A stretch of 64,000 bases of DNA from Sulfolobales archaeon (GCA_038867615.1 JAWBYA010000001.1:544001-608000), one strand, 5' to 3'; counted from the stretch's first letter, positions 1-64,000 are shown. Notes: a model not told the origin generated them from the sequence alone. Program-made: numbers and translations.

Positions 1-257
1 TCGCTTTCAACACCTCTTTTCTTTAAAAAGACAACCTCGTGCCCCCTATGGATCATCTCGTGGGCCAGGTTAGCGATAGAATATATAAGGTAATCCCTAC
101 CTTCACTGCTTACATATTGCAGGGGCGGCACCACCTGGAAGCCATAGCCTTTCTCCATATAGTCTTTCACAACCTCTCTGCATTCTCTCCACTCTATACT
201 GGATAGGAAGAGACTCTTCCTGGATCTCTTGTCATGCTGATATATATCTGTGCTCAT
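1..257 (-). CDS. Hypothetical protein, 5' part only (runs off the left edge)
   Basis: Manual translation: ATG at 257 overlaps the upstream TGA (ATGA coupling); open frame MSTDIYQHDKRSRKSLFLSSIEWRECREVVKDYMEKGYGFQVV... continues to position 1. Confidence 0.65.
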   Translation of the reverse strand, partial: MSTDIYQHDKRSRKSLFLSSIEWRECREVVKDYMEKGYGFQVVPPLQYVSSEGRDYLIYSIANLAHEMIHRGHEVVFLKKRGVES

Positions 258-883
258 TGATCCTTGCCCTCAAAGATCCTGATGGTTTGTTCCAAGGCCT
301 TCTCAGGATTTGAGCTATGTTCAGGAAGTTCTGGAACCCTGTATCGCGGGTATATCAGCGCCGGCGGGATCTCATGCTTACTATATGGTATGCCCATCTC
401 TTCCAACGCCTTCTCCAACTCCTCGATAAACACTCCTCTACCCCTAGCCACGGGTGGTGATAATCCCACGTCGAAGGGCTTTCCTCCCCAGCTGGGATCT
501 GATTGTACGTAGAACACACCGCTTGTTGGGCTTAGGCTGAGGCCCACGATCGCTATTCTATAGCCGTTGTCATGGTACTTCTTAGCGATCTCGGCCGCCG
601 CTTTGGCAAGTTTTCTACAATGAAGTCTATATGGGGCACTATCATAGAGCTCTTTGGTGAACCACCACCTCTTAAGCCCCACAAAAACAGCCTCGGGACA
701 GGGGACCTGCAGGAACTCGTGCTCCTCCTCCATAAGCTTCTCAGCAACAGGTTCTATAGATCCCATGTGGATCGCTATCCCAGGCGCTCTAGTATTCATA
801 TTCAATATGCAGTTCATAAGTATGAAAAGTGTTTTCCCCAACCATGGCACCACAGGATCTATGCGGAACCAATATATATACAT
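254..883 (-). CDS. DUF523 / TudS-related (2-thiouracil desulfidase-like) protein
   Basis: NCILN..., PCPE, GLKRW, SPTSGV and GRGVFIEEL motifs; true start probably a GTG near 850. Confidence 0.7.
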   Translation of the reverse strand: MYIYWFRIDPVVPWLGKTLFILMNCILNMNTRAPGIAIHMGSIEPVAEKLMEEEHEFLQVPCPEAVFVGLKRWWFTKELYDSAPYRLHCRKLAKAAAEIAKKYHDNGYRIAIVGLSLSPTSGVFYVQSDPSWGGKPFDVGLSPPVARGRGVFIEELEKALEEMGIPYSKHEIPPALIYPRYRVPELPEHSSNPEKALEQTIRIFEGKDQ

Positions 884-1246
884 CCACGATCCTGTTAAGA
901 GGCATAAGCTGCTCAGCCAAGCTCGGTGTAATATCTAGCTCATCGCTAGTGATGATACAACCCCTAGGGGTATTTAGAAAACAAAATAAAAAGAGGATCT
1001 AGGGCTGTAGCTATGTCTATTCTATCAGCTATGAACGATAATATCTGTATTTCTATTGGCGAGGTTGATTTTAACCTAGGGCTTCTGTTTGCCTTAACCA
1101 TAGAGCCGAGGCGTTTCGAGCACTAGTGTGGATGGTCGTCTGTTAAGGTTGATCGGTATAGATGGGGTTCGCCTATATATACATTCTCTGCGGATCAAAG
1201 TTCTTAATAAAGATCTTGGCTGTTGTGATATAGATCCATTTAAGGA

Positions 1247-2275
1247 TTACCATGGGAGTGTGTAGTTCTCAAGCCTTCCTGTTAGGGCCATTCTAGCCTC
1301 TGCCGGTGTGAGGACTGGTTTGTGGAAATCGTCTAGATCGTCTGTCGGTATTCTGGGGCATGCTAGGATTACATAGGCATCTATCTCCTGTCTATCCATG
1401 TTTAGGAGAGTCTCTCTGGTTATCACACTTGCTATGATCTCTATAGCTCTTCCGCCCCTCTTCTCTATAAGGCTTCTCAAGTAACCCCTATACCAGGGTC
1501 TGCCCTGCCCCTTGATACCGTCTATCAGGACCCATGTTTTTGCATCCATAGCCTTCTGGATCATGTAGAGCCTCTTCCTAAGGATCTTCTCAACCTCCTG
1601 CGTTAGATCCACGGCTCTCCCCTCATAAGGATCGATCTTTACCAAGGGCTTCCCAGGAATAGCGAGCCCTAGTCCGAGTGCGTGGAAAACGCCCCCAGAG
1701 ATCACTACATAGGCGTCAACCACGCTCCTCACGGAATATGGTTTTGAGTAGTCACACCCAACGATCCCGGGACCCCCGCTGTGGATCAAGACCTCGAAGT
1801 GTTTTGAAAGGATCTCAGCAACCCTGGGGACTTGCCTAGCATGCTGTATGGTTGAGAAGAGGGCAATCCTCTTAACACCCCTCCCACGAAGGATCTCGAT
1901 AGCCTGGTTAACAACCTCCTCAGAGACATCTAGCAAGCTATAGGCTGGGATGAAGAGCGTTCTAAACCCGGGTTTGTAGAACAGATACTCAACATGCCCT
2001 ATATGAACCAAGAGATCAAAACCTCCCTGGAGGGCCTCGGCATCGTCTAGAACACATGCGCCCCACGAGGGCGATGCTGAGAAGACGATCTCAACCCCGC
2101 CTAGTCTTTTCCTAAGCTCCTCGTCTATATATGGGATCAGGGGTTTGAGACCATCGGGCAGCTGGATCAAGATCCTCTTGGCCGAGATCCTCCTAACCTC
2201 CTCGACAATCCTATCGATCTCGAGATCATAGCCTATCTCAACAACATTGCCTGAGACACTAGATCTCACGGGCAT
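1247..2275 (-). CDS. dph2: Diphthamide biosynthesis enzyme Dph2
   Basis: QLPDGLK, WGAC, HIGH, VGCD, GGVFH and ACPRI motifs including the three Fe-S Cys. Confidence 0.93.
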   Translation of the reverse strand: MPVRSSVSGNVVEIGYDLEIDRIVEEVRRISAKRILIQLPDGLKPLIPYIDEELRKRLGGVEIVFSASPSWGACVLDDAEALQGGFDLLVHIGHVEYLFYKPGFRTLFIPAYSLLDVSEEVVNQAIEILRGRGVKRIALFSTIQHARQVPRVAEILSKHFEVLIHSGGPGIVGCDYSKPYSVRSVVDAYVVISGGVFHALGLGLAIPGKPLVKIDPYEGRAVDLTQEVEKILRKRLYMIQKAMDAKTWVLIDGIKGQGRPWYRGYLRSLIEKRGGRAIEIIASVITRETLLNMDRQEIDAYVILACPRIPTDDLDDFHKPVLTPAEARMALTGRLENYTLPW

Positions 2276-2386
2276 CGCCTCACAGGGATCTTTATACTCA
2301 TCGCGGCACCAGTTAATTAACCACTAGGTGGCATTTATCTCGCAACCATGGATCTCTAAATAATAGACTGTATAGATGGATCCGGA

Positions 2387-3391
2387 CTAGGTGTGGGTTC
2401 TAGCATAGAACTGGGAGATCTCTCTCCAGGTCTCCTCATCAAGCTCTATACCCTCTCTAACCCTCTCCCTATATTTTCTCTCCTCAGGCTCTCCTGGGAT
2501 CATGACCTCGCTATGGCCTTTCGCTGGCGGTGTGTTCTTTATAGTTTTTATCAGCATCTCTATTTTTGATAGATATTCCTCTCTATCTAGTAGTCTTGAC
2601 GGGTCGAGGGCTGCTACTATGAATCCCCCCTGCCTCATCGATCCCGCGGGTACTTCTACGCTTAGAATACCGCCCCCAAGGATTCCTGCTAGGATCTCTA
2701 CTACGAGGGATAGTGCGTATCCCTTGTATCCCCCGAAGGGTAGGAGGGCATAGAGCGAATTCGGATCTCTCGTGATCTCTCCCTTCTCATCTATAGCAAC
2801 ACCCTCAGGCAGGATCTCTCTTTTCCTCGAAGCAACTATTGCTTTGAAATGGGCTATAGCGCTTGTAGCCATATCGATCACTATGGGCTCGCCCCTCGTG
2901 GGGAATGATATGCTGAAGGGATTAGTGCCGAAAACAGGTTTAGCCCCTCCCCAAGGGGTTACCATGGGGTTAGCATTGGTTGCTGCAAACCCTATAAACC
3001 CCTCCCTAGCGATCATCGAGGTGTAGTATGCAAGCATACCAACATGCCCTAGGTTGCCGCATCCAAGCACCCCTACCCCGTACTCCCTAGCCCTCTCGAT
3101 AACAAGCATTGTTGCCTTATAGGCTACAGGTATTCCGAGGCAGCTGTTCCCATCAGCCTTAATGAATGCACCGCCATCCCTCAGGATCGATAGATCCCCG
3201 CAGGGCTTCATAAACCCCTTCTCAATAGCATCGAGATAATACCTAACCCTAACTACGCCATGGCTATCGACGCCTCTTAGATTCGCTGTGACAAGGTGAT
3301 CCGCTATGATCGATGCATCCTCACCCCTGAACCCCGCTTTAACAAATATCTCTCTAACCATGCTCCTCAGGGTCTCATGATCTATCCTCAA
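2387..3391 (-). CDS. Ldh_2 family (malate/L-lactate/L-sulfolactate) dehydrogenase
   Basis: ANLRGVDSHG, GHVGML, FGTNP, DMATS, GGYKGY and IPGE motifs. Confidence 0.9.
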   Translation of the reverse strand: MRIDHETLRSMVREIFVKAGFRGEDASIIADHLVTANLRGVDSHGVVRVRYYLDAIEKGFMKPCGDLSILRDGGAFIKADGNSCLGIPVAYKATMLVIERAREYGVGVLGCGNLGHVGMLAYYTSMIAREGFIGFAATNANPMVTPWGGAKPVFGTNPFSISFPTRGEPIVIDMATSAIAHFKAIVASRKREILPEGVAIDEKGEITRDPNSLYALLPFGGYKGYALSLVVEILAGILGGGILSVEVPAGSMRQGGFIVAALDPSRLLDREEYLSKIEMLIKTIKNTPPAKGHSEVMIPGEPEERKYRERVREGIELDEETWREISQFYARTHT

Positions 3392-3692
3392 AGGGGCACC
3401 CGTGATAGTAATAAGGGCGTTCTTAATATAGTTGTAGGATCTATCGGGGTTGTTTATTTAGAGAGTGCTATAATATTTTAAAAGAACCATGCCGCCATGC
3501 CCTATGAGCGGGGTGTTTTCTTCGTCGATGCTACTAGACCGTGGTGGAAAGACTTTTAGGCTATCTGGGGATGATCTCCATCTAGATAGAGCCCAACGCT
3601 ATTAAGCTCAGCAGTATTTGTATATATAATTTGTATATCTAGCGGGATTTCTATCCCTGTCTATTGAAGGGAAATATATTGCCCTAGCCGAA

Positions 3693-4964
3693 ATGTTTGT
3701 GGTGCTCTTGGTGGAGTGGAGGATCAAGGATCCTTCTCTAGCGAAGCAGGGTAAGGTTCAGATTGAGTGGGCTGAGAGGCACATGCCTGTTGTGATGAAG
3801 ATTAGGGAGAGATTCTCTAGAGAGAAACCCCTCTCCGGGATCAGGATATCTGCTGTTCTCCATGTAACTAAAGAGACCGGGGCTTTGGTGAGAACCCTTG
3901 CCTCTGGAGGGGCTGAGGTCTGGCTGGCAGGATCTAATCCTCTCTCGACGCAGGATGATGTTGCTGCAGCCCTCGTTGAGGATGGGATCCATGTTTTTGC
4001 TTGGAGGGGCCAGGGTTCTGATGAGTATTGGTGGTGCATCGATAGAATTATAGAGGCTTCGCCCCACGTGGTTATGGATGACGGTGCTGATCTCCATGCC
4101 AGGCTTCACACGACGAGGAGAGATCTTGCTAGAAAGATCCTTGGTGGGAGTGAGGAGACAACCACAGGTGTTATGAGGCTTAGGGCCATGGAGAAGGAGG
4201 GGGTTCTCCAATACCCCGTGATAGCGGTTAACAACGCTCTAACCAAATACCTCTTCGACAATAGGTACGGGACTGGGCAGTCAACAATAGACGGGATCCT
4301 GAGGGCTACCAACATACTCCTGGCAGGAAAAACCGTGGTTGTTGCTGGCTACGGGTGGGTTGGTAGGGGTATTGCTATGAGGGCTAGGGGTATGGGGGCT
4401 AGGGTTGTTGTGGTTGAGGTCGACCCTATAAGGGCCCTCGAAGCCCTCATGGATGGGTATGAGGTTATGAGCATGTCTAAAGCCGCAGGGATCGGGGATA
4501 TCTTTATAACGGCTACAGGGAATAGGGATGTTATTAGGACTGAGCATTTCGAGCATATGAAGGACGGGGCTTTCCTAGCAAATGCCGGGCACTTCAATGT
4601 AGAGGTCTCTGTAGAGGATCTCGAGAGGATCTCTGCCTCGAAGAGGGTTCTGAGAAACTATGTAACAGAATATACCCTAAAGAATGGTAAGAAGCTATAC
4701 CTACTCGCTGAGGGGAGGCTCGTCAACCTAGTAGCAGCCGAGGGCCACCCAAGCGAGGTTATGGATATGAGCTTCGCAAACCAAGCCCTCTCAGTAGAAT
4801 ACCTGGTTAAGAATAGGGGGAAGCTCGGGCCAAGAGTATATAACGTTCCCCAAGAGATAGACATGGAAGTGGCAAGGCTAAAGCTAGCCTCGCTAGGGAT
4901 AGAGCTCGAGGAGCTTACAGAAGAGCAGAAGAGATACCTAGCACAGTGGGCCGAGGGAACATAG
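3693..4964 (+). CDS. ahcY: Adenosylhomocysteinase
   Basis: [39 protein letters not shown] and GHPSEVMD motifs. Confidence 0.97.
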
Positions 4965-5036
4965 GATCCCAAAGGATGACGCTTATAAGCGTGGAAAGGG
5001 CTATATACAATCGACCGTAGTGTGCGGTGAATCTCC

Positions 5037-5375
5037 ATGAGCCTCATCTTCTGCCCCCAATGCGGATCACTACTCCAGCCGGTGGGAGCGGGTACCCTCA
5101 AATGCCCCAAATGTGGATATACAAAGAACGTTGAGAATCCCGGGGGCTTGGTCATAACATCGACGAAGATCAAGCACAAATCCAGCGAGAAGATCCTCGT
5201 AATAGAGGATAGCAAGCCAAACACAAACCTACCAAGAACAAGGGATACCAGGTGCCCCAAATGCGGATATGACGAAGCGGAATACTGGTTCCTACAGACG
5301 AGAAGAGCCGACGAACCCCCAACGAGGTTTTATAAATGTGTTAAATGCGGCCATGTGTGGAGAGAATACGAATAG
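5037..5375 (+). CDS. tfs: Transcription factor S (TFS / RpoM family)
   Basis: Two Zn ribbons and the QTRRADEP acidic loop. Confidence 0.93.
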   Translation: MSLIFCPQCGSLLQPVGAGTLKCPKCGYTKNVENPGGLVITSTKIKHKSSEKILVIEDSKPNTNLPRTRDTRCPKCGYDEAEYWFLQTRRADEPPTRFYKCVKCGHVWREYE

Positions 5376-5389
5376 ATCTTCCAAGCCTG

Positions 5390-6100
5390 CTATAGTCTTA
5401 AAAGCCTCCCCAAACCATCGATCCTCTCTCTAATCCCCAACCCTCTGAGAGAAGCCCATAGCGATGCCTGGTTGCTTGTGACAACAGGGATCCCTAGGTC
5501 TTTTTCCAGAGGCTCTATAACCTCGAATGTTCTTAGATTAGTGCAGCTTATGAAGAGACCCTCGGCTCCCTCTCTATATAGGGATCTTGCGAATCTATAT
5601 ACCTCGTAGGGAGAGATCCTGCCTATATCTGTGTTTCTCCTAACCCCCATACCCTTGATCAACAGCACCTCCAGACCATGGGCCTCGAGAAACCTCCTCT
5701 CAGCATAGTTGATCTCATCTATATATGGTGTTGCAACCACAACCCTCTTCACACCCAGAACCTCTAGAGCCTCGATGACAGCTGTTGCTGTAGCTACTAC
5801 AGGCTTGCCAGTAGCCTCGTAGATCTTGCCCGCGATAGCCTTATCAAACCCGGGGCCTCCCACCAGGCTTCCGCTTGTGCATCCATAGAGTATTAGATCA
5901 ACATCCGCGTCTACAAGCTCTTGCGAGGCTCTCAGCGAGTGTTTCTCCATCTCTAAGAGCGACTCTATGGTAACCTCTCTGAGAGGGATCCTGGATGTAT
6001 GTATCGATACTCCCTGCGGGATTGCTCTATATAGCTCTGGCTCCATGGTGGTGTTCGAAGAAGGTACTATGAGCCCTATTCTCGCCCTCCACCCGTGCAT
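5390..6100 (-). CDS. Maleate cis-trans isomerase / Asp-Glu racemase family protein
   Basis: IGLIVPSSN, YGCTSGS, ATPY, ISCTNL and VTSNQA motifs; both catalytic Cys present. Confidence 0.88.
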   Translation of the reverse strand: MHGWRARIGLIVPSSNTTMEPELYRAIPQGVSIHTSRIPLREVTIESLLEMEKHSLRASQELVDADVDLILYGCTSGSLVGGPGFDKAIAGKIYEATGKPVVATATAVIEALEVLGVKRVVVATPYIDEINYAERRFLEAHGLEVLLIKGMGVRRNTDIGRISPYEVYRFARSLYREGAEGLFISCTNLRTFEVIEPLEKDLGIPVVTSNQASLWASLRGLGIRERIDGLGRLLRL

Positions 6101-6162
6101 AATACTCCCAATAACATTATATAACTATAAAGTATATATAAACCCCCTAATACTAAAGGTTA

Positions 6163-7464
6163 TTGGCGATTTGTATGAGAGGCATAGCTAGAACAGTAAT
6201 GTTAGTATTGTTAATAGTGATCATAGTGGTTGCTGGGGCAGCATCCTATATGCTGCTAACACCCAAGCAGACCCCCAGAGTGGCTGAGGTTAAGGTGGGT
6301 ATAGTGCAGCCGCTCTCAGGATCCCTGAGCACTATTGGGAAGTATAACCTGTGGGGAGCCCAGTTCGCCGCAGAAGAGATCAACTCCAGAGGAGGTATCA
6401 AAAGCCTTGGGGGAGCCAATATAACGCTTGTGGTGGGGGATAGCGCTGGGGATCCCTCAACAGCTGCTAGAGAGACCGAGAGGCTTATAAGTGTTGAGAA
6501 CGTGGTCGCGGTTATAGGGGCTTATGCTAGCTCGAACACAAAGACCGTGAGCGAGGTTTGTGAGAGGCTCCAGACCCCGTGTCTCAATGGCGACTCGACA
6601 TCGCCTCTCCTGACTAGGAGGGGGCTTCAATGGTTCTTCAGAACCACCGGGGATGATGATCTGTTCTCCAAACAGCATGCAGAGTTCCTCAAATACCTCA
6701 ACACCGTTAAGCCAGGATCGATAAGCACTGTAGCTATACTCTATGAGGATACAGAGTTTGGAACAGCTACTGCAGAGGCTTGGAGGAAATATATGGCAGA
6801 GACAGGCTTCAGAGTAGTTGAGAGCATATCTTTTAGAACCGGGACACCCACGCTCGATACAGAGATCACTAGGCTTAAGGCAGCCAACCCCGACGTGCTC
6901 TTAGTAGCTGGGTATCTATCCGATGCTATACTTATTCAGAGAACCCTCAAGAGACTTGACTTCAACCCCAAGGTAGTGCTTGCACAGGATGCTGGGTATA
7001 TAAACCCAGCCTATATAAAGGAGGTAGGGCCTCTCGGATACTATGTCCTTAGCAGAGAGGTGTTCAACTGGGATCTCTTTGAAAAAGTACCGGCTCTCAA
7101 GGATGTTAACGAGAGATTCAAGGCTAAGTATGGAATAGATATGGATGGCAGCATAGTGAGGAACTATGTTGCTGTGTGGGTTCTCTACTACGCCTTAGAG
7201 GAGGCTGGGAAGAAGGCCAGCCCCTCGGATCTTGGGGCCTTTAGATCCGCCCTCAGGGATGCCTTGAGAGGCCTTGATATAGGTAAGGGTGTGCTCCCAG
7301 TCCCCTGGGATGGTGTTAAGTTTGACAGTACTGGTCAGAACATAAAGGCTGGGGGGATAATTGTCCAGATGTTCCCCGATGGTAAGTATTACACGGTATG
7401 GCCTAGGGAGTACGCGACGAGAGATCCTATATTCCCGATGCCCAAGTGGTCTGAGAGATCCTAG
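6163..7464 (+). CDS. Branched-chain amino acid-type ABC transporter substrate-binding protein
   Basis: N-terminal TM anchor, PLSG, EEINSRGGI and type I periplasmic-binding fold motifs; first gene of a liv-type operon. Confidence 0.88.
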   Translation: MAICMRGIARTVMLVLLIVIIVVAGAASYMLLTPKQTPRVAEVKVGIVQPLSGSLSTIGKYNLWGAQFAAEEINSRGGIKSLGGANITLVVGDSAGDPSTAARETERLISVENVVAVIGAYASSNTKTVSEVCERLQTPCLNGDSTSPLLTRRGLQWFFRTTGDDDLFSKQHAEFLKYLNTVKPGSISTVAILYEDTEFGTATAEAWRKYMAETGFRVVESISFRTGTPTLDTEITRLKAANPDVLLVAGYLSDAILIQRTLKRLDFNPKVVLAQDAGYINPAYIKEVGPLGYYVLSREVFNWDLFEKVPALKDVNERFKAKYGIDMDGSIVRNYVAVWVLYYALEEAGKKASPSDLGAFRSALRDALRGLDIGKGVLPVPWDGVKFDSTGQNIKAGGIIVQMFPDGKYYTVWPREYATRDPIFPMPKWSERS

Positions 7465-7478
7465 GACGGGGTGGTTTT

Positions 7479-8351
7479 TTGTCAACACCCTCTGAATCTA
7501 TCATAGCCCAGGTTATAGTTGACGGGATCCTTACTGGCAGCTTATATGCTCTCATAGCTATAGGGCTGGCGATGATCTGGGGTATTGTTGAGGTTATAAA
7601 CTTCGCCCACGGCGAGTTCCTCATGATCTCGGCTTTTCTAGCATATTTCCTCTACATATATCTAGGCGTGGATCCTCTCCTCTCAATACCCCTAGCCTTC
7701 GCAACATCATTTATGCTCGGCTATGCTGTTCAGAAAGGGATTATAAACAGAATACTCGAGGCTCCCTTCCTTTCACAGATATTCGCAACATTCGCCCTCG
7801 TCCTCATAATGAGGAACGGCTTTTTCGTAGCCCTCGGCCCCGATATAAGGTCTGTGCATGTCTGGTACTCAGAAGCCGTTCTGGATCTCTTTGGCATTAG
7901 GGTGAGCGTTGTGAAGCTACTGGCAGCCTTTATCTTCATAGCAGCAACTATATTTCTCCACATGTTTCTCACAAGAACATATCTTGGTACCGCGATGAGG
8001 GCTATCTCTCAGGATAGGGTTGCGGCAGCCCTCATGGGTGTTGATGTTAAGAAGGTATATGCTATAGCCTTTGGTATTGGTGCTGGGCTGGCTGGTATTG
8101 GTGGTGCTCTCCTAGTGTCTTTCTACTATATATTCCCCGAGATGGGGATACCTTTCACGCTGATAGCATTCATCTCGGTAGTCCTAGGGGGTTTTGGAAA
8201 CATATTGGGGCCTGCTATTGGTGCTATTATAATAGGCTTGACACAATCCATTGGAGCAATAGCCATAGACCCCAGTATGAAGGATATCCTGGTATATCTA
8301 TTATTCCTAGCCATACTCCTCATAAAACCCACAGGGATTATCTCTAGGTGA
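7479..8351 (+). CDS. livH: Branched-chain amino acid ABC transporter permease (LivH-like)
   Basis: GSLYALIAIGL, INFAHGE, GTAMRA and VVLGGFG motifs. Confidence 0.88.
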   Translation: MSTPSESIIAQVIVDGILTGSLYALIAIGLAMIWGIVEVINFAHGEFLMISAFLAYFLYIYLGVDPLLSIPLAFATSFMLGYAVQKGIINRILEAPFLSQIFATFALVLIMRNGFFVALGPDIRSVHVWYSEAVLDLFGIRVSVVKLLAAFIFIAATIFLHMFLTRTYLGTAMRAISQDRVAAALMGVDVKKVYAIAFGIGAGLAGIGGALLVSFYYIFPEMGIPFTLIAFISVVLGGFGNILGPAIGAIIIGLTQSIGAIAIDPSMKDILVYLLFLAILLIKPTGIISR

Positions 8352-8357
8352 TGAGAT

Positions 8358-9332
8358 ATGAGGAGAGGCTCTCCCAACCTCGACCTATGGGTTGTTGTGG
8401 TTGCTATAGCAGCTCTAGCCCTGCTACCGATTCTCTATAATAACTATTTCTTCATAAACGCCCTTTTCCTAGCATCTATATATATGATCGCATCCACAGC
8501 GTGGAACATAATGGGGGGCTATGCAGGTCTCGTGAGCTTCGGGCACGCTGCCTTCTTCGGGATAGGCGCCTATACCCTAGCACTCACATACAACGCAGGA
8601 CTCGTACCATGGCTGGGATTACCTGTGGCTGGGTTTGTCTCAGCTCTATTCGCACTAGCAATAGCCCCTCCCCTGCTGAGGCTAAAGGGGCACTGGTTTG
8701 CTCTGGCAACAATAGCTGTTAGCGAGGCTCTCAAGCTGTTTTTCAATAACTGGGCATATGTTGGGGGTGCGAGGGGTATCGAGCTTGCTAGGAGGGAGTA
8801 TTCGTTAGAATGGATCTATTTTGTTGGGCCTATCAACTATAACTATATAGCCCTAGCTATAACAGCGATCAGCATGGTATCAATGATGATTATTATGAGG
8901 AGCAGGGTTGGCTATTATCTCCAGAGCGTAAGGGAGAGTGAAGAGACGGCTATGTCTGTGGGGATAGATCCCTTCAGGTATAAGGCTATAGCTATGTTTG
9001 TGAGCGCCTTCTTCACAGGGGTTGCGGGGGCTCTCTATGCTCTTAGATATAGGTATGTAGATCCCTTCAGCACTATGGATCTATTCATATCGGTCCAGAT
9101 ATGCCTTATAGCAATAATAGGGGGTGTGTACAGCTTTGCAGGACCATTAATAGGAGCCCTAGCCATAGTCCCGGCGGCAGAGTATCTGAGGGCGATCATT
9201 GGTGGGGCTTATGGTGCTAGGTTCTTCGGCATACATCTACTGATCTACGGCATAGTGCTCCTAGCACTATCACTATACGCTCCTGGAGGCATTATGGAGG
9301 CTATTAAGAAGAGAGTGGGTGGGAGGGTATGA
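8358..9332 (+). CDS. livM: Branched-chain amino acid ABC transporter permease (LivM-like)
   Basis: WNIMGGYAGLVSFGHAAFFGIGAY and LRLKGHWFALAT motifs. Confidence 0.88.
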   Translation: MRRGSPNLDLWVVVVAIAALALLPILYNNYFFINALFLASIYMIASTAWNIMGGYAGLVSFGHAAFFGIGAYTLALTYNAGLVPWLGLPVAGFVSALFALAIAPPLLRLKGHWFALATIAVSEALKLFFNNWAYVGGARGIELARREYSLEWIYFVGPINYNYIALAITAISMVSMMIIMRSRVGYYLQSVRESEETAMSVGIDPFRYKAIAMFVSAFFTGVAGALYALRYRYVDPFSTMDLFISVQICLIAIIGGVYSFAGPLIGALAIVPAAEYLRAIIGGAYGARFFGIHLLIYGIVLLALSLYAPGGIMEAIKKRVGGRV

Positions 9333-10060
9333 AACCAATACTCGAGGTTAGGGGTGTTAGCAAGAGGTTCAAGGGCGTTGTTGCTCTAAATAACGTGAGC
9401 TTCGAGGTCTATGAGGGAGAGTTTGTGGGCATAATAGGTCCAAACGGCTCTGGAAAAACAACACTCTTTAACATAATATCAGGTTTTATAAAGCCCGATA
9501 GCGGCAGGATCATATACAGGGGTATGGATATAACGGGACGCCCACCCCATATGATAGCCAGACTGGGGGTGGCTAGGACATTCCAGATCATGAGGCCCCT
9601 CGAAGCCCTATCTGTTCTGGATAACGTTATAGTAGCAGCACTTCCTAGAAGCAGGGGTGTGGGGGAGGCTCGGAGGAGGGCTGAGGAGGTGTTGGAGCTT
9701 GTAGAGCTGGGGGATAAGATGGGTCTTGCCGCAAGGGATCTGAACTCGTCTGAGAAGAGGAGGCTTGAGCTGGCTAGAGCCTTGGCTGGGGATCCAAGGC
9801 TCTTGCTACTCGATGAGGTTCTTGCTGGCCTCAATGCTTCTGAGATCGATAGATCTCTCGATATACTGAGAAAGATCCATGGCTCTGGTGTAACGATACT
9901 GATGGTGGAGCATGTTATGAGGGCTGTTATGAGGGTTTCTAAGAGGATAGTGGTTCTTAACTATGGCAACAAGATAGCTGAGGGAGCTCCGGAGGAGGTC
10001 TCGAAGGATCCAAGGGTTATTGAGGCCTATTTAGGTAAGCCCGGCTCTATATCCTACTAG
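9329..10060 (+). CDS. livG: ABC transporter ATP-binding protein (LivG-like)
   Basis: GPNGSGKTT, ARTFQ, LLLDE and VIEAYLG motifs. Confidence 0.9.
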   Translation: MKPILEVRGVSKRFKGVVALNNVSFEVYEGEFVGIIGPNGSGKTTLFNIISGFIKPDSGRIIYRGMDITGRPPHMIARLGVARTFQIMRPLEALSVLDNVIVAALPRSRGVGEARRRAEEVLELVELGDKMGLAARDLNSSEKRRLELARALAGDPRLLLLDEVLAGLNASEIDRSLDILRKIHGSGVTILMVEHVMRAVMRVSKRIVVLNYGNKIAEGAPEEVSKDPRVIEAYLGKPGSISY

Positions 10061-10783
10061 GTGGTGCATATGCCAAGCCTCTATGTAAGGTCGCTTGATG
10101 TTTTCTACGAGAAAGCCCATATTCTCAAAGGCGTAAGCATAGATGTTACTGAGGGCTCTATAACAGCCCTTATAGGGCCTAATGGTTCTGGGAAGACAAC
10201 CCTTTTGAAAACGATCTCAGGCCTTGTTAAGCCGGTGAGGGGGTCTATAGTCTATGATGATGTAGAGCTGGTGGGGAGAGAGCCCCACGAGATAGTCGAG
10301 ATCGGGATAATCCATGTTCCCGAGGGTAGAAGGCTCTTTCCCTACCTATCGGTTTACGAGAACCTCAAGCTCGGATCGTATAGCAGAAGGGCTAGGGGGA
10401 GGTTTAGAGAGAACCTAGAGAAAGTATTATCCATATTCCCACTGCTTAAAGACAGACTATGGCAGAAGGCGGGAACACTGAGCGGGGGTGAGCAGCAGAT
10501 GCTGGCTATAGCGAGGGCCTTGATGGCAGAGCCCAAGGTTCTATTGATAGATGAGCCAAGCCTAGGGTTAGCGCCAAAGATAGTAGATCTTGTTTATAAA
10601 CACATAGAGGAGCTCAGATCTAGGGAGAAGATCACAATGCTCATAGCCGAGCAGAACGCTATGAAAGCCTTCGAGGTCTCTGACCACGTCTATGTACTCG
10701 AGATAGGCAGGGTGATAAAATCCGGAAAACCCTCAGAACTAGCAGAAGATGAGGAGGTTAAAAAAGCATACCTAGGGATATAG
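10061..10783 (+). CDS. livF: ABC transporter ATP-binding protein (LivF-like)
   Basis: GPNGSGKTT, VPEGRRLF, LSGGEQQM and DEPSLGLAP motifs. Confidence 0.9.
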   Translation: MVHMPSLYVRSLDVFYEKAHILKGVSIDVTEGSITALIGPNGSGKTTLLKTISGLVKPVRGSIVYDDVELVGREPHEIVEIGIIHVPEGRRLFPYLSVYENLKLGSYSRRARGRFRENLEKVLSIFPLLKDRLWQKAGTLSGGEQQMLAIARALMAEPKVLLIDEPSLGLAPKIVDLVYKHIEELRSREKITMLIAEQNAMKAFEVSDHVYVLEIGRVIKSGKPSELAEDEEVKKAYLGI

Positions 10784-11077
10784 ATGCTCTACAAACATAG
10801 ACCAGCAATCATATCTACATAGCACCATAACCAACCCACAGATCAAGTTTATTAAAGGACTTGCTAGTAATTACAAAGGATTCTTTAACACATTATGTAA
10901 GAATAATAGATCGCCATGCACTCTCTCTAAGCTAAATCCCCACAAGCCTCTTGATAGCGATCCCACGCAGGGTGAGAGCTGTTTGTAGGAGAGACGGAAA
11001 TCCCATATAACGAGTATCAAAGGAAGATCAACTAGTATCTGAATATGGGTTATGTATGTGTATATATATACCTCTAG

Positions 11078-11554
11078 GTGATTATAACTGGTGATTGTTT
11101 GCCTATGAGTAGAATAGCCATAATAGCAGGTATTGTGGCAGTTATAGTTATCCTTACTATATACCTAGTCAGTCCCGGCTTGTTTGGCACCTACAGGGCG
11201 CCTCAGCAACCAGCCTCACCCACACCTACCACACCTATACCTACTAAGCCCACACCTGCTAGGGAGATAGAGGTTAAGCTCCGTGACAACTACTTCCAAC
11301 CCCGAACAATAACTATAAGCCTTAATGAAACCGTCAGGTTCGTGCTGAAGAATGAGGGGATGGTTGGCCATACCTTCACCATAGATGAGCTGGGGATCAA
11401 TGTAAGGTTAGCTCCTGGGGAGACAAAGACTGTGGAGATCGTGTTTAACAAGGCTGCAAGCTATACTTTCTACTGCATACCTCACAGAGGTATCGGCATG
11501 GTTGGGAATCTAACCATTGTAATGTCTACCCCTGCCCTTACCCCTAAGTATTAG
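11078..11554 (+). CDS. Membrane-anchored cupredoxin (type 1 blue copper protein)
   Basis: N-terminal TM helix, Pro/Thr linker, GHTF His plus CIPHRGIGM (Cys, His, Met ligands). Confidence 0.85.
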   Translation: MIITGDCLPMSRIAIIAGIVAVIVILTIYLVSPGLFGTYRAPQQPASPTPTTPIPTKPTPAREIEVKLRDNYFQPRTITISLNETVRFVLKNEGMVGHTFTIDELGINVRLAPGETKTVEIVFNKAASYTFYCIPHRGIGMVGNLTIVMSTPALTPKY

Positions 11555-11772
11555 ATACCCAAAACCTATAGATCCTTGGATCTTTTTTGAACCCCAAACT
11601 ATTTAGATAAGAACCCTTTCGCTGGGTCTGGGTGCTATTCATAGCTAGTAGAGATCCTTAAACATGTGAGCAGGCTGAAACCCGTGAGTAGGCATTTAGG
11701 AACGATGGTTGTTGGGTTTGAAGATCTGGTTTGGATGCTATGGTCTTTGTTTCTGGGGGTTTGTCCCTGTAT

Positions 11773-13440
11773 TTAGGATCGTGTTCTTCTCGTTTCTCTG
11801 GATGCTATGCTGTATAGGAGTCTTATGAGGATTATTATGACTGCCAGGGATCCTATTGTGAAGGCTGCGTGTCTTCTTATGAGTTCCGGGATTTCTTCGG
11901 GGTATTTTGATATTGCTTTGTTTGCTATGTATGTTTCAAGGATTATTCCGAAGGCTAGTAGGAGGAGTGTGAGGTTGAGTCCAAAGATGTTTGCTAGTTT
12001 TGCGTATTGTGTTGCGTTATTGATATGGGATCTATAGGATCTCCAGGCTATATATGGTATCGATACTAGTAGCACGATCCCCATTAGCACTATTACTATT
12101 ACCCCGTATGGGAGTAGCTCTCTTGGGAGGATCCAGAGGTTCTCGGCGGCTATGTCGAGAGCCACTGTAGCGAAGATCATTGCAACAATGCTGTAGATGA
12201 AGATAGAGAACCTCCCAGCCTGGCCGAAGATCACCTGCCTAGCCCTTGATACATAGCTCCTAGCGATCTCCTCGATCCTTTGTGGGACTAGCCTATGTAT
12301 AGCTCCCGCTATTTGTGCGTCGAATCTAGCAGCTATAGAGGATATCACTGCCGAGGAGAGTACCAAGTATATTGATAACAAGAGGTATAGAGAACCCAGG
12401 GACAGCATGCCATAGACATGGGAGGCTATTATGATCCCTAGCTCACTTATAGATGTCATATAAACCCCAACCCTGACAGCCTCCCTAGCCTCTATCCCCC
12501 AAATCCAGAGGGCTGTCGAGAACGCTGTGAATTTCACCACAATCACGGTGGGTATTATTAAGAGTAGCAGGGGTAACAGGGCCTCGGCAACAAGGCCGGA
12601 GCCTGCGAGAACCCCTCCCAGTGAGGAGAAATATAGGAGGAGCCCGAGCTCTCTCAAACCCATAAGCTGTGTAACAGCACCCCTGAGATCCACGGCTCTG
12701 CTGAGCGCAGCCCCAGCTATGAAGGCTCCGAGGAGCTGGCTTATCCCTGCAAGGCCGAAGACAACCCAGTAGAGGAGGGCTGCTGAGATTGCTATTATGG
12801 GGAGCATCTCAACGTCTCTCAATCTTTTCCCAAGGATCCTGAAGCCATAGATCCCTGCTATGAGCATTAGGGCTGCTATGAGCGCTATCCTGCCGGTTGA
12901 TACCACCACCCCCAAGGGATCCATGGCCTCGCTAACCATTACCAATAGTATTGCCAAGCCTCCGAGGGCAACCGTATCCTCTATAACGCTTGCCGAGAGT
13001 AGGAGGGATCTCACATCATCCCCAACCCTTCCCTGGATAGCCTTGTAGAGAATACCCGTCGATGTGTTGATCGCTATGAGGAATAGTACTAGGTGTTCAA
13101 GCCTGCTAAGGCCTAGAAAAGCGGAGATCAATCCTGTTAGGAGGTAGATTAGGAACATGGAGATGCTCTCAACAGCAAGGGCTTGTTTAATAGCACCCAT
13201 AGATCCTTTCCCACCGATCTCAGCACCTACCTCGAAGCCAAGGATAACCAGGCCCAGAGATGCTATCACAACACCCACATCCTGGGAAACCCCTATTATA
13301 GAACCAACCAAGCCGCCGAGGATATAGCCAACAATGCTGCTCAGCCCAGCCCTCCTGAGAATCATGGCTGCCGCTCCAGAGACAGAGATCACCACCAGCA
13401 GCGATGCCAGAGGATCTGTTAAGACGGCCATAACCCCCAT
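11773..13440 (-). CDS. Cation:proton antiporter (CPA2 family) with hydrophobic C-terminal extension
   Basis: VGYILGG, FEVGAE, NTST, VIEDT, GAFIAG and SELGIII motifs. Confidence 0.82.
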   Translation of the reverse strand: MGVMAVLTDPLASLLVVISVSGAAAMILRRAGLSSIVGYILGGLVGSIIGVSQDVGVVIASLGLVILGFEVGAEIGGKGSMGAIKQALAVESISMFLIYLLTGLISAFLGLSRLEHLVLFLIAINTSTGILYKAIQGRVGDDVRSLLLSASVIEDTVALGGLAILLVMVSEAMDPLGVVVSTGRIALIAALMLIAGIYGFRILGKRLRDVEMLPIIAISAALLYWVVFGLAGISQLLGAFIAGAALSRAVDLRGAVTQLMGLRELGLLLYFSSLGGVLAGSGLVAEALLPLLLLIIPTVIVVKFTAFSTALWIWGIEAREAVRVGVYMTSISELGIIIASHVYGMLSLGSLYLLLSIYLVLSSAVISSIAARFDAQIAGAIHRLVPQRIEEIARSYVSRARQVIFGQAGRFSIFIYSIVAMIFATVALDIAAENLWILPRELLPYGVIVIVLMGIVLLVSIPYIAWRSYRSHINNATQYAKLANIFGLNLTLLLLAFGIILETYIANKAISKYPEEIPELIRRHAAFTIGSLAVIIILIRLLYSIASRETRRTRS

Positions 13441-13651
13441 AAATGTGGTTCTAAATAGCTATTATACCGGGTTTAGTGATATGGCTACACAAGGTCTTTT
13501 CCAACTCTACAGTACGACCAACAGTGATTTCACCGGGTTGGCAGGTGTCTGGAGATCCCCTGGGCTTCGAATATCAGCGATATTGATGAATAGACAGACC
13601 CCAATTCCCCTGGATCAGCAGTATCGATATGCTACCTGCTCTTAATAATTG

Positions 13652-15028
13652 CTAGGTTATTCTCCTGCGCTTGAAGATCCCCCAGGCTCCTCTCCTAGCC
13701 CTCTCGAGGGTCTCTAGGCTTAGCATTCTCCCCGAGAGGTATATGAGAACCGCGACCACGGCTCCCGAGACTGCTAGGTAGATGTAGATCTCGGGTCCTG
13801 GGCTGAGCCCTGAGAAAGCCATTCTCGAGTATAATATGGTACCGGTTAGCGGGTTTGTTAGGAGCAGCCATCCCGGCACCCTCTGTGGGTCTAGATAGAA
13901 TGCAGCTATAGCGAATATTATTATCGGTGGTGTGAGGCTTCCGGAGATCGTGTAGGCCATTCTGACATCGCTACTCATCCCACCTATTATTATGCCCAGT
14001 ACTCCTGCGAGGATTGTTACTTCTATGATATATATAGCTAGGATCGCGATTGATGAGAGGCTGGGCATCACGAGATCCACGATCCTTGCGACGCTATAGT
14101 TTCCTAGATGGATTCTCAGGAGATCCTGAACCTCTGCAGGGATTGGAGCACCTGTGATAGGAGTGCTGATCGTTATATTCACAGCCTGGGTACCGCCCCT
14201 AACACTCTCCATAATCATGTTCTGGTATATAATGAAACCGGTTACAAAGCCCAGCACGGAGAGACCCCCTATAATGGCTGAGGCCGTTAGTTTAGCCATC
14301 GTTATGCTCCACCTAGGTAGGGGCATTGAGAAGAGGATCTCGAGGGTCTTCTCCTCATTCTCGATAGCCATCGATGTAGCGCTATACTGGAGTATGAGGA
14401 ATATTATGATTGTGACTATTATTGGTATCATTAGTGCGGCAATTAGCAGGAACGCTATATCGCCAGGCCCTATACCCCCTATAATTGCTTTCCTCTCCTC
14501 AATATATGGGATATATGATGTTATGGAGGGGGCTATTATTGAGTTTGCGAGAGCGGCTAGATTCATGGCGCTGAGTAGATAGGTTCTCGAGGCTTCTGTA
14601 AGAGCTCTGGAGACCCGTTGTGTGACCTCTTCACCCATGGTTGTGGATGCGGAGAGCGTGTAGACCAGATATGCCGATACCCTGCCCCCGCTGAGAAGAT
14701 CCCTTATAGATGTGGCATTTATGATCAGAAGAGCATCGGCCTTCTCGGGGAAGCTACCCTTAGGAGCTATCTTTATATTGCTGAGGGCGAAGAAGTTGCT
14801 GAGTATCGATGAGAATGCATCTAGATCCGGGGATTGCCCTATATATTGAACCTCAACCGATAACTCCCTTGTAAAGGCCTCGACACTCTCTCGTAGTATT
14901 AGTGAGCTCTGTGCATATCCTAGTGCTGGGAATATTAGGAAGCTTATTAGGATTGGAACCCAGATCCTAGGGTCTCTTAGGAGATCCTTGACCTCCTTCT
15001 CTATTAGGGGTCTGAGCATAAAGCTCAC
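13652..15028 (-). CDS. ABC-2 exporter permease (NatB-like)
   Basis: KEVKDLLRDPR and ENEEKTLEILFSMP motifs; overlaps the ATPase gene. Confidence 0.85.
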   Translation of the reverse strand: MSFMLRPLIEKEVKDLLRDPRIWVPILISFLIFPALGYAQSSLILRESVEAFTRELSVEVQYIGQSPDLDAFSSILSNFFALSNIKIAPKGSFPEKADALLIINATSIRDLLSGGRVSAYLVYTLSASTTMGEEVTQRVSRALTEASRTYLLSAMNLAALANSIIAPSITSYIPYIEERKAIIGGIGPGDIAFLLIAALMIPIIVTIIIFLILQYSATSMAIENEEKTLEILFSMPLPRWSITMAKLTASAIIGGLSVLGFVTGFIIYQNMIMESVRGGTQAVNITISTPITGAPIPAEVQDLLRIHLGNYSVARIVDLVMPSLSSIAILAIYIIEVTILAGVLGIIIGGMSSDVRMAYTISGSLTPPIIIFAIAAFYLDPQRVPGWLLLTNPLTGTILYSRMAFSGLSPGPEIYIYLAVSGAVVAVLIYLSGRMLSLETLERARRGAWGIFKRRRIT

Positions 15029-15759
15029 CTTGAGACAAGCTTGAGGAATGCTTCCTCGAGGTTCCTAGCACCCTGGCTTGCTATGATATCGCTCACACTC
15101 CCCTCAGCTATTATGTAACCCTTATCGATTATAGAGACCCTCTCACAGAGATCCTCAGCCTCCCCCATCTCGTGTGTTGATAGGAGTATCGTTGTCCTAT
15201 AGCTCTTTGAATAGCTCTTTATAGTTCTCCTTATCTCTGCCTTCTGCACGGGGTCGAGGCCTGCTGTCGGCTCGTCCAGGATCGCTACCTTGGGGAGGAT
15301 CATTAAAGCCCTCGCAACCTGGATCCTTCTCTTCATACCCTTGGAATACTGCTTCATAGGCCTCGCCAGATCCTTCTCCGACAACCCAGAGATCTTTATA
15401 CCCCTTTCAAGAACCTCCTCGGCCTCCCCACCCCTAAAATAGATCTTGGATACTATTGAGAGGTACTCAAGCCCAGATATGTTTCTATAGGTCCCAACCT
15501 CTTCAGGAAGATAGGATATGATCTCCCTAACCCTGCTAGCCTCCCTCACAACGTGGTATCCCTCTATATATGCATCCCCAGATGTTGGGAGAATCAGTGT
15601 TGAGAGGATCCTGAAAGTAGTTGTCTTACCAGCACCGTTGGGTCCTACGAGGCAATATATAGAGCCCCTATCGACCTTAAAAGAGATCCCGTTAAGGGCA
15701 CGCACAGACCCTCCATAGATCTTTACAAGCTTATCAACTATAACACTATGTTCACCCAT
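15025..15759 (-). CDS. ABC exporter ATP-binding protein (NatA-like)
   Basis: GPNGAGKTT, YSKGMKRR, LDEPTAGLD and STH motifs. Confidence 0.9.
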   Translation of the reverse strand: MGEHSVIVDKLVKIYGGSVRALNGISFKVDRGSIYCLVGPNGAGKTTTFRILSTLILPTSGDAYIEGYHVVREASRVREIISYLPEEVGTYRNISGLEYLSIVSKIYFRGGEAEEVLERGIKISGLSEKDLARPMKQYSKGMKRRIQVARALMILPKVAILDEPTAGLDPVQKAEIRRTIKSYSKSYRTTILLSTHEMGEAEDLCERVSIIDKGYIIAEGSVSDIIASQGARNLEEAFLKLVSR

Positions 15760-15964
15760 AAATACCCCGGGATATATCTTGCGGTGCGGTTTATTAATGT
15801 TAACAAGGCTTATTATCCAGTAGATCTTGTTTAAAGAGCCCTGCGAACACCAGATCTTATGAAGCTATAAAGATCCTCGTGTTCGGTGTGCATAGCGATC
15901 CACAGATCTACGGGCTATATGTTGATATTGCCGCATGGATTCCCATAGATCGCGGGTTTGGATC

Positions 15965-16687
15965 TTAGTGGTGTGTTGTCTCTCTCCTAGAGATCCTCTC
16001 ACTATCCCCCAGGATCCAGTATTCACCGCTCTCCCTCGATTCCAGCTTCCATATCCCTGTTGTGTGTTTAACCATCTCTATAGCTTCCCTCATCGCTTCG
16101 AGGGCTTCTTTTCTACCCCTGCTCTGGATCGCTATGATCATTGCGGGGTCGCCTGGTTTTAGATCGCCCTCCGCATGATAGATCCTTACGTAGCCCACAC
16201 CATGTTTCCTCTTAACCTCCTCAGAGATCTCGTGGAATCTCTTTATCGAGTATTCCCTGTGAACCTCGTAGTGGAGGCTGTCAACCCTCTCCCCATCGAC
16301 GGGGCTTTTCACAATCCCTATGTAGATTAGCAGGGCTCCAAGACCCTCTTCTCCAGCGTGTTTTCTTGCATCCTCTAGAATCGATTCTATGCTTGGCATC
16401 TTTCCTCCCAGCACTATCCCGTGATCGTCGCACCCGCCTGAGGCTGGTGGCAATAGATCCACTGTATCGCCGTTACCCAGCCTGTGCTCTAGGGGTGCGT
16501 AGAGCCCGTTGACGAGTGTTATTATCGAGGATAGTCTTTTCTCGAGGAAACTTCCTAGCTTGCTGTTCTTCCTACCAAGGATGTCTAATAGATCCCGGAT
16601 CGTGGCTCCCTCTGGGATCTCGATCTGATCTTTATCAGCCCCATAGAGATCCCTGAGGATCGCGTAGAACCTCACATTCACCTTCAA
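15965..16687 (-). CDS. moaE: MoaD/ThiS-MoaE fusion (molybdopterin synthase)
   Basis: Ubiquitin-like domain VRFYA...LLPPASGG followed by a MoaE domain (FIGIV-like YIGIVK, HAEGDL, IWKLE); start trimmed to TTG at 16687. Confidence 0.85.
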   Translation of the reverse strand: MKVNVRFYAILRDLYGADKDQIEIPEGATIRDLLDILGRKNSKLGSFLEKRLSSIITLVNGLYAPLEHRLGNGDTVDLLPPASGGCDDHGIVLGGKMPSIESILEDARKHAGEEGLGALLIYIGIVKSPVDGERVDSLHYEVHREYSIKRFHEISEEVKRKHGVGYVRIYHAEGDLKPGDPAMIIAIQSRGRKEALEAMREAIEMVKHTTGIWKLESRESGEYWILGDSERISRRETTHH

Positions 16688-16763
16688 AGAATACCACCTG
16701 TATTTATAACCTCCAGCCCTTTTCAATACCGCATCGAAGAGATCCTTCTATTTGTTATTAGAG

Positions 16764-17471
16764 TCATGCCGAGCCTAATAGATCGAGGCCGAGGGCTCTC
16801 TCTATGCTTGTCGTGATCTTGCACACAACCTCCCAGGCGTCGAGGCTCTCGCCATAGATCGAGATCCTCTCGAAACCTGCTGAGAGTATTCTTTCCGAGA
16901 ACTCCCCCTTCTGGAAGCCTCCTATCAATATATATGGTTTGAGGGATCCTGCTACCCTGCTACCAAGGATCCATGGATCCTCCCTCCTACCCTTCTCATC
17001 AAGCAGGACTACTAGGTCTGGGGATTCGCTCCTAAGATACTCGATCAGATCCCGCTCAACCAGATAGATCAAGGGCTTATCACTCCCAGGCGGGGCCGAG
17101 CCTTTGGTAAGCACCTGCTCCATAAGCCCCACAAACCTATTATAATTCCTAACAATCCTAACCCCCTCTGTAACAAAGACAAGACCATGCCTTGTCTCGA
17201 TAACAGCCCTAGCCATCCCTCTTCTCCAGAGTATCGATGATCCCAGGGTGAGGAGTGTTGTGTGTATAATATCAGGCCTACCCCTCTTAAACCAATCCCT
17301 GAGATGCCTCCTCATAGATCTATAGTGATATGATATGTCAAGCAACATCCCCCTAGGATCTACACCCCTCCTCCTGGCACTCGAGACAACATCCCTAGAT
17401 CTTACAAGCTCTGGGGGAACAAGCTCTAGAGCCGCCTCTACAAGAACGAACGTGACCATGCTTAGAGGCAA
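16764..17471 (-). CDS. nep1: 16S rRNA pseudouridine N1-methyltransferase Nep1/Emg1
   Basis: EAALELVP, LLDISYH, RGRPDIIH, RNYNRFVGLMEQ and IGGFQKG motifs. Confidence 0.92.
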   Translation of the reverse strand: MPLSMVTFVLVEAALELVPPELVRSRDVVSSARRRGVDPRGMLLDISYHYRSMRRHLRDWFKRGRPDIIHTTLLTLGSSILWRRGMARAVIETRHGLVFVTEGVRIVRNYNRFVGLMEQVLTKGSAPPGSDKPLIYLVERDLIEYLRSESPDLVVLLDEKGRREDPWILGSRVAGSLKPYILIGGFQKGEFSERILSAGFERISIYGESLDAWEVVCKITTSIERALGLDLLGSA

Positions 17472-17716
17472 GGGATCCCTTGGGAATCTTGGTGAGCCCC
17501 GATATATTGTGCTGAGCCCTAGCCCGGCATGGTTGTGTTAGCTATAGGATCTAGAGAGGCTTGTGGGAAATAGAACAGAGGTGGTTTTCACGGGGTTAGC
17601 AGTATTTATCTATACATTCTGTTACCACGATCCGCATCATGCCGATTTTTACCGATTTATTCTATCTGTATGGTTTGTTTTTATAATATAAATCTAAGTT
17701 TTGTATTTTTAAATTT

Positions 17717-19795
17717 ATGCTTATATACCCCTATGTTTATGTATCAAGGTGGACTTTTGTGGGTGAGGAGCCCAGAATACTTGGCGAGGCCCTTCCGTTT
17801 GAGGAGAAGATAGAGCTTAAGAACTGGGCTGGGAGGCATGTTAGTATTGAGAGCTATTTCGAGTACCATAGAAAGACTCTTGAGAACTTCGATGAGTTCT
17901 GGCTCTCGGTTGCTAAGGAGCTGGATTGGTTCTCACCACCCTCAAAGGCTGTCGAGCCTGGTGACTACCCCTATGTCTATAAGTGGTTCCCGGATGGTAG
18001 GATAAACATCTCCTACCTAGCCCTCGATAGGCATGTTAGGAGTTGGAGGAAGAATAAGGTAGCCTATATATGGGAGGGGGAGCCTGTAGATCCTGATGGT
18101 AGGCCTAAGGAGGTTAAGAAATACACTTACTACGATCTCTGGAGGGAGGTTAACAGGGTTGCCTATGTATTGTCAAGGAATTTTGGGCTTAAGAAGGGGG
18201 ATAAGATCGCGATCTACCTCCCAATGATCCCTGAGCTCCCGGTATTCATGCTAGCAGCAGCAAGGCTGGGGATAATATTCACGGTAGTCTTCGCAGGATT
18301 CACTGCTGAGAACCTCGCAACAAGGATCAACGACCTCGGTGCAACCCTCCTAGTAACTGTTGATGGCTTCTATAGAAGGGGTAAGGTGATCAGGCTTAAG
18401 GATGTAGCCGACAGGGCTATTGAGAAGTCGCCAAGCATAAAGAACGTGATCGTTGTTAGAAGGCTCGGGATAGATGTGAACATGGTTGATGGGAGGGATT
18501 ACTGGCTTGACGAGCTCCTTAAGGGGGTTCCTCAGAATGCATATGTAGAGCCTGAGAGGCTTGAGAGCACCCACCCGCTATATGTTCTATACACCTCGGG
18601 GACTACTGGGAAGCCTAAGGGTATTATACATGACCACGGCGGCTATTCTGTCCTCCTCCATGCTACGATGAAGTGGGTTTTCGATGTGAGGGATGACGAT
18701 ATATTCTACTGCACAGCAGATATTGGCTGGGTTACTGGGCATAGCTATATAGTCTTCGGACCCCTGATGGAGGGGCTCACAACGGTGTTCTACGAGGGGG
18801 TTCCAGACTACCCGGCTCCTGATAGGTGGTGGTCTATGGTGGAGAGGTACGGGGTAACTGTGTTCTATACAACACCAACGGCTGTTAGAATGCTAATGAG
18901 ATATGGTGATGAGTGGGTTAGGAAGCACGATAGATCTAGCTTGAGACTGATCCACAGCGTTGGCGAGCCGATCAACCCCTCAGCATGGAGATGGCTATTC
19001 GAGGTTGTTGGTGAGAAGAGATGCCCCGTAGGATCTACATGGTGGATGACAGAGACAGGAGGGATACTGGTATCCAAAGCCCCCGGACTAGCCCTAGTCC
19101 CTCTAAAGCCTGGAGCAAACGGCCCCCCTCTACCCGGTGTGGATGCGGATGTTGTTGACGAGGATGGAAACCCCGTGGAGCCTGGTAAGAAGGGTTTTCT
19201 AGTTATAAAGAGACCATTCCCAGGCATGCCAGCACCCCCGACAGGTATGTGGGGCGATCCACAGAGATATGCTCAGGTTTATTTCGAGAGGATAAAGGGT
19301 AAGGGTTACTTCTATAGCGGGGACTATGCTGTGAAGGATAGGGATGGCTATATATGGGTGCTCGGCAGGGCTGACGAGGTTCTCAAAGTAGCTGGGCACA
19401 GGATAGGGACATACGAGCTCGAGTCCGTCCTAGTATCCCACAAGGCTGTGGCTGAGGCCGCTGTAGTGGGGATCCCTGATCCTGTTAAGGGCGAGGTCCC
19501 CATAGCATATGTGGTGCTTAAACAGGGCTATGAGCCTAGCCAGCAGATAATCGAGGAGCTCAAGGAATGGGTTAGGAAGAACTACGGACCAATAGCGGTG
19601 CCCAACAATATATTCCTAGTCACGAAGCTCCCCAAGACGAGGAGTGGGAAGATAATGAGGAGGCTTGTAAAAGCAGTTGCCACCGGAGCGCCGTTAGGCG
19701 ATATAACAACCCTCGAGGACGAGGCCGCTGTTGATGAGGTTAAAAAGGCTTACGAGGAGTTCGTAAAAGCTGTTAAGGAGAGCAGGACAGCTTAG
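17717..19795 (+). CDS. acs: Acetyl-CoA synthetase (AMP-forming)
   Basis: YTSGTTGKPKG, TADIGWVTGHSY, WWMTETGG and PKTRSGKIMRR motifs. Confidence 0.95.
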   Translation: MLIYPYVYVSRWTFVGEEPRILGEALPFEEKIELKNWAGRHVSIESYFEYHRKTLENFDEFWLSVAKELDWFSPPSKAVEPGDYPYVYKWFPDGRINISYLALDRHVRSWRKNKVAYIWEGEPVDPDGRPKEVKKYTYYDLWREVNRVAYVLSRNFGLKKGDKIAIYLPMIPELPVFMLAAARLGIIFTVVFAGFTAENLATRINDLGATLLVTVDGFYRRGKVIRLKDVADRAIEKSPSIKNVIVVRRLGIDVNMVDGRDYWLDELLKGVPQNAYVEPERLESTHPLYVLYTSGTTGKPKGIIHDHGGYSVLLHATMKWVFDVRDDDIFYCTADIGWVTGHSYIVFGPLMEGLTTVFYEGVPDYPAPDRWWSMVERYGVTVFYTTPTAVRMLMRYGDEWVRKHDRSSLRLIHSVGEPINPSAWRWLFEVVGEKRCPVGSTWWMTETGGILVSKAPGLALVPLKPGANGPPLPGVDADVVDEDGNPVEPGKKGFLVIKRPFPGMPAPPTGMWGDPQRYAQVYFERIKGKGYFYSGDYAVKDRDGYIWVLGRADEVLKVAGHRIGTYELESVLVSHKAVAEAAVVGIPDPVKGEVPIAYVVLKQGYEPSQQIIEELKEWVRKNYGPIAVPNNIFLVTKLPKTRSGKIMRRLVKAVATGAPLGDITTLEDEAAVDEVKKAYEEFVKAVKESRTA

Positions 19796-19853
19796 CTTGA
19801 GCTTTTCTTTTTAACCTATACAGGGCAATGATCCGGTTTTGCGGGGTCTTGCT

Positions 19854-20819
19854 CTAAAAACCACCGTTGATCTCTATGAACTCCATGGTTTCGTCATAGG
19901 TTGGCATTGCTTCGGAGCATGAGTGTCTTGTAACAACTATGGCTCCTACGGCGTTGCCGAATCTCAGGGATCTATATAGATCCCAGCCTTTTAGGAGGCC
20001 GTAGAGAAGGCCTGCTATGAATCCATCGCCGGCTCCTAATCCTTTGAGATGGTTCACTATATATGGCTTAGCCCTCACAACCTCTCCCTTGCTTGTCAAT
20101 GCGATCGAGCCTTCTCTTCCGAGGGTTGCTACTAGGAGGGCTTCGCTGTTAATATCCCTCGCTGTTTTTAAAGCCTCCTCTAGATCTGTTTTTCCTGTTG
20201 CAGCCTCATACTCCGATCTATTGCCGATCATTATGTTAGCGATCTCCATGGCTTTTCTATAGTATTTCAGCCTCTCGGCCTCGCCTATGTTTCTCCAAAG
20301 GCTTGGTCTCCAGTCTAGGTTGAGCACTGCTCTAGACCCTCCTCTCCTCGCTAGCTCGAGTGCATAGTAGTTCGCGCTTCTAGATGGCTCTGCACTAAGC
20401 CCTGTACCTGTTATAACAACAGCTCCAGCAGATTCTACGGCTTCGCTTGGTATGTCTTCTATTCTTAGGAGTAGGTCGCTTGCCTTCTCTCTATAGAATA
20501 TGAATCTCCCATCCCTCCCCGGGATTATCTCTGCAAATACTATCCCCACCTTACCCTCGGGATCTTTCTTGATGAACCTCGCATCAACCCCCATCCTCGA
20601 TAGCTGTCTAACAATATACTCTCCCAGCTCGTCATCACTCACCCTGGTTATTAATGCTGATCTAAGCCCGAGTCTTGCAGCACCAACAGCTATGTTGGCA
20701 GCACTGCCTCCAACGTATCTGGCAAACCTCACTGCTTCTTCTAGCGGTGCGTAGAGATCTAGGGAGTATAGGTCTATCCCAGCCCTCCCGATCGTTATTA
20801 CATCGTACCTCTCAGCCAC
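19854..20819 (-). CDS. iolC: 5-dehydro-2-deoxygluconokinase (IolC, PfkB family)
   Basis: IGRAGIDLY, YVGGSAANIA, FYRE, DWRPSLW, GAGDGF and HSCSEAMP motifs typical of IolC; iol neighbourhood. Confidence 0.87.
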   Translation of the reverse strand: MAERYDVITIGRAGIDLYSLDLYAPLEEAVRFARYVGGSAANIAVGAARLGLRSALITRVSDDELGEYIVRQLSRMGVDARFIKKDPEGKVGIVFAEIIPGRDGRFIFYREKASDLLLRIEDIPSEAVESAGAVVITGTGLSAEPSRSANYYALELARRGGSRAVLNLDWRPSLWRNIGEAERLKYYRKAMEIANIMIGNRSEYEAATGKTDLEEALKTARDINSEALLVATLGREGSIALTSKGEVVRAKPYIVNHLKGLGAGDGFIAGLLYGLLKGWDLYRSLRFGNAVGAIVVTRHSCSEAMPTYDETMEFIEINGGF

Positions 20820-20831
20820 TGGGATCCTGCA

Positions 20832-22592
20832 TCACCTGGCTAGATGTATTGACGGTATATCCCAGTATCCATAGGCTTTTGTACCACTATACGGGAACCT
20901 GGTCTCGACAGGTATCTCTAGCACCGATGCAACCTCTAGTGAGAGGAGCTTTCTAACCCCCTGCCTAACCTCCTCCGGGCTTGCTGCCTTCACATACTCA
21001 GCCCCATAGGCCTTGGCTATCTTCTCGAAATCTATCAAGTATTTCTCGCCGCTCTTCCTCCTAAGCTCTGTTGTGAATATCCTCTCCTTGAAGCTCCTTA
21101 TCTGGAGATCCCTTATCGATACCCAGCCGTAGTTGTTGAGCACTATGACGAGGATCGGGATCTCGTATTGGATCGCTGTTGATAGCTCTACGTTGTTCAT
21201 GAGGAAAGATCCGTCTCCCTCTATCGCGACAACCCTTGTCTTGGGCCTTGCAAGCTTAGCACCCATTGCTGCTGGTAGTGCGAAACCCATTGTTGAGAAG
21301 CCCCCGGAGCTTATGAATGTCCCGGGGTGGTAGGCTATCCATTGTTGTGAGAATATCTCCTGGGGTAGTCCTGCTGAGAGGGTTATTATGGCATCCCTCG
21401 GGATCTCTTCCCTCAGGATCTTCACCATATTTGGTATCCCCATAGGAGCCTTGGATCTCAGATCCTCTATCTCTGAGAGCCATTTCTCCTTCAGCTCCTT
21501 GAACCTTCTATACCACTCACTCTCCCTCCAGTTCCTCCTAACACCTATCTCGACAAGAGCCCTGTATAGCTGTTCCAGTGCTGCCTTTGCATCGGCTACT
21601 ATACCTATCTCTACCGGGTAGTTCTTCCCTATCTCGTGGGGATCTATATCTATATGTATGAGCTTTGTTGGGGGTATGTTGAATGTAACCCCCCTCACAT
21701 AGGAGCTCGTCGTCTCATCACTGAAAGTAACCCCCACGGCTAGGAGGACATCGGCTTCCTTAGCAAGCTCGTTTGCAACCAGGCTCCCAATATTTCCTGG
21801 GTGGAATGCGTATAGCTCGTGATCCTCTGGGAAGCCTCCCTTAGCATCGCCTCTGAAGGAGCATACTACGGGGGCTCCTAGGAATTCCGCGACTCTGACT
21901 AGATCCTCTGTGGCTCCTGACATGACTACGCCTCCTCCTATCAGGATCAATGGTCTTTCGGCTTTTAGTAAGAGCTCTGCAGCCCTTTTTATTAGAACGG
22001 GGTCTGGATATACCCTGCCCGATGGTATATATCTCCACGGATCCTCGATCTCTATCTCCATCTTATCAACCTGGACATCCATTGGGAGGTCTATGAGCAC
22101 AGGCCCTGGCCTCCCACCCACAGCCTCTTTGAGAGCGTTGGCTAGAACCCTTGGTAATTGTTTTGTGCTTGTAACAAGCCATGATCTTTTCACGAGATGG
22201 TTCATAGCATTCACATAGTCAACCCAGTTCTTCCTCTCAATCTCCTGGAAGATCCCCATGCCGAATAGATAAACCTGGATCTGCCCCGTAATGGCTATGA
22301 AGGATGAGGAATCAACATAGGCCGTGGCAAAAGCCGTTGCCAGGTTGGTAGCCCCAGGCCCTACAGAGGTTGTAACCACAGCAGGGATCCTTCTATTAGC
22401 CCTGAAATACCCGTCAGCCATATGCCCGCCCCACTGCTCATGCTTAACAGCTATTACCTCTACATCTGGCGATAGATCCTTGAGAGCGTCGAATATATTC
22501 ACATTACCATGCCCAGGGATCCCGAAGACATACCTAATCCCCGCCTTTCTGATAAACTGAGCAACTATTTCAGCACCTGAGTAGATAGGCAT
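20832..22592 (-). CDS. iolD: TPP-dependent enzyme, IolD-like (trihydroxycyclohexane-1,2-dione hydrolase)
   Basis: FGIPGHGNV, TTSVGPGATN and GDGSFLM...NN TPP motif; lies between iolC and iolB. Confidence 0.7.
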   Translation of the reverse strand: MPIYSGAEIVAQFIRKAGIRYVFGIPGHGNVNIFDALKDLSPDVEVIAVKHEQWGGHMADGYFRANRRIPAVVTTSVGPGATNLATAFATAYVDSSSFIAITGQIQVYLFGMGIFQEIERKNWVDYVNAMNHLVKRSWLVTSTKQLPRVLANALKEAVGGRPGPVLIDLPMDVQVDKMEIEIEDPWRYIPSGRVYPDPVLIKRAAELLLKAERPLILIGGGVVMSGATEDLVRVAEFLGAPVVCSFRGDAKGGFPEDHELYAFHPGNIGSLVANELAKEADVLLAVGVTFSDETTSSYVRGVTFNIPPTKLIHIDIDPHEIGKNYPVEIGIVADAKAALEQLYRALVEIGVRRNWRESEWYRRFKELKEKWLSEIEDLRSKAPMGIPNMVKILREEIPRDAIITLSAGLPQEIFSQQWIAYHPGTFISSGGFSTMGFALPAAMGAKLARPKTRVVAIEGDGSFLMNNVELSTAIQYEIPILVIVLNNYGWVSIRDLQIRSFKERIFTTELRRKSGEKYLIDFEKIAKAYGAEYVKAASPEEVRQGVRKLLSLEVASVLEIPVETRFPYSGTKAYGYWDIPSIHLAR

Positions 22593-22689
22593 AAGAATCC
22601 CAATTATATCTTGATGGAGAGTTAATAGCTAGCCCTTCTAAGCATTTCACATACTTTTAGCCTGGGAATATAGAATATGGGGGGAAGCC

Positions 22690-23421
22690 GTGCTTCTCAG
22701 AAACCCGAAGGTATATGATAGGCTACTACATATATTTGATTACAGGGGTTTCTCCCTCTACACCTATAGGGCTAGTAAGCGTGCTGAGCTAGTGCTAGAG
22801 CCTCTGGAGGGGAGGGAGAGGATCGTGGCAAGCCTTGGGGCTTGGTTGAGGGTTAATGGTGAAACCCTTGGTGAGAGGGATATTGCCTATATACCCATGG
22901 GTGCTAGGGCTGGGGTTGAGGTTGATGCTGGGTCCGTTGTATATATCGCGGAATCCATGGCTGTGAATCGCTATCAATTCTATGTGAAGAGGTTCCGGCA
23001 GAGCGATTCCTACGATGTCGGGGTTGAGCCTTATAGGAGGAGGGTCTATGTTACCATAGGTGAGAAGGATCCTGCTGATAGCATTATAGCAGGATATGTC
23101 GAGGGCGAGAAGGGTAACTGGACTAGCTATCCTCCCCACAGACATGATGAGAAGCCCGAGGCATATATATTCTTCGGCATGGGGGATGGTTTTGGCGTGC
23201 AGCTACTAATGGATGAGAGTGGGGAGTACGCATATGTTGTTAGGGATTACGATGTTGTCCTCATACCGAGGGGTTATCACCCTAACGTGTGCACATCGCT
23301 TGCTGGGTGTAGGTATCTATGGATAATATCAGCCCCGATAGGTAAGAGGGATCTCTCCGTAACTATACACCCGGCTTTTAGGGATATACCGATGGGTGGG
23401 TCTCATCTTAAGGTTAAATAG
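22690..23421 (+). CDS. iolB: 5-deoxy-glucuronate isomerase (IolB/KduI family)
   Basis: GNWTSYPPHRHD, GFGVQ and VLIPRGYHP signature motifs. Confidence 0.88.
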   Translation: MLLRNPKVYDRLLHIFDYRGFSLYTYRASKRAELVLEPLEGRERIVASLGAWLRVNGETLGERDIAYIPMGARAGVEVDAGSVVYIAESMAVNRYQFYVKRFRQSDSYDVGVEPYRRRVYVTIGEKDPADSIIAGYVEGEKGNWTSYPPHRHDEKPEAYIFFGMGDGFGVQLLMDESGEYAYVVRDYDVVLIPRGYHPNVCTSLAGCRYLWIISAPIGKRDLSVTIHPAFRDIPMGGSHLKVK

Positions 23422-23423
23422 AT

Positions 23424-24185
23424 CTATAGATCCTCCAAGATCTTTCTCACCCTCTCAACACCGAGCCTTACAGCGCTATAGGGATCCATGGATCCCAGGG
23501 CCTCTATCTCGAGCATAAGGTATCCTTTATAGCCATAGAGATCCAGCATCTTTAGAAAGCCCTTGAAGTCGATGATACCCTCGCCAACGTTTACAAAATC
23601 CCTCTTAAACCTAACACTGCTCTTCGAAACCATAGCCCTGAGATCTTTTAGATGAACCAGAGCTATCCTGTCCCGGTATAGTTTCAAAACCTCCTCGAGA
23701 TCTATGTTAGCCGCGACCGCGTGTGCGGTATCTAAACATAGTGCTAGATCCCTGGCTTTGGTCAGGATCCTTGAGAGATCCTCGAGATCATCGTAACAGG
23801 TTCTAAGATGGTTGTGGAGAGCCACAGTAATCCCCGAGGATCTCGCCCTAAAGACATACTCCTCGAGAATCGTGTCAGCCTTCGCGCAATCCCTCTCTCT
23901 ACTAACAACCCAGTAGATCTTCGCACCCGAGCCAACGCCCCACTCTATCGATGGCTCTTTTAGATTTGAATAGGAGCCTATGTTCTCCAAACCAACCTCC
24001 CCAAGGATCCTGGCCAGGGCTTCTGGCCTCATCCTAAGCTCTCTCGGTAAAAGCCTATACTCGATCCCAACCCCCTCAACCCCTACCTCTGCTAGGAACT
24101 TAGCGACTCTTCTAAAATCATCCACACCTTTTAGAAAACCCCAGGCTATGGTTCCAACAGCTAGTCTGAAGCTCTTACCCATCAC
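23424..24185 (-). CDS. Sugar phosphate isomerase/epimerase TIM barrel, probable inosose dehydratase (IolE-like)
   Basis: LHNH, LCLDTAH, VHLKD, GEGIIDF and GYLMLE motifs; adjacent to iolB. Confidence 0.72.
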   Translation of the reverse strand: MMGKSFRLAVGTIAWGFLKGVDDFRRVAKFLAEVGVEGVGIEYRLLPRELRMRPEALARILGEVGLENIGSYSNLKEPSIEWGVGSGAKIYWVVSRERDCAKADTILEEYVFRARSSGITVALHNHLRTCYDDLEDLSRILTKARDLALCLDTAHAVAANIDLEEVLKLYRDRIALVHLKDLRAMVSKSSVRFKRDFVNVGEGIIDFKGFLKMLDLYGYKGYLMLEIEALGSMDPYSAVRLGVERVRKILEDL

Positions 24186-24255
24186 AAGCCCAGCACTAGT
24201 TATTGGAGCGACTAATTATGCTTAACTATGGAACGACATAGATTAGCCGTAGCTA

Positions 24256-24339
24256 GCCGTAGCCAGCTGTTTCTGTTTTTGTGATGGCTTGTGTGGATTG
24301 ATATTAATTCGTGGTTCTGTGGGACATAGTATAAGCTCT
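24256..24339 (+). repeat. Dispersed intergenic element, copy A
   Basis: Aligns by eye at roughly 70-75% with 38968-39051 and with the reverse complement of 43771-43853; followed by GGGGTTTCCCC at 24415-24425. Confidence 0.8.
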
Positions 24340-24520
24340 ATGTATTTTACAATAGATCCAGGAGGAGTTTTCCATAGTTATTAATCGGAGCAATGCCGTG
24401 AGGGACTATGGGCTGGGGTTTCCCCGAACAGGTGGAGGCCGAGGATAAGGATCCCGATGAAAAAGAGCTCTGAGGCTTATGAACTCGGAGGAGGTGTGTT
24501 TTGTGTAAAAAGATCGACTG

Positions 24521-26026
24521 TTACGAAGATCGAACACCATAGTATTCCTCTATGAATTCCTTAGGCGGGGGCGGTGTTGCTAGCGAAACAATGATTAGTG
24601 CAGCCACGGCTAATAGGCTGGGTAGCGTCCCTTCCCATAAGCCGAAGGGGTTGTGGGGAGCCTCGGGCCATATGACGTAGGTAAAGAGTAGAAGTGATAT
24701 GAAGCCTACTAGATAGCTTGCGAGACCTCCGTATTTGTTGGCTCTGCGCCAGAATAGCATCACTATTGTGGGCCAAGCGATCACCGCATATGCAGGCCAG
24801 GCAAGCTCATAGCCTATTATAACCATCGGTGCTTCGGGGGCTAGAGCTACTAAGATGCTGAGTAGTGCGACGCCTATTATAACCAGGGTTGTTGCTATCC
24901 TCCTCTTGCGCTCAGATATCTTAATACCTATTCCTCTTTCTATCAGGTCTATATCGACTATGGATGAGACTAGGAGTAGCATAGAATCTATAGTGGATCT
25001 GGTTATGGCTATAAGACCTAGCAGGAGTAGCACTAGGAAGGGTCCCTGGCCAAAGAGATCCATAAACAGCGAAGGAACATATCCCTCTACAACCTCTACC
25101 TCGGGCAGGTTGGAACCGTAGTATGCAGCCAGGCTGAGCCCCAGTAGTAGGGGGGATACGAAGGCACCTATAAAGAACCCCGCGTTGGAACCCATACCGC
25201 CTATTAAGACACCTTTGTAATCCTTTGCAGCGAATAGCCTAACTACTAGGTGGGGTATGAAGAGCCATGAGAGCCCATAGAATATAAGCATGGTCCAGAA
25301 GTACTGGAAGGGCTGTGTCTTCTGAAATATTTCTGGGGCTATATCTGAAGTATATGCCTTCCAAGCCAGTTTATCAAAGCCTCCCCAGAAGATGAGTGCC
25401 GCGTAGATCATGGATATAAAAGCGATTATGAAGGTCACTCCAGCTATAATATCCGCATAGGCTACGGCTCTTAAGCCACCGGCACTTATATAAATAACTA
25501 TGAAGATGACATAGAGGAATAGAAACACATGGTATGGGATCTCGCCCCCCGTTGCGGCTGATAGCACTCCTGCCGCTGGTATGTATATCATGCCTACATA
25601 GATTATCGTGGCATAGACTATCATTATAGCTAGAAGTATCCTCAGGAATCTTTCGAACCCCCCAACCCTGTGGACTATTAAATCGGTTGGCGTTATGTAT
25701 CTATAGAGCTTACCCACTCTATAGATTCTCAAACCAACCATGAACCAGAGGGCGACAAAGCTTAGGTAGAATATCATCTCCATAACCCACCACTCAAACC
25801 CCTCACTAACTATGACAGAGGGCATGCCCACAAACTCCCATGCCTCCATATATGTAGCCATGTATGTAAACATCACAGTTATTGGTGCTAACATACCCCC
25901 TGCTACATAGAACTCGTGAAGACCTCTTCCAGTCCTCCTAGCCCCTATATAGCCTGCTATCAATGTGAAGCTGAAAAAGGCTACGAGGGTTGATAGCACG
26001 ACCAAGGACCAGGGGGAGAGGTTCAT
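24521..26026 (-). CDS. Sodium:solute symporter family protein (PanF/MctP-like)
   Basis: EFYVAGG, ATYMEAWEFVG, GGLRAVAYADI, STIDS and LFWRRANKYG motifs; about 13 TM. Confidence 0.88.
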   Translation of the reverse strand: MNLSPWSLVVLSTLVAFFSFTLIAGYIGARRTGRGLHEFYVAGGMLAPITVMFTYMATYMEAWEFVGMPSVIVSEGFEWWVMEMIFYLSFVALWFMVGLRIYRVGKLYRYITPTDLIVHRVGGFERFLRILLAIMIVYATIIYVGMIYIPAAGVLSAATGGEIPYHVFLFLYVIFIVIYISAGGLRAVAYADIIAGVTFIIAFISMIYAALIFWGGFDKLAWKAYTSDIAPEIFQKTQPFQYFWTMLIFYGLSWLFIPHLVVRLFAAKDYKGVLIGGMGSNAGFFIGAFVSPLLLGLSLAAYYGSNLPEVEVVEGYVPSLFMDLFGQGPFLVLLLLGLIAITRSTIDSMLLLVSSIVDIDLIERGIGIKISERKRRIATTLVIIGVALLSILVALAPEAPMVIIGYELAWPAYAVIAWPTIVMLFWRRANKYGGLASYLVGFISLLLFTYVIWPEAPHNPFGLWEGTLPSLLAVAALIIVSLATPPPPKEFIEEYYGVRSS

Positions 26027-26322
26027 TCCCTCCTCACCACCTCTTTAGAACCCATACCCTTAGCCCTCTTTGTTATCACGTAGTAGTACACGGTGAAGAG
26101 TACAAAGTTCATGACGATCCATGTTATGGCGATCATTAAAGCACCAGCAACAGGCTTCGGCAAACCCCAGAAGCTTTCCTCCGGTTCCCAGACAAGCATG
26201 TTCTCAGCTACATACCAGACCAGGAAGCTGGCAAACACTAGATAGACGAGCAGCAAGTATTCCCAACGCATTAAACCACTTGGTATAACATCTATGCCAG
26301 GCTGAGCGCCTGACCCGGCCAT
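26023..26322 (-). CDS. Small two-TM protein, probable accessory subunit of the symporter
   Basis: Two hydrophobic helices around FWGLP; stop codon overlaps the symporter start. Confidence 0.7.
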   Translation of the reverse strand: MAGSGAQPGIDVIPSGLMRWEYLLLVYLVFASFLVWYVAENMLVWEPEESFWGLPKPVAGALMIAITWIVMNFVLFTVYYYVITKRAKGMGSKEVVRRE

Positions 26323-26556
26323 AATATTACCTCGAAAAAAGTTGACATTAACTACTTTATAAATTTATATTCATAGACTTAAAATAATGTTTAAATAGGT
26401 AAACAACGTGGACATGGTGTCTCGGTAGAAGAGGGGGTGGATAATTAATGCCCGGTGTATGTGTTATTAGCAGCGTAATAGGTTTATCCTATGTTCATAT
26501 AATTATTAGTTGCGTTTAAATACCCTTTATACTGTGGACTACTTGGTGTACACCCC

Positions 26557-28344
26557 ATGATTTATGTAGGACAAACAATACTACGTGTTAATCTATCTGA
26601 TGATAGGATCGAGGAGGAGGAGCTACCCGATTCCCTTGTTGAGAAGTTCGTCGGTGGTAAGGGCTTAGCCACGTATTTCATGTATAGAGAGATTAAGCCG
26701 GGAGTAGATCCATTCTCGCCTGAGAACAAGTTCTATGTGTTTGGAGGCCCTCTGGCGCTTATCTATCCCACATTTACCAGGACAGCAATTGCTTCTAAAT
26801 CCCCACTAACAGGTCTATACTGCGACAGCTATGCCGGCGGCTCTTTCGCCATCGAGTTGAGGAGAGCCGGCTATGTAGGGATAGTTGTTGAGGGTAGGAG
26901 CGATAAGATGAAGTGTTTGAAGATAACCAAAGAGGAAAAGAGGCTTGTTGAGTGCGAGCATCTCAGGGGTAGGACTACCTATGAGGTCGGCGAGATCTTT
27001 AGAAACTACTCGGTGCTCACTATAGGCCCTGCTGGCGAGAATCTGGTGAGGTTTGCCAATGTAGCTATAGATATGAGGAAAAACCCCACCTCCAGGCCGG
27101 GAGTGGCTGGGCGTGGAGGGCTCGGTGCGGTTATGGGTTCTAAGAACTTAAAGGCTATAATACTGAGGGGCTGGCTAAAACCCGACGAGGTATCCAAGGG
27201 GGTTGATAGGAGCTTGCAGAAAGAACTGACCGATAGATATATAAAGATACTGAAGGAAGACGTGGTTCCCGGGATAGGTATTGGTGGCAACCTACCGGTG
27301 TTCAGGGTCTCTGCTATGACGAAGATCCTCCCGGTCAAGAACTTCCAAGCAGGAACCCATAAGGGGTGGGAGGAGTTAACGGATGATGCGTGGGGCGGGG
27401 TCACTGTTAACAGGATAACATGCCCCACATGTCCCCTCAGATGCGGAACCACGGTGTCGGAGAACAGATCCGTGACTGAGAGGATAGAGTACGAGACAGT
27501 AGCTATGAATGGATCCAACTTAATGATAGTTAGCCGCAAAGCATTGATAGAGATAAACAATACGCTGAACGCTCTGGGGATGGATACAATAACCATGGGC
27601 AATATAGCTGGATACCTTATGGAGCTAAGCGAGCGGGGGCTCTTAAAAGACTACAAGATCTCCTGGGGCGATGTAGAGGGCTACCTAAAACTGGTATACG
27701 ACGTAGCATATAGGAGAGGAATAGGAGACCTGCTAGCCGAAGGCCTGGCTAGAGCTTCTAAAGCACTCAATGCCGAGGAATACGCTGTACATACCAAAAA
27801 GCTAGAGATACCGGCATACGACCCAAGAAGGGTTATAGGAATGGCGCTGGCTTACGCGACAGCCGATAGAGGTGGAGATCACTTGAGAGCATGGACAGTA
27901 GCCATCGAGGTGACAACCAAGCTAACCATGGAGGAGCTCGCCAACCTGGTTAAATACCTCCAGGATAGGAACGCTGCCCTCTGGACTCTGATAGCGTGTG
28001 ACAATATACCAGGGAATTCCACAAGGCCTCCAGACGAGATGATCAAGGTATATATAGAGATGCTCAACACCATCGGATTCAACTACGACGAGAAGAGCTT
28101 TCTAGAGCTGGGTGAGAGGATCTATAACCTGTCAAGGCTATTCAACGTCAGAGAAGGCGTTGGGAGGAAGGACGACTCTCTACCGCCGAGATTCCACAAG
28201 CCTAGAGAAGACACGGGGTGGGTTATAACCAGAGAGGATTTCGAGAAAATGCTCGACATGTATTACAGCAAAAGAGGATGGGACTCCAACGGAGCCCCAC
28301 TAAGAGAAACCCTAGACAGGCTAGGGCTTGCAGACATAGCTTAG
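26557..28344 (+). CDS. aor: Aldehyde ferredoxin oxidoreductase family protein (tungsten)
   Basis: KSPLTG, IGPAGENLV, AGRGGLGAVMGSKNLKAI, CPTCPLRC, EYET and YDPR motifs. Confidence 0.93.
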   Translation: MIYVGQTILRVNLSDDRIEEEELPDSLVEKFVGGKGLATYFMYREIKPGVDPFSPENKFYVFGGPLALIYPTFTRTAIASKSPLTGLYCDSYAGGSFAIELRRAGYVGIVVEGRSDKMKCLKITKEEKRLVECEHLRGRTTYEVGEIFRNYSVLTIGPAGENLVRFANVAIDMRKNPTSRPGVAGRGGLGAVMGSKNLKAIILRGWLKPDEVSKGVDRSLQKELTDRYIKILKEDVVPGIGIGGNLPVFRVSAMTKILPVKNFQAGTHKGWEELTDDAWGGVTVNRITCPTCPLRCGTTVSENRSVTERIEYETVAMNGSNLMIVSRKALIEINNTLNALGMDTITMGNIAGYLMELSERGLLKDYKISWGDVEGYLKLVYDVAYRRGIGDLLAEGLARASKALNAEEYAVHTKKLEIPAYDPRRVIGMALAYATADRGGDHLRAWTVAIEVTTKLTMEELANLVKYLQDRNAALWTLIACDNIPGNSTRPPDEMIKVYIEMLNTIGFNYDEKSFLELGERIYNLSRLFNVREGVGRKDDSLPPRFHKPREDTGWVITREDFEKMLDMYYSKRGWDSNGAPLRETLDRLGLADIA

Positions 28345-28450
28345 CTATCTTAGCTATAATCCGATAAGGCATAACGCCCTGTTAGGCAATGAGCTGCAGA
28401 GTGATCCCGTACATTATAGCTTTATTATATATGTTTAAGTAAGCCCTTGA

Positions 28451-29641
28451 TCAAGGGTTTTTCAGCTTCGAAGCAATGATCTCGATGGCTCTCCACAGCC
28501 TCTCGCCAGGCTCCCATGCAAAGCTAAACCTAACCCATTTCTCGCCACCGCTTCCAAACAGCATTCCAGGGACTGCTATGACGCCGCTGTCTATCGCTAT
28601 TTTCCTAACCCACTCATCCGAGCCTGTTTCGAGGTATTTCGAGAGATCAGCGTATATAAATATACCTGCGCCTGGTTTTCTGAACCTGGCGTTTGGTAAT
28701 AGCTCTTCGAGTGCTTTTGAGATGATATCTCTCCTAGATCTATACTCCTCGATAACTTTTGGGAGGAATTTCTCTCTGTATCTGCCTCTCAGGTATTCTA
28801 GGACAAGGATCTGTGAGGGTACTGGGGCGTTATAGCTTGTAGCCTCCCTAGCGTGTGCAATAGCATTGGCTAGATCTTCGTTCGAGGCTATGAATCCCAG
28901 CCTCCACCCAGGGATCCCTGGATCCTTACTGAAAGTCCCCACAGTGATCACATACTCTTCGCAGTAATTCTCGGGCCACTCCCTCGAAGCCTCGTAATAG
29001 AGTGTTGAGTATGCAACATCGTGGATCAGATATACCCTCTTATCGCAAGCCAGATCTGCGAGGAGCCTGGCCTCATCCCTATCCAGAGTCCTCCCGGTAG
29101 GGTTATCCGGGTTAGCCACTATAACAGCTCTAACCTTGGAGAAGAGATCAGCCCAAGAATCGTGGGTAACGAATAGATCTGGGTAGGAGGAGATCTCGAC
29201 AACCCTATTGCCCAGAAGCCCCAGGATAGAGTAGAAGTGGAAATAGGCAGGAGTAACGATACCCACAGGATCCCCAGGATCTGTCACAGAAGCTATGCTA
29301 GCGAAAAGACCCTCGATACCGCCTGTTGTTATAACAACACCCCCCAAGGGGTTAGGCTTAACCCTCCCAAGAGAAGCCAGATCCTCGGCAACAGCCTCCC
29401 TAAGCTCGGGAATCCCTCTAGGCGAGGTATAGGTGTAGAGAGAAATATCCCCACACCTCTCAGCGAGAATCCTTGAGAGGCGGTCGATAACCTCTCTCGG
29501 AGGAGGAATCCCGGGCTGCCCAACATGGAGGCTATAATAATCCCTACCAGATCTCTTTAACATGGAAACCAGATCCTGGATCCACATGGTGGGGCTGGGC
29601 ATAATACTATAAACCCTGTGGGAGATCCCAGCAACCATCAA
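28451..29641 (-). CDS. PLP-dependent aminotransferase class I/II
   Basis: VGQP, GIPELREA, NPDNPTG, DVAY and TFSKDPGIPGWRLG motifs. Confidence 0.9.
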   Translation of the reverse strand: MMVAGISHRVYSIMPSPTMWIQDLVSMLKRSGRDYYSLHVGQPGIPPPREVIDRLSRILAERCGDISLYTYTSPRGIPELREAVAEDLASLGRVKPNPLGGVVITTGGIEGLFASIASVTDPGDPVGIVTPAYFHFYSILGLLGNRVVEISSYPDLFVTHDSWADLFSKVRAVIVANPDNPTGRTLDRDEARLLADLACDKRVYLIHDVAYSTLYYEASREWPENYCEEYVITVGTFSKDPGIPGWRLGFIASNEDLANAIAHAREATSYNAPVPSQILVLEYLRGRYREKFLPKVIEEYRSRRDIISKALEELLPNARFRKPGAGIFIYADLSKYLETGSDEWVRKIAIDSGVIAVPGMLFGSGGEKWVRFSFAWEPGERLWRAIEIIASKLKNP

Positions 29642-29757
29642 CCCCCCACCCCCTTACAGTAAACCATAATAAATCGCCCTAATAAGAAATAACCCTAGCG
29701 CTAGGGAGATCTATTACTCGGAGATAAAGGGATCGAGATGCGGTTCTATAGTAATAT

Positions 29758-30696
29758 TTACTCTCTGTACCGGTCTGCCATAGAGCTAAGGGTGTTGGCT
29801 AGGGTTCTCATTAGTGATATCTCTATAAGTCCTTCCAGGTTGTTTAGTATCGATGCTATCTCTGCATATACTTGTGAGTGCTCCTCGGATTTCTTCATAT
29901 CTTCCTGAAGGATCTTTCTAAGCTCCTGTATATCTTCATACCTACCACTCATCTCCTCCTCGCCGCATTTGTTCTTTATGCAGTGGATTATGGTTAGTAG
30001 GACGCTTGATATCTCGTTGACGAGCTGGGGGGTCTCGCCTGGCACTATTCCGGCCTCCTCTATGCGCCATGCTATCCTGTCAAAGGAGTCGACAAGATCC
30101 TCTGAGATCTTTAATAGCGATATGCTCAACAGCATCCCGATAGTCTTGTCAATCCCGAGCTCCCTCTCGATATTCCTGAGAAGCTCCACCGCACCTGCTC
30201 TGTATGATAGATAGTAAAGGAGATCCATTTTACCCTCAATCTCATGGATCTTTCTAGCAGTATTGCTATCAAGGCTGGCAATATATCTAGCAAGATAGAG
30301 ACAAGCATTCTCTAGATATCTAAGCACCAGGAAAACAAGATCCTCGTGCTCCAGAACCTCCCCCCTATATAGAGGTGCAAGTATCCTGATCAGATCTGGA
30401 TCGCTATGAAGACCACCACCCGGGATCGTTTCCGGAGCACCTAGAGCCAAGGCCATGAGCCTCTCTTTAGCAGCAAGCCTTTCATCGGTAACACCATGCT
30501 GGGGCCTGGCAAAAACACCGGCTAAAACCGGGATCTTTGATCCCATGGGTAGAAGCGTGATAGAACCATCATTATTAAGCCTAAGCATAACCCTATCACC
30601 AGTCCTAACGCCCAGCATAGAAACCCACGCTTTTGGGAGAACAACGGCTAGAGATCTCTTGCCCACGGATACAACATGCCTCATAGCGACATACAT
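29758..30696 (-). CDS. AbrB-domain / PhoU-like transcriptional regulator
   Basis: N-terminal VGKRSLAVVLPKAWV...GDRV AbrB domain followed by a helical PhoU-like region. Confidence 0.75.
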   Translation of the reverse strand: MYVAMRHVVSVGKRSLAVVLPKAWVSMLGVRTGDRVMLRLNNDGSITLLPMGSKIPVLAGVFARPQHGVTDERLAAKERLMALALGAPETIPGGGLHSDPDLIRILAPLYRGEVLEHEDLVFLVLRYLENACLYLARYIASLDSNTARKIHEIEGKMDLLYYLSYRAGAVELLRNIERELGIDKTIGMLLSISLLKISEDLVDSFDRIAWRIEEAGIVPGETPQLVNEISSVLLTIIHCIKNKCGEEEMSGRYEDIQELRKILQEDMKKSEEHSQVYAEIASILNNLEGLIEISLMRTLANTLSSMADRYRE

Positions 30697-30907
30697 ATGA
30701 GTCCCTATACATAGTATGTAAAAGACCTAATCTATAGCCTATCCATCAGACCTATGGCTTATTGCAGAATCGATCATGTCTCTTATGGTAGCCAACGCGC
30801 TAGCCATAGATAGCTGCATCGAGGCTCGTATAAACACAGCATAAATAATATAAATCTATACGTAACGGGAGGTATAAAAAGAGGCTTGGGCAACATATCT
30901 GGGCGAG

Positions 30908-32782
30908 ATGGTGATTCCAGCAAGGAGATTCCTTGAAATAGGCATGCTGATCTTCGTAATAATATATACAGCCAGCCTAACACTAATGATCACCTCCCAG
31001 GCCCAGGAGCTAACCTTCTGCATACCATCACCAGGAAAGCTAGTCGAATTCAACCCATACTTCTACATAGCCTCACCCCCACTAACCCACGGAACCGTTG
31101 TGAAGCTCGTCTACGAAACCCTTGCTGAGGAGAAAGCGGATGGCTCTCTAGAACCCCTCCTAGCTATAAACTGGTCCGTCTCTCAGGATGGAAAAACAGT
31201 GACTATAAAATTGAGGCAAGGCGTCTCATGGCATGACGGAACCTCGTTCACATCGAAGGACGTGGCCTTTGTCTTAAACACTATCCAGAAATTCCCCCAT
31301 GGGGATGTATACAACATTGGTAGATACATAGGATCTATAGAAACACCTGACCAGACCACCGTGGTTATAAGGCTTAAAGAGCCTTTCAGCAGATTCCTAT
31401 ACTACCTCCTAACCGGTTATAGGATCTTCCCGGAGCATGTGTTCACAGACAAGGACATGTCTAACTTCACAGCAAGGGATGCACAGTATGTAGTTGGTAC
31501 AGGACCCTACAGGATCGTTGATGCTAACTTCGATACACAGACCTTCAGATTCGCTGCTTATGAGAAATACTGGGGAGGACAGCCCCAGATCAAGAGCATA
31601 GTGGCGAGAGTGATCGATGAATCGGCACCAATACCAATTATGCTGAAAACAGGGCAGTGCTCCATAGCTATGATAACCAACCCAGCCCTCGTAGCACCAG
31701 CGATCACAGACCCGAAGCTCAAAGTAGCCGCAGCAAGGGGGTGGCCTTACCAGGGCTCTTTCTACACCCCAGCAGGGCTTGTAGTGCTCAATACAGCCGT
31801 GTATCCATTGAATATAACATCCTTTAGACAGGCGCTAGCCTATGCTATAAACAAGGAGAGAATAATACAGCTAGCATTACAAGGGTTTGGCGAAGTAGCA
31901 TCATCAGGGCAGCTCCCACTATCATCCCCGTGGAGACCGCAGGATCTGAACGAGATAACGTATAACATCTCCAAAGCTAGAGAGATCCTGAGATCCCTGG
32001 GGTTTGTTGAGGGGCCGGACAAGATGTTCAGATACCCCAACGGCTCACTCCTAAGCATAAAGATCATACACACGGGAGGTGTTGCAAGCAACATAGTACC
32101 CCTGATTATCCAGGACTGGAGAGCCGCTGGGATCGATGCTAGCGAGGAGGTTCTCACAAGGCTCACATATGTTAACAACCTAGCCTATGGCTATTACCAA
32201 GCAGCCCTACTGCTAACAAACAGACCAACAGATCCTGACTTCGTGCTCACAGTATTCATGGATAGAAACCCACAGCCAACACCAATAGGGCAGAGTGTTC
32301 AGTACTGGGGCTGGACGAGATACCTCAACCCCGAGTTTAATAACTACATAATGATGGCTAGATCGGCGACGTCGGAGGCAGAGGCTTATAAGTACTACGC
32401 AGAGGCTCAGAGAATAGCCGCTAGGGATCAGTGGGTCATACCCCTCTACTATGCAAAAGCGATCTGGGTCTTCAACGCTGCCGACTTTACCGGCTGGGAC
32501 CCGCTGTTCGCTGGCCAGGGCTTCCCATCCCATGGAGCAATGCTATCAGTAAAGCCTTACCAGCAACCGGTAGTCACGGTAGTAACCGAGAGGGTGGTGA
32601 CTGAGAAACCACCTGTTGTGACGGTAACCGAGACCCAGAGGATCACTGCTGTGACGAGCGTTGCACCTACTCAGCAAGCAGAGCAACCCTGGCTTCTATA
32701 TGCATTAATAGCAGCCATAGTAGTGATCGCTGTAGCAGCTCTAGCGATACTTAGAACATCTATGGCTGGGAGAAAGACCTAG
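30908..32782 (+). CDS. Family 5 (Opp/Dpp) ABC transporter substrate-binding protein
   Basis: YETL, PLLA, LRQGVSWHDG, GTGPY and FRQALAYAIN motifs; C-terminal Thr/Val-rich linker plus TM anchor. Confidence 0.9.
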   Translation: MVIPARRFLEIGMLIFVIIYTASLTLMITSQAQELTFCIPSPGKLVEFNPYFYIASPPLTHGTVVKLVYETLAEEKADGSLEPLLAINWSVSQDGKTVTIKLRQGVSWHDGTSFTSKDVAFVLNTIQKFPHGDVYNIGRYIGSIETPDQTTVVIRLKEPFSRFLYYLLTGYRIFPEHVFTDKDMSNFTARDAQYVVGTGPYRIVDANFDTQTFRFAAYEKYWGGQPQIKSIVARVIDESAPIPIMLKTGQCSIAMITNPALVAPAITDPKLKVAAARGWPYQGSFYTPAGLVVLNTAVYPLNITSFRQALAYAINKERIIQLALQGFGEVASSGQLPLSSPWRPQDLNEITYNISKAREILRSLGFVEGPDKMFRYPNGSLLSIKIIHTGGVASNIVPLIIQDWRAAGIDASEEVLTRLTYVNNLAYGYYQAALLLTNRPTDPDFVLTVFMDRNPQPTPIGQSVQYWGWTRYLNPEFNNYIMMARSATSEAEAYKYYAEAQRIAARDQWVIPLYYAKAIWVFNAADFTGWDPLFAGQGFPSHGAMLSVKPYQQPVVTVVTERVVTEKPPVVTVTETQRITAVTSVAPTQQAEQPWLLYALIAAIVVIAVAALAILRTSMAGRKT

Positions 32783-32801
32783 GGATCCCGGTGTCGTCTC
32801 A

Positions 32802-33785
32802 ATGGTTTTTTTAAACACCCTGCTTAGAAGGGTACTCATAGCCCTGCTGACCTATGTAGTCGTGAATCTATTCATATTCACAGTCCCCAGGCTTATGCCT
32901 GGTAACTATGTTGACTATATAGCATCATCCAGGTTCCTACCACAACAGGCTGTTATGGAGCTATACGAGAGATTCGGTCTGAACGAGCCCTTCCACGTAC
33001 AGCTTGCAAGGTATATAACCAACGTGATGTTCTCTCCAAAACCCAATTTTGGGTATTCATACTCATTCTATCCATACGAGGCATGGGATGTGATACAGAT
33101 CTATCTCCCATGGACCGTGCTCCTACTATCGGTGGCAACTATAGCGACATTCATACTCGGAACCCTCCTGGGATTCATTGCAGCATATACCAAGGACTCT
33201 ATCCTGGATAGATTGATAGTGGGCTTCGGCATATATACCCTCTCGACACCATATTTCATCCTCGCCCTCATAATACTCGCCATATTCTCACAATACCTAG
33301 GCCTCTTCCCCGCTGGTGGGGCTTACTCAGCATCAGCTCCCCAAAGTGGTCTTCCGTTTATCCAGAATATCCTATGGCATCTCTTCCTCCCAGTTATGGC
33401 CATAGCTATAGGAACCTCGGGGCAGTTCGTGATACTAACTAGGGAGATAATAGTCTCCAACATGTCTGAGGATTTCTATAGAACAGCCATGGCTCTCGGG
33501 CTGAGGAGGACAAGAATCCTTATCGAGTATGCCCTGAGACCCGGGATCCTCCCCCTCATAACCCTCTTTGGCATCAGATTCGGAACCATGATGAGCGGTG
33601 CCCTGTTAACCGAGATCATATTCTCATACCCAGGTCTTGGGTATATACTCTACCAAGCCATACTTTCGAAAGACTTCCCCCTGCTCCAAGCCCTCTTCTA
33701 TATGATAAGCTTCATGATAATAGCGACAAGCCTTATTCTCGACATTCTCTACATGATCCTTGACCCTAGGATCAGGAGGGGGTAG
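32802..33785 (+). CDS. Opp/Dpp ABC transporter permease (DppB-like)
   Basis: PRLMPG, LPWTVLL, EIIFSYPGLG and LDPRIR motifs. Confidence 0.9.
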   Translation: MVFLNTLLRRVLIALLTYVVVNLFIFTVPRLMPGNYVDYIASSRFLPQQAVMELYERFGLNEPFHVQLARYITNVMFSPKPNFGYSYSFYPYEAWDVIQIYLPWTVLLLSVATIATFILGTLLGFIAAYTKDSILDRLIVGFGIYTLSTPYFILALIILAIFSQYLGLFPAGGAYSASAPQSGLPFIQNILWHLFLPVMAIAIGTSGQFVILTREIIVSNMSEDFYRTAMALGLRRTRILIEYALRPGILPLITLFGIRFGTMMSGALLTEIIFSYPGLGYILYQAILSKDFPLLQALFYMISFMIIATSLILDILYMILDPRIRRG

Positions 33786-34567
33786 TGGTGAGGGCAACAA
33801 GGATCCTGATCCTGTTCGTGGCACTCTCACTCATATCAATCCTAGGTCCTTTCATAGCACCATATGACCCGTTCCAGGTCTCTGGAAACCCCTATCAACA
33901 ACCATCATGGAGCCATATACTAGGCACGGACGGACTTGGGAGAGACATATTCTCCCAACTAATAGTAGGATCTAGGATCACGCTAACCATATCTATCACC
34001 GCAGCCGCTATATCCCTAGCTATAGGCCTCTTCCTAGGCCTTGTCTCATCTCTCAGGGGCCTTTTATCCCAAGCAGTATCGTCTCTAATAGACTCCTTCA
34101 TAGTCGTACCCCCGCTGATAATAATGATATTTATAGCAAGCATTATGGGCCCATCGATAGTATCAACGATAGTCTCGATCTCGCTATCATACTGGCCACA
34201 GATAGCCAAGACCATAAGGGCTGAGGCGCTCTCGATCCTTGAGAGGCAATATGTCGAGGCTGCAAGGGCCGTGGGGGCGGGGATCAAGTGGATCTTTAGG
34301 AAACACGTGATCCCCAACATGGGGCACGTGATCCTTGCTAACCTAGCCTACGCGGTGGGGATAGCGATGGTGAGCGAATCGATAGTAAGCTTCCTAGGAC
34401 TCGGTGATCAGAGGTTCTTCAGCTGGGGAATGATCTTCTACTACGCATTTATACAGGGAGCGATATATTACGGACTATGGCTATGGATCCTCTCGCCAGC
34501 CCTGGTAATATCGATAACAGCATATATACTCTTCGAGACAAGCAGGGATATTATCAAGAGAGCATAG
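33785..34567 (+). CDS. Opp/Dpp ABC transporter permease (DppC-like)
   Basis: HILGTDGLGRDIFS, YVEAARAVGA, HVIPN and SFLGLG motifs. Confidence 0.9.
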   Translation: MVRATRILILFVALSLISILGPFIAPYDPFQVSGNPYQQPSWSHILGTDGLGRDIFSQLIVGSRITLTISITAAAISLAIGLFLGLVSSLRGLLSQAVSSLIDSFIVVPPLIIMIFIASIMGPSIVSTIVSISLSYWPQIAKTIRAEALSILERQYVEAARAVGAGIKWIFRKHVIPNMGHVILANLAYAVGIAMVSESIVSFLGLGDQRFFSWGMIFYYAFIQGAIYYGLWLWILSPALVISITAYILFETSRDIIKRA

Positions 34568-34704
34568 TCTATAGATATGAAGAACAGACACACATAGGCA
34601 GGATAAAAATAAAAATAGAGATACGATCACACGCTATAGAATTGAAAAACAGTTACGTAACTCTCAGCATTTTAACTATGTCGCGGAAAAGACATGGGGG
34701 TTTT

Positions 34705-35442
34705 ATGAGCTCTGCAACGCCCTCTAAGCTACTAGGCATTGTAGTAGATATTCTTGAGAAGGTTATTAAAGAGGAGATCCGTAACCTCGCTGTGGCTTCC
34801 CAAGCAATCTCGGAGGCTATGAGGTCTGGCGGTGTTGAGTATGTCTTTGGTACCGGGCATTCGATGTTGGTTGCTCTGGAGGCTTCTTTTAGGGCTGGTA
34901 ATCCTGTTAAGATCTACCCTATAGTGGATCCATCGCTGCTCGGCATCCCATCGGCCCTGAGGGCAAGCAGCCTTGAAAAGCTCTCTGGCTATGCGAAAGC
35001 TATAGTGAGCTCCATGAAGATCATCCCGGGCTCTGTGCTTGTGGTTATAAGCAACTCTGGGAAGAACGCCGCCCCGGTCGAGCTTGCCCATGAGATGAGG
35101 TCTAGGGGTGTTAGGGTTATAGCGATAACCTCTCTAGAGTATTCGAGAAAACTCGTTCCAGAGAATTCCCTCGGTAAGAGGCTCTACGAGGTTGCCGATA
35201 TAGTTATAGATAACAAGGTTCCCGAGGGTGATGCCTCATACGATATTGGGGGCGTCAGGGTATTCCCGGTGTCGACGATTGTTAATAGCTTTATAATCAA
35301 TGCTATAAACGCGATGGCAGCCGAGGATCTAGCATCCCGCGGGATAGATCCCGAGGTGTGGGCGAGCGTGAACATCCCGGATAGTAGGAAGAGGAATAAC
35401 ATCTATATAGAGAAGTACTATGATATCCTGAAACACCTATAG
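34705..35442 (+). CDS. SIS-domain sugar isomerase-like protein
   Basis: FGTGHS, ISNSGKN, IAITS, DIVIDNKVPEGDA and VWASVN motifs; start trimmed to ATG 34705 (preceded by GGGGG). Confidence 0.82.
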   Translation: MSSATPSKLLGIVVDILEKVIKEEIRNLAVASQAISEAMRSGGVEYVFGTGHSMLVALEASFRAGNPVKIYPIVDPSLLGIPSALRASSLEKLSGYAKAIVSSMKIIPGSVLVVISNSGKNAAPVELAHEMRSRGVRVIAITSLEYSRKLVPENSLGKRLYEVADIVIDNKVPEGDASYDIGGVRVFPVSTIVNSFIINAINAMAAEDLASRGIDPEVWASVNIPDSRKRNNIYIEKYYDILKHL

Positions 35443-35482
35443 AGACTCATTTCGCATTAAAACACAGGGTTTGGTAACAGCC

Positions 35483-35956
35483 ATGGCGGAGATCCTTGTT
35501 AGAAATATAGAGTACAGAGATATAGAGAGCGTATGCGATATAATGCTATCAATAGATCCATACAAAACCCTAGGATATACGCCCGATATATGTATAGAGA
35601 CCGTTATCTCAAACATAGAGGAGGGGTGGGGAGCTGTTGCAGAGATAGACGGAAGGATCGTTGGCTTCGTGCTATTCAGAGTATTCGACGGCTTCCCACT
35701 AGGTGGATATATAAGAGCCCTGGGAGTTCACCAAGGATATAGATCTATGGGTGTTGGGACAAGGCTTATGGACTATGCTGAGGGGGTTATTTTCAAGTAT
35801 AGGGAGAATGTATTCCTCCTAGTATCCTCGTTCAACGAACAGGCGATCCGGTTCTATATGAAGAGAGGCTATAAAGTAATAGGAGTTATAGAGAACGCTA
35901 TAGTAAAGGGATACCACGAGATCATTATGAGGAAGACCAAGAATAGCCAGAGGTGA
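35483..35956 (+). CDS. GNAT family N-acetyltransferase
   Basis: LGVHQGYRSMGVGTRL acetyl-CoA motif A and NEQAIRFYMKRGY. Confidence 0.88.
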   Translation: MAEILVRNIEYRDIESVCDIMLSIDPYKTLGYTPDICIETVISNIEEGWGAVAEIDGRIVGFVLFRVFDGFPLGGYIRALGVHQGYRSMGVGTRLMDYAEGVIFKYRENVFLLVSSFNEQAIRFYMKRGYKVIGVIENAIVKGYHEIIMRKTKNSQR

Positions 35957-35965
35957 GAATCCCAT

Positions 35966-37162
35966 ATGAACCCTGTTAAGAGGCTTATAGATATAGCTAT
36001 GCGTGAAACCAGGATCGTTGCCGGGCTTATGTCAGGGACTAGTGCTGATGGTGTTGATATAGCTATCATGGAGATCACGGGCAGTGGGAGGGGCGTTAAA
36101 TACAGGATCCTTGGCAAAGGGGTTGAGAAATACCCGAGCGGTTTGAGGAGCATGATTCTAAGAACCCTTGACTCGGGAGGGCTTCACGACATATGTGCTC
36201 TTAACTTCCTCATAGCCAGGTTCTTCGCAAAGGCGTTCGAAAACACTAGAGAGGTTCTTGGTATTAAGAGGGGGGAGATAGATCTTGTGGGGTCGCATGG
36301 GCAGACTGTGTACCACTTCCCCGAGCTTATAAGGATCGATGATCTTGTGTCTAGATGCACCCTACAGCTAGGATCTGTTCAGGTAGTCGCGGAAGACACA
36401 GGGATCATAACGATAGGCAACTTCAGGATTAGGGATATAGCTGCAGGAGGTATGGGAGCCCCGATAATAGCCTATGTTGACTATGCACTCCTATCAAGCC
36501 CAAACACCGGGAGGGCGATCCAGAATATAGGGGGGATAGCTAACGTGACAGTCATACCCCCAGACCCGTCTATAGATAGCATATATGCATTCGACACGGG
36601 TCCTGGGAATAGCTTGATAGACTATGCAGTATCGATTCTGTATGACGGCATGGAGTACGATCCAAACGGGGAGATAGCCTCAAGAGGATCCCCCGACCCC
36701 GAGATGCTGGAGGAGTTGATGGGCCATCCATTCATAAGAGCACCTCCTCCAAAGACCACGGGAAGAGAGGTCTTTGGGAAAAGCCTCGTACTCAGGGTTA
36801 TAGAGAGGGCTAGGGCGAAGGGGCTATCGAGGGAGGATATAGTTGCTACCCTCACAATGTATACTGTAGAGAGCATAGTATATAATTATAAGGAGTACAT
36901 ACTCCCCAGAGTAAAGATCGGCGAGGTTATAGTGGGTGGCGGTGGTACGAGGAACAAGACCTTGATGGGGTGGCTTAGAAAACACCTAGAATCCCTCGGG
37001 CTGAGGGTGCTTGTCCACGAGGATCTCGGCATAGACTCAAAGATCAAGGAGGCTATGGGTATGGCTCTACTTGCCCACGAAACACTCAACGGTGTTCCAA
37101 ACAACGTACCAGGGGCTACAGGGGCTCTCAAAAGGGTTGTGATGGGTGAGATAGCTCTCTAG
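35966..37162 (+). CDS. anmK: Anhydro-N-acetylmuramic acid kinase
   Basis: GLMSGTSADGVD, GSHGQT, FRIRDIAAGGMGAP, NIGGIAN, FDTGPGN, PPKTTGRE and GGG..N motifs all present. Confidence 0.92.
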   Translation: MNPVKRLIDIAMRETRIVAGLMSGTSADGVDIAIMEITGSGRGVKYRILGKGVEKYPSGLRSMILRTLDSGGLHDICALNFLIARFFAKAFENTREVLGIKRGEIDLVGSHGQTVYHFPELIRIDDLVSRCTLQLGSVQVVAEDTGIITIGNFRIRDIAAGGMGAPIIAYVDYALLSSPNTGRAIQNIGGIANVTVIPPDPSIDSIYAFDTGPGNSLIDYAVSILYDGMEYDPNGEIASRGSPDPEMLEELMGHPFIRAPPPKTTGREVFGKSLVLRVIERARAKGLSREDIVATLTMYTVESIVYNYKEYILPRVKIGEVIVGGGGTRNKTLMGWLRKHLESLGLRVLVHEDLGIDSKIKEAMGMALLAHETLNGVPNNVPGATGALKRVVMGEIAL

Positions 37163-37167
37163 GCTCT

Positions 37168-37608
37168 CTAGAGATTAAAGTTCTCCATAAACCACTGTGC
37201 TGCTAGCTCTAGGTTTACGGGTTTATCCTGCATCTTCATACACTCCCTGGTTTTCGTTGCGACATACTCCATCTTCTCAAGATCGCTTTCCGAGAGATCA
37301 AGAGACCCCAGGATAGCTCCATCCCTGGCCAGCGAGATCCTCCTAGACTTAGAAGCACCCTCTATGATCCCCAGCGTCGCCGGGTCGAGAGGATCTAGGA
37401 ATGAGGCTATCAAAACCTTCTCACCACCCATTAGAGCATCAATACCTATGACAATCACACACCCATGGGGAGTCGAGATCGCAAGCCCCGTGGTCCTAGA
37501 ACCCCTGGGGAGGGAAACCTCTCCCCAGAGATCCTCCCCCTTAACGTCTATCACCACCGAGCCGTTGGAAAGCCTCAGATACCCTCTCACGATAAACAAA
37601 AACACCAC
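37168..37608 (-). CDS. Hypothetical protein
   Basis: 146 aa ORF filling the gap, host-like codon usage. Confidence 0.6.
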   Translation of the reverse strand: MVFLFIVRGYLRLSNGSVVIDVKGEDLWGEVSLPRGSRTTGLAISTPHGCVIVIGIDALMGGEKVLIASFLDPLDPATLGIIEGASKSRRISLARDGAILGSLDLSESDLEKMEYVATKTRECMKMQDKPVNLELAAQWFMENFNL

Positions 37609-37710
37609 CTGAAAAAGAATCTCCTAAGGAGCTATAATACTACCTCTATAAAAACCTACTCCTATCTATACATTGATAGAGGGATCCTGTGGGATCGTGG
37701 TTGTCCAGGA

Positions 37711-38037
37711 TCAATTGCCAGGTATGTGGGATTTAATCAGGCTTTCCTCAGCGATCCATGTGGCTCCAAGAGAGCATGAGATATTGAGGCACTTAGCGCT
37801 CTCAAGCCTAGCCAGATCGAGTTCGCACGTACACACACCACTATCCCCGCTGAAAAGCCTTATAATAGCCCTCTTCTCATCCATAACCTCTATAGAAACC
37901 CTATCAGGCTTTCTAGGCAGCAGGGGAATATAGACCCTATACGTTTTACCAAGCTTCTCAAGCCTAACATAGACGTCCCACCTATCACCTCCAACCTTAA
38001 TAACCCTCTCTAGAGATACCTCCACAGCCCCCACCAA
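37711..38037 (-). CDS. Hypothetical protein with Cys-rich C-terminus
   Basis: 108 aa ORF, host-like codon usage, CTC...C...C. Confidence 0.6.
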   Translation of the reverse strand: MVGAVEVSLERVIKVGGDRWDVYVRLEKLGKTYRVYIPLLPRKPDRVSIEVMDEKRAIIRLFSGDSGVCTCELDLARLESAKCLNISCSLGATWIAEESLIKSHIPGN

Positions 38038-38092
38038 GAATAATATGGCTGGGTAAGGAATAAGCTGAGCCGCAGATCTCTAAAGCAGATCT

Positions 38093-38899
38093 CTAGGGAT
38101 AGATCATGTTAGAGCTAAACCCAAGGATCTCCTTATCCTCCAAATAGTACGCTTTATCCCAGCCCTCGCTGATCATCCTGTTAACTATGGATTCGATAAC
38201 CCATATGGTATTGCAAAAAGCACCTCTGCATCTACTCCTATGAACCCTAGCGAAGCTTGCCTCAAACCCCTCCCTAGGATCGCTGCTCGAGAGGATCACA
38301 AGATCCCTACCCCTAGATCCAAACACCGGGGCGTGGAAAAACTGCTCCAGCCTCTCATAATAAGCCCTCTCACCAAAGATCTCGAATACCTTGAGTGCAG
38401 CATAATATGCTACTCCGTAGTTCTCCCTACGTCCTATAAAGATAGGCTCTCTAGGCATGACTATAGGACGATCCCTCTCAGAATCTATCTCCTCACCGGC
38501 TAGCGAGTATAGGGCGCTTAAACACATCAAGAAAGATCTCACGCCGGGGATTCTGCGAGGCTTATATGGTATCTTGATAACAATATCGCCCAACTTAGCC
38601 AAAGGGCTCTCCTCATCAGCAGTTATAACATAGATCTTAACCCTACCTCTATGTCTCCTAGCAAGCTCTACATTAGCCCTAGTCCTCCCAGAGACCGAGA
38701 CGATCACGAGGGGCAGATCTAGATCTGCTTCAAGCCCATCATAAGGATCCAGAGCTTTAACCCTACCCCTACTCTTCCCCTCAATAGCCAGTGCAGCTGC
38801 ATAGGAATCACCAGCACCAGCTACGTATGCCCTCTCAAGCTTTACATCCACATCCACAATATAGTCCTCCTTAAGCTCCTCCAACATCTCCCTGATCAC
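38093..38899 (-). CDS. SIS-domain protein (GlmS isomerase-domain-like)
   Basis: AGAGDSYAAA, VSVSGRT, ITADEESPLAK, ALKVFE and EQFFHAP motifs. Confidence 0.82.
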   Translation of the reverse strand: MIREMLEELKEDYIVDVDVKLERAYVAGAGDSYAAALAIEGKSRGRVKALDPYDGLEADLDLPLVIVSVSGRTRANVELARRHRGRVKIYVITADEESPLAKLGDIVIKIPYKPRRIPGVRSFLMCLSALYSLAGEEIDSERDRPIVMPREPIFIGRRENYGVAYYAALKVFEIFGERAYYERLEQFFHAPVFGSRGRDLVILSSSDPREGFEASFARVHRSRCRGAFCNTIWVIESIVNRMISEGWDKAYYLEDKEILGFSSNMIYP

Positions 38900-38967
38900 T
38901 GATAAACCCCTGCTAATTATCCAGAGAGAGCCAAAAAGAACCTCACAGCCTATAGAATTCTAGCTAT

Positions 38968-39051
38968 GCCATAGCTAGCTGTTCGGATTTCGTGAGGGTT
39001 TATGTGGATTAATATTAGATCATAGTTATGTGGGAACATCATATAAGCTCT
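38968..39051 (+). repeat. Dispersed intergenic element, copy B
   Basis: Aligns with copies A and C; followed by a CCGCCCA...TGGGCGG inverted repeat and TGGGGTTTCCCCACAGC at 39131-39147. Confidence 0.8.
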
Positions 39052-39440
39052 GAAATATTTATGGATATCCGCCCAACAATGAGGGTGGCTATAAAGACCC
39101 GAGTGGGCGGGTTAAATAAAACCAATATGTTGGGGTTTCCCCACAGCTATGAACCAGAGAAAAGCTATGAAGGAGGTAGCGTGTGATCCTGGTTACTAAA
39201 AACCGCGGCTGGATCAGCTGCTATATGGTTGAAGAAGAATCTACATATTTACGGTTATTGTGGTTGCGACTATAGAGTGGAGCGGTAAGAGGGGTAGGGA
39301 GCCGCTTGTGTGGTTAAGGTGGCATGTAGTATATTATGGGGTTAAAGGAGGGCTGTTTATTGTATTTTGAATGTTTTGAGATGCTTTGAAGGGCGATAAA
39401 TATATATACCATTAATATAAAGCTTATCTGGAGATATAAT

Positions 39441-40898
39441 ATGGCGGAGGAAGCGGCAACCGAAAAAATGCCTCTGCTTGAGAGATTCGGGTTAAAGCTT
39501 TCGGAAAAAGTGGAGAAGGTTATGCCGGACCCGCTGATCTTCGCCATACTGCTCACCATAATTACATGGATACTTGCGATCGTTGTGATAAGACCCTATG
39601 AGAAAATGGGTGTTATAGCCACTATCCAGTGGCTCTTTGTGGATTCGTGGTATAGGGGCTTCTGGGATCTCCTGGCCTTCGCAATGCAGATGGCCTTGAT
39701 ACTTGTCACAGGCTATGCTATTGCCTACCACCCCGTTATATATCGGGGTGTCAAGAGGCTAGCACGCATACCCAAGAGCACGAAATCAGCAGCTGCTCTC
39801 ACTGCATTGGTTTCACTCTTACTAGCATGGCTCCACTGGGGGCTTAGCCTAATACTATCGGCTATCCTCGCAAGGGAGATCGGGCTGGAGTTCTATAGGA
39901 ATAAAAGGCCTCTCCACTACCCAGCGGTTGTAGCCTCAGCCTATGCCGGTTTAGGGCTGAACTGGCACTGGGGTCTCTCGGCTTCTGCACCGCTTATCTC
40001 AAACACTCCTGGTCATTTCTTTGCAAAGCTCTTCAAGGATCTATATGGTGTTGAAACCATACCGCTCAGCGAGACGATCTTCCACCCATATACCCTTGCC
40101 AACATGATCCTGATAATAGTCTTTGGTACCCTTGCATTCTACGCAGTAGCACCTAGAAACGTATCGAGAGGGGTTGATGTTGTTGCACCACACGTGATAG
40201 AAGTAGCTGTGAAAGAAGGGGAAGAGGCTAGAAAACCAGAGATAAAGACCATAGCTGATAGGCTTGAGAACAGCAGGATCCTAGCACTCCTCATAGGGAT
40301 CCCAGCACTAATAGCAATGTGGTTCTGGTTCAGCAGACTCGGATTCTTCCGGGGACTCGACCTCAACTCCCTGAACTTCATATTCATACTAGCAGGCTTC
40401 CTACTATACCTCAACCCGATCGCGTATATGAGGGCTATAGCCAGGGCTACGCCCGCTGTTGCGGGAATCCTAATCCAGTTCCCATTCTACGCAGGGATAA
40501 TGGGTTTAATGAGATACACAACCGTTGATGGCGGGCCAAACCTCGCAACAGTGCTATCTGTAGCACTAGCCCAGCTCGCAACACCAGTAACCTGGCCAGC
40601 GATAAATCTATACCTATCCGGCTTCATCAACCTCTTCATCCCTTCAGGCGGCGGGGAATGGGCTGCTATTGGCGAGATAATAACGAGAACCTCGCACCAG
40701 CTGGGAGTCCCGATCGGAAAAGCCATAATAGCATATGCAGCAGGAGACCAGTGGACAAACCTATTCCAGCCCTTCTGGGCAATACCCCTGCTCGCAATAA
40801 CAGGGACCAGGGCTAGAGATGTCTTTGGATACACAATAGCAGTCATGATCCTAGCGACAATTCCATTCTCCCTCGGACTAGTTCTCATTCCATACTAA
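39441..40898 (+). CDS. atoE: Short-chain fatty acid transporter (AtoE / TIGR00366 family)
   Basis: MPDPLIFAILLT, GFWDLLAFAMQM, QFPFYAGIMG, FIPSGGG and WTNLFQPFWA motifs. Confidence 0.9.
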   Translation: MAEEAATEKMPLLERFGLKLSEKVEKVMPDPLIFAILLTIITWILAIVVIRPYEKMGVIATIQWLFVDSWYRGFWDLLAFAMQMALILVTGYAIAYHPVIYRGVKRLARIPKSTKSAAALTALVSLLLAWLHWGLSLILSAILAREIGLEFYRNKRPLHYPAVVASAYAGLGLNWHWGLSASAPLISNTPGHFFAKLFKDLYGVETIPLSETIFHPYTLANMILIIVFGTLAFYAVAPRNVSRGVDVVAPHVIEVAVKEGEEARKPEIKTIADRLENSRILALLIGIPALIAMWFWFSRLGFFRGLDLNSLNFIFILAGFLLYLNPIAYMRAIARATPAVAGILIQFPFYAGIMGLMRYTTVDGGPNLATVLSVALAQLATPVTWPAINLYLSGFINLFIPSGGGEWAAIGEIITRTSHQLGVPIGKAIIAYAAGDQWTNLFQPFWAIPLLAITGTRARDVFGYTIAVMILATIPFSLGLVLIPY

Positions 40899-41067
40899 AC
40901 AGACTGAAACCTTTTTCTTGTTCGATTTTATGGTAGATCAGGTTTATTCTGTTCTATTCATATGCTGTTCGTGGGTTTTGCTAAGATGATCTTTATTGAT
41001 AGCTTGCTGTCCTTGTGTTTTTAAACCAAGGAAAGGATATGGGCATCAAAAATATTATGGTTGAGGG

Positions 41068-41655
41068 CTAATTCGTTAAATTAATTGGAATGAGTGTTGT
41101 GAAGTTCTTCCCGGTTGTTAGGTCGTATATCTCTAGCGCTAGGTATATGCTTGCTATAAGCCCGCTTTCTTTGGATGATATGGATATGTTTATAGCCTTG
41201 ATCGATAGTGTATCGCCTTTCCTGATCTCTCCCAGGAAGATCAGGTCTTGTGGTGTTGAAACACGTTCGCCGTCGAAGAGCCTGGCAGGGATAATGATCT
41301 TCAATAGCTTCTGGTCGCTCTTAACCAGCGCAATGCTATTTTCTATAAAAACCAGTGTACCATTAATCGTTGTCCTAGATATGCTTACATTAATACTAGA
41401 ATAATTCCTAAGAGCCTGTAACATGGCGAGCTGAGAGGCAAGATTGCTGAAGCTATCCTGGTTCTCGCGTGTGCTCAAGATCCTCTCTATATATTGATCC
41501 TGGTAACTAGATACAAGACCTCTTGAAGCTTGCGAAGACATGGGCTGAGCAGTACTGGAACCCGTATCACCAGTCCTGCCAGCTATAGCGGCAACCGAGA
41601 TCATAACAGCGCCTAGTAACACCAACGCTAGAAGCATGAATATCTTCTTATCCAT
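41068..41655 (-). CDS. Hypothetical exported or membrane-anchored protein
   Basis: Signal-like N-terminus MDKKIFMLLALVLLGA, Ser/Thr/Gln-rich linker, beta-rich C-terminal domain. Confidence 0.7.
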   Translation of the reverse strand: MDKKIFMLLALVLLGAVMISVAAIAGRTGDTGSSTAQPMSSQASRGLVSSYQDQYIERILSTRENQDSFSNLASQLAMLQALRNYSSINVSISRTTINGTLVFIENSIALVKSDQKLLKIIIPARLFDGERVSTPQDLIFLGEIRKGDTLSIKAINISISSKESGLIASIYLALEIYDLTTGKNFTTLIPINLTN

Positions 41656-42107
41656 AGACCTCCCCAGGACATATACCGTTGAAAACCTAATATCCCGTTA
41701 CACCCATGTATCCCGCAGCCCTACTATTTATCCTCGTACCAGGGATCTCCATCTATGGTTTGCAGGCTACCATTAGCACTATTAAGTGCTACTCCTATTC
41801 AATAGATCGGGTCTCGGTGACTCTTGAACATCGGTAGAGGGGGCTAGTTGCTTGCATAGGTCTCTCGTGTTTAATAATGCTGACATGTCAACGACCTCTA
41901 GAAGATCTATAATAAATCCCTAATATACCGATACCCTCTCCGCTTTTTGATCTCCTAGGCGTTATTTGGGTGTTTGCTTTTAATCAATAGCTATCTATAA
42001 TCATAGTGATTCCAAGCCTATTAGGGGTTATAGTCAATACTTATCCATATATTTATTTATCTATATATTTATAAGGCTTAATACACATAGTATCAGGTGA
42101 GAAGAAG

Positions 42108-42437
42108 ATGCCCGTGAGCTTTGAGGAAGTAGATTATAAAAAGGTACTCGAACTCCTCAAACAAGGGGCAGTAATAATAGATGTGAGGGAGCCTAAAAGC
42201 TATGCTAAAGAACACATAAGAGGGGCTATAAACATACCTGCCAGCGAGATAGAGAAAAGAGTCGCAGAACTCCCAGCAAACAAACCCCTGGTCGTGTATT
42301 GCTCTAGCTACACATGCACAGCCTCACTAGCAGCAGCTAAGAAACTCACAGAGCTTGGTAGAAAGGATGTCTATAGATTCGTAGGCGGCCTCCTAGAGTG
42401 GAAGACAGCCGGGCTCCCCACAGAGTCTTCCGCATAA
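42108..42437 (+). CDS. Rhodanese-like domain protein
   Basis: IIDVRE, HIRGAINIP, VVYCSS and GGLLEW motifs. Confidence 0.9.
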   Translation: MPVSFEEVDYKKVLELLKQGAVIIDVREPKSYAKEHIRGAINIPASEIEKRVAELPANKPLVVYCSSYTCTASLAAAKKLTELGRKDVYRFVGGLLEWKTAGLPTESSA

Positions 42438-42541
42438 ACGCTCCGCCGATCTTTCTTACATATTGATATATGTTTCGACGCGGAATCCGCAACATATAGC
42501 TGATCCTAGCCAGCCTGGTCTTTCGCAGAAGCGCTCTAGAG

Positions 42542-43564
42542 CTATCCAAGAATTTCTGAGACAGCGATGGGCGTTCTATTTATCGCGGATCTCTTAGAAG
42601 CTTCTGCCAAAACACAAGCCCTCCATCCATCCTCCTCGTTTGGAGCAGGCTTCTCACCCCTAGCTATGGCTTCCACGAAGCTCTCGATCTCTCTATAATA
42701 TGCCTCGCGGAACCTCTCAGCAAACCATGGTAGCCTGGGCAGCCTGGCAGTGTTTCCCCTACCATATATGTATACCTGGGTCTCTGGTATGTTCTCAAGC
42801 CTGGCAAGGCCCTCGCTGCCAAGGATCTCTAGCCTTAGATCATAGCCATAGGCCGAGCACCTCGTGACCTCGATATCCACAAGCAAGCCGTCTTTATAGC
42901 TAATGCTCACCACAGCGCTATCATAATCCCCGCCCCCAAGGCAGAGGCTTGAGGCTATAGCATTGACCCTCTCTGGCGGGTAGCCGAAGAGCCATGAAAC
43001 GAGATCGAACTCGTGGGTAACCATGTCATCGAATATAGCGCCTAGGTATAGCCTGCCAATCCCTATCCCGGGCTCGGGCATGGGGTCTCTCGCGATGAAC
43101 TTTGCTATGAATAGCCTTCCCAGGCTATTTGTATCAAGGATCCTTTTGATCTCCTGGTAGCCCTTATCAAACCTCCTCTGATAACCCACCTGGGCCAGTA
43201 TGTTTCTCCTCCTCACAATACCCACGATCTCTCTGCACTCACCAAGACTTGGGGCAAGGGGCTTCTCTATAAATATATTAAGCCCAAGGTCCCCCGCAGC
43301 CCTGACATTATCGAGATGAGCACTTGTCGAGGAAGCGATCACCACGCCGTGAACCCTATCCCTGTGGATCTTAACAGCATCCTCGAGATCTGTGTAGTAT
43401 GGGACGTGAAGTCTCTCAGACAGTGTCCTAGCCCTCCCCTCATCAGGATCCACTATAGCGATGAGCTCTGCAGAGCCAACCCTCCTTATATTCTCGGCAT
43501 GTATCGAGCCCATCCTACCAGCCCCAACAACGATAAGACCTATCCTCAAGAGAGAACCCTCCAT
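42542..43564 (-). CDS. iolG: myo-Inositol 2-dehydrogenase (Gfo/Idh/MocA family)
   Basis: GAGRMG, EKP, VGYQRRFD, RDP, DMVTHEFD, YGYDLRLEILGSEG and ERFREAY motifs match the IolG subfamily. Confidence 0.8.
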   Translation of the reverse strand: MEGSLLRIGLIVVGAGRMGSIHAENIRRVGSAELIAIVDPDEGRARTLSERLHVPYYTDLEDAVKIHRDRVHGVVIASSTSAHLDNVRAAGDLGLNIFIEKPLAPSLGECREIVGIVRRRNILAQVGYQRRFDKGYQEIKRILDTNSLGRLFIAKFIARDPMPEPGIGIGRLYLGAIFDDMVTHEFDLVSWLFGYPPERVNAIASSLCLGGGDYDSAVVSISYKDGLLVDIEVTRCSAYGYDLRLEILGSEGLARLENIPETQVYIYGRGNTARLPRLPWFAERFREAYYREIESFVEAIARGEKPAPNEEDGWRACVLAEASKRSAINRTPIAVSEILG

Positions 43565-43770
43565 AGATACGTGTAAATCATAAAATCTATATATCTATAT
43601 AGCAAGCCCGGGGTTCAGGTTCCATTAATACTGCTTTTTATACCAACCGCTTTTCCCTCGACTTCCCTGGTCTTCACGTATTCAGGTAATCCTCTCAAAC
43701 CTCTTCATGGCATTGACCTGGCCCGCTGCTGTGGGGAAACGCTGCATCATTGTTTTATCGCAGAATGTAT

Positions 43771-43853
43771 GGGCTTATACTATGTTTTTACAGAACTACG
43801 AGTTAGCATCAATCCATATAAACCACCATGAACAATAAACAGCTGGCTATGGC
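43771..43853 (-). repeat. Dispersed intergenic element, copy C
   Basis: Reverse complement aligns with copies A and B; GTTTCCCCACAGC (reverse complement of 43728-43740) is identical to 39135-39147. Confidence 0.8.
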
Positions 43854-43964
43854 TTATAGAGGTGGGGCTTTTCTAGATCTTCTCTAAATATTTGACTTTT
43901 GTCTAGCCTAAATAGAGCATGTGTTTATTTTCCGTTTAATTCTAATCTACCTTGGTGTATGTTT

Positions 43965-45368
43965 ATGTCAACATTTCCATCTGGGTTAAAAACATTGACA
44001 GATATTTATAGAGAGGCGTATTATAGGAAGACAGTCAAGTCCGGAGAGCTATGGCTTAAGCTGTCAAGCTTTACGCCTCACGGTGTTCATAGTAACTGGA
44101 GGATCTTTCCTCCCCACCCTATAATAGTTTCTAGAGCACGTGGCTCCAGGCTCTGGGATGTCGATGGGAATGAATATATTGATTATAACATGGCTTTCGG
44201 CGCACTAGTAGTTGGTCACGCTAATCCTATTCTGATCGAGAAGGTGAAGCAGAAGCTCGATGATGGCAGTATATATGGTCATGAGACGGAGTATAGCTAT
44301 AAGCTTAGCGAGATCTTAACGCGCCGGTATGGCTATGACATGGTTAGGTTCTCAAGCACGGGTCTTGAGGCAACACTCCTAGCCATCAGGCTCGCTAGAG
44401 CGGCCACGGGGAGATCGAAGATACTGAAGTTCGAGGGTCATTACCACGGTTCCCACGAGCTCTTAATGGTTGGCGTTAAGCCTGATATAAGGCATGCCGG
44501 GCATCCCAAGAGACCTAGATCTGTTCCGTCGGGGTATCCCTATAACGTTGTCCCCAAGGAGGTGGCGGAGAACGTTGTTGTTGCTCCTTGGAACGATGCC
44601 GAGGCGGTTGAAGAGATAATGAGAGCCCATGGGAACGAGATAGCAGCCATAATTCTAGAGCCCGTGGCTATGAATATGGGTGTTGTTCCTGGTAAAAAGG
44701 ACTTCATAGCCCTTCTAAGAAAGCTAGCGGATGAGTATAACTCTATGTTGATATTCGATGAGGTTAAGACATCGGGCATGTGGTATAGAGGAGCCCAGGA
44801 GTACTTCGGGGTCAGGGCAGACATCATAGCTGTAGCTAAAGCTATCGGTGGAGGCTTCCCCCTCTCTGCCGTGCTATCAAGCAGGGATGTGATGGAGCTA
44901 GTGGGGCCGCGGAGGGTGCCCCACGGCGGGACATTCAACGCCAACCCGCTGGCCGTCTATGCGGCCTATGTAACGTTAACCGAGCTTTTAACAGAGCCAA
45001 ACCTAGCCTATACACATAAGCTGAGCGAGGAGCTGGCTAAGGGTTACAGGGATTTGATAGAGGATAAGAAGATAGACGCACACGTGGTTCAGATAGCTAA
45101 TAAGGGTACTGTGTATTTCGCTAAAGAGGAGATAAACACCTGGAGGGACTTCGTAACCAAGGTTAACTGGGGCATCTGGTATGTATGGACACTAGGTATG
45201 GTGCTAAATGGCGTGATACCCCAGCCAATGGCTGTGGATGAGCAGTGGACTGTATCGATAATGCATACTAAGGAGGATATCCAGAGAACCATAGAGGCTG
45301 CTGATAAAGTGTTGGGCGAGGTTAGGGGCAAGCTTGTGGAGAAACTAACCGTGGAAGAAGCGATCTAG
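43965..45368 (+). CDS. Class III aminotransferase, glutamate-1-semialdehyde aminomutase-like
   Basis: WDVDGNEYID, KFEGHYHG, FDEV, AKAIGGGFP and GTFNANP motifs; start trimmed to ATG 43965. Confidence 0.88.
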   Translation: MSTFPSGLKTLTDIYREAYYRKTVKSGELWLKLSSFTPHGVHSNWRIFPPHPIIVSRARGSRLWDVDGNEYIDYNMAFGALVVGHANPILIEKVKQKLDDGSIYGHETEYSYKLSEILTRRYGYDMVRFSSTGLEATLLAIRLARAATGRSKILKFEGHYHGSHELLMVGVKPDIRHAGHPKRPRSVPSGYPYNVVPKEVAENVVVAPWNDAEAVEEIMRAHGNEIAAIILEPVAMNMGVVPGKKDFIALLRKLADEYNSMLIFDEVKTSGMWYRGAQEYFGVRADIIAVAKAIGGGFPLSAVLSSRDVMELVGPRRVPHGGTFNANPLAVYAAYVTLTELLTEPNLAYTHKLSEELAKGYRDLIEDKKIDAHVVQIANKGTVYFAKEEINTWRDFVTKVNWGIWYVWTLGMVLNGVIPQPMAVDEQWTVSIMHTKEDIQRTIEAADKVLGEVRGKLVEKLTVEEAI

Positions 45369-45599
45369 ATCCTAAACCTCCTAAAAGTCTCCCTAACACT
45401 CCCTCGGAAAACCACACAATTTTTTCTTGCAATAGCCCTTCATTCATATCAACACCTTAGCCTGGACTCATAACACATTATTATCGCTATCTTGGGACTA
45501 TGAACCCTGCACGAGGCTTTGGCTCCCACATTTATTACGGATCTTCTATAGATGTGAGGGCTTAGAGATATATAGGCTATGTTGTTAAAGAACTAGGGG

Positions 45600-46007
45600 T
45601 TGTTATTGTATATAGTCAATATGGAGGCTGTGGAGTTTAAGGAGTATCTGGAGAGAGGCGCTAGAGGCGTTAAGAGGAAGATCCTTGTTGATGATTCCTC
45701 GGGTTCTAAGAGATTCTATCTTAGGTATTATAGATTAGAGCCCGGGGGTCAGACGCCCTTCGATATACATGATTATGAGCATATTGTTGTGATCACGAAG
45801 GGTAGGGGGTCTTTGTTAACGATGAACAATGGTGTGCCCTCGATGAAGGGTATAAAGGAGGGCGATGTGATCTTCATAGCTTCTAGAGAGCCCCACCAGT
45901 TTATAAACACAGGAGGCTCGGAGCTCGAGTTCCTCTGCTTCAGAGGCGCTGAGATCCTCTATAGAGAAGATGTTAAGAGGATCATTGAGGGTGGCGATAA
46001 GGCTTGA
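45600..46007 (+). CDS. Cupin domain protein
   Basis: LEPGGQTP..HDYEH and GDVIFI...PHQFIN motifs. Confidence 0.85.
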   Translation: MLLYIVNMEAVEFKEYLERGARGVKRKILVDDSSGSKRFYLRYYRLEPGGQTPFDIHDYEHIVVITKGRGSLLTMNNGVPSMKGIKEGDVIFIASREPHQFINTGGSELEFLCFRGAEILYREDVKRIIEGGDKA

Positions 46008-46750
46008 GACTCCCATACCCCAGGTGGGTTTATCTCCAAGAGTTTGGGAAGCCCTCGAACCTTGATGAGGCTCTAGGATCTCTGGCTGCATTCTCAGCCC
46101 AGGTTGAGGTGTGCAAGATCCTCTCGCTCTCAGGGCTTATGCATATGGAAAGGCTATCGTGGGAGGATATATATAGTATTATAAGGATTATTGCTAGGGA
46201 TTCTCAACACATATCCATGCTCTCGATCTTCGGGGATCCTTTGAAACCTATTGCGAAAGGCAGCATCGATCTCGACTATGCCCTGGGATCTATAGCCGAG
46301 GTTAGGGATCCCGGGGTTCGAGCAGCTGTCGCGATCTCCACAATCCTCCCAGCATATATATCGATCCTTGATTTCGTTTCTAGGAAAACCTCTGTTGAGA
46401 AGGCGAGGGAGATCTTCTCAAAGATCCTTGAAGACGAGGAAGAGGATCTCGAAGCGCTCTCAAAGATCCTCGCAGGCAAATTCGAGGGGGAGAGCGTGGC
46501 CCAGGTTCTTGAAGAGAGGGCTGTGGTTCTATTTGCATCAGCTGGTTCCGAAGATAATATGAAGATCTCTATAGCCACAGCTATAAAGGGGAGTCTTGTT
46601 AATGAGAATGAGGCTAACACGATCCTCGGAAGTCTCTATAGAGAGATAGATAGCAAGAGGATCTATACTGCCCAGAGGATGCTGAAGGATCCTTTGAGAG
46701 CAGTTGATGTTATTAAGAAATACGGGTTGTCTGGGATAGGGCTCTGCTGA
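46004..46750 (+). CDS. Hypothetical protein, possible degenerate ferritin-like fold
   Basis: Coupled to the cupin gene; helical, with D..H and IL.DEEED segments. Confidence 0.6.
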   Translation: MRLPYPRWVYLQEFGKPSNLDEALGSLAAFSAQVEVCKILSLSGLMHMERLSWEDIYSIIRIIARDSQHISMLSIFGDPLKPIAKGSIDLDYALGSIAEVRDPGVRAAVAISTILPAYISILDFVSRKTSVEKAREIFSKILEDEEEDLEALSKILAGKFEGESVAQVLEERAVVLFASAGSEDNMKISIATAIKGSLVNENEANTILGSLYREIDSKRIYTAQRMLKDPLRAVDVIKKYGLSGIGLC

Positions 46751-47791
46751 TCACTGGATCCTATCCCTCAGGCTTGGATCGACATAGCCTCTATGAGACA
46801 CCACTATGACTTTCAATGCCTTCTCAACATCTAGGGCTGTTTTGAAGGCATCCTCAACCCTTTCTAGCTCGAATATATGGGATACTATTCTCTCCGCAGG
46901 GATCTTATCGCTACTGAGGATCCTGATCGATGTCTCCACATCCCTCTCGGATGCTGAGTATGATGGTGTTATCCTCACCTCGTCATAGAAGATCCTCGAT
47001 ATCGGTAGCTCTGCCGAGGCTCCTGGTGGAGGGGCTCCGAAGAGGAGGATCTCTCCTCCTCTCCTCACAAGCCTGAAGGCATTCTGGATGGCTTTTGGGT
47101 TTCCTGTCGATAGGATCGCTATATCGTGTTTTCTAAGATCATCTATCGATTCTGGGTGCACGCATGAATCTGCTCCAAGGGCCGTTGCTGCTGAGCACCT
47201 GGTTTTCGATAGATCTATTGCTGTGATCTCAGAAGCCCCCATGGATCTTAGAAGCATTATGAATAGAAGCCCCATAGGTCCAGAGCCTATTACCGCTGCG
47301 CTATAGCCAGGTTTATAGGTGCTCTTCGAGAGACCCCTTATAACTGTTGCTAGGGGCTCTATAAAAGTCCCCCTGATCCACGAGATCCTCTCTGGAAGGA
47401 TATGGACAGATCCCCTCTCAACATTGATTCTAGGGACTAGGAAGTACTCAGAAAAACCTCCCGGATATATATTTGTCTCCTTGAACAGGGGGCACATGGT
47501 CTCCGAGCCCGTGTAGCAGTACCAACACTTCCCACAAGAGATGTGGTGGTGCACAAAAACCCTCAAACCCGGCTGGAGATCCTTAACACCCCTGCCGATC
47601 TCCTCAACAATCCCCACAACCTCGTGCCCCAGGATCGGGGGTGTCTCTGTACCGCTCTTGATCTTCTCGAGATCCGTTCCACAGATCCCGCACGCGGCCA
47701 TCTTAACAACGATCTCGCCCTCACCCGGCTTGGGGATCTCGACATCTATTACCCCGAGCCCTCCGCCCCTCTTAACAACAGCGGCCTTCAA
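46751..47791 (-). CDS. Zinc-dependent alcohol/polyol dehydrogenase (MDR family)
   Basis: CGICGTD, GHE, CGKCWYC...C and GSGPMG motifs. Confidence 0.92.
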   Translation of the reverse strand: MKAAVVKRGGGLGVIDVEIPKPGEGEIVVKMAACGICGTDLEKIKSGTETPPILGHEVVGIVEEIGRGVKDLQPGLRVFVHHHISCGKCWYCYTGSETMCPLFKETNIYPGGFSEYFLVPRINVERGSVHILPERISWIRGTFIEPLATVIRGLSKSTYKPGYSAAVIGSGPMGLLFIMLLRSMGASEITAIDLSKTRCSAATALGADSCVHPESIDDLRKHDIAILSTGNPKAIQNAFRLVRRGGEILLFGAPPPGASAELPISRIFYDEVRITPSYSASERDVETSIRILSSDKIPAERIVSHIFELERVEDAFKTALDVEKALKVIVVSHRGYVDPSLRDRIQ

Positions 47792-47896
47792 GTATCTCCA
47801 CTACTATGCTCTACCTTAGTATGCTTATAATCCCTCTCACAGATCTATAGATCGCTGGGCAGATCCGCCCTTATTAGTCCGTTATGGGAAATAGAG

Positions 47897-48946
47897 ATGG
47901 CTGTTTATATGAGGGCGGCTGTTCTCCACGCTCCGGGGGATTTGAGGGTTGAGGATGTAAGGGATCCGGAGCCGCGTAGAGGATCTATCGTTGCCAGGGT
48001 CCTCCTAGCCCTAACCTGCGGGACTGATGTTAAGCTCTATAGGAGGGGTCACCCCCTTGCAAAGCTACCCAACATAATTGGGCATGAGTTTGTAGGGGTT
48101 GTTGAGGAGGTTGGCGAGGGGGTTCCCGAGGATCTTAGGGGTAGGCGTTTTGTTACGATGAACACCTCGCCATGTGGTGTGTGTTTCTACTGCAGTGTGG
48201 GTAGGGAGAATCTTTGTGAGAGGCTTGGGGAGCTCATAATAGGTTTCACAATCCCTGGAGCCTATGCCGAGAGGATCGAGGTTCCCGAGAGGATCTGGAG
48301 GAGATATTTCTACCAGATCCAAGAGAACCTAGACCCCGTCGAGGCTGCCTTTCTAGAGCCGCTATCCACGGTTGTTCATGGGCAGAGGGTCTTGGGAAGG
48401 GTTGAGGGGGAATGGGTTGCTGTGATAGGCTCGGGACCTATAGGGCTCCTCCACCTACAATTATTAAAGCTAGAGGGCTTGAGGGTTGCTGTGATCGATA
48501 GGCATTGGGAGAAACTCTCCATAGCGGAGAAACTAGGGGCTGACATAGCGATCAACTCTAAAGAGACCAGGGTAGAGGATATGGTTAGAAACATAAACGG
48601 GGGCAGGGGCTTTGATGCGGTGATAGAGGCTGCGGGGAAGCTCGAGGCGTGGGAGCTGGCCTTAAGGCTTGTCAGAAAGGGGGGAAAGATCCTCTTCTTC
48701 GGAGGGCTACCAAGGGGAACAGGGATCACTATAGATAGCTATAAAATCCACTACGAAGAAGTAGAGATCCTAGGAGCATTCCACACAACACCAAGGGATG
48801 TTGAGAAAACATATAAAATCATAGAGAGCAGAAGACTAAGGCTAAAAGAATTGGTAAGCGGTACAAAACCCTTGGAAAAAGTGCAAGAGGCTCTCGAAGG
48901 CATGGCAAGCGGTCAGGGGCTTAAATACATAATAACAAGCCACTAA
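47897..48946 (+). CDS. Zinc-dependent alcohol/polyol dehydrogenase (MDR family)
   Basis: TCGTD, GHE, CGVCFYC...C and GSGPIG motifs. Confidence 0.92.
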   Translation: MAVYMRAAVLHAPGDLRVEDVRDPEPRRGSIVARVLLALTCGTDVKLYRRGHPLAKLPNIIGHEFVGVVEEVGEGVPEDLRGRRFVTMNTSPCGVCFYCSVGRENLCERLGELIIGFTIPGAYAERIEVPERIWRRYFYQIQENLDPVEAAFLEPLSTVVHGQRVLGRVEGEWVAVIGSGPIGLLHLQLLKLEGLRVAVIDRHWEKLSIAEKLGADIAINSKETRVEDMVRNINGGRGFDAVIEAAGKLEAWELALRLVRKGGKILFFGGLPRGTGITIDSYKIHYEEVEILGAFHTTPRDVEKTYKIIESRRLRLKELVSGTKPLEKVQEALEGMASGQGLKYIITSH

Positions 48947-49279
48947 ACCGTAGATCGTTCCATGTCATCTTATGAGAACGCCTGGGGAGAGATCCTCCTT
49001 TCATTTTATATGGGATCAGCAGATCTGGTTGAGATCTTTTTGATGTTTATACAGCCATGCCCCTGAGGATCTATATCTATAGCGGATCGATGAATGAGAT
49101 CTCTTTTTGCAATATCCAGTTCTATAGTAGACTGAATCTATCACTATATATCTCCTATCATCGGAGCCCATATCCTCGGCCTCCACGCATCCAGAGAGAC
49201 CCAGACCCACGGCTCTTCTTTCTATAATGCAGCGTTTTTAAAGCCTTTATCTCTTTATACATTACCAGAGAGGGTTTCT

Positions 49280-51181
49280 ATGAATCCCAACGATCCTTAT
49301 TTATGGCTCGAAGATCTTAGCGATAAAAAGGTTATCGAGTGGGCTTATGAGCAGGATAGGATTGCCAGAGAATATGTTAGGGCTCCCAGCGAGAGGCTTT
49401 ATGAGAGGCTTTTAAAGCTCTACGAAGAACCCTTTCCCTATGCTTTTAGGGTTACTAGGGCTGGGTATATCTATATGGTTAGGGGTAGGGATTATAGACT
49501 GAGGATCAGGTATCGCGATGGTGAGGAGAGAGATATTGTTTCCTCAGAGAATCTAGGATCTGATGCGATTATATCGTGGTATGCTGCTAGAGACGAGGGC
49601 GACGTGATCGCCTATTACCACTCCTCAGGCGGTAGGGATGTGGGTTTTCTCGACGTGGTTGATATCGAGAGTGGGGAGCTTATAGACAGGATCGAGGGTT
49701 CTGTGCACGGGATAGTGTTTCTCGGGAGGGATAGGTTTTACTACTCAAGGTTCTATAGATCTGGTAAATGTCCCGATGGTGTTGGTGCTCCGTGTGATAG
49801 GGTTTTTCTGAGGAGCTCTGGTAAGGAGGAGATGGTTTTCGGGGCTGGGATTCCTACGTCGAATTTTATTCTGGTTAAGAGCTCCTCCGATATGGGTTCT
49901 GCTCTCATCACTATATCTTATGGCTGGCATAGGTCGAGAATATATTTCGGGGATCTTCTGAGGCCTGAGGGCTGGACTGAGATCTATGGGGGTGATTTTG
50001 TCTCCCACCCGATCGATCGGGTTGGGGATTGCGTGCTTATTGCTACATATGATCAGGGTGGGATGGGCAGGATAGTCTGCGTCTCAAGCAACCATGTCGA
50101 GGAGATCGTGGGAGAGAGGGATGAGCATCTCAGCTCGGCAGCGATCCTTGACAACGTGATCCTTGCCGTGTATACGGATAAGGATTACTGCTACAGCAAG
50201 ATCCACTATTATAGTGTTAAGGGGGATCTTCTGGGTAGATATATCCCCGAAACACCCTCGACTATAAACCTCCACATGGATCGCGGGTTCGAAGGCGAGA
50301 TCCCTGTCGAGATGACATCCTATGTGCAGAGGTACAGAGTGCTGAGGATAGGGAGGGATCTCAGCATAGGGGTTATAGCCGAGTCTAGGAGGCTTGAGGA
50401 TATCGATATAGACCATGGATGGGCTAGGTCTCACGACGGGGCTAGGATACATTATTTCATAGTGGGTAAGAGGGGTTCGAAGCCCTCTAGGATTGTTCTC
50501 TACGGCTACGGGGGTTTCGGGATATCGCTTACACCTAACTACTATCTATGGTCGATCCCCTTGATCGAGGATGGAGCTGCCCTTGTTGTCGCCAACCTTA
50601 GGGGAGGATCCGAGCTTGGTGAGAGGTGGCATAGGGAGGGGATGAGGGAGAAGAAGATCAATGTCTTTATGGATTTCATAGCGGTTGCAGAGGATCTTAG
50701 GAGGAGGTTTGGCGATATAAAGATAGCGATCCATGGGAGGAGTAATGGCGGTCTCCTAGTAGCGTCAGCTATAACCATGAGGCCGGATCTTTTTGATGCT
50801 GCTGTGATAGGCTACCCAGTCATAGATCTACTTAGGTTTGACAAGCTATATATAGGCAGGGCGTGGGTTCCAGAGTACGGAGACCCAGAGGATCCGAGGG
50901 ATAGGAGGTATCTCGAGGAATACTCACCATACCATAGAGTAAAACCCGGGGCTGACTATCCCCCTGTCTTTATCTATACAGGGCTTAACGACGATCGTGT
51001 TCACCCTGCGCATGCTTTCAAATTCCACGCCAGGCTTAGGGAGTATGGCTATGAGAGCTACCTGAGGGTTGAGAGATCCTCGGGACATATAGGCTCTTCA
51101 CCAGAGATCCTTGCGAGAGAGGCTGCCGACTATCTCGGCTTCATCTACACAGCATTAGGGCTTTACACGCGATCTAGTTAA
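49280..51181 (+). CDS. Prolyl oligopeptidase (S9A)
   Basis: DPYLWLED, YGYGGF, NLRGGSE, GRSNGG (catalytic Ser), DDRVHP and GH motifs. Confidence 0.93.
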   Translation: MNPNDPYLWLEDLSDKKVIEWAYEQDRIAREYVRAPSERLYERLLKLYEEPFPYAFRVTRAGYIYMVRGRDYRLRIRYRDGEERDIVSSENLGSDAIISWYAARDEGDVIAYYHSSGGRDVGFLDVVDIESGELIDRIEGSVHGIVFLGRDRFYYSRFYRSGKCPDGVGAPCDRVFLRSSGKEEMVFGAGIPTSNFILVKSSSDMGSALITISYGWHRSRIYFGDLLRPEGWTEIYGGDFVSHPIDRVGDCVLIATYDQGGMGRIVCVSSNHVEEIVGERDEHLSSAAILDNVILAVYTDKDYCYSKIHYYSVKGDLLGRYIPETPSTINLHMDRGFEGEIPVEMTSYVQRYRVLRIGRDLSIGVIAESRRLEDIDIDHGWARSHDGARIHYFIVGKRGSKPSRIVLYGYGGFGISLTPNYYLWSIPLIEDGAALVVANLRGGSELGERWHREGMREKKINVFMDFIAVAEDLRRRFGDIKIAIHGRSNGGLLVASAITMRPDLFDAAVIGYPVIDLLRFDKLYIGRAWVPEYGDPEDPRDRRYLEEYSPYHRVKPGADYPPVFIYTGLNDDRVHPAHAFKFHARLREYGYESYLRVERSSGHIGSSPEILAREAADYLGFIYTALGLYTRSS

Positions 51182-51822
51182 ACCATATTACCAAGGATCA
51201 TTTTTAGGAATGGGTTGCTTCTCTTCTCATCCCCTATCGTGCTTGGCGGTCCATGGCCTGGATAGACTATTAGATCTTCGTTGAGGGTCGCGATCTTCTT
51301 GAGACTCTCCATCAAGTCAGCCCAGGATCCTCCGGGGAAATCTGTCCTACCCACACTACCCCTAAACAGGGTATCTCCCGTGAACACTAGATCCTCCCCC
51401 ACGAGACACACGCTCCCAGGCGTGTGGCCAGGTGTTTCTATCACCCTCAGCTCCTCATCCCCGATCCTCACTACGCTTCCCTCGGCCAGGTCGGCGTCTG
51501 GGTCGCTGATCTCTTCCCCCATGATACCATAGCCCCCTGCTACTCTATGGGCTATCCTAACAAGCCATAGATCTTTCTTGTTAATTGCAAAGGGGGCTCT
51601 ATACCTCTTCCTAAGATCCTCCACGGCTAGTATATGGTCGAAATGACCGTGGGTGGCTATTATTGCTGTTACTTTAAGTCCTTTCGAATCAATGATTCTC
51701 GAGATCTTCTCAGCCTCACCCCCAGGATCTATTATTATTGCCTCGTTATGGTTTGAGACGATATAGCAGTTCGTGTAGAGAGGCCCCACAACTATTCTCT
51801 CTACCTTCAGTTTTCTCCCCAA
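51178..51822 (-). CDS. MBL-fold metallo-hydrolase (glyoxalase II-like)
   Basis: TNCY, THGHFDH, TPGHTPGS, FTGDTLF and PGHG motifs; start trimmed to TTG 51822. Confidence 0.9.
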   Translation of the reverse strand: MGRKLKVERIVVGPLYTNCYIVSNHNEAIIIDPGGEAEKISRIIDSKGLKVTAIIATHGHFDHILAVEDLRKRYRAPFAINKKDLWLVRIAHRVAGGYGIMGEEISDPDADLAEGSVVRIGDEELRVIETPGHTPGSVCLVGEDLVFTGDTLFRGSVGRTDFPGGSWADLMESLKKIATLNEDLIVYPGHGPPSTIGDEKRSNPFLKMILGNMV

Positions 51823-51865
51823 GATTTCTTGTGATGTACTATTTATTTTACGCTGACCCATATTC

Positions 51866-53038
51866 TTGGTGAGCATTGTGTTCGTGACATCTGTTGTTGG
51901 GAGTTTCCCACGCCCCAAGTGGCTTATCGAGGCTAGAAGGGCTTTTGAGGAGGGTAGGATTTCGAGGGAGGAGCTTAGGGAGTATGAGGATGATGCTGTT
52001 AAGGTTGTTGTTAAGGAGCAAGAGATGGTTGGGGTTGAGGTTATAAGTGATGGTGAGTATAGGAGGTTCTCTTTCCTCGGCTTTGTTGGTGAGAAGGTTG
52101 AGGGTTTCTCGCTAGTCCCGGTCTCCAGGCTTGCAGTCTCAGCAGAGGCTAGGAGTGCTATTGAGGCTATGAGTTTCCCCGAGCGTGCTGTGAGGAATCC
52201 TGTTGTTGTGGGTAGGATTTCGAGGCCAAGGCCTATGGCTTTGGATGAGCTTCTATTCCTCAAGGGTGTAACGTCGAGGGCTGTTAAGATAGCCCTGCCC
52301 TCTCCTTATACGATCTATTGGAATGCTTGGCACCACGAGCTCAGCAAGCCCTACTACCCATCACCAGACGCAATGATCCAGGACTATATAAAGGTACTTA
52401 GGCAGGAGATAGCGGAGCTCTTCGAAAAGGGGGCTGATTTCGTGCAGCTAGACGAGCCTGCCATGGGTAACCTTGTAGAGGCTGGCGATGATAAGCCTGA
52501 CAGGTATAAGAGGCTTCTCACAGCACTCAACGGGATCAGGTATAGAGGGTTTAGGGACGAGCTAGCCCTCGCAGTAGACCTGATCAACGAGGCTGTGAAG
52601 GGCTTTGGAGGAAGGATCGGTGTGCATATATGCAGAGGGAACTGGCCAGCCCCAGAGGAATACCTAATAAAAGGAGGCTACGAGAAACTAATGCCCGCAA
52701 TGCTTGATATGAAGGCAAAACAACTGGTCCTCGAATACGCAACACCCAGAGCAGGATCTATAGAAGCTTTCAAGGAATACACGTGGGGGGGAGAGATAGG
52801 GCTGGGCGTTATCGATGTTAAGAACCCCGAGGTCGAGACCCCCGAGGTTATAGTAAAAAGGGTTGAGAGGGCACTAAGATACTTCGACCCGGAGAAAATC
52901 TGGCTCAACCCGGACTGCGGCTTCGCATCAGGCCTCCCATGGCCGGTAAGCACTAGAAATATAGCCCTGGAAAAGCTGAGAAACATGGTCAAGGCCTCGG
53001 GGATCCTGAGGATGAGGTATAGAGCTTCTGAGAGGTAG
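51866..53038 (+). CDS. Cobalamin-independent methionine synthase II family protein (C-terminal MetE-like)
   Basis: VGSFPRP, DGEYRR, QLDEP, HICRGN, LEY and NPDCGF Zn-site motifs. Confidence 0.88.
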   Translation: MVSIVFVTSVVGSFPRPKWLIEARRAFEEGRISREELREYEDDAVKVVVKEQEMVGVEVISDGEYRRFSFLGFVGEKVEGFSLVPVSRLAVSAEARSAIEAMSFPERAVRNPVVVGRISRPRPMALDELLFLKGVTSRAVKIALPSPYTIYWNAWHHELSKPYYPSPDAMIQDYIKVLRQEIAELFEKGADFVQLDEPAMGNLVEAGDDKPDRYKRLLTALNGIRYRGFRDELALAVDLINEAVKGFGGRIGVHICRGNWPAPEEYLIKGGYEKLMPAMLDMKAKQLVLEYATPRAGSIEAFKEYTWGGEIGLGVIDVKNPEVETPEVIVKRVERALRYFDPEKIWLNPDCGFASGLPWPVSTRNIALEKLRNMVKASGILRMRYRASER

Positions 53039-53042
53039 TTCT

Positions 53043-53615
53043 GTGGGTTTAGAGGATCTATTGCTCATAATATTATCAGTAATAATAGGTGTCTTTACCT
53101 ATATATTGCTCCCAATGAGGTGGGGAGCTGCTTATTCCCCATCGCCCAGGGCAAAGATCTCCACGGTCTTGAGGAGTGTGATAGAGACCTACTATAAGGA
53201 TAAAGATGTAGTGAGGATAATAGATCTAGGCTCGGGCTTCGGGAGGGTTTGTTTCGAGGCTGTCAAGATAGACCGCAGGGTTGTGTGCCACGGGGTAGAT
53301 ATAGATCCTCTCAAGATCCTCTGGAGCAAAGCTATAGCCAGGATCAAGGGTATTGATGCAAGAGCCACTTTCACCAGGGGGAATATACTTGAGATAGATC
53401 TAGAGGGCTATGATATTATATACATGTTTCTATGGCCAGGGATCGTCTTGAAAATCGAGGAAAAGATCCTGAAGGAGGTGAGGAAAGAATGCATAGTCAT
53501 ATCCCTGGAACACCCCCTCAGACTGCTTAAAAGCGAGAAGGTAGATGACTTCTACATAGCATTCATAGACAGTGCCAAAGAAATCAAAAACAAAGAGGCG
53601 GTGAACATAGCATAG
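53043..53615 (+). CDS. Membrane-anchored class I SAM-dependent methyltransferase
   Basis: N-terminal TM, GAAYSPS, IDLGSGFGR and YMFL motifs. Confidence 0.85.
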   Translation: MGLEDLLLIILSVIIGVFTYILLPMRWGAAYSPSPRAKISTVLRSVIETYYKDKDVVRIIDLGSGFGRVCFEAVKIDRRVVCHGVDIDPLKILWSKAIARIKGIDARATFTRGNILEIDLEGYDIIYMFLWPGIVLKIEEKILKEVRKECIVISLEHPLRLLKSEKVDDFYIAFIDSAKEIKNKEAVNIA

Positions 53616-53977
53616 AAACCACCATACCCATAGCTACTATTTAGAGGATCTCTTTAAAACCTTAATAGACCGCAGAAGGCTTTGAATATGATAGATTAGG
53701 AGGCTATTATATCAACAAGAGATAAGAGAAGTGGGAAGAAAGGAGCCTCACTGGCCATTCTAAGAGAGAAAGGCTTTAAGAGAAGTTTGAGGGCTCATTA
53801 AAGACGTGATAACCTATATAGACTTCTACAGAAGCATCTCGCCTAAAGTCCTGGGGATACTCTGATGCTGCTAGTCTTGTTGATATTATGAAAAGTGTTA
53901 ACTAGCGATGCTAGAATCTATCGTTTTTATAGAGGAAAAATAATATGGACGGTTCAAAAATTCGATGGTGATGCGTT

Positions 53978-54697
53978 GTGAGCTCTGTGAATATAAGTGT
54001 GAGGATAGGGAGAGGGTTTCGGGATCTTGTGGAAGAGATACAGAGTGCTAGGAAGCGTGTGTGGGTTATGAGTCCGTGGATATCGCCTGAGTATGCTCAG
54101 CTGCTTGTTAGGAAGGCTTCGGAGGGGGTTGATGTGAGGGTCTTTACGACAGATGATCTTGGGAATAGGAGTCATGTGGGCGGGTTAATGGAGCTGATTG
54201 AGGCGAGAAGAGTGGTTATAAGGCCTGCGAGCCCTCTCGCTAGAAGGTTAGGGTTTATATTGTTTCTCCTAGGTCTTGTGGCCGTATTTATCGTGCTACC
54301 TGCTGGGGTTCTCATGATGATCGCTGGTGCGGCTATATATCTAATGTGGGGAAGGGATAGGCTTGGGATTCGCTATTTCTCGAAGGTTGGTGAGGGAAGG
54401 CTTGTAATATACCACTCAGAACCCCTTAACATGGTTCATGCTAAGATATATGTGGTTGACGATCATGCAGCGGTCGGTTCTGTTAACTTTACGAGAAGCG
54501 GTGTGGAGAGTAATTTTGAATGTCTGGTAAAGATCAGAGATCCCTTAGTAGTGGAGGAGATCGTTAACAGGCTAGGCTCTCTAGGCAATGACCCAGAGTT
54601 GCGGGAAATACCTGTTGACAAGATAGGGTGGGAAATTCTACCAGTTGAGGAGAAATCCCGCATCATGGGACTGATCGAATCTCTCTTCAAGAGATAA
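53978..54697 (+). CDS. Phospholipase D-like (single HKD) protein with internal TM hairpin
   Basis: SARKRVWVMSPWIS, GVDVRV, HAKIYVVD...GSVNFT...NFE; hydrophobic insert LGFILFLLGLVAVFIVLPAGVLMMIAGAAIYLMW. Confidence 0.82.
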   Translation: MSSVNISVRIGRGFRDLVEEIQSARKRVWVMSPWISPEYAQLLVRKASEGVDVRVFTTDDLGNRSHVGGLMELIEARRVVIRPASPLARRLGFILFLLGLVAVFIVLPAGVLMMIAGAAIYLMWGRDRLGIRYFSKVGEGRLVIYHSEPLNMVHAKIYVVDDHAAVGSVNFTRSGVESNFECLVKIRDPLVVEEIVNRLGSLGNDPELREIPVDKIGWEILPVEEKSRIMGLIESLFKR

Positions 54698-54772
54698 ACT
54701 TTTTGCTAGTGAAGGCTGAGAGCCGCTATATTTAGGTTTTTTACCTACACCTCGATATAGCTTGCTAGCTAA

Positions 54773-55450
54773 CTAGCTTACTAGCTGTGCGTAGTAGCTA
54801 TCTATATCGCCTTTCCATTTCTCGTCTTCGTATTCTGGGAATTTCTTTACGCGGCATCTTGGTTTGGCTATTATTTCTCTCACCTCGAAGTCTTTGAAGA
54901 AGTTCATGCTATAGGCTGTTCTCACGACGAGCGCTGTGTCTAGCCCTTTGTATGTACCTCCGCATGATACTACCTCCTCGCCCTCTTCTATCTCGCCTGC
55001 GTCTGTTGCTATTATTGCGGCTTCTATTGCTATTTTTGTGCCTGCTCCGAAGATCTCGAGGGTTTTGTCTATGATAGCCTCCGGAGTCGGGTATTTCCAG
55101 TTTAGCGAGCGTGATGGTGGTGCGAACGGCCTTGTTCCCTGAACGATCCTGCATCCATGCTCCTCGAGCTTTTTGAGATTCTTTAGATACTCCTTTCGCT
55201 TCAGCCCTATCGGGATGCTCCCCCTAGGCCCCCAGGTCTCGGCTGGGTAGTGGGTCACAACAATGATCCTGATATTTGTTCCCCTGAATATCTCTAGGGC
55301 TTTCAAAGCACTCCTCCCCGTTTCCGAAGCGATCACGACTTTATTGATACCTGTGTTCTCGCAGTATAGCCTAACCAGTGAGAGAAGCTTCTCAGTGTTC
55401 ACCTCACCGCAGTACTGGAAATAGGTAACCTTCCTCTCAATATCAGCCAT
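54773..55450 (-). CDS. Pyruvate kinase alpha/beta domain-containing protein (COG1751-like)
   Basis: YF...GEVNTE, VVIASETGRSA, VVTH, FGAGTKIAIE, ATDAG and GLDTA motifs. Confidence 0.82.
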   Translation of the reverse strand: MADIERKVTYFQYCGEVNTEKLLSLVRLYCENTGINKVVIASETGRSALKALEIFRGTNIRIIVVTHYPAETWGPRGSIPIGLKRKEYLKNLKKLEEHGCRIVQGTRPFAPPSRSLNWKYPTPEAIIDKTLEIFGAGTKIAIEAAIIATDAGEIEEGEEVVSCGGTYKGLDTALVVRTAYSMNFFKDFEVREIIAKPRCRVKKFPEYEDEKWKGDIDSYYAQLVS

Positions 55451-55883
55451 AAACGTTCACCCATGAGCAGAATTCCAAGTCTCTATAAATACTACACATA
55501 AGATCTTCAAGTGTTTTAAGACGATCCGAGCGTGTAAGCATTCTGTGAGTATATTTATATAGTTTCGGGGGTAAGATGCTTAAGAAGATCATTCTATGAA
55601 AGATCGACAAACTACACCGAGCCTGTGTCCAAGGGTCTTGAAAAATACATCGAGCATTACATCGCTGAAAAGCGGCAGGGGTTGATAGGCTTACACATCT
55701 CTCCAAGGGGTGCTGGAAATCTGTAGAAAGAAGGCTCTCTAAAGAATCTGCTCTAGGCTGTCATGGGCTAGACAAGCGAGTTACGAAGATCTGGGTCGAG
55801 ATTCCAAGTCCCTAAAACAAACCTCCGCATGGATATAAACTTTATAAACTATGAAGCATAGATTCTAATGAAGGGAGTCTAAC

Positions 55884-57317
55884 TTGAGAGAGGAAACTAT
55901 AAGACTTGGGCTTAACCTTCCTCTCTTTGTAGCTGCTTTGGTCGCGTTAGGAACAGGTACTCTTGTAGGTATGATGGGCATTTGGGGAGCAGCGGCTTGG
56001 GGGAGGCCTGTTCCAGAGTGGGAGAAGGTTGGCCATGCCCATGCTTCGTGGTGGGCTGTTCTTATCATGATAGCCTCGATGGTCTTACCCAGCCTGCAGC
56101 TAAAGCCATGGGCTAAAAAGCTGATAATAGCGGGGACCTTTGCTGGACCAGTCCTCTGGGTTGGTGTGTTGGCCAGCTACTATGAGATAGGAGGGCCAAA
56201 GATATGGAGGTTTGAGGCCATAACTGCTCCTGGGAGTTATTACGAGATCCCCTTGCTGGGGCTCTTGGCCGGTATTTTCGAGTTTCTGGGATTGCTAGCC
56301 CTTGGTGCGGTTGCCCTTTCAGCCTCGGGGGTAAAAATCCCCATAATATCCTCTAAAGAGCCTCCGCCTAGATCTAAGTACGAGTTTGTCTCCGATATTG
56401 AGGTGCCTCGAAAGATCTTCCTGCTCCCCACGGTGATGGTGGTTATCAGCGTTATAATAGGTTTCGCTATTACTACGACCTTCAAGATAACCCATAGCCC
56501 GATATCGCCAGCCGCTCTGGTTCAGCTGCACGACCATATAGCCCTCATAGCTACTAGCGCTGTGATAGCGCTGCTGACCCTCAGAATCCTGGGCGTTGGG
56601 GAGAGGATCTTCAACCTAGGCTATCGACTCATGCAGATAGCCCTCCCCTTACTCCTAGTCGGTTTGTTAGCCTTCACCCTCGGAGGCTTCCACAGCATAG
56701 TCTGGGTCGCGCCTGCCGGGATATACTATCTACTCTTATTGATCGCGCTCTCAGCCTGCATAGGGTTCTTCATAGCCAGAGGTCGAGCAGACCCGACCCG
56801 CACTCCTCTTAGAACAGCGCTTGCCGTATGCTTTGTCGGCTTAGCAATCCTAATACCTGTGGGCGCATATATAGCCCTGGTATGGGATACCAATCCAAAC
56901 GTCACGGTTACGTATAAGCAGCCTGCAGGAGAAACCTACCCAGGGCCCTATCCTAAGCAGTACATAGGCACGGCCCCGGTGGTGGGCACGCCGAGAGGTC
57001 TTGAGAACGCCCATCTAAGCCCTGGAAGCTGGTTCCACGTAGCCATAACGTGGCTCTTGATACTAATCCTCGTGGGGAACCAGCTCTTCACAGGATTGAT
57101 CAACAAGCCCGGGATGATCTACCTCTACGCCGTTACAATTCCAATGGCACCGCTCTTCAACATGCTCGGCAGATTCCTAGCCTGGCTAGGCATACCCAAC
57201 GGCATAGGAGCCCTCTGGTTCGCAGGACACCCCATCAAGGGCTTTAACCTCATCAGCCTCTTCATCGTAGCACTGATAGCCATATACATACTTTCCAAAA
57301 AGCACCGCAGCGAGTAG
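55884..57317 (+). CDS. Polytopic membrane protein (~12 TM) with repeated His motifs
   Basis: Three 4-TM units carrying GHAH, LHDH and AHLS...WFH. Confidence 0.75.
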   Translation: MREETIRLGLNLPLFVAALVALGTGTLVGMMGIWGAAAWGRPVPEWEKVGHAHASWWAVLIMIASMVLPSLQLKPWAKKLIIAGTFAGPVLWVGVLASYYEIGGPKIWRFEAITAPGSYYEIPLLGLLAGIFEFLGLLALGAVALSASGVKIPIISSKEPPPRSKYEFVSDIEVPRKIFLLPTVMVVISVIIGFAITTTFKITHSPISPAALVQLHDHIALIATSAVIALLTLRILGVGERIFNLGYRLMQIALPLLLVGLLAFTLGGFHSIVWVAPAGIYYLLLLIALSACIGFFIARGRADPTRTPLRTALAVCFVGLAILIPVGAYIALVWDTNPNVTVTYKQPAGETYPGPYPKQYIGTAPVVGTPRGLENAHLSPGSWFHVAITWLLILILVGNQLFTGLINKPGMIYLYAVTIPMAPLFNMLGRFLAWLGIPNGIGALWFAGHPIKGFNLISLFIVALIAIYILSKKHRSE

Positions 57318-57766
57318 AAGACCACCTTCCATCAACCATTTTCTTTTTACCCGATACCTGGCTTATCGATGGAAGATATATATTATATTATGATGTATGG
57401 TAAAAAGCGCTTCTTCTCAAGAGAGACTTATAAACATTAGATCTTCCGGCTATAGAGTTCCGAACAGCAATGTAAAAAAACGATCTCGTAGCTCGTAGAT
57501 AGAATCCTACACTGCAGGCTCAGCTGCGCTCATGAACCCATAGAGATCCCTAGATCCTTTGTAAACGGGGATAGGAGCCCTAAGCGGTGAACAGCCATAA
57601 CCATATGAACATAACCGCCCTTGAGCTAAAAATCAATGCTGAATCGCTTTTAACCCCTGGCAGATCGACTTTACCTTAGCCATCCTTACCCTGCTTATAA
57701 GCTTTTATCGGGGTGATCCTTAGGTGTTAATATCTGGAGAAGGGTAGAAAGGAGGCTAAGATAGGT

Positions 57767-58480
57767 TTGAGTAGCGAGAAAGAAATAATTAGCATGATAA
57801 ACACCAACAGCATATTTAGAGATAGGTTGAAAGAATGTTTAGACATCCTCGGCTTTACCCTTAAAGAAGAGATTAAGGCTTATAAGGATAATGTAAAGAC
57901 AGATATCCTTATAAGAATAGATGATGAAATAGGTATAAGCGTAAAATCTAGCACGGGAACAAGTTTTCATAATCTCGATAGAAGACGCCTTGAAGAATGG
58001 AGGAGCATATTAAATATGCCTGATGAGATCTTCGAGACTATAAAGAGATCAATACTGCGGGTTGCCAGGAATCCGAGAGATAAATTTATAATGGAAGCAG
58101 ATAGAGCCAAGATAAAGGAATTCCTCACCATGCACGTCAAGACAATAATAGATGAGATCTTTGTGAAAGGAGAGCGGAATCTAAAAATACTAATGATAAA
58201 CAATAAACAAACGAGAAAAATCTATGTCTTCAATATGGATGACGTTCTCAACTTCCTATATAATAATGCCAGGAACATAGGCTTCAGCGATAAGGGGATT
58301 ATAAAGCTCGGTGATTTTATTACAATCCAGAGAAAAGGCGGTGATGGGAAGCATGTAACCATTCCTAAGACCGACTGGAATCACCCGGGTAACCAGTTAC
58401 AGTTTAAATTCTCACCTTTAAAATTCGCAGAATATGTTGTGGAAAGAAGGGTTATTAGGTTTTGTGTTCTCGAATACTAG
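57767..58480 (+). CDS. Putative type II restriction endonuclease, HinP1I-like
   Basis: KTD...ISVK PD-(D/E)XK variant, FHNLDRR, IQRKGGD and NQLQFK motifs recalled from the HinP1I family; adjacent methyltransferase. Confidence 0.72.
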   Translation: MSSEKEIISMINTNSIFRDRLKECLDILGFTLKEEIKAYKDNVKTDILIRIDDEIGISVKSSTGTSFHNLDRRRLEEWRSILNMPDEIFETIKRSILRVARNPRDKFIMEADRAKIKEFLTMHVKTIIDEIFVKGERNLKILMINNKQTRKIYVFNMDDVLNFLYNNARNIGFSDKGIIKLGDFITIQRKGGDGKHVTIPKTDWNHPGNQLQFKFSPLKFAEYVVERRVIRFCVLEY

Positions 58481-60545
58481 ATTCATAGTTGAGTAATAAT
58501 TGATAAAGGTTTCTAACGGTTTTGTCAGCGTTCTCCAGTTTGATCGCCTCGGCTATGGATAGGTCTAGCCTATATCTATACTCTTTATCTAGCTGATCCC
58601 AGAAAGGTGGTAAGGGTTTATCTAGTATGTCGCTAACATTTTTACACAGCTTGGAGGCAGTCTCATCATCGATTATGCTTATGTTGATTATGGGTAGCTC
58701 AAGGTAATCGCTTTCCAGGAATCTTGTCCATGTCTCCGAGATTTTTCTACCCAGCAGTATGAGTGTTGAGATGAAAATCGCGCTATTGAACCATCCTGTG
58801 AGGATCTTGGAAGCCTTTTCATCTATATATTTTATTATATAGAAGTTCTTCGAAGCAGCTATTTTCTCGCTGGTATAGTTTGCGAAAACTCCTCTTCGCT
58901 TGAAGGTCAAATCCACTTTATCTGGTATGAATATGTGTCCAAACGGTTTTTTAGTCATCATCTGTTTATAAACATGGCTATACCAGTATTTCCCATAGGA
59001 GTTTATAGCCGGCTTTGCGGTACCAGACTTAACTCCCCACTCAATATAATGTTGCAAGTCCTCTGGCAAGCTCTTAAGCTCTAGCGGGGGGATAGAGAGC
59101 ATATATGTATCTGCTTTTGCTTCAATTGTATAACTATAAAGGCTTGGCTTACGAAGGGTCCTTACTAAGAACTCCCTGCTTATGGTTAATCTAAGCCTGC
59201 TCTCAATATTCTCTATTTCTACAAATCCGTTATTCTCTCTTAAAATGCGCCAATACTTATTAGGTAGGAAAAAGAATTCGGGTCCATACATCTCAACCCC
59301 TCTGATAATGCTTTTTCTACCCAGCACATCGTTCCAGTATCCCAGCGTACCGTTTTTTAAACCCTGCCTAAATATGTCGACCACGATATTTCTAAGCTCA
59401 TCCTCCCCAAAGAGTGCTAGCCAGTTAATATCAAGGAATCGTGGTAGATCGTTAATATTGAATAGGTTTACTTTATGATAGGGTTCGCGCCTATCCATGA
59501 CAGCCTTGGCAAGCTCTTCAGGATTGTCATCTAATTCGGCAAACACTGTTAGCCTGTTCTTATCCTTATCAGGCTTTTTAACAGCTATTAAAATAACTTC
59601 TTTAAACCCACTATCCTCAGAGAACGATGGTCTAGATGAATGCTCAACCATGCCGAGAACCTCATAGCTTTCTTTTAATAAAGACTTGTACCCCTTTCCA
59701 TATATTGTGTAGAATGTGGATGCTGGTAGGACAGATACTATCAAGCCGCCTTTATTTAATGCGTAGTCAGATAGGAACATAGAGAGTGTTTGGAGGCTGA
59801 CTTCCCCTCTAGTAATGTATCTCCCATAACCCAGCATATTTATAACCCTAAGTATGTAGTTCCGATAATTCCCCTCTAGATATTTCCACCTAGTGAAAGG
59901 CGGGTTTGTTAAAATAATATCTGCTCTTGGTAGTTTAGCCTGAGCAAGTCGAGGCATAGCTTCGGGTATAACTTTAAACGCGTCTCCCACAATCACGGTG
60001 ATAAGATCCCTCCTCCCCCCTGTTGCGGAGAGTAGTGATGCGTATGCAACTAAAGCTGGTAAAGGTAGAGGCTCGATACCCCAAACCTTCTGTAGCCTTT
60101 CAACCCCGATTTTTCTTATTGCCGCTGTTAGGGTTCGTGCTGAGCCGAGGAAAGGGTCTGCGAGAACTACCTTATCTTTTTTTAAATTCCTCAGATAGTG
60201 CTGTGTTACGGAGGACATGAAATGAGTACCCGAATCAATAGTATAATAAGCAGCAAACCTCTTCCTCACAGCCTGAGGTATAAGCTTTTGAACTTGAACC
60301 TGACAATCACTAATAGAGATATTTGGCTTTGACAATTCCGACTTAATAGCTCTAATCTCTTCAGGGTTTAACCTTTCTAGGTTAGGGAGTATCGGAGCAT
60401 CCCAAGTTCTCAATGATTCCAGATCTCCGTCCTTGTTGTATAGCATTATAACATTTAAACTAGCTATGAGGATCCTAAAACTCTCAGGAATAGCAGGCTC
60501 TATGCCCAGCTTCTGAAGTATACTATTCAGCTTTACACCCACCAC
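58455..60545 (-). CDS. N6-adenine/N4-cytosine DNA methyltransferase (gamma-type) with C-terminal TRD
   Basis: AYYT, DPFLGSA (motif I) preceding LTNPPF (motif IV), LNKGG..VLP. Confidence 0.85.
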   Translation of the reverse strand: MVGVKLNSILQKLGIEPAIPESFRILIASLNVIMLYNKDGDLESLRTWDAPILPNLERLNPEEIRAIKSELSKPNISISDCQVQVQKLIPQAVRKRFAAYYTIDSGTHFMSSVTQHYLRNLKKDKVVLADPFLGSARTLTAAIRKIGVERLQKVWGIEPLPLPALVAYASLLSATGGRRDLITVIVGDAFKVIPEAMPRLAQAKLPRADIILTNPPFTRWKYLEGNYRNYILRVINMLGYGRYITRGEVSLQTLSMFLSDYALNKGGLIVSVLPASTFYTIYGKGYKSLLKESYEVLGMVEHSSRPSFSEDSGFKEVILIAVKKPDKDKNRLTVFAELDDNPEELAKAVMDRREPYHKVNLFNINDLPRFLDINWLALFGEDELRNIVVDIFRQGLKNGTLGYWNDVLGRKSIIRGVEMYGPEFFFLPNKYWRILRENNGFVEIENIESRLRLTISREFLVRTLRKPSLYSYTIEAKADTYMLSIPPLELKSLPEDLQHYIEWGVKSGTAKPAINSYGKYWYSHVYKQMMTKKPFGHIFIPDKVDLTFKRRGVFANYTSEKIAASKNFYIIKYIDEKASKILTGWFNSAIFISTLILLGRKISETWTRFLESDYLELPIINISIIDDETASKLCKNVSDILDKPLPPFWDQLDKEYRYRLDLSIAEAIKLENADKTVRNLYQLLLNYESSIREHKT

Positions 60546-60959
60546 ACTCCCTACTATTATATTTATGCTTATTTAGGTTTTCTACCTATTTCCCTAATCT
60601 CTTAAGCCATTTTTCTCACAATCTCTCCATGCTTTTAATCCTAGTAGATCAACTTTAACCTTATCTTACTTATAAGCTATTACGCAATTGACGATCCATA
60701 ATGTTAATGATCGAAACAGCTCTGACCTTGATGAAGGTAGGAGTGATAGAGGCTGATGTGTTGAGATATTAGCAGCTATGAAACTCGAAACCATAATGGA
60801 ACAGGCTTTAATGTTATCGACAAACCGTCGTTAATAGTGAAAGTAATGATCGCTGGGAAGCTTGGTGAATAATAAAGAGAGCTATAGTAGATCTTGTGGT
60901 AAGGATTTTAGACATGTGAGCGCTTTATTACCAAGCATGCCTTCTTATTTTAATGGGCT

Positions 60960-61448
60960 ATGAATGAGCTGCCAAAAACAATAGCTGAGGAGCTTGCTAG
61001 AAAGGCTAGCAGCGTGGGGATCTCTATTGAGGAGTATTTATTTGACTTACTCTTCAGAGATCTAGATCCTGTTGCAAGCGCTGAAAAATATATAATGGGT
61101 GCTCAGCAGCTCCTCGAACAGGCGGAGCAGGAGTTAAGGGCAGGAGATCTTAGGCAGGCCTCTGAGAAGATCTGGGGGGCGTGTGCGCTCAGCATAAAAG
61201 CCCACGCCCTGGCTAAGAAGGGGCTGAGGCTCGAAACCCATGGGGATCTATGGGTTTATAAGAACGAGGTTGCCAGGAAGCTTGGTGACTGGGTTAGGGT
61301 TGCATTCATGATGGCCGATTCAATGCGTAGGAACTCTTACGAGGATATAGCCACTGGAGAGGATATCGAGAGTGCACTTAGGGAGGTTAGAAACCTTGTT
61401 AACAAGATCTCTGAAACATTAAGCCTCAACCGTAGTAGATCATCATAG
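60960..61448 (+). CDS. PaREP1 family protein
   Basis: GDLRQASEKIWGA..L.IKA signature with RHH-like N-terminus. Confidence 0.88.
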   Translation: MNELPKTIAEELARKASSVGISIEEYLFDLLFRDLDPVASAEKYIMGAQQLLEQAEQELRAGDLRQASEKIWGACALSIKAHALAKKGLRLETHGDLWVYKNEVARKLGDWVRVAFMMADSMRRNSYEDIATGEDIESALREVRNLVNKISETLSLNRSRSS

Positions 61449-61674
61449 CTTTATTACAGATCAGCTTACTCCTTTCTAAATTACATATCTTCGGCTTAGG
61501 ATGATCCTTATGTATTGATCTCTAAAACATTCTCGAAGCCCGTGAGGCTGAGGACTAAGCAACCAGATCAAATAATACTAGTTGCTATGAAGCTGAACCA
61601 TGATCTGGGTAGGGTTTTGAAGCCCTACATTTAAGGTGGAATAAAAAGGTGTTCGGGCTAGAGAGGCGTTAGGT

Positions 61675-61917
61675 TTACTCGATAGCGATCAGAGTTACTG
61701 TTTTCTCAACACCCTCAATCTTATGTATACTCCCAGCCACCACGTCTTTAAGATCCCTAAGCTCTCCAACCTCGATCTTGGCTATAACATCATACTCCCC
61801 GGTTACTGTGTATGCTTCTTTAACACCACTAATACCCCTGATCCTCTGCACGACATCGCCCGCCTTGCCGATAGAGGTTTTAATCAAAACATACGCTACT
61901 ACTGGGAAGAGCACCAC
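61675..61917 (-). CDS. Stand-alone Lrp/AsnC ligand-binding (RAM) domain protein
   Basis: AYVLI, VTGEYDVIA and IEGVEKTVT motifs; no HTH. Confidence 0.88.
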   Translation of the reverse strand: MVLFPVVAYVLIKTSIGKAGDVVQRIRGISGVKEAYTVTGEYDVIAKIEVGELRDLKDVVAGSIHKIEGVEKTVTLIAIE

Positions 61918-62221
61918 CCTATAGCATCGGCTAACAAGCCCTATATTTACCCTATAATATCTTTGCTGCGTAGGTCGCGGATAGCTAACATGTATTTATA
62001 ATCATAGCTCTGCTTTAACGTAGTTTATTATAATGTATTTCGAAACCTCTGACTATTTTTCCCAGCCTTACGGCTCTCGCTATCTCCTCTCCGAGTTCTT
62101 TTCAATTCTATAGTAGATCGATTTTGTCCTCATATCTATTATATTAGGCTTATAAGCGTAGATCTCGTTTTAGTCTATGTTTTTGATATGACGATCCGCT
62201 GTAAAACTGAGAGTCTATATA

Positions 62222-63565
62222 CTATATAGGTCTTGTGAATCCCCATTTCTCGAGGGCTCTTCTGAGTTCCACGTGCTCTTCTGCGTATTGGTCTAGGGGG
62301 ATTCCTTTGGATATGGCTTCTAGGGCTTGTCTTACGGCCGCAGCGCCTGCTCTGGGGCCGTCTGGGTGTCCTACGACTCCTCCTCCGACTTGTATGACTA
62401 TATCGATGCCCATGTGTTTAACTACCTCTGGTAGTGTTCCTGGGTGTAGTCCTCCCGATGCTACTGGGGCTGCTGGTTTTATGTGGTAGAATGGCTGGGG
62501 CATTCTAACCGGGTCGTCTGGTGTGGGTTTGAAGATCTCTTCTCTGAGGATTGAGCAGTTCCTGATCACGTCTATTGTTTTTGCTTCCAGCTTCCCAACC
62601 TCTGGTGTTCCGACGTGTAGCTGGTCTACGCCAACGATTCTGAGGAGTTTGGCGAGTGTGAACATCGATATCCCGTGATCCGGGTTTCTGGTGAATGCTG
62701 CGTGCATTGCTCTGTGGGCGTGTATCGCTAACCCATACTCCTCCGCGAGATCCCTGATATAGGTTAGTGAGGACCAGCCTGCCACTACCACGTCGACCAT
62801 GATGTATGGGTTTCCATAGTCTGCGACAAGCTTGATCCTCCTAGCCATCTCTCTAGCATCTGCAGTCACGTTGGCGAGCCATGCCTTCCTCTCCCCAGTC
62901 TCCCTCTCAGCCCTCTCTATAGCCTTCATAATACTCCTAGCCCTGGTCTCGAACTTGCAGTAGCTGGGGCTTGCCAGGTTCTCATCATCCTTAACATAGT
63001 CAAGCCCTCCAGAGAGTATCTCGTAGGATAGCCTCTCAACCTCCTCCGGGGAATAGCCGACCTTGGGCTTTGGCACGGTGCCAACAATAGGCCTCCCATA
63101 GATCCTGAATATCTCCCTAACACCCCTCAAACCCCTAAACGGGCCCTTAAAATGCTCCAGAAACCTCCTCGGAAGATATATATCCTCAACCCTCAGCCAC
63201 CTAACCCTCCTCATACCAAACACATTACCAGCAACAGAGGCCAGGAACGCCGGCATATTACCCTCCTCAAACAGCTCAACGGGATAGGCAACCCTAACCA
63301 GATAACCCCCACCGCCCAGGTCTAGAAACTCATACGCTCTCCCCATAAGCCTGGAAAGCCTGGCCTCATCATACCAAGTATAAAGGGTGGTCCAGGTCCC
63401 AACACTACTCTCAGCAGCAACACCCCCAGCCGTATCCTCAACCGTAAACCCGGCAGCTGGGGTTACTTTAAAGCTAACGATCACATGATCCTCTGGATCC
63501 GGTTTAAAGCTCTTATCAATAAACAAAGGATATGGCTCGAAATCCTGTGACACGAGTTCCACCAA
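62222..63565 (-). CDS. rbcL: Form III ribulose-1,5-bisphosphate carboxylase large subunit
   Basis: AAESSVGTWT, GNVFGM, PKPKVG, GLDYVKDDEN, HAHRAMH, SGGLH and GGG..GHPDG motifs. Confidence 0.96.
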   Translation of the reverse strand: MVELVSQDFEPYPLFIDKSFKPDPEDHVIVSFKVTPAAGFTVEDTAGGVAAESSVGTWTTLYTWYDEARLSRLMGRAYEFLDLGGGGYLVRVAYPVELFEEGNMPAFLASVAGNVFGMRRVRWLRVEDIYLPRRFLEHFKGPFRGLRGVREIFRIYGRPIVGTVPKPKVGYSPEEVERLSYEILSGGLDYVKDDENLASPSYCKFETRARSIMKAIERAERETGERKAWLANVTADAREMARRIKLVADYGNPYIMVDVVVAGWSSLTYIRDLAEEYGLAIHAHRAMHAAFTRNPDHGISMFTLAKLLRIVGVDQLHVGTPEVGKLEAKTIDVIRNCSILREEIFKPTPDDPVRMPQPFYHIKPAAPVASGGLHPGTLPEVVKHMGIDIVIQVGGGVVGHPDGPRAGAAAVRQALEAISKGIPLDQYAEEHVELRRALEKWGFTRPI

Positions 63566-63890
63566 TAGTTTAATCCGTATAACGCAATATAACCCAGCTA
63601 GATCCTACTATCTAGAATCGAGGACAGGGCTATAATGTCCCGCTATAGGACTTCGAGACGCTCCCTATAGTGGTTGATATAGTTCCCAACGATCCTGCAT
63701 CGATGATCTGGTGTTGAGGAAAGGCTTCTCAGATCTAACCGCTATAGTTCTAACCATCACCGCTCTCTCCCCCTTGGGGAGAGCATTGCGAACTGTTAGG
63801 GCTATCAACCCTCAATGCTACGCCTCGTTTTGGCTTCTACTCTTTAGCTTGAAGTAGATCTGCTATAGAATTGAAGAGCATGTTTTAGGC

Positions 63891-64000
63891 TTAGAGTGGT
63901 CCCAGCCATGGTGCTATTACCTTGTAGTTCTTCTCAATGCTATTTCTTCTCCACTCCTCCTCAGCCCACCAAGGTATTCTTGGGTTTCTGACTATGTCGT
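63891..64000 (-). CDS. 3' end of an unidentified gene entering from the right edge
   Basis: Open frame ...DIVRNPRIPWWAEEEWRRNSIEKNYKVIAPWLGPL* ending in TAA at 63891-63893. Confidence 0.5.
   Translation of the reverse strand, partial: DIVRNPRIPWWAEEEWRRNSIEKNYKVIAPWLGPL

Follow-up and report, generated by a model that had tools for sequence, protein, structure and literature searches.

The window, the whole stretch of 64,000 nucleotides from a Sulfolobales archaeon that was analysed, carries at positions 29758-37162 the genes and features collected in Table 1. ORF calling and searches with Pfam and NCBIfam bore out all seven genes that a sequence-only reading had placed there, together with their arrangement, in which the genes for the binding protein, DppB, DppC, the SIS protein, the GNAT and AnmK are co-oriented and the regulator gene is divergent. 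The plus-strand genes are tightly packed, with intergenic gaps of 20, -1, about 110, 28 and 9 bp, and the GC content of the operon is like that of the remainder of the window. About 28 bp separate the second TATA-like box from the downstream ATG of the binding-protein gene, and from the layout of archaeal promoters both boxes may be promoter elements. As first called (34477-35442), the SIS ORF overlaps the DppC stop; because of this overlap, and because relatives are 247-265 residues long, the ATG at 34678, which gives 254 residues, is preferred and is probably the true start.

Table 1. Genes and features of the AnmK locus, with positions counted from the first letter of the window
Feature	Position	Strand	Evidence or detail
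Divergent regulator, AbrB/MazE-type	29758..30696	-	PF04014 N-terminal domain, 41.9 bits
Divergent intergenic region	30697..30907		Two TATA-like boxes, 30828-30839 and 30872-30883; direct repeat family D1
Extracellular family-5 solute-binding protein, membrane-anchored	30908..32782	+	SBP_bac_5, 228.7 bits
ABC permease, DppB/OppB type	32802..33785	+	BPD_transp_1, 127 bits, and BPD_transp_1_N
ABC permease, DppC/OppC type	33785..34567	+	BPD_transp_1, 68.7 bits; Opp4C, 159 bits
UPF0309 SIS-domain enzyme (NagS family), candidate etherase	34678..35442	+	SIS_2, 125.9 bits; NF002805, 242.7 bits (cut-off 135)
GNAT N-acetyltransferase	35471..35956	+	PF00583, 62.2 bits
AnmK-family anhydro-sugar kinase, proposed 1,6-anhydro-MurNAc kinase	35966..37162	+	PF03702, 288.1 bits (cut-off 24); NF007148, 422.5 bits (cut-off 387)

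The binding protein begins with an N-terminal hydrophobic segment and ends with a Thr/Val-rich linker followed by a hydrophobic anchor. Compared with solved structures, it has no specific relative, the scores for DppA, a Thermotoga mannoside binder and NikA all falling at about 107-115 bits. A Dpp/Opp-type importer is expected to have a family-5 binding protein, both permeases and two ATPases; the first three are present, and no ABC ATPase gene was found in the operon or in the copies of the operon in close relatives, while ABC ATPases are encoded elsewhere in the genome. The regulator had been described as AbrB/PhoU-like. Its AbrB part stands on the PF04014 match, but the PhoU part is only weakly indicated: residues 117-311 form six long helices in the predicted model (mean pLDDT 73), the best Foldseek matches of the model are PhoU and PhoU-like proteins at E values from 6e-3 to 0.2, and a Pfam search of this part returned no match. 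A regulator homologue is present at 9 of the 13 AnmK loci of relatives and a GNAT at 4 of the 13; the GNAT itself has no specific relative in NCBIfam or the PDB.

The kinase is, as had been proposed, a full-length AnmK with the family motifs, since it aligns with these motifs and scores above the cut-offs of both PF03702 and NF007148. The NCBIfam AnmK models score it at 405-429 bits, although two sister models with higher or similar scores fall under their own cut-offs. Structure-sequence alignment showed that the N-terminal SGTSxDG and the GGG ATP-binding motifs are conserved, and that D210 (in FDTGPG) aligns with the catalytic Asp position of levoglucosan kinase (LGK), which we take to be D212 in the LGK numbering. 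In the AnmK of P. aeruginosa, Asp182 is described as the catalytic Asp that activates water (PMC10570956). The best PDB match of the kinase is the fungal (Lipomyces) LGK at 238 bits, versus 198 and 161 bits for two bacterial AnmKs.

The SIS protein belongs to the UPF0309/NagS family, as judged by NF002805 and by nine active-site residues of NagS (H53, S54, R64, S91, E94, S119, S121, D179 and N228), all nine of which are identical in the alignment. Among PDB sequences it matches NagS best (9eol, 135 bits), and its predicted model (pLDDT 88.6) superimposes on NagS with a TM score of 0.88, the next-nearest solved fold family being MurQ. [quoted passage not shown] It is the only characterised UPF0309 member and acts on GlcNAc-6P. 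The same source reports no MurNAc-6P assay in its available text; NagS orthologues are given there as at least 58.7% identical and always adjoining dmdR1 in divergent linkage, and three distant homologues of about 30% identity as having no or negligible activity on GlcNAc-6P. The archaeal protein is not NagS proper, since it is 32% identical to NagS, against the threshold of at least about 58.7%, and is flanked by DppC and GNAT genes, not by dmdR1; its wider context is one of AnmK, NagA and GH84. It is not a member of the MurQ family either: there was no match to the MurQ model TIGR00274 at E 0.01, and neither BLASTP against E. coli MurQ (E 0.33) nor hhalign against MurQ (probability 30% over 44 columns) was significant. 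A MurQ-like activity is nevertheless possible.

In agreement with the sequence-only reading that Thermoprotei make no peptidoglycan, murB was absent from the organism's own genome and no murA scored over the cut-off. Among the genes that had been named for a genome search, nagA is present (324.9 bits, cut-off 225.65), on the same contig as the operon and adjoining a GH84 gene that lies about 220 kb from the operon; murQ, namZ, Amidase_2 and Amidase_3 were not found in the genome, which is 94% complete, nor was a close PBP4B-like gene. A BadF kinase and a protein consisting only of a GlmS isomerase domain (NagB-II model, 166 bits) are also encoded. A bacterial-type catabolic pathway for these sugars calls for a glucosaminidase, an amidase, a kinase, an etherase and a deacetylase in a single genome; GH84, AnmK with the BadF kinase, and NagA are present here, and UPF0309 is a candidate for the etherase. 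Because NamZ, the amidases and a close PBP4B-like gene are missing, only peptide-free fragments would be usable, unless an unrecognised amidase exists. The suggestion that the GNAT acts in place of NagA is contradicted by the genuine NagA and by chemistry, since GNATs transfer acetyl groups and do not remove them.

To place the operon among relatives, we used an order-level sample of 61 genomes, 14 of which have AnmK. A GH84 beta-N-acetylglucosaminidase was found in 13 of these 14 versus 2 of the 47 AnmK-negative genomes, UPF0309 over its cut-off in 13/14 versus 5/47, NagA over its cut-off in 12/14 versus 10/47, and the exo-muramidase NamZ in 8/14 versus 0/47; MurQ was found in none of the 61. 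The linkage of AnmK to the transporter and SIS genes holds in relatives, with the SIS gene at 8 and the Dpp transporter at 6 of 13 loci, several of the contigs being cut. A PBP4B-like gene is likewise present at 8 of the 13; its product is 32% identical to E. coli YfeW (E 1e-52), and such PBP4B/YfeW-like hydrolases are presumably of the AmiE type. NagA, AnmK, PBP4B-like, UPF0309 and GH84 genes are adjacent in each of two genomes (G007 and G009). In G001, of the same genus, about 22 kb hold SBP-DppBC, the regulator, AnmK and the PBP4B-like gene together with a second SBP-DppBC, GH84, NamZ, a BadF kinase, UPF0309 and GNAT. The N-termini of the PBP4B-like, NamZ and GH84 proteins are not signal-like.

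Canonical MurQ appears in other Thermoproteota, where 4 of 20 AnmK loci have both NamZ and MurQ within 10 kb of AnmK; these MurQ proteins are 42-45% identical to E. coli MurQ, and three of the four loci also have a BadF kinase. The phylum sample comprised 301 genomes, 28 of them AnmK-positive: 23 of the 28 have MurQ, four of the other five have UPF0309, one has neither and only one has both, a complementarity that may amount to perhaps three switches, as the sampled genomes are related and not independent. In the AnmK tree, the MurQ-type genomes are nested within the UPF0309-type clade. UPF0309 also occurs without AnmK, in 11 of the 16 UPF0309 genomes of the phylum sample, and then frequently has NagA and an ascorbate-type PTS as neighbours. 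The near-exclusion of MurQ and UPF0309 among AnmK-positive genomes suggests that UPF0309 probably fills the etherase step, so that the earlier idea of an SIS protein standing in for MurQ gains backing from phyletic complementarity. The bacterial data are mixed, and we consider the chances evenly balanced that UPF0309 is a MurNAc-6P etherase.

Gene identities, linkage and phyletic patterns are direct observations. We propose, with a probability of roughly 70%, that the operon provides uptake and entry for a cytoplasmic pathway by which a hot-spring archaeon feeds on turnover fragments of bacterial peptidoglycan; salvage of peptidoglycan sugars as such, with every substrate predicted from sequence, appears slightly more secure. 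The tie to these sugars had been suggested before, and is strengthened by the clustering of AnmK with NamZ, PBP4B/AmiE-like, GH84, NagA and BadF kinase genes and by MurQ in other Thermoproteota. GlcNAc-1,6-anhydro-MurNAc, or a small muropeptide like it, would be taken up through the anchored binding protein and both Dpp-type permeases, served by an ATPase from elsewhere, and the cytoplasmic GH84 enzyme would cut off its GlcNAc. AnmK would then use ATP to open the 1,6-anhydro ring and form MurNAc-6-phosphate, 1,6-anhydro-MurNAc being proposed as its substrate from the gene context of its orthologues (NamZ, MurQ and PBP4B-like). The UPF0309 SIS enzyme would strip the D-lactyl ether to give GlcNAc-6-phosphate, a MurQ step without a MurQ orthologue, and deacetylation by NagA followed by the GlmS-isomerase-domain-only protein or GlmS would lead to fructose-6-phosphate. 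In relatives, NamZ may take off terminal MurNAc, the PBP4B/AmiE-like hydrolase would probably remove peptides, and the BadF-type kinase would act on GlcNAc or MurNAc. The AbrB-type regulator would govern the operon, and the GNAT may restore N-acetyl groups to amino sugars that have lost them.

It is unlikely, though a real prospect, that salvage takes place while UPF0309, instead of being the etherase, works around GlcNAc-6P as a GlcN-6P deaminase analogous to NagB, an epimerase of ManNAc-6P/GlcNAc-6P or a dehydratase like NagS, the etherase being an unrecognised enzyme or absent. Consistent with this, UPF0309 lies within 1.5 kb of NagA at 18 of 35 loci in archaea and at 5 of 45 in bacteria, and the two genes adjoin in three genomes that have no AnmK (G022, G047 and G048), as does a further UPF0309 copy in G002. 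MurQ is present as well in two of five bacterial genomes with UPF0309, and NagS binds GlcNAc-6P and ManNAc-6P. However, the GlmS-isomerase-only protein is a separate candidate for the deaminase, and one locus in Nitrososphaeria has a GlmD-like gene with two SIS domains immediately next to UPF0309. The near-exclusion of MurQ by UPF0309 among AnmK-positive archaea also argues for the etherase, as does G001, where UPF0309 stands beside NamZ and the BadF kinase, in the slot held by MurQ in other Thermoproteota.

Far less probable is that the kinase acts on another 1,6-anhydrosugar (levoglucosan, for example, or 1,6-anhydro-GlcNAc arising through heat or pyrolysis) in a general uptake of anhydro-sugars or oligosaccharides with no link to the wall. 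The dipeptide-type binding proteins of thermophiles are often sugar carriers, the Thermotoga mannoside binder being among the best matches here, and no marker gene, hence no wall-related neighbour by this measure, was seen near AnmK at 11 of the 20 outgroup loci. Levoglucosan itself, previously raised as an alternative substrate, has the best PDB match alone in its favour and is disfavoured by gene context: the AnmK neighbours (NamZ, MurQ, PBP4B-like, GH84 and NagA) are specific for MurNAc or GlcNAc, NamZ is confined to AnmK-positive genomes among the 61, and levoglucosan would yield glucose-6-phosphate without need for SIS, NagA or GNAT. The match to the AnmK models is also far stronger than that to LGK, a fungal enzyme for a neutral sugar that needs no amino-sugar neighbours and shares with the archaeal kinase its family and the ring-opening phosphorylation chemistry. 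Least probable of all is recycling of an endogenous archaeal glycan (GlcNAc-rich N-glycans or a MurNAc-like polymer), which the GH84, NagA, GlcNAc-type kinase and GlmS-like genes would fit equally, but for which there is no MurNAc route without murA and murB, no SLT-type lytic transglycosylase was found in the genome to form a 1,6-anhydro end, the operon starts with an extracellular binding protein and importer, and, in the bacteria studied, NamZ and PBP4B-like enzymes act specifically on peptidoglycan.

The proposed peptidoglycan-feeding system would be a variant of a known pathway, with an unfamiliar enzyme at one standard step and an operon that is widely linked in relatives to wall-digesting genes. 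Like E. coli recycling (AmpG, NagZ, AmpD, AnmK, MurQ and NagA), it would import anhydro-muropeptides, remove GlcNAc, pass through AnmK to MurNAc-6P and on to GlcNAc-6P, and end in NagA, with AnmK and NagA homologous in the two. It differs in having a Dpp-type ABC importer instead of AmpG, a GH84 instead of the GH3 glucosaminidase NagZ, no AmpD-type amidase and a UPF0309 SIS protein in place of the missing MurQ, and since the archaeon makes no peptidoglycan, the process would be feeding rather than recycling. Clostridium acetobutylicum and Tannerella forsythia reportedly have MurK-MurQ modules, which pair the etherase with a BadF-type kinase; the NamZ-MurQ-BadF kinase clusters of other Thermoproteota are similar, as is the NamZ-BadF kinase-UPF0309-GNAT cluster of G001, except that there the etherase family is replaced. 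The acetyltransferase GlmA is an earlier example of an N-acetyltransferase that belongs to a cluster for salvaging wall sugars. NamZ is described within the B. subtilis operon murQ-murR-murP-amiE-nagZ-namZ (PMC8054146), and the E. coli YfeW gene lies in murQ-murP-yfeW; in relatives of our archaeon the genes for NamZ and for a PBP4B/YfeW-like hydrolase likewise lie in clusters with that for the step forming MurNAc-6P. B. subtilis secretes these enzymes and takes up MurNAc through a PTS, whereas the archaeal proteins without signal-like N-termini would work with an ABC importer and AnmK, and the window genome has neither NamZ nor a PBP4B-like gene.

Few pools of bacterial necromass are larger than peptidoglycan, and its fragments are usually viewed as recycled by bacteria themselves or sensed by animals and plants. 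Archaeal homologues of a related enzyme have been set aside explicitly on the ground that archaea lack peptidoglycan (PMC6262408), and our literature search found no paper on such an archaeal pathway. At somewhat less than even odds, we tentatively suggest that UPF0309 outside Streptomyces, in archaea and many bacteria, is a second family of MurNAc-6-phosphate etherases, not orthologous to the first, and that several lineages of Thermoproteota, hyperthermophiles and others, which do not make peptidoglycan, live partly on the wall debris of bacteria by means of a complete cytoplasmic pathway for anhydro-muropeptides acquired from bacteria. A dedicated and regulated archaeal route of import and catabolism, conserved across many genomes, would define a trophic link between these archaea and their bacterial neighbours in hot springs and explain the presence of AnmK, MurQ and NamZ genes in archaeal genomes. 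The analysis also proposes a testable function for UPF0309, a large family of unknown function, and would supply thermostable enzymes with which to prepare or analyse derivatives of muropeptides.

The seven genes that the sequence-only reading had named in the AnmK operon were all confirmed by an ORF listing and by family scans. The ORF listed for the SIS protein begins at 34477, within the gene before it; since the UPF0309 proteins of the relatives are 247-265 aa long and translation from the ATG at 34678 yields 254 aa in the window, we took that ATG as the start. No gene for an ABC ATPase was found within the operon. The family-5 binding protein has a hydrophobic segment at the N-terminus and a Thr/Val-rich linker with a membrane anchor at the C-terminus, and its solved relatives (dipeptide, nickel, mannoside and chitin-oligosaccharide binders) match it with similar scores, so that no single ligand is picked out. 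In the predicted model of the regulator, the C-terminal 200 residues form six long helices, for which the best matches, though weak, are PhoU proteins. The GNAT had no specific relative among the family-model and solved-structure matches.

Coordinates of the operon genes and of other features discussed in the text (plain numbers are window positions; G, genome, G000 being that of the window; C, contig; L, fetched gene locus)
Feature	Coordinates	Strand	Remarks
Regulator, AbrB/MazE N-terminus	29758-30696	minus	divergent
Family-5 binding protein	30908-32782	plus	
Dpp/Opp-type permease 1	32802-33785	plus	
Dpp/Opp-type permease 2	33785-34567	plus	
SIS_2 protein, UPF0309 family	34678-35442	plus	NF002805, 242.7 bits (cut-off 135)
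GNAT	35471-35956	plus	
AnmK	35966-37162	plus	full-length; PF03702, 288 bits; NF007148, 422.5 bits (cut-off 387)
orf146	37168-37608	minus	146 aa, convergent on AnmK; no Pfam or NCBIfam match
Second SIS protein	38093-38899	minus	single SIS domain; weak NagB-II and HxlB model matches (26 bits)
GH84 (O-GlcNAcase-type) beta-N-acetylglucosaminidase	G000:C1:357658-358899 (= L037:9659-10900)		outside the window; 283 bits; directly upstream of nagA
PTS beside NagA-UPF0309	L019:13715-18214 (G009); L039:6962-13139 (G022); L043:9971-12035 (G002)		Thermoprotei relatives
595-aa protein	L079:8703-10490	minus	no Pfam match; Nitrososphaeria MAG
GH13 alpha-amylase-family gene	L016:10544-12658; L017:7109-9088		204 bits; G006, G008

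Downstream of AnmK, orf146 is conserved (92% identity) only in the two closest relatives. The second SIS protein (268-270 aa; also in L024, L025, L045 and L046) recurs in five loci, no more than about 10 kb away from a UPF0309 or GH84 gene. Because their linkage to the operon was seen in the closest relatives only, we excluded both genes from the system.

The contig, whose possible bacterial origin the sequence-only reading had raised, showed no sign of being bacterial. It is 641 kb long and belongs to a 2.22-Mb genome (28 contigs, 94.4% complete, 0.27% contaminated). The AnmK proteins nearest to that of the window (97% identity, followed by 63-69%) are from records labelled Sulfolobales, Thermoproteota or Crenarchaeota archaeon. 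Two genomes of the same genus have the same 12-gene stretch, with proteins 90-96% identical to those here and contigs up to 297 kb long, and the stretch is present in hot-spring metagenomes from several studies. The GC content of the operon is no different from that of the remainder of the window, and its flanks carry ordinary archaeal genes (aldehyde:ferredoxin oxidoreductase, a Liv-type ABC system and a short-chain fatty acid transporter). No tRNA or Rfam family was found in the 64-kb window.

AnmK is present in 14 of the 61 order-level genomes, including the genome of the window, all but one of the 13 other genomes of its family and one genome from another family. In the 13 loci of the relatives, several of which are on cut-short contigs, the regulator was near AnmK in nine, the UPF0309 gene in eight, a Dpp-type transporter in six and the GNAT in four. 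Clustering of all ORFs from 35 loci, followed by identification, revealed further recurrent neighbours: a beta-lactamase-fold protein with PBP4B as the best model (8 of the 13 AnmK loci; 32% identity to E. coli YfeW, E 1e-52), the exo-beta-N-acetylmuramidase NamZ (5 of 13; PF07075, 197 bits, and PF20732, 119 bits), a GH84 beta-N-acetylglucosaminidase (5 of 13), NagA (3 of 13), a NagK-like BadF/BadG-type sugar kinase (103 bits), M20 peptidases and GlmS-like genes. The same-genus genome G001 carries within about 22 kb a second set of binding protein and DppBC, GH84, NamZ, BadF kinase, UPF0309, GNAT, binding protein and DppBC, regulator, AnmK and the PBP4B-like gene, and in G007 and G009 the genes for NagA, AnmK, PBP4B-like protein, UPF0309 and GH84 all adjoin. 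Similar arrangements are known from bacteria: yfeW, whose product the PBP4B-like protein resembles, comes after murQ-murP in E. coli K-12, and namZ is the last gene of the B. subtilis operon murQ-murR-murP-amiE-nagZ-namZ, as described in the NamZ paper (PMC8054146). In G006 and G008, AnmK and the Dpp permease genes are separated by a GH13 gene.

Among the 61 genomes, GH84 was found in 13 of the 14 AnmK-positive and 2 of the 47 AnmK-negative genomes, UPF0309 over the cut-off in 13 (with a fragment at a contig end in the remaining one) and 5, NagA over the cut-off in 12 and 10, NamZ in 8 and none, and MurQ in none of either group. Because these genomes are kin, the counts indicate consistency and not independent events. 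The GH84 is of the O-GlcNAcase type, here in an archaeon, and tracks AnmK almost perfectly in this set.

What is the UPF0309 protein? Among solved structures, it best matches NagS of Streptomyces coelicolor (135 bits, model TM 0.88, 32% identity), a GlcNAc-6P dehydratase described as MurQ-related (PMC12680351), and in our reading of the alignment all nine NagS active-site residues are conserved in the window protein. According to the same paper, NagS activity was absent or negligible in homologues of 26-36% identity, and its accessible text mentions no assay with MurNAc-6P (PMC12680351). Outside its own family, the window protein is closest in fold to the solved MurQ etherases (E about 1e-8, TM about 0.62) and then to GmhA. 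Membership of the window protein in the MurQ family itself was rejected on sequence comparison. A scan of species-representative genomes returned 80 UPF0309 loci (35 archaeal and 45 bacterial), none of which had an E. coli-type MurQ. NagA was at most 1.5 kb from UPF0309 in 18 of the 35 archaeal and 5 of the 45 bacterial loci; within the same distance, the bacterial loci had a BadF kinase in 19, GH84 in 17 and both in 10. MurK and MurQ form a kinase-etherase pairing in clostridia and Tannerella, which the pairing of BadF kinase and UPF0309 appears to mirror.

Two findings speak against UPF0309 as a strict replacement of MurQ: two of the five bacterial UPF0309 genomes checked have MurQ too, and some archaea without AnmK carry UPF0309 together with NagA and an ascorbate-type PTS. 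PTS genes are unusual in Thermoproteota; those beside NagA-UPF0309 encode enzyme I, HPr, EIIA and an ascorbate-type EIIC (442 bits on NF006919), and the pairing suggests an amino-sugar PTS. The ascorbate-type PTS is absent from the genome of the window. That UPF0309 is a deaminase instead of an etherase is argued against by a double-SIS GlmD-like gene that adjoins UPF0309 in a Nitrososphaeria locus, and by the separate candidate deaminase that the genome of the window already has. L079 carries genes for an ABC sugar importer and a double-SIS GlmD-like protein as well as that for the 595-aa protein, which is encoded between UPF0309 and a second BadF-type kinase.

Of 301 evenly sampled Thermoproteota genomes, 28 had AnmK, 32 had MurQ and 16 had UPF0309. 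MurQ was present in 23 of the 28 AnmK-positive genomes and UPF0309 in four of the other five; one of the 28 had both, and one (90% complete) had neither. Twenty of the 29 outgroup AnmK loci in this sample were fetched. In four, AnmK was within 10 kb of NamZ and of a MurQ sharing 42-45% identity with that of E. coli, and three of these four loci also had a BadF kinase; a PBP4B-like gene was near AnmK in five, and 11 had none of the marker genes nearby. In G001, UPF0309 occupies the place held elsewhere by MurQ. A quick maximum-likelihood tree of 55 AnmKs (levoglucosan kinases not included), rooted with E. coli AnmK, placed the window protein within a large archaeal clade, and the AnmKs of MurQ-bearing genomes were nested inside the group of UPF0309-bearing genomes (SH-aLRT 96). 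Taken together, the tree and the distributions indicate that one orthologous kinase is paired with either MurQ or UPF0309, depending on the archaeon.

From gene identities, linkage and distributions, we infer a pathway in which all substrates and activities are putative. GlcNAc-anhMurNAc or small muropeptides would be imported, GH84 would take off GlcNAc, AnmK would open the ring to give MurNAc-6P, UPF0309 would take off lactate, NagA would deacetylate the product, and deamination would yield fructose-6-phosphate. The N-termini of the PBP4B-like, NamZ and GH84 proteins are not signal-like, which is in line with a cytoplasmic pathway of the E. coli kind and less so with secreted enzymes such as those of B. 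subtilis. The GNAT may re-acetylate de-N-acetylated amino sugars, for which GlmA is a precedent, or, as a guess, acetylate released D-amino acids. In the genome of the window, the contig with the operon also carries, some 220 kb away, NagA (324.9 bits) directly downstream of GH84, and a BadF-type kinase and a GlmS-isomerase-domain-only protein (166 bits on the NagB-II model, under its cut-off) are present. NamZ, Amidase_2, Amidase_3 and a close PBP4B-like gene were not found in this genome (94.4% complete), so that with known enzymes it could manage only peptide-free fragments such as GlcNAc-anhMurNAc; a single GH3 protein and a distant PF00144 protein are not linked to the operon. MurQ, murB, murA over the cut-off and SLT were not found there either, and the lack of murB and murA indicates that no MurNAc is synthesized.

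The automatic annotation had already named the AnmK genes as such. A full-text literature search, covering few subscription journals and thus no proof of absence, returned no paper that deals with a pathway of AnmK, MurQ or NamZ in archaea, or with UPF0309 proteins other than NagS. Archaea are not mentioned in the accessible part of the NamZ paper (PMC8054146), and the MupG paper set archaeal homologues aside since archaea have no peptidoglycan (PMC6262408). The proposed route is a variant of a known pathway, with UPF0309 as a testable new enzyme assignment.

The sequence-only reading had offered levoglucosan or another anhydrosugar as an alternative substrate of the kinase. The one point in its favour is the best PDB match, a levoglucosan kinase with 238 bits, where bacterial AnmKs reach 198 and 161. 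More weight falls on the AnmK model scores, which are far higher, and on the gene context, which points away from such a substrate. That the genes recycle an endogenous glycan is improbable, given that murA, murB and a lytic transglycosylase were not found. In one locus (L179, G073:C35), the open frame with AnmK is 524-579 aa long, compared with about 400, and may be an N-terminal fusion or have a mis-set start.
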